A DNA stretch of 54,802 nt, filler included, from Calcarisporiella thermophila CBS 279.70 (lineage: Eukaryota; Fungi; Calcarisporiellomycota): assembly GCF_041956535.1 (NCBI RefSeq). It is 8 parts of 7 records of this genome, joined end to end, with 100 filler letters (N's around TTAATTAATTAA, not from the genome) between each part and the next. Parts side by side here need not be neighbours in the genome. Positions count along the whole stretch, not along the records: positions 11,908 to 21,038 come from NW_027192196.1; 7 more parts are not named here. One strand, 5' to 3'. The notes under the pieces are model-generated. The model saw only the letters and a list, made by a program, of their open reading frames with translations, ran no database searches and had not been told where the DNA came from. Below, in pieces: positions 1 to 54,802 of this stretch (its first letter is position 1; each line of letters starts with the position of its first letter). The translations under genes and the position numbers were made by a program.

Positions 1-173
1 CTAAATTTTTACAAACTTTTCACCTACTTTTCACTATATTATTAGTGGGAGAGAAGTCTACAAATTATAGTGAAATTGTTGAAAAATTAAAGGGATTCGT
101 GAACCTCCTCCATCTTTTCTACATGCTCCCATAGGTTTTCTAGTAGTTTTCACCAGGCGGGTTTTTTGTGGGG
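1..173. repeat. Terminus of a dispersed DNA-transposon-like repeat (second copy ~45765-45877)
   Basis: 101-173 aligns directly with 45805-45877, both ending TTTTTTGT(G/A)GGG. Bases 1-27 are the reverse complement of 45770-45796. Family not assigned. Confidence 0.55.
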
Positions 174-357
174 TCTATTTTAATAAAGATCTTCGTCTAC
201 AATTCGAACCCTGTTACAATATTGAAAATAGGAAAAACAGTTTATTTTCTCAAACACTCATGCGGCATACTGTATTACTAAATGGAGATTTGTTTTTATT
301 ATGAAATACTCGATGACAAAGCGATAATAATAATTTAGAAGATCGAATTGTAGTTCC

Positions 358-3300
358 CTAATAATCGAGAATTTGTTGTTTCACCAGATCGCGGTAGATC
401 CCCGGACGCACAATTAGCTCATCATGCATACTATCAATTTTCCTTTTTAACACGATATCAAATGATTAAAAAACAATTGTAGTGTTTACCCTGCTTCATG
501 TATTTCACCGTCTTTTATCACAACTAATAGAATGGTATTAGAATTGTTTATACAATCTTAGATATTTGAAAATACTCACTGATAAGATCCGAGTCTTGCA
601 CAGTTGATAGTCTATGGGCAATAACAAGTGTTGTACGGCCTAGCATTGCGATTTCTAGCGCATCTTGTACCATCTTTTCTGAGTCGGAATCCAGTGCACT
701 GGTGGCTTCATCCAACAGCAATATATCAGGATTTCTCAGCAGTGCTCTTGCGATGGCGACTCTCTGTTTTTGACCTCCAGAAAGTTGCTTTCCTTTATCG
801 CCCACTCGCGTATGGTAGCCATTGGGAAGGCTAGAAATGAAATCGTGGATATTTGCCTTTTTTGCTACCTCTTCGATCTCTTCTTGAGTCACCTCTTGCT
901 CTTTTCGTCGGCCGAGTAAAATATTCTCCTTCACCGTCATGTCAAACAGCACAGGCTCTTGTCCGACATACCCAATCCTTTGTCGCATCGAATCCAGTTG
1001 CCAATCTTTAACATTAATACCATCGATTAATACTGCACCTTTATTGCAGTCGTACCATCTGAGCAACAGTGAAACTATGGTAGATTTTCCACATCCACTC
1101 GGGCCCACTATAGCGACCTTCTGATATCGTCGAATCAGCATCCATATATTATTGCATATAATTGCATTGGGTCTCATCGGATATGCGAAAGAAACGTTTT
1201 GTAATTCTGCAGTTCCCGGAGCTACCGCTACGCATCTACCCTTTGATTCTGGGTCAATTGTTGGTTTTTTATCCAGCATCTCAAATATGTTGATAGCAGC
1301 TCTTTTAGCTTTTACAAATTTTGGCAAATGAACAGAGAATTGGCTTATTGCTGCAGATGTCCATACTACTGTAAAGGTAACTACAGTGACTTGCTGGGGG
1401 GTCATTTCACCAGAAAATATAAGATGTGCTCCAAGGTAAAATCCTAAGGTGTAAGTGAGAAATTGTAATCCTTGAGATAGCCCATACCCGATGGAAGTAA
1501 TAAAGGCCTTCTTCAACGCGTAACTATGGGGCACCAGGCAAAGCTCTATTTATAAAATCTGGTATCAAAAAAAGTTCAAAGCTAAAATCAGATGGATCAC
1601 CAACCAGCATATTTCTTTTCGAAAACATCCTCCGCTCCAAGTGATCTAATAGTTCTTATTTCTCGGATTGCCTCCCCAGCAACCATCCCAGCTAATCGAT
1701 ATTCTTTTTCCATCTTGCTTGAAAAACTAAAGCTATACTTTAGAAACTTTTAACTAAATTATGTAACACTCATTTTTACCCTTCTAATGACTTGAGGCGG
1801 AATACCAATGAACCTATAATAAGAGGCATTGTCGGTAGCAACATCAGTGATAATTTCCACCCATGAATGAATGCTATGCATAATCCGAAAAGTATCGCCG
1901 ATAGGACGTTTCCTCCATCAACAATAAGTATTTTTGGCAGTTCTATTATAAGTGTTGCGTCTTTAGCTAAACTTGATGTAAGAGCACCAGTAGTGTTGAT
2001 TGGATGATCAAAAAAGCTAATTTCTTGACGTAAAAGATTGCTGAATGTTTGGGCTCGCAACCGTCGAGCAAGACGTTCACCACAAAATAGGGTAACTCCA
2101 TCCCTTAGAATAGTTGCAAAGAAACCTATGATAGCTATGGCGACTATATTATAAGGTATATTTAATATATCCTTATGTTAAGTGGCTAAGAGCTTGAATA
2201 TCTTACAATAAATGAGACACCAAAACTTCGAGGCTTCCTCCATTTGATCTACAGGCATCCTAAGAACGCTAAGCATGCGGCCAACTAACAGGCCATGCAT
2301 AGGGTAGACCTGAAAAAAAAATTAGCTACTTAATGTTTATAGAATAAGATAATGGAAAAACAACTTACACCTCCAAAAACAAGGCCACCAAATGTAGCTA
2401 ATCCAATAAACATCCACTCAGGAAACATCATTCGCAACGTTCTATATATTGGCCGACTAACTGAAGTAGTGTCCACTCCAGTAGTCTTAGCAAATTTAAT
2501 ATCATGTTTCGAATGGTCCATCATTTTTGCCTTGTTATCTGACTTCCATCTACTCGTTTCCTTGGAGATTGAATCAATAAAACCTTCATTTTCGTCCTCG
2601 TCAACTCTGAGCTGCTGTTTTTGCACATATGACATATATGTGCCCTCATTTGCCATTAATTGTGCATGGGTACCCTGTTCAACTACCTTTCCTTTTTCCA
2701 CAACTACAATCCAATCTGCCTCACGAACCGTGGAAAGTCGATGAGCAATGATGATAGTAGTCCGATTTTTAGAAGCGGATTTCAGTGCCTCTTGTACTAG
2801 TTTTTCAGATCTGGTGTCAAGTGCAGAAGTGGCCTCATCTAACAACAAAATTGCTGGATTACGAATTATTGCTCTTGCTATGGCAATCCGCTGCTTTTGA
2901 CCTCCGGATAGCTGAGAGCCTAGTTCTCCCACCCTAGTGTCATATCCTTGGGGTAGATTGCTAATGAAGTCGTGGCAATTTGCCATAATACATGCTTCTT
3001 CGATCTCTTTTTTTTTTGGATTGCGATTGGACGCACCAAGAGCAATGTTATTGCGAATAGTATCATCGAAAAGAACTGGTTCCTGCTCAACCACTCCAAT
3101 TTGTCTTCTCAGCCAACTTACATCAAGCTCTCGCAAATCCACCCCATCTAGTAAAATCTTGCCTATAGTTGGATCATAAAAACGCTGGATCAAATGAGTA
3201 ATGGTAGATTTTCCGCTCCCAGAAGCGCCAACTAGGGCAATGGTTTTGCCACTCGGTATACTTAGATCAATTCCTGACAATACTGAGATGGTAGAGCGAG

Positions 3301-4731
3301 AGGGATAACTGAAATGAACATCACAAAAAGTGATCTCGCCTTGGCAAGAGCTACGTTTAACATTCTTGTTCTGGGAATTGGTGGAAGAGGTGATAGTTGG
3401 TTTACGGTCAATAACTGTGAATATTTTATGCGCTGCTACTTGAGCCTCCACAAGAGTCATGTAGTATGGTGCTATTTCACTGAAAACATTTGGTTGAGAT
3501 AGTTCACGTATTGATGTACATAAAGGATAAAAAAATTACCCTATAGCAAATGATCCGGCAACCACTAAAAAGAACGATTGCAATGCTGCCGAGTTAGATA
3601 TAACGTCTTGAGAAATTAACCGCGCGCTATACCAAAATCCATAGCTATACGCACAATAATTCATAAATATCACCAAACCCATAAAAATTCCTTGATTTCA
3701 ATTCCGAAATTAATCTTAGTCATTCTCATGTGGGGTGTAATTGAAAATTGCCTCACCAACTTTTATAGCTCTCCGGATGCCGGCTTGATAAGCAACATTA
3801 AGGTATGAATTGAAGAGATCGACAAGATGCTTCTGCATGGAAAAGGCGGCAACTGTACGAATTCCAGAAACACTTTGTTCCATTAAAAACCCGGCCATAG
3901 AATAAGCATTCTGCACCTTTTCAGTCTGCACTTTTAATACCTGTGCAAATGCGTAGCCTGAAAATATAAGCATCGGCACGATCGCAAGCAATGCAATTGT
4001 CAGTCTCCATCCCAAATAAAATGCTATTGTAAAACTAGATATAGCATGGGATATATGCTTAAGTAGCAATCCGATTCTTTCTGAGAGACCATCCTGAATA
4101 ATCAGTGTATCAGATGAAAGTCGAGTATTGAGTGACTCTGCCTGGTTTAGGTCAAACCATGTCTGATCTTGGCGAAGAATTGCGTGGAAGTAGAACTCAC
4201 GAATACGCTATCCAAATAGCATAAAATAATGTCAAAATAAGCTCAATAGAAACAGGGAATATTTCATTTACATTTGTTTGATTTTCACCAGCAAGAGACC
4301 AGAAGCAACTTAATAGATAAGATGAAAATGCGTGTGAAACAACTAATCCTAATAACGCTACAATGTCTCCGAACATATTCTGGCTATCGAAATTAGGATC
4401 CCCTATCGAGTTTATGACCGTGGCAGTTTTCCATAAAGTTACAAATATAAAGGATTTCAATATGGCTGATGTGATACTAATCAATATCCCGAGGCTATAG
4501 GAAAAGCACAATCAGATTTTGGAAGCAACTCTCATTGAGCTAAATACTTACAAAATCAACAGCATATCAAACTTACTAGCATATCGATAAAGATGAAAAT
4601 AAGATAGCTTGGGCATCTTTTTTTCATTTTGTTTTTGCTGCTTGAAGAATGGATTTCTGAATAATTTTTTCATTTTCATTTGTGCGGAAGATTTAGTATT
4701 TTTTAGTATTATACAATAAAGAGAGCTCCAT
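358..4731 (-). CDS. ABCB/MDR (P-glycoprotein-like) full-length ABC transporter, paralog 1, multi-exon
   Basis: TMD-NBD-TMD-NBD layout. Walker A GASGSGKST and GPSGCGKST, LSGGQKQR signatures, LLLDEATSALD. GT-AG introns link the ORF pieces. Stop at 358-360 after ...YRDLVKQQILDY. The ATG homologous to the paralogs' start (4731) is out of frame by one A in a homopolymer; an in-frame ATG lies at 4679. Confidence 0.95.
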
Positions 4732-5470
4732 ATATTACGTAACAGCGTAATGGGTATGTTTTCTCGAATATCAATATAGCAGTAGAAATACGTTCAGGTT
4801 ATATTTATTCCTATTGATTTAAAAGAGGTCTTTATATTCTCAAAATTTGACCACAAAAATATATTATAAAGTTCATGCGTAATTTAAACTAAATCCTCTG
4901 CTTGCAGTTGATATGTAGCTTGGCAGAATAATTTTAAAATTCCATTATATATCATGGGACCATTCTAAGTTGTGACTAAAATGATACGTTAGCTTCGTGT
5001 TTTCACACACATGAAATTGAAAAGAAAATTTTTCTCAAAGCACTATTCGAAGTCTATTTTTGTGCTCTAATAAGTTTTTTTCGCATGGTGCTGGTACAAT
5101 ACTAAATTTAATTACCAACTCAAAGCAGAACATGTGAGTTAAATTGGTTGAGCTTTTTTTGGTTTAATCAGAAAAATAGGAAACTTTTAATCTCAGAATA
5201 AAGACAAAACAATTTAAATAGGGGATATTTGTAGGAATTACGGTGAAAGTTATGGTTCCGCATATTATGATTGGGTTACCTCACACCTTAAACTTTTACC
5301 TAAAATTGAGCCATACTCCAATACATGGAAATATATTTTACCGAAAATCCATTTAATGCATCTCCAAGATAATTTTATTTATTTTTCAGAACAAAAGAGC
5401 ATATCAGCTAGCCTGATAGTTGCTTTTGGGTCTGAAAATAATTAACATAAACAGCCTTGGATTATATCTA

Positions 5471-5548
5471 AAATAGACTGCGGACTAGGTCAGCAGTTCA
5501 TGCTTCACGATGATGAGGCCGTTTATTGGTCAAATTTGAGGTATTCCC
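5471..5548. repeat. Dispersed ~80-bp repeat, probable DNA-transposon end
   Basis: AAATAGACTGCGGACTAGGTCAGCAG...CACGATGATGAGGCCG also occurs at 28506-28582, in degenerate form at 38940-39020, and as a reverse remnant at 25336-25350. Confidence 0.6.
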
Positions 5549-8500
5549 AGAAGAATATAAAAGGAAAAAAATTAAAAGATTAAAAGATTAACAAATTAAC
5601 AGATTGATTAGAACTATCAAAGAATTTGAAGTAAGAATGGAATTCAGTGAAAATTACTTAGATACTAAAGAATGAGGGTTAAGACTATATAAGTTTGTAG
5701 TTCTGCAAGTATGACTTCTTGGCCGTTTTTAAGCTGGCTTACTTCCGTCTAAAAACTGGATCCAACCTCGCCACATCCCACAAGCCGAGGAATCGATAGA
5801 GAGCCGCCAGGCGCGTTAATCCCCCGAATATCATTCCGCGAAAGACACAGATGGAATCCATCGGAAGAACTAGCGGATATGATTGGGCACCGTAAACCAT
5901 ACGCTCCAGCCAACATCTTGACTACAAACGAGCAGCAAGATATCTGGGATTACAGTCTTCCTCGGGAAGACTTGAACTACGATCCTCCTTCAATGAACGC
6001 AGCAATGTTGTCGCATATGGGCGCAAGGTATAGAAGACATGACATGAATCCGGCAGAACTTCAAAAGAAATAATGTTAATCACACATCCGTTGGACATAT
6101 ACCTAGGAGATCTATACAAACTGCGCAATGTACTGGGGGAGGAAATATTCCACAGATAATTCCATCAAGGAATTGAGATTCGCAATATGTTATTCAGTGT
6201 TGCGTCACAGGCCATAGCCGCCAGGCAGCGCGAGTCCTACAAAGCTGCAAATATTCTCGCCAGTGCTCCTAGTCAAAGAGAAGGGAGGAATCTTGTGTTC
6301 AAGGAAAAAACCAGCTTGGATACACAGAATCATCAAGCGGGATACAATATTCAGTTCTGGAAGCAACCAGATCTTAACCACCTCTCCCCACCAAGAAGTC
6401 TTCCCGCCAATCAAGCAAGTGCAGCAGCCATATCGGAGGAGATAATAGCTCTGTTGGAGAAATGGGTGATAGAGGAAGTCCCGATGAACACTCCGGGAGT
6501 AGTATCCAACATTTTTGTGATCGAGAAACATTCGGGGAAATTGCGCCCGGTGTTGGATCTCCGTCGTCTCAATCTATCGGTGAAGAAGGCGCATTTCAAG
6601 ATGGAGACGCTCCATTTAATCCTGCCACTCATCCAGAGGCACGATTGGATGACGTCGATAGACCTCAAGGATGTATTCTTCCACATCCCGGTTCATACGG
6701 AGTCCAGGAGATATCTCCAATTTATATAGGAAGGCAAGAAATATCCTTTCAGAATTCTTCCCTTCGGAAAAACTGCTTCTCCCAGAATTTTCACCTAAGT
6801 CCTACGTCCCGTCCTTACAGAATGTCGGAAGATGGGAATAAGAGTGACCGCCTACTTGGACGACCTACTGGTCGCATCTTCGACGAAGGAAAAGGCCAGG
6901 GAGCACACCCAAACACTTGTCAATATCCTGGAAAAATATGGCTTCCTAGTGAATTAGGAAAAGACCGCCTTCACCCCAACGCAGGAGATCGATGTAACAG
7001 TTCTGAGACTGTCAATGATTCGGATTCTTATTCTCTTTGGGCGAGAGCTCAAGGTTCTCTCCCTGAATGGTAACTGCTCCTTCCGGGCCCAAATCGAACT
7101 TTATTCATAGTTACAGAAAATAATAATAAAACATAAAAAAGTATAAAATTGAAGTAAAATATTGATCAAATTATTCCAAATTGCTGTTTTTAGAAGTAAT
7201 TGTAAAAAGTAATAATACTGAAAACAAAGTTATTTAAAAACGGTGTCTGCTCTCCTTGTTCCCTAGCTTTGAGAAGCCTCCGAATCGCGCGCTAAGGATT
7301 AGTAATCCACTGCACTTGACAACAATGAACAATGAGCAAGCCCTGGAACAGATCTTCGACAGACTGGAGCAATTGGAATGACAAAATGAACGTCGACAAA
7401 ATAGATATTCCCGGGGTTTGAAATCAACACAGAAACCATGGATATCAAGCTCCCAAAAGAAAAAATCGCGCGAATCAGACAAGATATAAAATCCGCAAAG
7501 ACAAAGTCGAGGACAGCGAGGCAAATAGCGTCACTAGCTGGACTTTTGGCATCGACAACACCCGCAGTGAGGCCAGCGTTCATCTTTCAACGGCACTTAC
7601 AAAGAGACCCCGGAAAGCACCTTCAAAGAACCAATCAAGAATGGGAGAAGGTGATACCACTCTTAAAAGAAACGATAGAAGATTTGAAGAAGTGGGAAAT
7701 CCTCCTAGATGTTCACAACGGCTTACAAGTAAGAATTCCACCGCCGGACGAAACAGTGAACATAATGACAGGCGCATCAGGAACAGGATGGGGGATAGTG
7801 AGCACGCACCTAACAACACATGGCCGATGGACAGACCAAGAGAGAAAAACATCATCGAACCAGAAAGAGCTGCGGGCTATCCTCTTCGCTCTAAAGCTCC
7901 ACACCAAACACTGGAAGAGCAAACACATAAGGATCAAGACAGACAACAAAACAGCTGTGGCCTATATCCAAAACCAGGGGGGTACGGTGAGTTTACCGTT
8001 ACTAAACATAGCCACAGAGATATGGGAAATCTGCTTGAGACACAATATTCAAATAACAGCAGAATACCTCCCAGGCAAACGAAACGCAGAGGCAGACAGG
8101 GAGAGCCGCCAGAAATCATCCCAACACGAATGGCAACTACCGGAAGAAGCATGGAGATTCATCAACAGGAATTGGGGAGAGATAACAATAGATCTCTTTG
8201 CTTCACGCAACAACACGAAGCACCCACGATTCTTCAGCATGAAGCCAGACCCAGACGCCGAAGCAATCAACGCCCTCTCGCAAAGATGGCCAACTAAAGG
8301 AGCCTACGCCAACCCACCGTGGATTCTACTCCCCAGAATTCTCAGAGAGATTTCGCTAAGAGAACTGGAAGAGATAGTGGTGATAACCCCAACTGGACGA
8401 CACAACCATGGATAGCACAAGCCCTAAATCTGACTATCCAACAACCAGTTATTTTAGATCTTCAACACCTGAACTCACCAAAAGCACTCCCACAACACCC

Positions 8501-9199
8501 AGCACAGGTAATTGCATGGAAATTATCAGGCATGCATTCGAAACACAGAGAGTTTTGGAGAAAGCAATTGAGATCATCTCCAAGAGAGAAAGGGCAACTA
8601 CTGGAAAGCATCACAATTCAGCGTGGGAAAAGCTCACATGGTACAAAACGAACAATGGAGATACATGCAAGAACAACTTGCCTACGGTCGCAATGTTTCT
8701 TAAAGAAATAACACCACTAGAAGATACAGAACCATGTCTCGTGGGAGCAGTGCACCAAAACATACCTCAAGCACAAGCGACTTCAATCGACTATTATGAC
8801 TTTCTGACTTTCTCTACCACATCCCGCAAAACCTCAACCCCTGCAACCGGGGATACGATGACAATATGGATCACAGAAACGCTGCCTGAATGCGGCACCC
8901 TAGCAACGGCCCACTCAACCAGAAGCACCCCACCATCTTACGTGTTAGTACAAGGCGCTCCACTGGAAGCTATACTGGAAGCAGAGATAACTTTAAGACG
9001 AAACACCATCCAGGAGAGAACCTTGGGCACGATGCCTAAAGGGCATTGGCCCAAGGGGAGCGAAGCTGGATGCCCACTCGCCACAACCCAAAAGTACAGC
9101 ACAGATAACATCCAGCTTCGTTCCCCTTGGGCTCTCGGCCAAAGAAAAATATTATTGTCTCTATGTTATTATATTATAAAATAAAGCATCATTGATATA

Positions 9200-10840
9200 A
9201 AGTACCTCCGGATAATTTTGGGGCACCTTCGTATTTTTAATAAATTGATCATATTTCCTGAAAGTCTACTATTACAAATAAATATTATTTATATTTTAAA
9301 AACTAACTTTGCCTGCTTTCATTATGTTCACAATATTGGTTATTTTGTTTGCAACTTTACAGGGATATAGCGATTTATTATGAAAATCGAAGTGGGACAA
9401 TTTTGACCAATATAAACCGGGGTTGATTTGTACCCTTGTAACTCGATATCTAAAGGTGTCTATGGCTCGAAGGTTGCTAATCAGACTCTTATTTATCGTA
9501 TAAAACAAGCCCTAGTCCTCGAATCGCTCCAAGTAAACGTGCTCGCGTATCCGTCCTCCTCGAAAAGGGATACTCAACACGCGAAATTGCCGCCCGAGAA
9601 GGCATTGGAAAAAGTAGCGTGGCAAGAATACTCCAGAAAAAAGAGAATGCATCAATTAATCCTCCAAGAAAGAAAAGGGGTCGCCCACGCAAATTTTCCA
9701 TCCGTGGTGAAAATAGATTATGTAGAAGCGTGGCGACAGGAGAGTGTAAGAACGCAATCAAGGCGCAAGAACTTTGGAACGAGACGACTGAGGAGGTTAT
9801 TTCCGTGAACACTGTTCGTGAAGCACTCCATCGTAATGATTTTGTAGCTAGGGTCAAGAGAAAAAAACCTTTTCTATCGAAAAGGCATCGCCTTAGGAGA
9901 CTGGCATTTGCAAAGAAATACAGCAGTTGGACCATAGAAGATTGGAGCCGTGTCATATTTTCGGACGAGTGCCAAATACGCATCTTTGGCAATGAAAGGC
10001 GAGAGTGGTTCTGGAAGAAGCGTAATGAACCACTACAAGAGCGTCATATACAGCCAACGATCAAACACGGTGGCGGAGGCATTATGATGTGGGGATGCAT
10101 GACTTCATACGGCATTGGAAGGGTATGTCGCATAATAGAAAATCTTAACGCTGAAATTTATTCAAGAATCCTCGACCAAGAGATGATAGCCACGCTTCAA
10201 CTGTATAATCTCAGCAACCAAGAGATAGTGTTTCAACACGACAACGACCCCAAGCACAAAGCCAAACTCATTGATCGATGGTTTGAAAATAACCATATCC
10301 AAGTTCTCGATTGGCCTTCACAATCTCCAGATCTCAACCCCATAGAAAAATTATGGGCTGAGATAAAAGGACGTCTGAGGAGCAGATTTACAAAGATAAC
10401 GAGCCAGGATGATCTGTGGGAAAAGGTGAATATCGTCTGGGAGTCACTCACTCAGGAGGATTGTTTGAAGTTGATCCGCACGATGCCGGAACGGATCCAA
10501 GCTGTTATTAAGGCAAAAGGAGGATATACTAAGTGGTAGTGGGAGAGCACTTTATTTATAAAAATTATTGAGTATTCATTATAATGTCCATGTAAAGAAA
10601 GAGAAAAAAATGTTGGCACCATGTAAAATCTCTATATCTGGATTTAAGAACTTTTCCGAAATATATTAATATTTCACTTGAAGAGAATTTAGTAAAGGGT
10701 ATTCAGTTGTATATGTAATGGTAACGGCGTAAATGGGTTTTTCAAATATTTAATAGTTTTTTATACGGTCGTTGTTTGTAAAGAAATATTTAGGTAAAAG
10801 AATAAATTTTTAGGTGCCCCAAAAATTTCCGGAGATACTT
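9200..10840 (+). mobile_element. Tc1/mariner DNA transposon (DD34E), full length, inserted in the DIRS 3' region
   Basis: About 28-bp imperfect TIRs (AAGTACCTCCGGATAATTTTGGGGCACCT / AGGTGCCCCAAAAATTTCCGGAGATACTT), with TA on both sides. Confidence 0.95.
9514..10539 (+). CDS. Tc1 transposase (open frame, no ATG at the expected start)
   Basis: HTH region, [26 protein letters not shown]; 34 residues separate the second D from E. The frame reads AGT-CCT-CGA where ATG-CCT-CGA would be expected. Confidence 0.85.
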   Translation, partial: SPRIAPSKRARVSVLLEKGYSTREIAAREGIGKSSVARILQKKENASINPPRKKRGRPRKFSIRGENRLCRSVATGECKNAIKAQELWNETTEEVISVNTVREALHRNDFVARVKRKKPFLSKRHRLRRLAFAKKYSSWTIEDWSRVIFSDECQIRIFGNERREWFWKKRNEPLQERHIQPTIKHGGGGIMMWGCMTSYGIGRVCRIIENLNAEIYSRILDQEMIATLQLYNLSNQEIVFQHDNDPKHKAKLIDRWFENNHIQVLDWPSQSPDLNPIEKLWAEIKGRLRSRFTKITSQDDLWEKVNIVWESLTQEDCLKLIRTMPERIQAVIKAKGGYTKW

Positions 10841-10998
10841 TACCTCATGAGACGGAGGAATAATAAGAGCAATAAGAAAAACAATTTAATTTCTCAAACA
10901 CCCGTGGGCATGAATAAAGCCTGATTTGGGCTCCGATGGAGCAGATACCACCCAGCTTCGTTCCTCATGAGCTCTCGCCTAAAGAGAATTACCCTTTT

Positions 10999-11807
10999 TT
11001 AAAATTTTAGCCTTTTTTTTGAAACCTCCAATATTAAGCGCGACAAGGCAGTGATGGTATCAGTAGTTTTTGGGATGACATGTCCATAGCTATGTTCTAG
11101 AGTGAGCCTCAACTCCGGATTATATCTCTCGCAAACTTTCAAACTATTTCCATAGAGACTGTCTTGTGGGCTCATGCAATGAAGAGATGGAATTGAAATG
11201 GACTGAAGTAGGTTGACCCTAGAATAATCATTTGACACGAGTTTGAAATCCATAAGAACTCCAGAGAGGTGAATAGTGAAATTCCATTGACGTTCAATTT
11301 CGCCATACTCAGCCATTCGGTCAAGTAATTCAATGATGCATGATCCCTGACTAAATCCAAGTAGGCCATCTATCTTCGTTTCAAGGCTATTGAGAAAGGA
11401 GAGTACATGGTGAATAGATTGCTCCACATGTTTTCTATCAGGTTGCTCAGGTGGGATCCAGGAGAAGAATAAGCCATCATATAAACTTTTCCACTCTCGG
11501 TCAAAGGGGGTGTTTATCTCAAAACAAGCATCCATATAGATAAACTCAACTATAGGATGTAGCTCATTTTCGAGAGCCGCCATTTTCAACTTCATAAATT
11601 CACCATTCATACTATAACCATGCAAACACAATATACGAATCTTTTTCGGGGCAAATGGTTTGTGACCAATAACACTTGGGGAAATGGAGAGTTGGTTGCA
11701 TGACGTTGAATCGCACAACAGCTTCGCTGGCGTAGGTGCCATATATATTTGCCTAAGGGATATATCTAACCCATGTCGCCGGAATTCGGCAGACATCATC
11801 ATTGCCG
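10999..11807 (-). CDS. 3' end of NRPS-like gene: partial carrier (T) domain plus FSH1-family serine hydrolase; cut by contig end
   Basis: T-domain tail (LRQIYMAPTPAKL), then IRILCLHG, DGLLGFSQG, SPQD, LEHSYGHVIP. Paralogous to 13400-14117. Confidence 0.85.
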
Positions 11808-11907
11808 NNNNNNNNNNNNNNNNNNNNNNNNNNNNNNNNNNNNNNNNNNNNTTAATTAATTAANNNNNNNNNNNNNNNNNNNNNNNNNNNNNNNNNNNNN
11901 NNNNNNN
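11808..11907. other. Artificial contig spacer (also 21039-21138, 22850-22949, 24304-24403, 28583-28682, 31357-31456, 44828-44927)
   Basis: Identical 44N-TTAATTAATTAA-44N, which gives stops in all six frames. Confidence 0.99.
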
Positions 11908-14117
11908 CGCTATGAACTGTATCCAAAGTTTAATCCGCACATTAGACTACAGACCTGGAGAAATTCAAGCGCAATTTATGGCGGTTGGGTTTGATGGCGC
12001 AGTCGCAGAAATAGTTTCATGTTTCACCAGCGGTGGCACGCTTTTGCTTCGTTCGGATGAAGACCTAAAGAAGTCATTGTATAAAGTACAATCTTTGATA
12101 ATAACGCCCACTGGACTTCAACACTTGGAGCCAGAAAATGTTCCTAATCTTCGTGTAGTGACGTTGGTCGGAGAATCTGTGTCACGAGCACTAGTGGAAA
12201 AATGGCTACCTCATGTAAGGGTGTTCAACGGCTATGGTCCAACAGAAACAAGTTTGGGCACCAGCATACAGGAGCTCGAGAGCAAGAAGAAAGTCGGGGT
12301 TGGACGCCCCTTCAACAATGTATCATATTATGTACTAGATCACAACATGGAAAAAGTTCCAGTGGGTACCGTGGGTGAGCTGTATATCGCTGGTCCAGGT
12401 GTTTCCAAGGGATATATTAATAGACCAGATCTTACTACCGAACGATTCATTAAGAATCCTTTCAAGCCTGGAACCACCATGTACAGATCAGGAGATATGG
12501 TTCGGTGGAACCAGGATGGAAATCTGGAGATAATCGGAAGGGCAGACGACCAAGTCAAACTAAATGGTTACCGCTTAGAGCTTGGCGAGGTGGCTGCCGC
12601 CCTCAGTGCATATCCCGGAGTCGAATTAGGGGTTGCCTTGATCAAAGACAGCACACTGATCGGGTTTGTTTCGCCAGCCAACGTGGACACTGAATCGCTT
12701 AGAGAATCGCTTTTCGATTTCCTCCCAGAGTACATGGTACCTGCCATCATTATTGCACAGGAGAGTTTGCCAATGACGGTCAATGGCAAGATTGATAAAG
12801 CCAAACTGGAAGAGATATCACTTCCAACCTGGAGTCTTGAACTTCCTCTGACAGACACTCAAAGGCTAGTGATCCATTGTATCGCGTCCGTTCTCAATAT
12901 CGATGCCGACCTTATTGATCTGCATTCATCATTCTTTTCCCTTGGGGGCGACTCTATTTCAGCCATTGCGTTGGTTTCTGCTCTCAGCAAACATGGCCAC
13001 AATCTCAGCCTTCCCCAAGTATTCAGAGCACTCACGCCGGCAAGACTAGCTGCTCTAATGCAAGAGAAGCATGTTACACCGGCTCTCCCCTCGGACAGTG
13101 TGGTTCAAGCCGCTTCTGACCTCCAGAGCCTAATTATTAAGCTTATGGCTGAAGTCCTCAAGGTTGACGCTAGCCGGATTGACCACAACACGTCGTTCTT
13201 TGCTCTTGGTGGCGATTCGATTTCCGCCCTTTCCTTGGTCTCCGCCTTCCGCCAAAACGGTCTTCCTATTACACTCAAGCAGCTATTCAAATCACCTACG
13301 CCAGCAAGACTAATAGCTGAATCTTCCCTATCTGAGGAAATGACCACCCAATCTGTAGCTAGTCATATGGACCTCAACCTCCCCCAACCCGCCCCTTTGA
13401 AGCCTATTCGAATCCTCTGTTTGCATGGCTCAGAGATGAACGGAGAAATTATGCGATTGAAGATGGCCACTTTAGAGAATGCTCTCAGTTCGTCCATCAC
13501 CTTCCAATATATTGACGCATGCTTTAGTTCTACCTCATCTTGTAAGTATAGTATTGTTCTTCACGAATTATTTTACCTCTGCTTAACTGAATTTCTCTAT
13601 AGCCACCCTGGAAATACGTAAATTCTACGATGAGCCGCTGTTAAGATGGCTCCCAAGCGAATCCCCTCAAAGCGCACACGTGAGACGAGCTATTCATCAC
13701 GTACTCGCCTATTTAACTCTTGAAGGGGGAGTGGATGGTCTCCTTGGGTTTAGTGAAGGATCGTGTATAATCGAATTGCTTGACCGCATGGCGGAGAGTG
13801 GGGAGATTCAACGACAATGGAATTTCAGTATCCATATCTCGGGTGCTATGCTTAATGCTACGCCTGATTCCGAAAATATTTATGCCAGCTGGGCAAGGGC
13901 TGAGTCATGTCCACGTATAGCCATTCCTTCCGTTCATTGCCTGAGCCCTAAAGACAATAACTACCAAGGAAACTTGGAGATCCGTGAACGATATGATCCT
14001 GCATTGAGCCACTCTCTTGAACACGATCTCGGCCACACTATCCCTCAAACCTTCGAGACGGCTAATCTCCTGGGGTCGCTTATTATGGAAGTAGCGAAGA
14101 AGAGCCAAAAATGTTAA
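11908..14117 (+). CDS. 3' part of NRPS: A(partial)-T-T-FSH1 serine hydrolase; intron 13542-13602
   Basis: A motifs FDGAV, NGYGPTE, GELYIAGPGVSKGY, YRSGD, GRADDQVK, LPEYMVP, NGKID. Two FF.LGGDSISA carrier motifs. The GTAAGT..TAG intron fuses in frame to a hydrolase with GFSEG, SPKD and HDLGH. Confidence 0.92.
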
Positions 14118-15728
14118 CTTATAGCAGCAGGTGGTCATTGATACTAGACCTTTATGGCCATCCTACTTTAATTATCTCTGAAAACAAATTATACTGAACA
14201 TTCTACTTTATTATTTGATCGCTTGTTTTCTTAGATACAAACTGTATTGTCAATATCCTCTATAAATATAAATATCTTATTTCATTCTAACACCATCATT
14301 TCTAAGAAAGCTATATCTAGACATCCAACAATTCCTTATATGATGAGGAAGCGCAGCAGGAATCACCCTCCCTATCAAATTCAGACCTGTTGAGCATATA
14401 ACCTCTCCATAACCTTTTTTTAAGTACACTATTTGTAGAGCGGCGTTTATGTTTAGCTTGCCTGTGCACTTATTTCTTTTAGACATTTGATTTTTGAGCA
14501 AGATCCAAATTCATGAACTCTGGCTACCCAGCGAAATAGCAAACTAAGCCGCCCAGGAATCTGGCCCAGCTGATGAATGCTTGGGAGCCAAATCCAGCCA
14601 TGGTTGCAGACGGCTCTCATTCCATCGTTGAATTTTCGGGTCAACTCTCCAAGACCTTCAATCTTACCCAGTCAATCATTGGGGCTAAAATTCTGGAGCT
14701 ATTCATAAGCCGGAGAATGCAATACAGCCGAATTATTTGCCAAACGGTATCAGGGATTCACAAGCAAAAGGGATGGAGCAAGTAATGTAATTAGGCAGTA
14801 GGTCTTGGCTGCTTCTTTGATATAAGCCTTTCGGAGCTACCATTACATGGTATCCACTCTTTAAGAACCGATTAGAGCTTCTTGAACGCAAACTACCTTA
14901 AATAAATGGTATACTGTATGTTTTACCTTTGTGCGAGTATTCATCCTGTGGGAATCGCAAACCTACCAACGTGATAAAATAGCGTTTTTAAGCCCTACAT
15001 CGTAGCACACCAGCCAACCTTAGAGCCGGCCATGGAAGTAAGTAATAAATTTAAAAGACTACCATGAACTCAAACAGGATTGCCTTACGGCACTAGTTCA
15101 TCACGATGTACTATTTATTTTATATTTTTTGACAATAGTACGTATCCGCTCACGATATGCTGAGAATGGTTTTGCGCAGCTTGTAAACCGAATACTAGCT
15201 ATAGCAACGAGGGAGATTACTAATAATCGGCCTGATATCGTACCGTTGTATCCTAAAACCCTGTCATACCCTCCGTGAATCTCCGTTTAGGTACTAATTA
15301 TTTCTCAACCGGTGCCCAGCTTCGTGGGAATGCGTAGGGTCAATGCGAGCTTGTTGCGAAGACGGGCGTCTCGCTCTCCACTGCGGCATGACCAAACTGA
15401 GACTAGCTCGGAACTTGCAGAAGGCTGCGGAATTTTTTTCACGCTCGATGAGATGCAAGGTTTCCGGCATTTGACGCAGCCAGACTCGTGATTTGTGGGG
15501 AGGGTTAGCCGCGGGCCGTTGCCTATAGAAGGTCTTGACTCACATTGCCCTCTCGCGCAGCAGACTTGTGAGTCAAGGGCCTTGACTCAAGGTCCGTGCA
15601 GGAATCCGATGCGGGGAATCGAGGGTGGTGATTGGCCGGCGCCTGTGGCCCAGTCTCGGGATTTGCCCCGAAGCTCGCACTTATAACAAAAGACAGGCTC
15701 CAGCAAAGTGCTCGCTACCGCTGCAAAA

Positions 15729-17922
15729 ATGCTCCTCAACGTCTCAGCTGATACAATGTGGAGGGCCGCCCTGGCTCTCGCCGCCATCGTTGCGGTGGCG
15801 GGGGCTCGCGCTCTCCTTGGTTTCCTTGTCCCCCCACGCCAGCTTCGCCAGGTTCCCAGTGTGCCCGCGCTACCGTTCCTGTGGGCCCTGCTGCGGATGG
15901 ACCCGTTTGAAAAGACGAGCAGGCGCTTCATCATGCCCGCGGTCAAGGGAAAAGGTGCCGCATCGGTAAGAGGCTTCTTTGAGATTAGTTGCTGGAAGGA
16001 TCGAGCTAACAGGAGAGGCGGCCAATGGCCACAGGTGTGGATGGCGGGAAGGTGGGGGCTGTTCCTCAGCAGCCCGGCGTATGTGAAGTTCTTCATGACG
16101 CACACAGGTACGCTCCCCATTTTGGCCCTTGTCGAAAAAAGGCTGCGGCTGAATGCATGCTTGTGCTAGATGCAATCCCAAAGGTCAGCACTGAGTCGCA
16201 GGGCAAGTTTATCCTTGACTTTTTCGGAGCAGAGAACGTCGCGTCCAGCAACGGAGAGGTACTGAGTTGTAGCGCACCGGCGCAATTCTATTTGCTAACC
16301 TAAGAGTTGTACCTAGGAATGGCGGCGCCACAGAAAAGTGCGTAACCTCGGCTGTTCTTTTAACCTCCGGATTAACCAGATCCGAATGCCTTTTCTTGCC
16401 CCTTTTTTTTTCCCTAGGTTCTGAATCCAGCATTCCGCCACACCATCCCTACACAGCCATTCGGAGATTGCACCCTTGAGCTGTTTGAGCATATTGATTC
16501 AGCCATCTCCCGCAACGATGCCGTCGACATCCCGCTGCTCATGCGAAGGCTAACTCTGGATGCGCTGGGCAAGGCGCTCTTCAATTTCAATTTCAATGCT
16601 CTGCGGGATCCCGATAATGAATATTGCAGAATGTACAACGGCACTTTCGACGGATTGATCAATCCTTTCCGTATACTCTTTCCCAAAGCCGATCCGCTGA
16701 TCTCCCTGTTCGAGAGGAATGTCACAAAATCTCTCCGCGGCTTGAATAAGGTAGCTCGATTTTTAATGGCTATATCCCATGGCTATCGATGTAGACTCAT
16801 TGTATATATGCGTATTCCATTATTTCCATAGCTTGTTTATAATATTATCGATACAAGGACAAAAGAAATTAAAGCAGGCTTGTTTGATAATGCGGAGGAG
16901 CGCGATAAAGATATGCTGACTCTGATGATTGAGGCCTCAAACGCGGACAATGAGAGTAATTGGACCACCGAGGATATCAAGGTTAGATTATTTTCTAATG
17001 CCCTGCTGCGAGATTATATCAAAAATGAATCGATCTATTCATGCGTAGAATAACTTGATGGTATTCTTTCTTGCCGGCCACGATACTACTCAAGCGTAAA
17101 CTATCCAACTCGTAGCAATACCTAGAAAATGCTATTAATGTTTTCGATCCATTAGATCCCTATCCGTGGCTATCTACTTCCTTGCCATCTTCCCCGAGAT
17201 ACAGGAGCTTGCCCGCCAAGAGGTCGATCGCATCCTCGGAGATGCCGATCGCATGCAAATACCCAGCGTAGAACAATGTCGGAATATGAAGTATATTGAG
17301 TGTATCGTGAAGGAGGTAATGTATGGATGGTTCCCTCCTATATATGATCCATGCGCCTTATGGTTTCCTTTTGGTGAAAGACTCTTCGGATTCATCCCCC
17401 AGCACCCAACATTGGACCGAGAGTGGTGAAAGAAGCGATAGATATGGATGGGTTGATGTTGCCTAAGGGTACCTACCTATTCGCGGATTTCTACACAATG
17501 CAAAACTCGCCTGAGTATTGGAAAAATCCAGACAAATTTTGGCCCGAAAGATTCCTCCCGGAAAACAATCCGCCCCGTGATGCGTGGATGCCATTTGGAG
17601 GAGGATCGCGCATCTGTGTAATTATTATTAATGGTCTTACTTTATATTGGCAGCATGTCAATTTTTTTTTTCTTGCTGATATTAGTTGGGCATGCAGTTC
17701 TCGTTGACTGAGCAGCGTGTAGTGCTCTCTATGCTACGTAAGTGCTCTGGTCTTAAAAAGCTAGGTTATTTTGAGCTCTATATTGACAGCATAAATCTAG
17801 TGCGAAACTATACCTGGAAATTGCCCGCAAACTCGCCTCATGAGAAGGAACTGCAAGTGCAAGGTCTCTTCGGCGTTCTGCGATTACAAGATGTGTTGAT
17901 TCAATTTGAAAAGCGGAATTAG
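15729..17922 (+). CDS. Cytochrome P450, multi-exon
   Basis: N-terminal membrane anchor and Pro-rich hinge, WRRHRK, LAGHDTT, KE|TLR (ExxR), WPERF, heme motif PFGGGSRIC|LG. Many short GT-AG introns. Confidence 0.95.
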
Positions 17923-18378
17923 GCGCTAATTAGACATTTCTCCCTTATGTGGAATCTAGCGTATGTTTATCGTGGTTTGTGTAAGCTATGTGGCTCTATC
18001 ATAATATTCATGCATAGTTTGAATGCTGTCATACTATATATCAATACCAACATTTTAGCTTGAATTGAGGATATGAATAAATTGGAAATAATCCACTTCT
18101 TGAACCATATCTGTAGAGAATTGACACTGATGTACTATTACCAGGGCAAAGAAGGGGTGAGTGGAAACTGAATTCTATTGCTTCTATTGGGGTCCCATAA
18201 TAAACGGTGGGGGAGAGAAAATTAAAGGGGAAATTAGAAATCGGTGAATGGGATGGAATTCGATATAGATTGATTCCATAACAACTTTTCAATTTTGCTA
18301 CGAGTCGGTTTATACGATATTATTTGAATTATAACCTTTAGGCAATTACATTACAGGAGGGACACAGATTAGAGCTGA

Positions 18379-18435
18379 CTAGGGTTGAGGTGGGACAAGT
18401 GGCGAGAGAGGGGCGCTCTACCTCTCGCCACTTGT
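18379..18435 (-). mobile_element. Helitron-like 3' end
   Basis: Perfect 14-bp stem (ACAAGTGGCGAGAG / CTCTCGCCACTTGT). On the minus strand it is followed 12 nt later by CTAG, then T. Confidence 0.55.
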
Positions 18436-18839
18436 GACGAGCAAAACGGAAAAGATAGCAAACATATACGAGGTATTTCATAAGCAGCAAAGGCGATTAG
18501 TGGTCACTTCAATCTAGAAGAGGTCACTCAATGAGTCAAATGGAAACCTTAAAGATTTAGTTATAAACCACTCGAGATTGCACTTGGAAAATTATCGACT
18601 TCAGACGTCATGAAGCGTATATAGTTGAATTGAATCATATTAAACCATGTGCGAAAAACAATAATTGGTAAGGATCTTTTTCAAGAGATAAGATCCATCC
18701 AATTTCAATTGAGGTGTCATAAGAGGTACTAGGGGTATTTACAGCGTTTTACATATGTTGTTTTATCATATCCTGTAATTTAAAATCATGATATCTATCT
18801 GAGAAGGAGTAGAAAGTTAATAGTCAAAATTTTCAAACA

Positions 18840-20524
18840 TCATATGGTCGCTAGTATTGGCCCATTGAATTCGCCCTTCATGCCCATCTCCCAAACCAAT
18901 ATTTTGCGAGAGCCAATGATGATGGCAAGATAGGCAGATACGGAACTCTTTTCGCACCATTTTCTTATGTCGGAATTCTTCCAATAACTCAACAATTGGT
19001 CTCGTGGCCCTCCCCCTGATTGAACCCACTGAATAACCGTCTGGCGATGCCGGAAGCGATCGCTGTAATTCAAATGAAGCTGGGCTAAGGATTGGGGGGT
19101 CGAAAATATCGCCATGAGACAGTGCCTTCTGGCCATGTGTGTGTTGGAAATTGGGCCACAGGCGAAATATCAAGATATCCAACTGGATAACTTTTAGCTC
19201 AATAATTACCATGCGATGCATATTTGGTATATGGATCATTAAATTGATCCGTCCCTTTGGATCATTCACCTGTGAAAATAAGACCAAAGTATCATCCCAC
19301 TGGATTCTGAGTGATAAAAACGGCTGCCCTATGAAAATAATATCTTGCCTTTGTAATGTGAAAATCTCCAAAGCTCCGCCGTAGAAGCGGGATATTGAAA
19401 ACCGAAATGAGGCTATCACGATGCTGTTCGTTCTTCTCAAAAGCACTGCATTCGACATTGCGAGTGGCTATTAGCTTTTGGTAACAACCCATAAAGGGCA
19501 GGATGTTTCCAGCCGACGTAATAGCTCGGAGGGCATGTTCAATATCCGATACCCGCAACTTATGGTGTTCTAAAATAGCTAGGACGAACCGATTTAAAGC
19601 CGTATTATTCGGAATTTGCAGATACTTGTTAAGTTGCTGACTATCGAAAGTAAGACTGCCAACATAGTACATCAAATTTAGCCATGCCGTATTGCTCTCT
19701 CCGATTCCTACCTATAAAAAATGGGAGTAAAATGAGTTTCTTTATATATAGTATTATCACAAAATCTTCTACAACACACTATATAAATATAAAGATATAG
19801 AAAACTTACCCTAAGTGAAAGAGGATATTCCATCTCCATAGACCTATTTAGAATTTTGGCGTCCCAGGCAAGGTTACTTGATAAATTATCGATTTTCGAG
19901 GTAACTTCTTCGAGCACTGTGAATGCCATAGACGATGAAGTAAGTCTCAGAAGCAACCTCTCAGAAATTTCAAAATTGGAAGGATCAGAAGTATCCATTG
20001 GGCATCTTCTCAGCAAACACTGATATAGCACGAAAAAACAATTGTCAGTTAAGTATCGACCATGTGCTCTACTTGTGCCTAATACCTATTTGTAAATATT
20101 TTAAGCAAAAATTTGTGTTGAAAACATATGGGCCTTCCGTGGTTGGAGAGAAGAGATAGCCGCCGAAATTATATTCCATAATTTGAAAATGTCGTATTAT
20201 ATCATGAGATGAGTTGCATACGCCGGGGAGTTTCAGTGCGGCCAACACTTCATTTTTGCTAAGGCCACAGAGTCCAGAGGGTAGTGGATCAGTAGATATA
20301 TTCGTTGCGAAATCGATGGCGCATCTTCGGTCGGCCAAGGAGAGTGGTGTCACGCCAGTGATGAAACATTTATTGAGGCGTTGATATCCCATACGACTCT
20401 TCACACATGCCCAGAAGTCTCTAAGTAACGAGTGTCTATTTTCACGAAGCATATCCCGGTCGTCACGATCATCGATATTTAGAAATTCGTTGGTAAAAGC
20501 ATCATATTCGTCAGCCAGAAGATA
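18840..20524 (-). pseudogene. AAA-ATPase-like (PF09820-type) plus PD-(D/E)xK nuclease gene, frameshifted and Tc1-disrupted
   Basis: Walker B YLLADEYD, FITGVTPLSL, LCGLS, FGGYLFS, GRINL..IIELK, IIIGSRKILVWEM. Split over several frames; the 5' part is cut off by a Tc1 TIR. Confidence 0.75.
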
Positions 20525-21038
20525 CAGGTTGCCGAAAAACTGTTGCAATGATATGTCATATTTCCTATATTAATTAATTAATCAATAACTACCCTAGAAG
20601 AATGATCGGAATATTATTGTAAAAATGTACAACATTGAGACTAGTTTTATTAATACGTGATATCCATGTTTAAAAAAGAAAACCTATGTCCTTTACAGAT
20701 ATACCACTTATATAGACAGTTTTCACAAATTGCGTATTGCACTCTTTTTTACTAATATTTTGTGTGATCTCCTTTTGCATTATATACAGCACGCACTCGC
20801 TCCGGCATGCTTGCATAGAGCTAGCTGACAAATTCTACACCTATGCTTTCCCATTCTTTCTCAATACGTTCCTATAGTTTATCCTTGTTCTTCGGAAGTC
20901 GTTGATAATAGCTTAGCCTTCGTTTCAGTTCGCTCCACATATGCTCCATTATATTGAGATCAGGAGACTGCGAAGGCCATTCTAGCACATCTATCCTCTT
21001 GTTTCGTAACCATTCCCTGGTTACCTTGGACGTATGTC
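20525..21038 (-). mobile_element. 3' end of a second Tc1 family element (transposase C-terminus plus TIR)
   Basis: Near-identical reverse complement of 24404-24953 apart from a ~40-bp deletion. TA|CAGGTTGCCGAAAAACTGTTGCAA terminus. Confidence 0.9.
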
Positions 21039-22749
21039 NNNNNNNNNNNNNNNNNNNNNNNNNNNNNNNNNNNNNNNNNNNNTTAATTAATTAANNNNNN
21101 NNNNNNNNNNNNNNNNNNNNNNNNNNNNNNNNNNNNNNTTTCTGATGCCTGTTAATCTCTTTTATTAAGAACGACAAAGGATACTTTTTAATAAAGAGCC
21201 TCCTAAAAAAAATTGCATACTTCTCTCGCTAAACATTTGATTTCTACTGACATCTATCCCGTTTTCTTTAATTCCTTTTTAATTCCTTTGATTTTCTTAC
21301 TCTTTTTAAATCTACTGGATATAACATATTGTTATAACCAATATTTCACCTTGAATAATTTTACTAACTTAGCTTTTTATTTCTCTTTTGTAACCAAGAG
21401 GCTTTACAGCGAGTTTATTGAATATTAATATTAAAAAAAAACGAAAAACAGCCACACTATGCTAGTGCACCTGTTTTCAGAACTTCACCAGATAGAAAAA
21501 AGTATGAGCCAAGTGAAAAAGACCTCAGTCAGAACCCAAGCATAGAGCCCATCGTTAGAGACCTCTGAAGTATAATATAATACCGGAAGCATCACTAGCA
21601 GATGACTGGAGATCCACACGTAAAATATGTTCCCTAGGAATACCTGAAACAATTGCCTATGCCTTCCTTGACTGTCCGGCTATCGCACAACTCTAGTAAA
21701 GAGTTGGTTACGAAAGAAGACAGGTTATTTTGACATTACAAACAATTGGACCAATGCTTTAACGAAATTGTCGCTCTGAACCACAATATTGCTCTTTTGA
21801 TAATATACTAAATAAGACTTGAAATAGTGCAGGAGATACTCAACCTAATCCAATAGACGTATCCAAACAATTTGATTACGAATTGCAGCAAAGAATAGGC
21901 CAAAATAGTGGATGGGTTATGAAGCAGGATCTGGAAGAAGAATTTATAGTCAAATGATCAAGGGGAAACTGGTTGAAAGTCATAGACGAAACTGTGATAT
22001 TTATCCAGGACACCTCTGAACATCAAACCACACTCTCAACATAAATCAACTACATCGTGAGAGCCGCATCCAACCCCTTTCAGTTGTATATCATAGTCCA
22101 TTCCTTTTCTTTTTTTCTCTCCTCTTTAAATCTATTATTCTATTTCGTATACATAAACAACATATTTAAATGCTATTGCATACCACACCTATTTTCCTTC
22201 TTTTTTTAAAGTTCTCTCTCTTGTTTTTCATACTTCCCTCTTCCTTTTCCTGCTAGATAGACCAGGGGTATTACATGGGTATTTTTGACGTAATAGCTAT
22301 CCTACCTTTTAATAGGATAGAATACTTTTCAATATATACTCTTTGTTATAAAAAACTGTGCGTGCGCTCCAATAGTATAACAATAATCAAGTTATATCAT
22401 GCGACAAAAATAATAAGCAGCAAAAATCCTAAGGAGATATAATAATACAAAAAAAAAAAAAGAGAGGCCAGGGGCGGTACCTAGATGACTTTGACATAGA
22501 TGTCCACCCTTCCATTCACTTCAGTTTAAAATTATAAAGTGGCAGAAAAAATATCCTCAACCCTTTGATTATCTCCAGATTAGGCGAGAATGTAAGGTTA
22601 GCCATACAGATTCAATAGCTGGTGGGGTCTAAAATCACAAATTTTGATCACATCTCTCTTCTTCGAATAAATGCCGCGCTTTCTAGATATTTAAAGCCGA
22701 CTTCTATTTAAAGTACCGTGACGATAAGTGCCAGAAAAAAAAAGAAGGC

Positions 22750-22831
22750 TGACGAGAGTGGGATTCGAACCCACGCCTCCGAAGAGATCACGGCCTTAAC
22801 GTGACGCCTTAGACCGCTCGGCCATCTCGCC
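22750..22831 (-). tRNA. tRNA-Leu, anticodon AAG
   Basis: GGCGAGA/TCTCGTC acceptor stem, D-arm TGGCCGAGCGGTCTAAGG, anticodon arm TCACG-TTAAGGC-CGTGA, long variable arm, GGTTCGAATCC, downstream oligo-T. No encoded CCA. Confidence 0.97.
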
Positions 22832-23994
22832 ATGATGTTGCACGTGTTTNNNNNNNNNNNNNNNNNNNNNNNNNNNNNNNNNNNNNNNNNNNNTTAATTA
22901 ATTAANNNNNNNNNNNNNNNNNNNNNNNNNNNNNNNNNNNNNNNNNNNNAATTATAAAGATATAACAAACTAATTTGTATGATCCCATGTGACTGCTGAT
23001 AAAATCTATTTGAATAAAATATTTTTTCTCCCTCAAATTTCTGTTACAGGCAAAGGGAGATTTCGTGGAGAGCTGTGCGGATTCCTTAATAATAAAAATA
23101 AGAGATTGGTGTTTTAATAAAAGACTAATAATAAGACTAACAATAATGATAATAATAATAATAATATAATGAAATAATAGCTTATCCTCACCTTAATAAT
23201 AAAAATAAGAGATTGTTGAGGAACAGTAAAACAAAATAGAGGGGTTTAAATAGAATTAAGAGATAAAGAAAATAGCTCAACTGGTTTTCAAGGATGAACA
23301 AAGATAAACCAACAAAGTAGCAATCAACATCAACAAAGTAACCATGAGGGAGCATAAGAGTAACCACGAGGGGTCGGCAACGTAGCAGTAATCAATTCTA
23401 TTGGCTGCTCCACTTTAAAGATATCACGCTTCCTGTTTTTTGGGGGATTTATGGATCTTTATTGAAAAGTATCCTTTTAAGGTAGTATAGCGCCTTGTCA
23501 GGAGAAATACTCAAAAAAAATTGTCAGGAGAAATACATGTAAGTAGTGGTTGATCGTATGAATACCATACTATTTTTCAAGGACGGTATTATACAAGAGA
23601 GGAAAAGAATATGGACTAATATAGAAAGAAAAAAAAAAGAAAAACTGGAATGCGGGCGGTAGGGTATTCGGCAAGGTCGTATTGGAGTTAAGTGTTTTGG
23701 TTGAAGGATATTTCGTCTCCTTGGACTTGTATCCAACTTCCCTTACACAAAAGCTCTTGGAAATCTTCTTTCTTATCCTTGATATCGCGCTTCCTGAATG
23801 TTTTTTTTATCAATCAACGGAGACTTTATTAGTTTCCGTAGCTTACAAGAGTTTAATGATTACAATGAAATAAAGAAGGGGGGAATAAAGGGTAAATTAG
23901 ATGTATATAGTGATCGGGTATTTGGTGAAAGGTATGAAGTAAGGAGGAGGGGAGGAGGGAAAGAGCGGATTGGGAGAGAGGAAGGGTTGCTTCG

Positions 23995-24303
23995 TCACTC
24001 CAGTTTTAGTCTTGCTCTATCCGAACTTTCTATTACCGCTCCGTGACTGCACCACCTTCTTCGGAATAACTCTATCTCTCGTCTTTTTCGTGCTTTTATC
24101 AGTTCACCTCCGATAGCCTCCTCGATGTCCATTTTGGCACGGAGGATGATAGTCTCGGGTGATGCTCGAGTGCATTCGAAATGGTAGGCGATTCGGTCCC
24201 GATGGATTTGCCATAGCACCGAATCGAAGACGATTTGAGCCGCGTGTCTTACTGTCCTTGGGGCTTCTGGTAGGTCGCCAAGTACGAGGTTCCTGGGGCT
24301 CAG
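23995..24303 (-). mobile_element. C-terminal fragment of non-LTR (L1/Tx1-like) retrotransposon ORF2
   Basis: VLWQIHRDRIAYHFE...LFRRRW resembles the LWxIWxxRNxxxF...W tail of L1/Tx1 ORF2. Truncated by the spacer. Confidence 0.55.
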
Positions 24304-24403
24304 NNNNNNNNNNNNNNNNNNNNNNNNNNNNNNNNNNNNNNNNNNNNTTAATTAATTAANNNNNNNNNNNNNNNNNNNNNNNNNNNNNNNNNNNNNNNNN
24401 NNN

Positions 24404-24953
24404 CATACGTCCAAGGTAACCAGGGAATGGTTACGAAACAAGAGGATAGATGTGCTAGAATGGCCTTCGCAGTCTCCTGATCTCAATATAATGGAGCATA
24501 TGTGGAGCGAACTGAAACGAAGGCTAAGCTATTATCAACGACTTCCGAAGAACAAGGACGAACTGTGGGAACGTATTGAGAAAGAATGGGAGAGCATAGG
24601 TGTAGAATTTTTCAGCAAGCTCTATGCAAGTATGCCTGAGCGAGTGCGTGCTGTATATAATGCAATAGGAGGACACACAAAATATTAGTAAAAAAGAGTG
24701 CAATACGCAATTTGTGAAAACTGTCTATATAAGTGGCATATCTGTAAAGGACATTGCAACACTTTTTCCAACTTTAACCTCCCAGCATTATAGTTTTTCT
24801 TTTTTAAACATGGGTATCACGTATTAATAAAACTAGTCTCAATGTTGTACATTTTTACAATAATCTTCCGATCCATTCTTCTAGGGTAGTTATTGATTAA
24901 TTAATTAGTATAGGAAATATGACATATCATTGCAACAGTTTTTCGGCAACCTG
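24404..24953 (+). mobile_element. 3' end of Tc1 element (second family)
   Basis: [15 protein letters not shown]...SMPERV.AV..A.GGHTKY; ends TTTCGGCAACCTG|TA. Confidence 0.9.
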
Positions 24954-24955
24954 TA

Positions 24956-25335
24956 TGTAAGGAAATGAACTTAGCCAAGTTCAATGTCCTTGGAACCTTT
25001 GCTTAGCATCGACCTTGATCCATCAAAGACCAAGCAACACCCATCCGCCAAGAACAATACAAGCATTTACCCATGAAAACCCACTTTAGCTTAGTTATAC
25101 TTTTATCCTTTTTACATTATTTAAGACACACGATCATTCGTCAGAATTAGTTTTAGGAATCACTCAATGTCACTTTTCCCTTAGTTTTCTTTAGTCAATT
25201 TCCCTTTTTGTCTTTAGAATAAACCTTGTCTTTATTTTTTCTTTGCAAAACCAAGTGTCCTTCCTTATATTCCTTATAAGCTATTTGTCTTTCTTATTTT
25301 AGTGGTGATCAATATACACTCATTAAAATCTAACA
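24956..25335. repeat. Possible solo LTR
   Basis: Begins TGTAAG and ends TAACA, 380 bp, non-coding, T-rich. No target-site duplication seen. Confidence 0.4.
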
Positions 25336-25414
25336 GTCCGCAGTCTATTTGTTATTTTCTGGTGTAATAATTCAAGTTTCTCTAGCTATTTTCCCATTAA
25401 ATCAAAATTTACAG

Positions 25415-27874
25415 CTATGAAACTTCACGGTGGAGAGACACATGTCGACCATCGGTGTATCTGAGAATTCCACCTAAGCAGCTATACCACGCCACCGGTT
25501 GATAAAAAAATATCTCCATAAGTAGTACCCTCCCCAGCTCGACTGCAACGTGTGGCCCGTATGAATTTAAATATAGTTGGGCTGCCTCCACAAGTTTACG
25601 TTCCGATTCATAGGTGTCTTCCAACCTGATTGAGTGTTGAATCCACAACGAAGGCTTGACGACCAAATCTTCAGCTAAAGTTTGTAATACACCTCCAATT
25701 CCGAGCCACTTCGCAAGATCACGTCCAACCTGGATAATATGCCCTTTGAATTTCACGTCAACCATATCAGAAATCCTAACCGTCGATGCCCCCCACTTTT
25801 TAGCAAACACGTCCTTTATGGTTAACCCATCAGGGAATCGCAGGTCATGGTTGGTCGAAGTGCAGTTACGCCAGTCATATTCGTATAGTTGCCTAAGTAT
25901 TTTCGACCTACCGCCAGCAATATCCCAGAGCAAACATTGCATTGTCGTAGCGTAATTGATATCACCAACGCAATAGTTCAGGACAACATTGAGCAGACCT
26001 AGTGTTCTAGAATATCCCTTTTTCAAGTCGCGTAGTTCAAGCTTGCCATCACATAGCGTGAAGAAGACGTTTCGCACCTCCAAATTCATTAAATCCCTAC
26101 CTACGTCGAAAATGTCGTTGACGAGGCAGCAGGTTAGGGCGCCAATTCCGCTCTTTTCTCCAAGTGAATCCACCACATATGGCCCAAGTCCACTATCTAT
26201 TATACAGTACCGACTGAAGGCCTTAATGTCATGCCATAAAACCCCTCTCACATGATACGCTGACCGCCGGTTTTTCATGTGCTCTGTCCGGGCTGACTTA
26301 TTCAGTAGATTTTTAAACCTGAAACAGCTGAATGCAGCGATGCTGCATTTGTAGTACTGCCGCCAGTCGTCATGAAAACACATCGCCTTGTTACCAACAA
26401 ATTTGACCAATCTTTCGACTTTAGTATGGATATCAGCGTTAGAGGACAGATCAGAGAAATAGTCGTGCACGAAAAGAAGTCCAGCAAGCCCCATGGCGAA
26501 CCGCTGATCACCGCCGTACACCATATTTGCCCAACCCATACATACAGCTGCGAGGTTAGCACTCTTTTCGAGTCCTATATAACCGAGCATGGATGCTAAT
26601 TTATCCCACGTATGTAGAGGCGAGAACCCATCATCGTGCATGGTAGGGATAATTTCAACCCGCCTAACATTCCGCACCCATTCGAGATTGCTCAGATCCA
26701 TATCAACAATGGTGAAGTAATGGGTGTCAAGCTGATCGCTGGAGAGCGAGTACACATCTTCATTAATTAATATAAACTCAACGCAGAGTTGGGGATTCCA
26801 TTGTGTCATGGGCAATTCACCGGACATATAGAGTACAATCTCACGGGCAAGGGTCCCGGCAGCACTTACGCGGTTGACAACTATATCGGCAGGATACAAA
26901 AATGACCGCTTCCCGTATTCAACCGTAATTAGAGGCGAAGCAGAGCAAATGCGTTGGCTTATTTCTGAGTCCATGTATTCTCTAGGGAGAGGTCGCGATA
27001 TCACCCATCGGTCGTTAAGGTCTGACAAGGTAATATTACTTTGTGGTGACTTGCCGTGAAGTGATATATGTTGTTTTAAATGACTGTAGCTATGATTGCA
27101 CCCAAATCTGCTCTCAAATCTACGCAAGATCCCTTGCATGGAGTTCACTTCTTCTCTTCTTTTCGGTACAAGCGGAGGATGATGTAGTACATGGTAGCAT
27201 AAGTTATCGCATTCAAACCGCATTGAGCAGACCCTCCGCACTGGTACTTCAAGCGATCTGCATGGATTAGATTGATCCTCTTGGTTAGTCAATGCCTCCA
27301 GTTCACCCAACTGTAGGTCGATTTTAAGCGCGTTTTTATTGTCCTCTTCCTGTTGGATTGGAACATGTACATCTACTACAATATGATCATACGGTTGGTT
27401 GACAACTGTCTCTTCCAGGGGGCAATCATGGAATTTTCCTGCTTCTTCATGGTAACCATAAAATGTGTTGAATCCTGGGTAGTTGCATATCATGTTACTG
27501 CCGTATGTATTGTGTTGAGTGGTAGCACAGTTATACCTAACCTCAGGCAATAGATAGTTTGCAGGGCATATCATCCTACACTTATCAAATAACAATGCAC
27601 TGTTCTCTATAATAAACACGTCATCGCTTTCCACACATCTACAAGATTGTTCGTTCATCCCATTGTCATCCAGATGTGGTTGTGTCCCATTCGAGTTAAA
27701 ATGGTTGACCGATCCTCCATCATTTCCCTCACAAGGGCTACTCTTTTCACTTGCGCTAGCTTCAGGGGATTGGACTCGTGTAATGAAAACTTTCTCGATA
27801 AATTCAAACCCACAGCTGTAGTTGTTTATGGCTACTTCACCTAAGTATGGATCGTCTAAACTTGGGACAATCAT
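25415..27874 (-). CDS. 819-aa intronless hypothetical protein; C-terminal half resembles a class I terpene/isoprenoid synthase fold
   Basis: Long uninterrupted ORF. Motifs HDYFSD, RY.IIDSG, NDIFDVGRD...E..N and W.....RS occur in terpene-synthase order. The functional call is tentative. Confidence 0.6.
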   Translation of the reverse strand: MIVPSLDDPYLGEVAINNYSCGFEFIEKVFITRVQSPEASASEKSSPCEGNDGGSVNHFNSNGTQPHLDDNGMNEQSCRCVESDDVFIIENSALLFDKCRMICPANYLLPEVRYNCATTQHNTYGSNMICNYPGFNTFYGYHEEAGKFHDCPLEETVVNQPYDHIVVDVHVPIQQEEDNKNALKIDLQLGELEALTNQEDQSNPCRSLEVPVRRVCSMRFECDNLCYHVLHHPPLVPKRREEVNSMQGILRRFESRFGCNHSYSHLKQHISLHGKSPQSNITLSDLNDRWVISRPLPREYMDSEISQRICSASPLITVEYGKRSFLYPADIVVNRVSAAGTLAREIVLYMSGELPMTQWNPQLCVEFILINEDVYSLSSDQLDTHYFTIVDMDLSNLEWVRNVRRVEIIPTMHDDGFSPLHTWDKLASMLGYIGLEKSANLAAVCMGWANMVYGGDQRFAMGLAGLLFVHDYFSDLSSNADIHTKVERLVKFVGNKAMCFHDDWRQYYKCSIAAFSCFRFKNLLNKSARTEHMKNRRSAYHVRGVLWHDIKAFSRYCIIDSGLGPYVVDSLGEKSGIGALTCCLVNDIFDVGRDLMNLEVRNVFFTLCDGKLELRDLKKGYSRTLGLLNVVLNYCVGDINYATTMQCLLWDIAGGRSKILRQLYEYDWRNCTSTNHDLRFPDGLTIKDVFAKKWGASTVRISDMVDVKFKGHIIQVGRDLAKWLGIGGVLQTLAEDLVVKPSLWIQHSIRLEDTYESERKLVEAAQLYLNSYGPHVAVELGRVLLMEIFFYQPVAWYSCLGGILRYTDGRHVSLHREVS

Positions 27875-28682
27875 ACCAAATAATGGAATTTATAACAGGA
27901 TTAGACAGTTGTCTTAGTAAATAATAGAGATCGGACATTTATTAGTTACATGATCATAATGATAAAAATATAAAGTGTATCCTCACCTTATTAAAAAATA
28001 GAGATCGGTAGGGAACAAAAGAAATAATGAGTAGTTTTTAAATAATAATAAATAAGCAAGAAGGTTATATAATCGCGGAGCAAATCTCTTCCAATAAATG
28101 TTACACTAGAAAATAACGGTTAAATTTAATACTTTTAAAGGATTCCTATTCGCTGAGATTTTAACCTATACAGTGGAACAAACCGATCTATGCTGCAGAA
28201 GCAGTGCAACCTATCATCTTTGGTTGCACAGCACATAGTTGGAGGGTTAAAGTGAACAAATAACTTTGGCTTGAAAAGAATACGCGTGGCTTGAAATCCG
28301 AAATTGTTCTATGCAGCAGTATACGAAATTTTTCTTTCTCCAATACTTGTATTAATCTCCTGATTGTTGTTTAGTCTCTATTCACCCCTAAGAGAAGTAA
28401 ATATGCAGCCTTTTGTTAGATTAATAAGTTAAAATTTCTAGAATATAATTTATGCAGATTACCATGTAGAAAGCTGTAACACGACCGAATTTACACTATA
28501 ATATTAAATAGAATGCGGACTACGTCAGCAGTCCATGCTTCACGATGATGAGGCCGTTTTATTGGACAAATGAGCTACTTTCNNNNNNNNNNNNNNNNNN
28601 NNNNNNNNNNNNNNNNNNNNNNNNNNTTAATTAATTAANNNNNNNNNNNNNNNNNNNNNNNNNNNNNNNNNNNNNNNNNNNN

Positions 28683-28776
28683 AACCTAACCTAACCTAAC
28701 CTAACCTAACCTAACCTAACCTAACCTAACCTAACCTAACCTAACCTAACCTAACCTAACCTAACCTAACCTAACC
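28683..28776. repeat. Telomeric tract (CCTAA)n = (TTAGG)n, about 19 units
   Basis: Perfect pentamer array at the very start of a contig, C-rich strand 5', as expected for a chromosome end. Confidence 0.9.
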
Positions 28777-29091
28777 ATTCGACATTTCAGATCCACTAAA
28801 TACTAGCGGAATATTCATCTAATAAAAATTGTACATGGGATAATTATATTATTAAAATGCAATAATACTGTAAACGGTATTGACTATGCTTAGATTTCTT
28901 TCATTCTTTTCAAATATATATTGTAACCTTATATATAAATTAAAAATAAATTGGACTAGAAGAACACGCTAATGTGCACTGTATATTGCTAATTGTTCTA
29001 CTCTCTTCGTTTATTCTCTCCTAAACATAATGCAAATTTTTTGGTGTTATGAATATAATATTTATTACACTAATATTTTACCACCTGTGCA

Positions 29092-30260
29092 TGGTAGCAG
29101 GACGACATATACATTAGTTGATAATACCATAGATCGCTCTTCAAGTGCAGCGTCACCGATAATCCATACATTACTTTGAGTAAAATATGTAAAACAGTAT
29201 GAGAACCTTTATTATCGCTGTAAAGAATGTCTTGATTCTTTTCGTTATTATTCCTACTTCTAATTCCTGTCATTCCATTGTTTTCTATACGATGCTTCTG
29301 AATTTATTTTTGGATTCCCCACCTGTATTACCTATATTAATTTTAGCCTGCCCAATTTTGAACCATTATATGCATTAAAGTAGTTTACTCGGAAAATTAT
29401 AAAATAGGAATGATGTACTGAGCACCAAGGTATTTCATGGAGTAATTCTTGAAACTCTCTTCTCTCTACAGGTAGAAATAACCTTTTTAAATACAATAAT
29501 GAAAACCCCAAACCATCGTTATCGAAGCGGAGGGGATGCTGACATCTTATTAAACTTTTGTAACTTTATTAAAAAATTCTCATAACGAAACTGCTTTATA
29601 CTGTATGGCTATATAATGATCTGGGATTATAGTAGCTATGCTAAAAAACTAGAAAATGGATGAGGAATCAAAAAGTAAAAATAATAGGATTAATAAGAAA
29701 ATAAAAAAATGATTGGAATTACCACTAAGAATGATCACACAATATAGTGGTTCGAAATTGGGCAGGCTAAAATTAATATAGAAAAACACTGGTCGTGTAT
29801 TATTAAAATATTATAGAATAAAATACCATTAATTATCCTCACCTAAAATTAATATAGAAAAACACAGGTGAGGAATCAAAAATTAAAATTAGAAGCATTA
29901 TATAGAAAATAATGGAATGATTGAAATTAAAGGTAAGAAGAATAACAAAGATAATAAAGAAATAATAAAGACATTCTTTACAAAGATGATAAACGTTCTC
30001 ATACTGATTTACACATTTTACTCAATATTGTATGGATTATCGGTGACCCTGCGCTTGAAGATCGTTCTATGGTATTATCGACTATTGTATATGTCGTCCT
30101 GCTACACACAACGATAAACAGCATTCTTTACAAAATTAACTAACCTTCTCATATACTGATTGTGTTCGAAATATTGCAACGATTATCCGTGGTCCTGCAC
30201 TTGTATATCGTTTTATGCCACAGTATTTATCAATTATTGTATATGCCGTCCTGATACATA
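29092..30260. repeat. Subtelomeric degenerate inverted repeat plus a third partial copy
   Basis: 29092-29372 is the diverged reverse complement of ~29742-30105. 30121-30260 repeats ~29970-30110 directly. Confidence 0.8.
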
Positions 30261-31456
30261 CTTCGTATCTTTTAAAAAATATATATTATATACTGTAGGT
30301 TTTAGTCACGGGACTTGATTTATATTTGTAATCATATCATATTCAAACCATCTCTTTTACAAAACAATACACCAAATTCATTTGATAGAATTATGAAAAT
30401 TTTATACTATATTTACTCTATTTTCATAAAGCAGTATTTTACAGCTGCTAACAAGCAATATATTCCATTTGCAAAACATATCGTAATCTTAACTACTCTA
30501 CGTAGATGATAGAGCAAATCTCTACAACCTAAATTATGCTATTTGATTACCCATTGGAATAGTAATTTATATTTTTTATGTGTATGGTAGTTACTTTGTT
30601 GTATTTTCAGTTCTATAAAAACTCGTTCATACAGTACAATACTCCTTTATTTATCGTATCTATGCTAAATCTTCCAACTGATTATAATGATTTTAATATC
30701 GCACGCAATAATTTCGGACCATAGACTTTTTTTTTGCAAGCAATCGGTACTAAAAACCATAATAGCCTGCTGTCTCTCTATACTAATTTATTTATTGTAT
30801 TTTTGTTTTTTAGTGGCCTTTTTCTTGAGTAACAAATTCTTTCGAGTCACTATTACAGTATCTGGTTTTGCTTACATTGGGTTTACTACTGCACTTCATG
30901 CCCTCTCTATCTAGATACTGAGGATTATTTACCAACATTATTGTCAGCGTGACAATAGGTCAGTTTTTATTTACATGATAATTGGGATAGTTTGCTAATA
31001 CAAAATTTTCATGTCCCAGCCGGTGATATTAAAATTCTCCTCTTCTCACCCTATATTTTATTGCTTAATCTGGTCTATCTACAGAAGCCTAGCCTATGAA
31101 AAACCAGATAATTTTTCTATTTACTATTTTTATTTCTCATCGGGAATACACCACTTTTTTTTTATTATATTCTAATAGTCTACTGTCCAGCATTTCAATT
31201 CACTGATTATCGTCTCACAAAAGCATCATACGTCTCTTTCGATTTACTGTATATGAATACTGGCATACACTACTGTGTCAGGTCTTTTAATTATTTCTGT
31301 GATATGGAGTACTGTATATTCAGAAGGATTGCTATCCGAAAATTGTAGATATCCACNNNNNNNNNNNNNNNNNNNNNNNNNNNNNNNNNNNNNNNNNNNN
31401 TTAATTAATTAANNNNNNNNNNNNNNNNNNNNNNNNNNNNNNNNNNNNNNNNNNNN

Positions 31457-32545
31457 GGCACCCTCTTCAATTGCGATGTTATCGGGCGTTAGTTGAACTT
31501 GTGCTTCGAATCCGTTGTGCAGACAATCAAAATGAGATTTGCCTTTTTCACCGACGCAAAAATCTTTTATCAATAACGATTCTGGTACAGAAAGCTGGTT
31601 TAAACAGTGCAAGGCCAGAAAGTTATTTATCGGGCTGTCCAATATCTTCTTCAACACGTCTTTAAATTTTGCCATCATTCTCTCCACCGCTCCAAGTTCG
31701 ATCTTATCAAGTCGAGTTAAGATATTTGCAAAGATTGAATTGGATCCATCAGAAACAAATTCCACACCTAAAGCGTACTCCGTTGATTCAAATTCACAAC
31801 ACATGCTTGATTTAAAACCAGGATTCCCGTCTCCCACCATTCTGGATTCTTCTAAGACCAGGTGCTGATAAGAGAAAAGAGTCGAGAACCTTTTCCGTCT
31901 CCACTGATGACCGGTACATCGTTTGACATCAGTGATTGCTACATGACTATGTAAAAGTGCAGTTTTGTAGAAATCCTTCACAGTCAGAAGTAGCTCTCGT
32001 ACTTCCATTGAGTCTTTTAATGCAAGCCGGATTGGGATTGTGTTGACATGCGTTCCGATTATTCTAAATAAATGATTATAAGCATATAACATGATTAAGA
32101 ATTTCATATTCGTTCAAAGAGTTTAACTTCAGAAGATATAATATACACGATACCTGGCGCAATCCCCTTCATCTTGCCCCGAAATAATACAGGTATAGAT
32201 GACATCATCGCAGCGAGTATAATGTCGAAGAACAATTGCCCAAATTGTTTGCAAAAAGTTTAGCACTGTCACATTAAAACTCTTACAAAAAGTCAAAATT
32301 TGATCAAATTGCAATTCAAGCTTGTATTGCAGTGATTTCGTCCGAGCACTTTGTTTAGGCCTGTCGAGTTCATCGCTAATACCCCTAGTATGCCATTCCT
32401 CTGAAATGTCGGCTCCATCAAAGGTGGAAACCCAAAACTTTCTTGCCTCGTCTACATATTTAGCCTGAAGTAAAGTCGGGGCTTCAATTACTCCTAGAGT
32501 AGAATCTGGATGTGAAGAGGCGTCTATAACACGAACACGTGTCAT
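31457..32545 (-). CDS. 5' end of NRPS: truncated condensation domain plus start of A domain; intron 32064-32153
   Basis: ARKFW, LQTIWAIVLRHYT..DDV, IIG..VNTIPIR, FSTLFSYQ, EYAL (C-lobe of a C domain), then CLHNGFEAQVQLTPDNIAIE (A-domain start). Cut by the spacer. Confidence 0.88.
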
Positions 32546-34541
32546 TATGGAGGACGCAATTGTAAGATTTAACACTACCAAGCTCTAGTTAAAAGTATCT
32601 TTGGTGATTGTAAAAGTCGTTTCTGCATTTAAATAACTATAAACTATGCTAAATATTTTGCTAATACATGTAATACTACACAATACTCGGAGCTCCAACT
32701 TGTTTATTGGAACCAAGTAGTATTCCATGCTGGTATTTTGGAACGACACACTTTTTTAACCAGATGGGTCGAATAGAAATAATAGAAGGTCATAGGAATG
32801 AAGGTTACACGAGTACAAAAGTCGACGATAGCTAGATAGGATAGGCGACATAAATTTTCTCCCAAGAACAAAGTTATCTCACTTTCACGTAAGTGTAAAT
32901 AAGCTTTAGTCAAATATTATAACTAAATCAAATATGTGCAACCACATATTGCCCAAGGAAGGTTAGTATATAATTCACCATAAGCAACAAATAGTAGTAT
33001 AATACACTTATCTCTTTAAGCCAAGCGTATTCGACGTCATATATGGAGAGGTCCAAGCAAACACTGCAGTCAACATTTCGAGCCGTTAATCAAAATAAAA
33101 TGATAGAAAATAATAAAAGAAAGGCTTAAGTGGTCAAGGTATAAATGGGAAGAAGCTACCAGAAAACTTTTGTTCTGAAGTCCAGCAGAGGCGAATGTAT
33201 GGCAAAATAATAAAATAGTGCAAGAAAAAAATTATATTGCCGTTTACTTTGAAGGCGAGAGAGGAAGCTTTTGTCTCTCTTCATATCGCTCTAACCATCA
33301 CATACCAGCAACCACAATATCTTCGCAATGAATTGATATTATTTATAAAACTTCAATATTTCAATAACTTCTTTCCAACGAAGGTGATTCGATCTTAATG
33401 CATAAATACGATTTCAAAATTTAAGTCATATTGCTTAAACAAAGATCAGAATAATGTTTACAAATATTTTTTCCGTTGTGAATGCTATATCCTATCATAT
33501 TATGCTGCAATTGATCAACAATATAAATTGAAAGTTCAAGACGCAAAGGAAGTAATCTTATCAAAGTATATGTTACCATAATTTTTAGAATATCCCTGAA
33601 ATCTAATCCTCCTCGATTCAAAGCTCTTGTTAATTTTTTTAACCTGAATTTACCAAAATATACTAGCGCCCAATTTGTGAAGTAGAACAAGGTTACCTCG
33701 GTAGGACGCTGAGAAACATATTGGCCAATAATTTTCCTCGAATTAGTCTATTTCATACTGATAAACCTCAGTTTTTTTAAGATATAAATATTTATAAATA
33801 CAGTTGTATGTATTAATAGCTGAGTAGTTTTTTATTTTATGAAATTACAATACACATTGCCAAGCAGTTTGAATACAATACCGCAATAAAACTTCGGTAA
33901 TAGCTGCTTAAAACTTTGAAATCTTGGATAATTTATTTATTCCGATAAATTTAGTTGTAATATTCTATACTTGTACACGTTTTTTTGCCATTGTGCCATG
34001 TGAATAATCTTATCAAACATAAAATTACGACTTAAATCAAAAACTTTAATCGACAGCCTGAGAACAGCTGCTTTTTCAATTTCATATATAAAAATTCAAT
34101 AAGCCAAAATATTCATTTCGCAGTATGAACCATTTAAAGCTTTTATGTGGTATTTTAAAGTTTTCAATTAAGATACACATAACTGCAAATATAATTTATG
34201 ATATGTTTTATTCAAGAAAAGTTTGAACAGTAAAAACCAACAGCTAAAACAATAGCTATTGCATGGTCAAATTTTATGGCTACTTTTAATGGAAACAGTC
34301 ATTGTAATACAGCTCATTTTTAGCAAAAAAAAAAAAAAATACACATGATATCCTCAGATTCTCTAATATGATTTGTGTTAGGTTACATATTAACTTAAAA
34401 GTAGATTTTTGAGGTAAATTCTCCAAAATATAAAATGGAGTTGATTGAAGTTGATATGTGTTGGAAAGTTTTTCTGAATGCTTTATGTTTCTATATTAAA
34501 TAATTTAATCCAAAAATAAGGGCACTTTGTTTATTTCATTT

Positions 34542-37500
34542 ATGGAGCTTCCTACATTGAATGGTCCTAGCGATACCAAATCTATCCAATTGCCGAAAAG
34601 AAAAAAAATATTAAAAAATCCATTCAATAAGCAATCAACACAATATGACGAAGTTTTCAAGATATCTTATTTACATCTCTATCGATATGCGAGTAAGTTT
34701 GATATGCTTTTGATTTCGTAAGTGTTTACATACCAGTATATGTCAGCTACATATTCTAATTAAATATTTCCTACAGACTCGGAATATTATCAAGTATTAT
34801 GGCAGGCGTTTCGAAATCGTTTGTTATTGTATTGCTATGGAAAGCTGTTGCTATCATCAGATCGATAGATGACCCTAATTATGACAATCAGGATATAAAT
34901 GGTGCCATTATACCGCTTTTAGGATTAGTTATTTCAGTCATACTTTCCTCTTATTTGTTAAATTGTTTTTGGTCACTTGCAGGTGAGAACCAGACTAAGG
35001 TAAATGAATTACCCATTTTTCTAAGGCATATTTTATATTCAGTTTATTTTTTTGCATAGCGTATCCGCGAACTGTATTTCCATGCGATTCTTTACCAAGA
35101 TCAAAGCTGGTTTGATCTAAACCAGTTCGAGTCTCTTAGCACACGGCTTTCATCTGACACTTTGCTTATCCAAGAAGGTCTTTCAGAAAAAGTCGGGTTT
35201 ATTCTTATGGATACGTCATTTGCAATTTGTAATTTTACGCTTGCGTTTTATTTTGGATGGAGAGTGTCAGTTGTATTGCTCGTGATTGTGCCAATGTTTG
35301 GATTTTCAGGCTATGCGTTTGGACATGTATTAAGGAATCAGACACAAAAAGTGCAGAGTGCTTATTCGAATGCTGGGATGCTAGTAGAGCAATGCATTTC
35401 TGGAATTCGCACAATTGCCTCCTTTTCCATGCAGCAGCAATTTATTGATCGCTTCAGTGCATTTCTCAATGTTGCCTATCAAGCTGGCGTACGTAAAGCT
35501 ACGAGAGCAGGTATGTAAATCAACTGATATGCTTTATTTGAGAAGGACTATACTAATATTGAAATTGAATTGAAGGAATCTTTATGGGACTGTTTGAGCT
35601 TATTGATTTTAGCGCCTATAGCTTTGCTTTTTGGTATGGGGCACACTTAATTTCTCAAGGAGTTACAACTAGAACGGTGGCATTACAAGCGTTTTTTTTA
35701 ATAGCGTCAGGATCGGCTGTAATTGGGTAATTTCTTTCTCTTCTTTACGAATACAATCACCAGAAAAATATTCATTCAAACATGGATAGTCAAATAGCAC
35801 CCAATTACAAAGCGCTTGTGGAAGCTCAGGTAGCAGCGTATAAAATATTTGCAGTCATTGACTATAGACCGGCTATCACATCAAGTATTAATCCCCAGAG
35901 CAAAAGCACTAATTGTAATACTTGCCAAGGCGAGATCACGTTTTGTAACGTTCATTTCAGCTATCCATCTCGCCCCAGTATCTCAACATTGTCAGGGATC
36001 GAATTCAAAGTTCCTAGTGGCAAAACGGTTGCACTCGTTGGCGCTTCTGGAGGAGGAAAATCAACCATTACGCATTTGATACAGCGGTTTTATGATCCAA
36101 CCTCGGGCATGATTTTGCTGGATGGAATGGATCTGCGAGAGCTTAATATAAGTTGGTTGCGAAAGCAAATCGGAGTAGTTGGGCAGGAACCGGTTCTATT
36201 CGATGATACTATTCGCAACAATGTTGCTCTCGGTGCACTCAATCGTAATCCGACGCAAAAGGAGATCGAGGAGGCATGTATTATGGCAAATTGTCACGAT
36301 TTCATTATCAGTCTGCCTCATGGATATGACACGAGGGTTGGAGAACTAGGCTCCCAACTATCAGGAGGTCAAAAGCAGCGGATTGCCCTGGCGAGAGCTT
36401 TAATCCGTAACCCAGCTATCTTGTTGTTAGATGAAGCGACGTCCGCACTTGATACTGCATCCGAAAAGCTGGTGCAAGAAGCACTGAAATCTGCATCCAA
36501 AAATCGGACAACTCTAATCATTGCACACAGACTCTCTACGGTTCGTGAGGCAGATTGGATAATTGTGATAGAAAACGGAAAGATAGTTGAGCAGGGCACA
36601 CACGCACAATTAATGACGAAAGGAGGTATCTATATGGCATACGTGCGGAAGCAACAACTCAAAGATGATGAGGACACCAAGGATGAGAACTACATTGATT
36701 CTCCCTTCAAAATGGCGAGTAAAATAGATCAGGAGAACAAACCGAGCATTATAAATAATTTGAAGGATAACAATAAATTGACTAAAACAGTCGGGGTGGA
36801 TATCTATTCAGAAAAACGACCTATATATAGGACATTGCGAATGATGTCCCCGGAATGGATATTGATTGGATTAGCCACACTTGGTGGCTTCATAATTGGA
36901 GCAGTAAGTTGCTCATCATCTCTTTTCTTTGCTATGATTTATCTGAAAGATCATATTCCAGGTCTACCCTATTCATGGTCTATTCATTGGCCGTATAGTT
37001 GACGTTTTCGGACTACCCGCTGATCAAGTGGAAGGAGCTACCAGGTTTTGGTCTCTTCTATATGGTAACCACCTCGAGTTCTTAAACTACCATTATCAAT
37101 CTCTAAAATATCACGTTATTTTGTAATATAGTCGCATTGGCTATCATAAGCTTCATTGCATCTCTACTAAGAGACGGAGTGACACTTTTTTGTGGTGAAC
37201 GCTTCGTTCGGCGATTGCGGGCGCAAACGTTCCGCAATCTCTTACGTCAAGAAATAGCCTTTTTCGACCACCCCGAACACACTACAAGTGTCCTTACATA
37301 CAGATTAGCTAAAGACGCTACAGAGATTTCGGAATTGCCAAAATTGGTCATTGTTGATGGAGGAAGTGCTATTTCGGCACTGTTTTTTGGTTTACTCATA
37401 GCTTTTAAATATGGGTGGAAATTAACATTGGCGCTGTTACCGGTAATGCCCCTTATTATAGGCTCGTTGCTTTTCCGCCTTAAGTCACTAAATGGGTAAC

Positions 37501-38928
37501 AATGTTGCTGCATAATATTGAGATGGGATTCTAAAGTATAGATATAGGTTTTCAGGAAAGGTGGAGAAGGAATACCGGCTAGCTGGAAGGGTCGCCGGAG
37601 AGGCTATTCGCGAAATAAGAACCATTGCATCACTCGCAGCTGAGGATGTTTTCGAAAAGAAGTATGCAGGTTGGTGACTCGGTTAGCCATAATTTTCAGC
37701 TTTATTTGACGAGTTTGATTTTATATACAGAATATTGCCAAGTGCCCCATAGTTTCGCAATGAAAAAGGCTTTTATTACCTCCATTGGATATGGCTTATC
37801 TGAAGGCTTATATCATCTCGCTCATATTTTGGGATTATATCTTGGAGCACGTTTTATACAATCCGGTGAAATGACCTCTCAGCAGGTTACAGTAGTATTA
37901 TTTACTGTTATCTGGTCATCTCGGGGACTAAGTCAATTCTCCAGTCATATGCCGAGATTTGTAAAAGCAAAACGGGCTGCAATCAATTTGTTTGAATTGC
38001 TTGATAAAAAATCTAAAATCGACCCAGATGCAACGGGTAAATGTGTAGCAATAGCTCCTGGGACTGCGGAATTGCAAAATGCTACTTTTGCATACCCAAT
38101 GAGGCCCGATATAATTATATTCAAAAATATATGGATGTTAATTCGTCGATATCAAAAGGTCGCCATAGTAGGCCCAAGTGGGTGTGGAAAATCAACCATA
38201 ATTTCTCTGTTGCTCCGATGGTACGATTGCAATTCGGGTGCGGTATCCATTGATGGTATAAATGTTAAAGAGTGGCAGCTGGATTATATGCGGCAAAGAA
38301 TTGCCTATGTTGGTCAAGAGCCGGTATTGTTCGATATGACAGTGAAAGAGAATATCTTACTCGGGTGCCGAAATGAACAAGACGTGACACAAGAGGAAAT
38401 CGAAGCAGTTGCAAAGAAGGCAAACATACACGACTTCATCTGTAGTCTTCCCAATGGATATCATACACGAGTAGGCGATAAGGGGAAGCAGATTTCTGGA
38501 GGTCAAAAGCAAAGAATTGCTATTGCAAGAGCTCTTTTGAGAAATCCTGAAATCTTGTTATTGGATGAAGCCACCAGTGCACTAGATTCGGACTCGGAGA
38601 AGCTGGTACAAGAGGCACTAGAAATTGCAATGCTAGGCCGTACGACACTTGTCATTGCCCATCGATTGTCTACTGTGCAAGATTCTGACCTTATCAGTGA
38701 GTATTTTCATATTCCAATAGTTGTAAGAATGATTGTTAACTCGATAATAATGTTAGTTGTAATGAAAGATGGTGAAATCCAAGAAATAGGGTAAGATTAT
38801 TTTTTTAATTCACCCTTTTCTGGAAATTGTGTTGACAACGCAATACAATTCATAGAGAGCATTCCAAGTTGGTTGCGTATCCTGGGCTATACCGCGAGCT
38901 AGTGAAACAGCAAAACCTCAAATATTAG
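34542..38928 (+). CDS. ABCB/MDR full-length ABC transporter, paralog 2
   Basis: Same exon structure and motifs as paralog 1 (GASGGGKST, LSGGQ, GPSGCGKST, ISGGQ). Ends YRELVKQQNLKY*. Confidence 0.95.
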
Positions 38929-40519
38929 TGGACTAATATATTGCGGTTAGTGGCTCTTCTGCTCCATCTCATGTTTCACTATGATGAGGCAGTTTTTTTA
39001 GTCAATTTGAGCTACTCTCATTGATTTTATAGCATCTGTATAATGGTTCTTTTTGACTTACTTCATAAGTATGGTGTAATGGAGAGGATATTTAATCACA
39101 ATAACTATATAGTTAATGAAGATGGCCAGAGTAAATTAATGGTTAAGATAAATATCATAAACTTTGAAACTGTAGGACAGGCTGAGTCATCAATGTCCTT
39201 GCTTAGAGAGATATGGCTCGAGTGTTTCACCCCATCATACATTGTTAGTGGAGTTATGCTGCATTATTTCTTATTTTTTTTATTGTTTTATTTTGACATT
39301 GTGAAAGATGCTGTGCACTCTAGAATTGATTGACGGAAAAATAATTCTTACAAAAAGGGTTAGCCTAAGGATATCTTAGTTTTCTAATTCTGGTAGTGAA
39401 ACAGAATCGAAGATTTCATATTATAATGAGTGGGAAAAAAGCTACCTCAATATAATAACTATCATCTTTGCTCGATTATTTTTCACAGACAAAATCAATT
39501 TAGGATATCAGCTCTAGTTATTTAGTTGTAGTAGGTTGAGTCATTCGAGCCATACCACTCTAAGCCTGAATATTGACACACTGGTATTTTGTACCGGTTT
39601 CAATAATATAATATATACAATCCAATAATGTGTACAATTTCTCCAATTTCTAAATCCAGTATGTCTGCTCAGGCTTGGAATCTCCCACATCACTTCTCAT
39701 CTCCAGCTGCGTGAATTTCTAGTGCTCTGGGTGCTGGTGCGCCAAACATTTTGGTGCGCCGCCCTAAGCTAGCATGAATTATGAAATAGCGCTGTGCTTC
39801 GAATAATCTCTCCCAATCACCTCACTGACTAAATCCAGTATCGGAATTTCAACTCTAACGCCAGATTTGGAAAGAGGTCATATTGCTAAGAAACAGTCAA
39901 ATGCCTAATGTAAAATCACCGATATCGCTAGAGAGAGGGCGAGCGATTCTTCTTTTTCAACGAGTCGTCTGCCGGTCCACTTTGGCGCATTAGAGATTAT
40001 GTATTGGTGAAGTTACGCTGCCATAAACCATTCCGCCTTCGTCGTGAGGAAAAACAATGCCGCTCGAGAACGCTCAATGCTTTAGTTGTCTCCTGCCCAC
40101 GAATTTGCCTCGGACACCATGCTTTGATCCCAGCGCACTAAGCCAACAAGTATCCAAATTCTGACATTCCATTTGACCCAGTGAGTCAAGGGAAAGGCCA
40201 GTTGCTGTACAAGCGTCATGCACAGTCATCAGAGCCAGAAAATCAACGACTCATGTACCAGTTGCACTTAAACCGTGTGGAATGCTTGCTGCTACTCATC
40301 CACTCCCGACTTACGTCCGAACTGCCGCTTCAACCCCAAGATAAAGCAGCACAGAAATATTGGTGGGGAAGAGCTACAAACTTCTGATGCGCATGCCCGC
40401 TCATATTATTCCCGAGTTAAGGCAAAGCAACTGGTTGCCGTAAAAGAGATGCTATATAGATCCAAAGCCTTTCGCTAGATGGGTGCCTCGGTATTACCAC
40501 CATTTTATCAATGATGATT

Positions 40520-42660
40520 AACACGAAGAACGCTCAACCAGCGCCGTTACTACCTGATAAAGCTTCGCTGCGAGAACGTGAGATAATCGAATAGTAATGG
40601 GCGAGCTTATGGTACAAGAAGTAGATGAAGTGTCTATTTCACCTTGGGCAGCACATGTCATCTTTGTCCCAAAGAAGGATGTGGCATTACGATTTTGCAT
40701 CAATTTCTGGTGATTGAATGCAAAAACTCTCCTTGATCGTTATCTCCTATCGAGAATTCCCGGCTTGATGTTCTATTTCTCCGAATAGTTATGGTATTCG
40801 TCGTTTGACGCCAAAAGTAGATTTCATCAAATATCACTTGCAACAAAAGATGATCGATCAAAGACTGGACATCATGCCTACACGGATCTGTAACAGTATA
40901 CTAGAACGCCATTCGGAGTAAAGACCGCACTTTTCACTCTTATTTTCCAATATATCGATCCACAAGTTACTGGAAGATGAGAGTTCGCTGCAATTTATAT
41001 TGGTAATTTGATCGTCTCAGGCAGGAATTTTGAGGGACATCTTTGCACTGCTCAACGATTTTTCTACCCATTATCCATTAGCCTTTCATAAATAAATCGT
41101 ACCTCTACTTCTCCAAACTCATCACACCGGGTCATTCTGATTCTGGACACAGAATACAACTCTGTAAGAGGAAACGCGTGCGACCTTGCTGTGGGAAAAA
41201 CCATTCTCTATAAGAGTTGAAACTCCTCCTCGGACTAACCTTGTAACATATTACAATTTTGTACGAGATCGATACTAGGTTAATTTGAGATAAGGGAGAA
41301 AGGTAATAACTCCGTATCTTATTCCAAAAAGCAAAATGCCCAAAATGTATACTCAAACAGTGATGATGTAAACAAGCAGCCACTAAGTATAAGAATTATC
41401 TAAAACTATCATATGTAACAGGGAGTTAAGCACTCCGCGATTATGATATTGACAGACTCCGACCAGCACTAAATTTTGCTTATCCTAACTTTGATTAACC
41501 ATTACACCTTCACATATATGCAAATGCGGTCGGAATCAGCACTGTATTTGCGCAAGATCGAGTAGATGCGGAAAGTGGCTAGTTTTCCTGGAGATCCTCC
41601 ATTACATTCGTCAATCCAAGCTTGCCATACAGAATTATTTTGCAACCGAACTCGAGTGTCTAGCCATAGTGTGGCCACTCTCCCATTTTTGACGCCTATT
41701 TTGAAAGCTCCTAGTCCATCTCCTTACCAATCATATTGCACTTTGATGAATACCGGAATATCGATGACCGAATGCTAGACTCCTTCGTTGAATAATTCGC
41801 TTTCGGATTTATGACTACACCTCCTTGGTCAATCTCACGCTAACTTGAATTACTATCTAGGATGTCGATTCCGAAAGTAATCATCGTTTCCATTCTCTCG
41901 TTCATGCAAAACATCACTGATGAAGTGGATGTCGATTACGAACATGGGCAAAAATTTGGCTGAGACAATCAATTTTTAAGCGCTGTACCGCAAGCCTTGA
42001 AGAGCTTAACCATAGCATATTTCATGCATTCTTTACAAGCAATGGATTTTTATTCCAACGAAGTTTAGACGAGATTGACTAAGAGTGTTTATGCATCTCG
42101 GATCATGAAAATTTTCAAAATTCTTACTACTCCAAAGGGTGCACGATGCTCTCAGCTCGGCCCACTCTGGAAGGAAAAAGACATTAGAGCTGATTCAGCG
42201 ATAATACAACTGGCCCAAAATGACGGTTGATGCTCAATGTTATGAATCTATTTATGCTCACTGCTAGCGAAATATGTCATCAAATTAGAAAGCGGTTATC
42301 CTTCTCTCTCCCTTGCGATATTAAGACTAAGGTGGCGATGGATTTTTTCACTTAATTTCCATGAGCATCAGATGGTCCCGGCACGACACAGGAGCTAGTG
42401 GGTCAATTGACTAAACATGCACATTTCTTCGCAATCAACAGAGGCATCGCCGCGGCCTAACTCGCTCAACTTGTTCTATTTTATTTGACCAAGTTTGATT
42501 CCACTCCATAAAACACTCAAGCGCAACATTACAGACTGATACCAAATTCACTTAAGCAATTTGTAACGAAGTCCTATTGACACTATGAATATGGTTGTCA
42601 TAGATTTCGACTTACCACTCTCGGGAAGATGGACAAAGAGTTAATCGGCCGCGAGTGAAA
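40520..42660 (+). mobile_element. Highly decayed Ty3/Gypsy pol relic
   Basis: SPWAAHVIFVPKKD..LRFCINF..LN, FDAKSRFHQI, PFGVK, LAYPNFD, ELECLAIVW and integrase traces in RT-RH-IN order, with many stops and frameshifts. Confidence 0.85.
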
Positions 42661-43499
42661 ATGCTTAGTCTCTTCCTCAGTTCAATAATTATTTCTAGAT
42701 ATGAGATAAAATTTTTGCTGTCATTTTGTAGTTATTTGACTGTTTTTTTTGGCGTATTAACTATTAAAAGTTGCATGAGTGCGAGCTCGAGAGGCACCCA
42801 CATTATTATGTTCTTCCTAGTTCTATGTAAACACGCCTATTTATATTTTATCGTTCCTCACCTACCTGCTATTTTTATTGAGTTTACTTTGTCTACCTGT
42901 CGAGCCGTTACAATCTAACTCTGTGCTGTTCTTTGTATTTATATGTATTAGCTGCTTTCATACTAGTACCATGTGGATAACCATAACCTAAAAATTGACT
43001 CGATAATATAACCTGAGAATAAATTCCTTTTCAATGATATAGAAAATATTTCCTAAAAGCAATTTAATCTTTTCACAATATACGCTCTTATACATTCACC
43101 ATTGAAATTGTAAAATTATCTTATAAAATGTTAACTGTAAAGATATTTTCATTGGTTTATCTACACGGAATTAAACCCGATCCTTTCACAGTTAAAAAGG
43201 TTACTCCCTACTCAAATTTCAACACCGCTCTAAAATACAATAGTTGGGAAAATGAGTGGCTTTGGTATTCCACTTTTACTATCAAAGCACTACAAACACT
43301 AACTTCAAACTATATAATATGCTTTGGTTTAGTTGCACGTTAACCTTAGAGCATGTATCATGTATTAATATAAAAATTATATAAAGGGCTTTTTCGAAAA
43401 CGGTACATGCACATAAATTTTTCCTGAAACGTGTTTAATTGTATTATTGAAATCCAAGCAATCCAATCCAGATTTAAGTGTATCATATTTAGCTAATCG

Positions 43500-44827
43500 A
43501 TGGAACTTTTCAACCTGGATGGTGCCAACCATACCCATTCCACCCCACCTCCGAAAAGAAAAAATGTTTTAACAAATCAGTTTCGAAAGCTGATTAAAAA
43601 AAAAGAAAATGTTAACAAGATATCTTATTTTCATCTTTATCGATATGCTAGTAAATTTGATGTGCTCTTGATTATGTAGGGATTGAGTTGGAATAGGGCC
43701 AAATCCAAATCTAATCATATATTTTCAATAGTCTCGGAATATTATCTAGTATTACGGCAGGCATTTCTAGGACATTTGGTATCGTATTACTATGGAAAGC
43801 TGTTGCTACCATCAGTTCAATAGGAGATCCTGACGCTAGTAGCCAAGATATGATTGGAGCTATTATACCCTTTTTGGGAACAGTTATTTCAGTCATGCTT
43901 TCATCCTATTTGCATAATTGCTTTTGGTCACTTGCTGGTGAGAATCAGACAAAGGTAATCGAATTTTCCATTTATTCTATGACATACTTTTTGAATGCAT
44001 ATTGTGATATATGCATAGCGTATCCGCGAGCTCTACTTCCATTCAATTCTCCACCAAGATCAGAGTTGGTTTGATCTAAACCAGTCGGAGTCTCTCAACA
44101 CTCGTCTTTCAGCTGACACTTTGCTAATCCAAGAAGGCCTTTCAGAAAAGGTCGGGTTTCTCCTTAAGGACATATCGTATGCTATAGCTAGTTTTACACT
44201 GGCTTTTTATTATGGATGGAGGCTATCGATTGTATTGCTTGCGATTGTGCCGATGCTTATATTTTCAGGCTATTCTTTCGCAGTGGTATTAAAAACACAA
44301 TCTGAAAAAGTTCAGGGTGCTTATTCAAGTGCCGGGGCCCTGATAGAACAGTGTATATCCGGAATTCGCACAATTACTGCCTTTTCCATGCAGCAACATT
44401 TTGTTGAGCTTTTCAATGCATATCTTAATGTTGCGTATCAAGCAGGCGTCCGGAGAGCTATAAGAGCAGGTGAGACAATTAAAGTGATGTTTTATGAGAA
44501 TGACCATGTTTAATATTATAAAATTGAACTCAAGGGATTTTTATGGCGCTGGTGGAGTTTATTGATTTTAATAGTCATGGCTTTGGGTTTTGGTATGGAG
44601 CACGTTTAATTTCTCAAGGAGAAATATCTAGATCAGCAGCATTACAGTCACTGTTTTTAATAGTTGCCGGATCAATCGCAACAGGGTAAATTCTTTCTAA
44701 TCTTAACAAATACCAACATGATGACAATATCCTTTCCAATATTATTAGCGAAATAGCACCAAATTATAAAGCACTTGTGGAAGCCCAAGTAGCAGCTTAT
44801 AAAATATTTCCAGTCATCGACCGTAGG
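43500..44827 (+). CDS. ABCB/MDR transporter paralog 3, 5' part (TMD1), cut by contig end
   Basis: Colinear with paralogs 1 and 2 (ISYFHLYRYASKFD, WSLAGENQT, IQEGLSEKVG), with the same intron positions. Confidence 0.92.
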
Positions 44828-46881
44828 NNNNNNNNNNNNNNNNNNNNNNNNNNNNNNNNNNNNNNNNNNNNTTAATTAATTAANNNNNNNNNNNNNNNNN
44901 NNNNNNNNNNNNNNNNNNNNNNNNNNNCTCCCATATCTGAATCGAAATCTCAATTACTAGATGTAAAACGTTTCACTCTAGAGCAGCATGGTTTTAGCTC
45001 AGAGAAAAATATCACCAGATTGACCCGGAAATAGAAACTAGAGAAGGACTACTTTCGAAGTTCAGCCGGATTGGAATCACTGAAAATGAGATGGTTTACT
45101 AGAGGCTAATGTATATCGTAATCACCTGGATAAATACCCGCACCACAAGAAGTAACTATCCCACCAAAACTAGACACTATGCAAATCAAAATGATATTCT
45201 GGGAAATTTATGGGAAGTCACTACGATGCATTCGGAGGCCTTGGATGAGAAGTTTTATTATATTCTTAACACTGTTAGCTGGCGAAAACATTAAATATAT
45301 CCATCGATAAATAATCGGATCCTATGCAGTGCAAACTGACAAAAGATTTACAGACCATTTGAACCCATTGAAATCTAATAAGATTGCAGTCTCTGTAGTT
45401 GATGGTACTTCCGAACGTTCAAGTATAATTTTGATTCTTGTATCCTATCCCAAAAAACAAATTTCATAAAGCCTTAAACTGGAACCAAAAAAGTGCTCAA
45501 TCCGAAGAATATTATGTCTAAAAGTTGAAAGTAAAAAAAAGGCTTGGAAAACATCAGTTAACTCCAAATACTAATAATTGAAGAAAAGTTGTGCATAAGG
45601 AAAGACAGACAAGCAATTAGATAGAGAAAATGGAGGTCGAAATATATCACCTTCATGCAATAAATAGGCCTTCTATGGAATCGTGATGGAGAGTAGCGAG
45701 TGTATAAATGAACGTTTAAAAAATATTCGAAGTGTATTATTTTCATTGTATCATTCAATTCACCGTAGAATAGGTGAAAAGTTTGTAAAAATCTAGGGAA
45801 TCGCTAACCTCCTCTCTCTTTTCTACATTCTCCTATACGTTTTCTAGCAATTTTCACCAGGCAGGTTTTTTGTAGGGAATGGGCTAATCGTCAATTAATA
45901 AAACTCGTATAGAGCCACGTTGTTTGTGAAAAGGCGTGATTAAATTATGCGATCCTACATTATACTGACATCTAGTGTGCCTTAGCATTTTTTATCAAAA
46001 CATCTACCTAATATTATCAGGCATCACTGAAAACAAGAGTTTATTGTTTTAAAATGATATAGAAGATCAGAGCTTTGAGGTTTATTTTAGTGACCCAACC
46101 AGCCAAATGCACAAGCTTAGAAAATGGAACTCGAAGCTGAAGTCAATCTCAATGTTAATTCGACTTGCAAATTACAGGAAAAGGCATATGTTAAGGATTT
46201 AAAAGTAACGAGCATGTATCCATATTGGAACTCTAATGTAGAAAATGAGTTTAATTTGAATCAGACTGGCAGTTTTCCGTTTTCGGCCGAGGTTTTAAAT
46301 AAGATTTTGCAATATCGAAAATAATACTGATACAATATGATGAAAATTAATGTATTGTGTGTATTTGCGGGCCAGGAACCATGCACGATACCATTCGAGA
46401 TTAATATCTAAATCCACGATTGCTCCTTCATAACATGAAAATTGAGCTCTCAAAATCCCTGGTTGGTGAGTATAGTTACATCTACTCATTCCTGTGAGTC
46501 ATTAGTACGAAGAAAATACTAAATAAAGCCAAGTGAAATTTGTTAAGTTCTGCCCCTTTTTTTTATTCTATAAAAGGACGCTTAAACATTGCATTGTTGT
46601 CTTTCATAAGATATATCTCTCTGATAAAGATATTCCAAGGTATGTAACTTATTTATCTCGAGTGTTTCGTTTTAGGCTATTTTGGCCATTAGTGCTAGCG
46701 TGAAGCCTAGCATTTATTAAATTAGCTTCCACAATCGCGTAATTTTTTTTGTTCTTTTTTACTGGATTCTATATTCAATACTTATAAAGTAATGAAAACC
46801 AGGAACATACTAACCAATCCCTTTATTTTATTTGAAGTTTATCGTAAATCATCTATTATTTCCCAATAAGAAGATCATTCG

Positions 46882-47717
46882 ATGACAAACACCTTAAGCA
46901 TTGTTTACGCTACATATGAAGGCCATACCCGGATTATAGCAGAGCGGATTGCCAATAGAATTCGAGATAAATTAAGAAACAATTCTAATTGGAAAATTGA
47001 TGTCGTTAATTGCAACGCAATTAAGGAGATTAACAAGGATACTAAGGTACATTCTAATAATCTTATATTTTGAACATGCTTTTTGTTTTCGCACCCATAC
47101 TGCTTTATTATGCTTGATTCTAAGCGATGCTTTATTATAATCTACTATAGGCCGTCATTCTTGGGAGCCCTATATGTAGGTTGCCTTCTAATGCTATTGA
47201 AACCAGTGAAATTATGAAATTACAAGGCGACTAATCATCTAAATAATGACGATAGATTTTAGTAAACTAAACTCTAGCTTAGTTCAGTTTGCGCGTCGAA
47301 ATGCAAACACGCTAAATAATGCGCAAATACGCGCTATGTTCGTCAATGGGGGCAGCCTTGCACCATCAGCAGCTGATCAAAAGATTGTCGACAATATGAT
47401 AAATAATTTTGTCAACGAAACTGGTTATAATAATCAGTTTGCTGGAGGGTTTGGAGGAGCATATCATTATTCAACAATGATTTGGTGGAAAAAATTCGCT
47501 CTGAGGTATGTTTTATAAAGTACATTCTTTACTGAAATGCTTTCATAAACTAACGGCTAATCGTGTCGACAGCTTTGCCATGGGAAGTGTGAAATCGATT
47601 TTTGAGAAGGCAAAACTTGAGCCTCCGACCAATATGAATAAAGACTACGATTACACCGACTGGAATGCGGTACAGCAATGGGCAGACGAAGTAGTAGATA
47701 GACTTCCAAAAAAGTAA
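46882..47717 (+). CDS. HemG-like long-chain flavodoxin (Flavodoxin_5 family), three coding introns
   Basis: Spliced product has IVYATYEGHTRIIAERIA, AVILGSPI, FGGAYHY...WWKKF and DYDYTDWNAVQQWA. Introns at ~47047-47150, ~47176-47255 and ~47506-47572. TATAAAA at ~46569. Confidence 0.85.
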
Positions 47718-47835
47718 GAGCAGCGGTCACACGAATGAGGACAAAGGAGCAAAACACACGATCGAGATAACGGAATTGCTTGCAAAATAAGAAGTTAGTT
47801 TTTGTAAAAGTAAATTTTGATTGTGGCAACATATA

Positions 47836-48896
47836 AAGTATCTCCGGAAAGTTTTGGTGGATCTCATTATATTTAATAAATTGAACATATTTCCTGAAAA
47901 TTTCTATTCGCGGACTAAATAAATATTACTCAACACACGAAATTGCCGCCAGAGAAGGCGTTGGAAAAAATAGCGTAGCAGGAATTCTCCAGAATAAAGA
48001 GAGTGCATCAAACAATCCTCCAAGAAAGAAAATAGGTCGCCCATGAAAATTATCCAGCCGTGGTGAAAATAGATTATGTAGAAGCGTGGCGACAGGAGAG
48101 TGTAAGGACGCAGTCAAGGCGCAAGAACTTTGGAACGAGACGACTGAGGAGGTTATTTCCGTGAACACTGTTCGTGAAGCACTCCATCGTAAAGATTTTG
48201 TAGCTAGGGTCAAGAGAAAAAAAAACCATTTCTATTGAAAAGGCATCGCCTTAGGAGACTGGCATTTGCAATGAAATACAGCAGTTGGACCGTTGAAGAT
48301 TGGAGCCGTGTCATATTATCTGACGAGTGTCAAATACATATCTTTAACAATGGAATGCGAGAGTGGTTCTGGAAGAAGCGTAATGAACCACTGCAAGAGC
48401 GTCACATACAGCCAACGATCAAACACGGTGGCGGAAGCATTATGATGCGGGGATGCATGACTTCATACGGCATTGGAAGGGCATGTCGCATAATAGAAAA
48501 TCTTAACGCTGAGTTATATTCAAGAATCTTCGACCAAGAGATGATAGCCACGCTTCAACTGTATAATCTTAGCAAACAAGAGATAGTATTTCAATACGAC
48601 AACGACCCCAAGCACAAAGCCAAACTCATTGATCGATGGTTCGAAAACAACCAAGTCCAAGTTCTCGATTGGCCTTCACAATCTCCAGATCTCTGCCCCA
48701 TCATAATTTATGGGCTGAGCTAGTAGGACGTCTGAGGAGCAGATTCCCAAAGATAACGAGCCAGGATGATCTGTGGGAAAAGGTGAATATCGACTGGGAG
48801 TCACTCACTCAGGAGGATTGTTTGAAGTTGATCCGCACGATGCCAGAACGGATCCAAGCCGCTATTAAGGCAAAAGGAGGGTTTACTAAGTGGTAG
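47836..48896 (+). mobile_element. Defective copy of the 9200-10840 Tc1 element
   Basis: Left TIR after TA, ~280-bp internal deletion, stop and frameshifts, right TIR missing. Confidence 0.92.
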
Positions 48897-49385
48897 TCGG
48901 AGAGCATTTTATTTTGTATAAATAAAGTGAAATAATTTTAATCAATATGCAAGCCGCAAACAGCTTGCAGAACTAAAAACAATTTTTTTTAACCAGTGCC
49001 GTCGCCTAGGATTTCGTTCTGCTTGCGAAGTCTTGGGCAAATGGAATTATTCGGCTCTTGGCAATGTGTGCCTTGCTTAGAACCATAATCTCCTATTAGC
49101 GAACTATTATGTGTACATCAAAGTGTATATCAATTGAATGTAAAGGAGAGGCTAATAGGTGAATTAACCATTTCATCGGTATCGTGTATTTCTTATTGTT
49201 TTTACTGAAATGAGGCGCCAATATTATGGTATTCCGAGCCACCTACGAAAACTCTTCGTGAGAAAACAGTTAAAATAAGGTTGGAAATGAACTACGAAAG
49301 CCGTTGGTATAGCTATATATATAAAATTAATCCCTGTGTTGTCTTGCAAAGTTTATTGTTCATTCTAATATCTGGATAGCACCCC

Positions 49386-50435
49386 ATGCTTTTCACTGAC
49401 GGTTATGCTCTTCTTATTGGGACAGGTACGGATGTGAATGGCAAGATTAGTTCAAGATACCAGAGCACAATCAACGATGTTGAATGGCTGTACGATGTGC
49501 TGACTGATCCATCGCGTTGCGCCTATCCAAAAGAACAAGTTACTTGTCTTAAGGGGGAAGAGGCGACACAAAGGAATATAGAAAAAGCCTTGAATCAATT
49601 ATTCAGATACGCTGATGAAAACTCAACCGTTATTTTGTTTTTTTCAGGCCATGGTCATCTAGACGTATCAATGAGCAAAAGCTATCTCATCCCTTATGGT
49701 TTTCAAGCAGGAATGAATAATGAAGAAAATGCTATTTCTGGAGAGAGTCTTGCCTTTTATTTCAATGGGTCTATGTGCAAGAAGCAGATTCTCTTATTAA
49801 ATTGTTGCTACGCTGGAGGTGTAATTCCTGACCTACTACCCCTTGGCAGTGAAGAGGACCAGGAGCTGGCTTTAGGAGGTATCCCTCTCAATGAAAAGCA
49901 AATCAATAGGCTGGCTGCAGGAAAGGGGTTCGCTGTAATTTCGTCTTCCTGAATAAATGAAAAATCGCTTACTGGGACGCGTGGGGGTAAGTTTGGCTCA
50001 TCCCCATCGAAATATTATAGCGTATTTGTAGTTGGATTAATTGCGGCCTTGTCAGGCTGGAATCAGTGGGAAAATAAAAAAGGATACGTTTATATAACGG
50101 ACCTAGCCTACAGGTGTATGGATTTTGTTATCGACAAGACCAGCAACCAACAGCACCCTTATTTTGATTTTAAAAATCTTTATAAGTTCCCAGTCGCTTA
50201 TTATCATGGAAGAGAACTAACCAGGTCACTTTCACACAAGGAGGAATGGGAAAATTTTGTAATATTTGAGGATCAGAAAGTTGACGACCTAGCGGAGAAA
50301 TTGCGCAAAGGTCCAAATCCTTCTACACCAAGTGAAGAGCAATATGGAGAGGCTAGGTCTAGTAATTCTGGACCAAATTTCCAAGCCAGTGGAAGTAATA
50401 TTACTGTTTACTTTGGCAGTTATTTTATAGTGTAA
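49386..50435 (+). pseudogene. Caspase-like peptidase (C14, prokaryotic type) with a single in-frame TGA at 49950-49952
   Basis: YALLIG, EEAT..NI, LFFSGHG, YLIPY, LLLNCCYAG. The same frame continues past the TGA into SVF...L..AL.G and QQHP. Confidence 0.85.
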
Positions 50436-50512
50436 CGGTTGAATATTATTATTTTTCTCAAATGTGATAAATCCTTTGCTGTTTTCTAATCCTTTACTTT
50501 CGCGTACATTGC

Positions 50513-51771
50513 ATGACAGAGATGAGAACTATAGATATTATCTATGTTGTTGGTCAATCATGTTATTTCAATAAGGATTTGGCGGCTGTGAAAAAAATGA
50601 ATGTGGATTGTACTAATTGTATGGGTGGGCCAGTGACCGCTGGATATACTGGGATAGTTCAACCTGGGAATACCATTTCCTTCATGCTAATCTTAGAGAA
50701 TGGAATGGTCGCAGTTGGTGATTGCGCCGATGCAATTTACTCTGGGCACGCTGGAAGGGATCCGCTGTTCATTCCGTCTGACCATATGCATATACTAAAG
50801 TCAACTGTACGTTCATGGCTGATGGGTCGCAGCGTTCTTCAATTTCGTCCCAATGCAGAAGAAATCGATAAACTAAGAATCGATGGTATCCAACTTCACA
50901 CAGCACTGCGCTATGGTCTCACCCAGGCACTATTGAATTCCACTGCCCTCGCTATGTGTCGCACCATGGCAGAAGTAATTAGTGAAGAATATGGCATTTT
51001 AATCAGATTAAAGCCAATAGATATTTTGGCCTCTTGCCATCGCGGTGACAACAAGCAATTGGACCGGATGATCCTCAAGCGAGTTGCAATGCTTCCTCAT
51101 GCTTCATTTAACGTGGTGGAAGACCTTGGGACACAAGGCATGGTACTATTAGATTACGCCCGTGATATTTCTACCCGTATTCGCGAGTTGGGGGATATTG
51201 ATTACAAGCCACGTATTCATCTAGATGTTTATGGCACGCTTGGAGAATTTTTCAACTACAATATTGATGCATTGAGCGAATATCTTGGCCAATTGGCGAG
51301 GGCTGCTCAACCCATTGAATTGTTGATAGAGTCACCTATAATTGCAAAAAGCCGCAAAGCGCAAATCGATATATGTCGACGACTGCGTGCTACATTGCGT
51401 GCCAGTAACATTACCATTAAACTGGTTGAGACGAATGGTGCAACACGGTGGAAGATATTCGTGAATTCACCAATGCTGAAACTACAGACTATATTCATAT
51501 TAAAACCCCAGATTTAGGTGGCATCAACAACACGATTGAAGCAATACTATACTGCAATTCCCTTGGAATGGGCTGCTGTCTTGGCGGCACTGCAAACGAA
51601 ACGGACCCCTCTGCCCGCATATGCGCTCATATTGGACTGGCAACCAATCCAGATTTTATGCTATCTAAGCCTGGATTGGGTGGAGACGAAGGTGTAATGA
51701 TTCTGAAAAATGAGATGTTGCGCACCATCAGCCTGGTTCAAAGACGTAGAGAATTAAGAAGTAAAAAATAA
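50513..51771 (+). pseudogene. mal: Methylaspartate ammonia-lyase-like enzyme (enolase superfamily); one 1-nt frameshift at ~51428
   Basis: GDCA...YSG..GRDPLF, LHTALRYGLTQALL, MILK.V..LPHA, HLDVYGT, IESP, DEWCNT.EDI, IKTPDLGG, GGT.NETD.SA, KPG.G.DEG, NEM.RT. Confidence 0.92.
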
Positions 51772-53046
51772 AATATAGCCATTCATAAGTGATGCAGAGC
51801 GACTAATAGCTTATGAGGATCAATACGACGAAGTATTTATGATTGAATACCATATTTTTTATTTAGGTGGTTGTATTTAATGGTTAGATAATTGAAACTC
51901 ACTTTAAACTTGATTTTTACTAATTAATATTGCGCATATGATGTTAGTAGAGGCAAGAAAAGTAAAAAGAACTTGATATTCGTGAGCCAGAAGTTCTCGG
52001 GAAATATGTAAGAGTTGTGGAATGAACGTTCATATCTATAATTCTACTCGTTCACAATCATTTCAATACAGCTCAATCTTGGGAAATACAATCGGCTCAA
52101 GTTCACAACCAGGATACTATCATTCATAACTTACTATTCTAATTACAAATATTCTAATCCAAGGAGTCATATTAGCGAGTTTCTCTCTCTTCAGGTTCGG
52201 TCATAGAATTTATTAAAAGATACACTGTTTATACTACCCTAGCCAGACCTATGTCAGATCTCCATTATATTTGCTAGTTTTGGAAAAAATTGCACATATA
52301 ATGTGCTCTACTCCAATTAACTGCAGTTCTTTCAGATAATAATATATTACTAAGATGCTTTTATGAACTTGATTTCCCAGTTGACTTGGCAGTTCCATTC
52401 CTTCAAACTAAATTAAAAATGCTTAGGTTACATAATTGATTAATAAGAGGCTTTAGCTTATATTATAATCAGCTAGATGGCGAGATAATGTTCTAGAATG
52501 CATAATCTACCAAGTTTATGAGCATATGGTCAAAATACTTTACATATGACACCAGTTCCCCCTGCCTTTACCCATAACACTCTGTATACTGTCTGGTTGG
52601 TTAAGAATTAATAGTATCACACGATATCATATACTATTTAGGAAAACTGAAACATACCAAAGCTTTACTTCTCTAGAATCTTCCATGACAATTGGATAGA
52701 ATTTCGGAATCGAAGACGCTTGGAGAGATTCTCTGATCGAATTTTCTCTTATCAACTTCGTGAGTTGATTCGTTTTGAAGCTTTACGGATTCCAAAGTAT
52801 TTGGAAACACCGGCTAGGTGACGAGTTGACATTACTGATTAAAAATCCCTTATTTTAAAAAATCCAAGCTATTTGGTAATTTCAAAATAATAAATTCCAA
52901 AATGAAAAACTTGAAAAACAAATAAAAAATTACCTCGGCTTATCATTCGGCATAGGCATCCTAGAAAATTTTAAATCATTTTCGATAGTATAAATACAGG
53001 GCGTAGTTACATTTTTAACCTCAATTTAAACAAGTTTTGTAACAAT

Positions 53047-53571
53047 ATGAAAGCTGGCCTCTTTTTGACTTCCATTGCATTCGCTCTTCCATTTGGCCTA
53101 GGACAACTACGTGATGAAACCCAGTATTTTTGCGGTGCATTTGGGAATGCCAATTCTGCAGCCACCTTTTCTTTCCGAATTTTTGACCGCCACCCAACTG
53201 TCGGATGGGCATGCACTACAATAAATAATGGCGTCAGAATCACTCCCAACATGAACCCTACGAGTCTCACCTCTGATGACATCGGTGATTTCTGCAGCAC
53301 GTCTACCTGTGAGCCCAGTAAGCTAACGTTCTATAAAAACGAGATCAAGGCGGACACCGATTTGATTAAGCAATGCAGCAATATGAATGCCGATTTTATT
53401 GGCAATATCACTCAGGTTCTTAAAGACAAAGGTTGTGTGAAAAGCGAGGGAACAGATTCCGATGACCCCACTCGAAAATTCCTAGTACTTCATGAGAACA
53501 CCGATAAAGTGAACTGTTGGACCTGGCCTGACAAGCTAAATAATTACAACAGCATATTCCGATGCAGTTAA
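53047..53571 (+). CDS. Small secreted cysteine-rich protein (174 aa, 8 Cys)
   Basis: Signal-peptide-like MKAGLFLTSIAFALPFGLG, TATAAATA at ~52989, no recognisable domain. Confidence 0.75.
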   Translation: MKAGLFLTSIAFALPFGLGQLRDETQYFCGAFGNANSAATFSFRIFDRHPTVGWACTTINNGVRITPNMNPTSLTSDDIGDFCSTSTCEPSKLTFYKNEIKADTDLIKQCSNMNADFIGNITQVLKDKGCVKSEGTDSDDPTRKFLVLHENTDKVNCWTWPDKLNNYNSIFRCS

Positions 53572-54201
53572 ATAGATCCTATGAGTTTCTAAGAAATTGC
53601 ACCTATCATATTTACAAGTAGGTTCATACAACCCACTTGTTCAATTAATTAGTAAGCCGGATAGATTGTATGATTTAATATAGAATTTGAAATAAATTCA
53701 TAGTAATTAGTAGGTTAAATAAAACAAATTCTTACTCTATTACAATCGGAATTTACAACATAAAGTTTGAGAAGTTTAATCACAGTAGTTAAGTAACCCT
53801 AAGTGCAACTTACCTACCATTTAAATCACTAGTACCCTATAAGAATTGCACTTTAATTAGTGCGATATTCGAACTTTTTATCATAATTGCAAGTGCCATT
53901 CTATAGATTTGTCTGCACGGATATGGCCATTGTCCATTAGTTTATTTAATTAATCACTATCTTATTGAATAATATTAACACTCTCAATATAGACCGCGTG
54001 TTAGTTGAATAAAACCAATATTAATAAAATATAGGATTTGCTAATACCATTGCCTAGTTTTGGAGGCCCTCCTAATTGGGCTGTTAACCAAATGAAATGC
54101 AGGCTATACATTCATTGTCAAAGATCATTTAGTATGCTCACATTTGACTGCGCCACTTTATTACTCAACCAGCAAAATATAAGAGATTAGCCTTCATAGG
54201 C

Positions 54202-54680
54202 TGGGCCAATGCCCTTTAGGCATCGTGCCCAAGGTTCTCTCCCTGGATGGTATCTGCTCCTTCGGAGCCCAAATCGTGCTTTATTCATAGTTACAGAAAA
54301 TAATAATAAAATATAAAAAAGTATAAAATTGGAGTAAAATATTGATCAAATTTTTTCCAAATTGCTGTTTTTAGAATTGTAAAAAGTAATAATACTGAAA
54401 ACAAAGTTATTTAAAAACGGTGTCTGCTCTCCTTGTTCCCTAGCTTTTTCGAAGCCTCCGAATCGTGCGCTAAGAATTAGTAATCCTCTACACTTGACAA
54501 CAATCAACAATGAGCAAGCCCTGGAGCAGATCTTCGACAGACTGGAGCAATTGGAACGACAATATGAACGTCGACAAAATAGAAGAGGCCAGCAATACGA
54601 AGACGAAACAGAGGACTTCCACTCTGACAATGGTCCAGAAGAAGAGGAAGAAAAGTTGGTTTCCTGTAACAGGACGACCT
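54202..54680 (+). mobile_element. Left end and gag start of another DIRS copy
   Basis: 54230-54582 is nearly identical to 7050-7404. 54202-54251 is the reverse complement of ~9005-9053. Confidence 0.88.
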
Positions 54681-54802
54681 ACTTGCAGTACTTTCCATTA
54701 TTATGTGACGGTTGATTTCATTCATCATACTACAAAAAACTATAAAACAAATATTAAAAAGGTAATAATAAACTCAAAATAAGTATGATGAATGAAATTA
54801 AC

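Follow-up and report, generated by a model that had tools for sequence, protein, structure and literature searches.

A fused FSH1-type hydrolase as the probable built-in release domain of a multimodular NRPS from Calcarisporiella thermophila

Fungal nonribosomal peptide synthetases (NRPSs) are known to release their products via terminal condensation (C), reductase (R) or thioesterase (TE) domains, and the malpicyclin and malpibaldin NRPSs use a canonical TE. Known members of the FSH1 family (PF03959) are stand-alone proteins, and those tested, such as LovG, release polyketides. LovG is reported to be an alpha/beta hydrolase with FSH1-domain structure that serves as the release thioesterase of lovastatin synthase (PMC10512364 and a title cited there). 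Bushley and Turgeon reported in 2010 that BDEG_03514.1 of Batrachochytrium dendrobatidis has the order T-C-T-A-T followed by FSH1, and did not give its function (PMC2823734). The beauvericin and bassianolide synthetases (T2a-T2b-C3), which are iterative, bimodular enzymes with C-domain release, carry tandem carriers before the release domain, and these twin carriers are partly redundant (PMC5457498). The malpicyclin and malpibaldin NRPSs of Mortierella alpina are bacterial-like, multimodular enzymes with dual epimerase/condensation domains, and their peptides contain D-residues (PMC8070225). Calcarisporiella thermophila is a saprobe that has been placed as sister to other Mucoromycotina (PMC10079182).

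In the present study, we analyzed a 54,802-nt stretch of C. thermophila (Mucoromycota) DNA, called the window here, in which positions 11908-14117 contained the 3' end of a large multimodular NRPS gene with the order A-T-T-FSH1. Exon 1 of this gene was 100% identical to VTP21DRAFT_10237 on scaffold MU987569.1 (L001) of C. thermophila. The piece began at the edge of an N gap, and the N-terminal part of the last adenylation (A) domain was located inside this assembly gap; because the A domain was cut by the gap, A-T-T-FSH1 represented the last module of a much larger NRPS. Two further NRPS fragments, separated by N gaps of 4009 and 2682 nt, were found upstream on the same scaffold, and both were preceded by an additional N gap of at least 1512 nt. 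The first fragment consisted of the end of an E domain, C-A-T and the start of another E domain, and the second consisted of A-T and the start of an E domain. The E domains were recognized by their EGHGRE and RTVGWF motifs and by matches to paralog E domains (E-values from 1e-9 to 3e-13). C-A-T modules whose core motifs were intact recurred along the scaffold (E-C-A-T-E start, gap, A-T-E start, gap, A-T-T-FSH1), and the simplest reading is a single NRPS of at least four modules, composed of E-C-A-T units and ending in A-T-T-FSH1, which would be continuous over the N gaps. The 454 nt before two of the gaps were 94% identical to each other, suggesting that collapsed repeats probably caused the gaps.

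A single stop-free frame extended from 11909 to the intron donor at 13541 and encoded the end of the A domain, two carriers and hydrolase residues 1-47. On the plus strand, the C-terminal part of the last A domain (11908-12800), with motifs A4-A10 all present, was followed by carrier T1 (12845-13066; GGDS serine codon 12953-12955), carrier T2 (13109-13330; GGDS serine codon 13217-13219) and the first part of the FSH1 domain (13400-13541; LCLHG at 13415), which was in the same exon and frame as A-T-T. The rest of the FSH1 domain was located in exon 2 (13603-14117, plus strand), with the Ser at 13752-13754, the Asp at 13953-13955, the His at 14034-14036 and the stop codon at 14115-14117. Pfam was run exon by exon. 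Exon 1 matched AMP-binding (4e-26), PP-binding twice (4e-30) and FSH1 (3e-7; profile 3-47; 30.7 bits), and exon 2 matched FSH1 (2e-14; profile 71-204; 54.1 bits), the gathering cut-off being 21 bits. No match to Thioesterase (PF00975) was observed in either exon at E-values up to 0.1. The original prediction, made from the sequence alone, of an A-T-T unit followed in frame by a hydrolase with LCLHG, GFS(E/Q)G, Asp and GH motifs was confirmed by the single frame and the Pfam matches, and the Pfam comparison it had proposed between FSH1 and Thioesterase was decided in favor of FSH1 on both exons. For the alignment, scripts and trees, the joined domain was represented by the public protein P0001 (VTP21DRAFT_10237 model).

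The intron within the FSH1 domain was located where it had been guessed, at 13542-13602 on the plus strand; it was a 61-nt, phase-1, GT-AG intron (GTAAGT..TAG) with a branch-like TTAAC. A phase-1 intron was found at the same codon in the paralog VTP21DRAFT_4724 (L004), the chytrid Polyrhizophydium (L002) and the oomycete Aphanomyces cochlioides (L087), and in Chytriomyces a phase-1 intron occurred two codons later. The intron was absent in the paralog VTP21DRAFT_8115 and in Batrachochytrium salamandrivorans, where the FSH1 domain read straight through. Judged from the splice signals and the relatives, the intron is real, and its presence in an oomycete as well as in two fungal phyla points to ancient descent or to a transfer among eukaryotes. 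The fusion was independent of splicing, because the first FSH1 strand shared an exon with the carriers; in the paralog L005, T and FSH1 were encoded in one intron-free frame. In the public model of VTP21DRAFT_10237, the natural stop is spliced past to a last exon near 15315 (15315-15520). We rejected this exon as a probable annotation error, since the direct stop gave a 28-residue tail behind the His motif, the very length found in two paralogs.

To place the hydrolase, we compared it with the FSH1 and TE families. In the family profile, the Ser (of GFSEG), Asp and His aligned with three residues of yeast FSH1, namely Ser110, the Asp that follows the strand, and His218, so that the triad claimed in the original prediction was recovered both as codons and in the alignment; its residues are intact, and its geometry is predicted from the alignment. 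The N-terminal LHG motif and the triad both occupied FSH1 positions. The acid residue lies late in FSH1 proteins, as it does in the window domain, and soon after the nucleophile in TEs. A profile built from 25 relatives matched yeast FSH1 (1YCD) in the PDB at 7e-18, and this profile gave no other PDB match below 0.1. Pfam FSH1 was matched by 25 of 25 family members and Pfam Thioesterase by none of the 25. As a stand-in for the window domain, we used the predicted structure of the domain of paralog P0122 (50% identical; pLDDT 93). The top match of this model was 1YCD (TM 0.75, Z 22.7, 205 residues), indicating that a P0122-type domain has the predicted FSH1 fold. The next matches were carboxylesterases and acyl-protein thioesterases (Z about 17-18), and the scores against the TEs TesA and ClbQ were lower (Z 16.5 and 15.1, respectively). 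The model was without the large lid of NRPS thioesterases and resembled the small acyl-protein thioesterases and carboxylesterases.

In an alignment of 27 domains, the nucleophile was Ser in 25 and Cys in two, His was present in all, and the acid was Asp or Glu in 23. The residue following the nucleophile was Glu in the window domain and Gln in 21 of the 27 relatives, a difference that weighs against the release role discussed below. The two Cys nucleophiles (GxCxG) among the four C. thermophila paralogs were found in P0121 (VTP21DRAFT_4724) and P0124 (VTP21DRAFT_9675), the other two paralogs having Ser. The window domain thus resembled PF03959 members in its above-cut-off match, its triad positions and the fold of the paralog model, but it differed from the known members in being fused to an NRPS and in belonging to a separate clade. 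It was similar to a type I NRPS thioesterase in its terminal position after the last carrier and in its putative GxSxG and His serine-hydrolase chemistry, and unlike PF00975 in its Pfam and structural scores. By these comparisons, the domain is a member of the FSH1 family rather than a canonical TE, as had been predicted, and most likely it functions in the manner of a terminal thioesterase, although it does not belong to that class.

A search with exon 2 identified many NRPSs of 1600-6600 residues with FSH1 at or near the C-terminus. The fusion occurred in three more C. thermophila paralogs and in 13 chytrid genera, namely Spizellomyces, Globomyces, Terramyces, Thoreauomyces, Polyrhizophydium, Quaeritorhiza, Batrachochytrium, Geranomyces, Phlyctochytrium, Chytriomyces, Zopfochytrium, Dinochytrium and Boothiomyces. 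In Aphanomyces cochlioides, a T-FSH1 protein was encoded beside an A-domain gene. The phylogenetic tree placed the fused FSH1 domains on one side of a branch supported at 100/97, with 36 rows (including eight short members, mostly chytrid or fragments) against 22 other FSH1 proteins; the tree was unrooted, four long or duplicate rows were omitted, and the set had been gathered with the window domain as the query. The window domain was located inside the clade of carrier-fused domains. These results suggested that FSH1 would have been recruited once, in the ancestry of this chytrid-centered NRPS clade. The Calcarisporiella domains were placed beside Thoreauomyces (98/84), and an AU test did not reject Calcarisporiella as sister to all others (p 0.41); we therefore claimed no direction for a horizontal transfer from a chytrid. 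An origin of the fusion in bacteria was rejected on the basis of a non-exhaustive scan with one short pattern, which yielded one stand-alone FSH1 in bacterial genomes, with no carrier or A domain nearby, and neither a fused copy nor a nearby carrier or A domain in 80 metagenome loci.

Several members of this group showed individual features. In A. cochlioides (L087, 6604-8994), the A gene and the T-FSH1 gene were 15 nt apart, the intron was the same as in the fungal copies, and the FSH1 domain nested among chytrid ones (94/80), which is a hint of transfer between eukaryotes. P0174, a metagenome protein of 663 aa, contained a condensation domain followed directly by an FSH1 of the fused clade, and no carrier was detected between them. 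In Spizellomyces punctatus, an APH-type phosphotransferase domain followed FSH1 (P0134:4815-5027; Pfam 5e-6), which is either a genuine additional domain or the result of merging genes in the call.

These data allowed a comparison with the described NRPSs. Like the window NRPS, BDEG_03514.1 ends in a carrier and FSH1 (IPR005645), and the B. dendrobatidis proteins of this architecture (the P0149 cluster, which may correspond to BDEG_03514.1; the newer locus tags differ) fell in the same fused-domain clade as the window domain. However, BDEG_03514.1 is a short, monomodular enzyme with one terminal carrier and is known from annotation only, whereas the window NRPS, from Mucoromycota, comprises several modules, includes E domains and bears two carriers in tandem. 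The window NRPS shares tandem carriers before the release domain with the beauvericin-type synthetases, but its carriers are of different origins and its presumed release domain is a hydrolase. The arrangement C-A-T-C-A-MT-T-T-C was not found, as Pfam detected neither an MT nor a terminal C domain in the last module of the window. The Mortierella alpina NRPSs are similar in being multimodular enzymes of an early-diverging fungus with D-residues in their peptides, and differ in their dual epimerase/condensation domains and canonical TE; no Mortierella protein was present among the identified matches to the fused FSH1 domain.

The twin carriers were then compared with the other carriers of the family. 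Both carrier serines were intact. T1 grouped with the internal carriers that precede E domains (83/85), and T2 grouped with the terminal carriers of the paralogs (95/87 and 90/90, the former with the terminal T of P0121). The T1-T2 linker (13061-13108, plus strand) resembled the linker that joins T to E in this gene's upstream modules; over the 16 residues behind T1, the match scored 25, a value reached in 0 of 5000 shuffles. An internal-type T1, a terminal-type T2 and a leftover T-to-E linker fit a history in which either an E-C-A block was lost in frame or recombination duplicated a carrier, and, most likely, the twin carriers are a remnant of one such event. They would probably be partly redundant. 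The only other clear A-T-T-FSH1 end was found in Thoreauomyces P0128, and a single terminal T was present in the paralogs with a resolved end and in most chytrid members. The tandem carriers plus FSH1 described in the original prediction were thus present in this NRPS but were not a feature of the family, and they suggest a local rearrangement.

In about 30 proteins, FSH1 was located within about 20-120 residues after the last carrier, and the full-length fused proteins showed no further release domain behind it. In Polyrhizophydium stewartii, an exact A + T stretch of 168-169 residues was common to P0003, which ends in FSH1, and to P0006 and P0065, where a reductase domain takes the place of FSH1. 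That FSH1 and a known type of release domain follow near-identical A-T ends indicated that the two have been exchanged in one slot, which points to a release role. From the terminal position, this exchange and the LovG precedent, we infer that the chain is transferred to the serine at 13752-13754 and then released. It is quite likely, on this evidence, that the FSH1 domain is a built-in release domain. The last A domain would load an amino acid onto a carrier, the upstream C domain would add this last amino acid to a chain rich in D-residues, and the serine of FSH1 would accept the chain from the phosphopantetheine arm, whereupon FSH1 would release it. The domain would then act like a type I thioesterase, although it comes from a different alpha/beta-hydrolase family.

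If the domain does release the chain, the outcome would somewhat more probably be hydrolysis to a linear peptide acid, since the fold is small and esterase-like; cyclization or transfer to another nucleophile carries a smaller but appreciable probability. E domains were found in the upstream modules and not in the last one, suggesting a series of D-residues and a final L-residue. This pattern is also found in TE-cyclized peptides, so cyclization is a plausible outcome. More tentatively, the zoosporic fungi and Calcarisporiella might possess an additional NRPS off-loading class, derived from FSH1 and biochemically undescribed, that macrocyclizes or transfers D-rich peptides rather than simply hydrolyzing them, with different outcomes for the Ser and Cys variants.

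Other roles for the domain were weighed against release. A built-in, type II-like editing thioesterase would clear mis-primed or stalled carriers, with the product leaving by spontaneous cyclization or through a separate enzyme. The small, lid-poor fold of the predicted model, near acyl-protein thioesterases and carboxylesterases, could also fit such a role, and stand-alone FSH1 genes are dispensable in some clusters (FUS5, PMC10512364); the strictly terminal position after the last carrier without another release domain and the exchange with a reductase domain in one slot nevertheless make editing unlikely. The intact serines of both carriers, together with the second A-T-T-FSH1 end, that of Thoreauomyces, with an FSH1 domain sister to those of Calcarisporiella, would suit a tailoring ester hydrolase or acyltransferase that acts on the product or on a T2-held chain, with the twin carriers as a hand-over or oligomerization stage. 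However, end-resolved paralogs and most chytrid members have a single terminal T, and T1 is followed by what is left of a linker to an E domain, which a deletion scar would be expected to show, so that a tailoring function is quite improbable.

We also considered whether the gene copy is decaying or non-functional after an internal deletion, with the hydrolase as a passenger. The signs of a lost E-C-A block and the interruption of the gene by N gaps would be in keeping with decay, but the 2.2 kb were free of stops and frameshifts, the triad and splice signals were intact, as were the motifs of the A domain and the serines of both carriers, and the tail had its native length, all of which makes decay very unlikely. 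It is less probable again, and already largely refuted, that the hydrolase belongs to a gene of its own or that a canonical thioesterase was mistaken for FSH1. Two methionines in the T2-FSH1 linker could start a short transcript, but there was no intergenic space, the first FSH1 strand was in the A-T-T exon, and the paralog L005 encoded both domains without an intron. A misread TE is contradicted by the Pfam counts among the 25 family members and by the structural scores of the paralog model (Z 22.7 to FSH1 versus at most 16.5 to TEs).

Release by the fused FSH1 domain is consistent with the non-standard built-in release module of the original prediction, as far as its terminal, in-frame position is concerned. 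The implied rarity of such a module did not hold: three paralogs and 13 chytrid genera carry the fusion, and the architecture of BDEG_03514.1 had been noted in 2010. In the open literature (subscription journals being mostly outside our coverage), we found no functional characterization of a carrier-FSH1 fusion, no products of fused NRPS-FSH1 enzymes and nothing on C. thermophila NRPSs. One earlier mention of the architecture exists; its spread, single clade, shared intron, R-domain exchange and Ser/Cys variants appear to be undescribed, and NRPS-FSH1 probably marks an uncharacterized route of peptide release. If FSH1 does release the peptide, a whole clade of large NRPSs from chytrids and an early-branching Mucoromycete has an unrecognized release domain, and genome-mining tools would wrongly conclude that these enzymes have no release step. 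C. thermophila, a thermophilic saprobe that can be cultured, has four paralogs (two Ser and two Cys) that allow a direct bench test, and its domain may provide NRPS engineering with a small, heat-stable release enzyme.

The gene neighborhood was also inspected. A cytochrome P450 gene (15729-17922, plus strand; public gene call L001 13818-16011) was located directly downstream of the NRPS on the same strand, and its exons matched Pfam p450; from its position, it may encode a product-tailoring enzyme. Three TGA(C/G)TCA sites of the AP-1/Gcn4-type consensus were found within 55 nt (15536-15589), just upstream of the P450 gene, where 0.06 would be expected per 500 nt (P ~5e-5 by a rough pair shuffle that was picked after the sites were seen). 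These sites may tie the P450 gene to amino-acid or stress control. A fragment of an AAA-ATPase_like (PF09820) gene (20072-20548, minus strand; 5e-8) seemed unrelated to the NRPS, and the ORFs beside it at 18817-19458 and 19708-20031 (minus strand) had no Pfam match. ABC and MFS transporter genes flanked the C. thermophila paralogs (L005 1618-6004 and 27361-29091; L004 21169-22992). The Chytriomyces NRPS (L090) was located between DAHP synthase and threonine dehydratase genes (L090 1-905, 2671-4475 and 20186-22229 being listed with the neighbors), which suggests a supply of precursors for aromatic and branched-chain residues.
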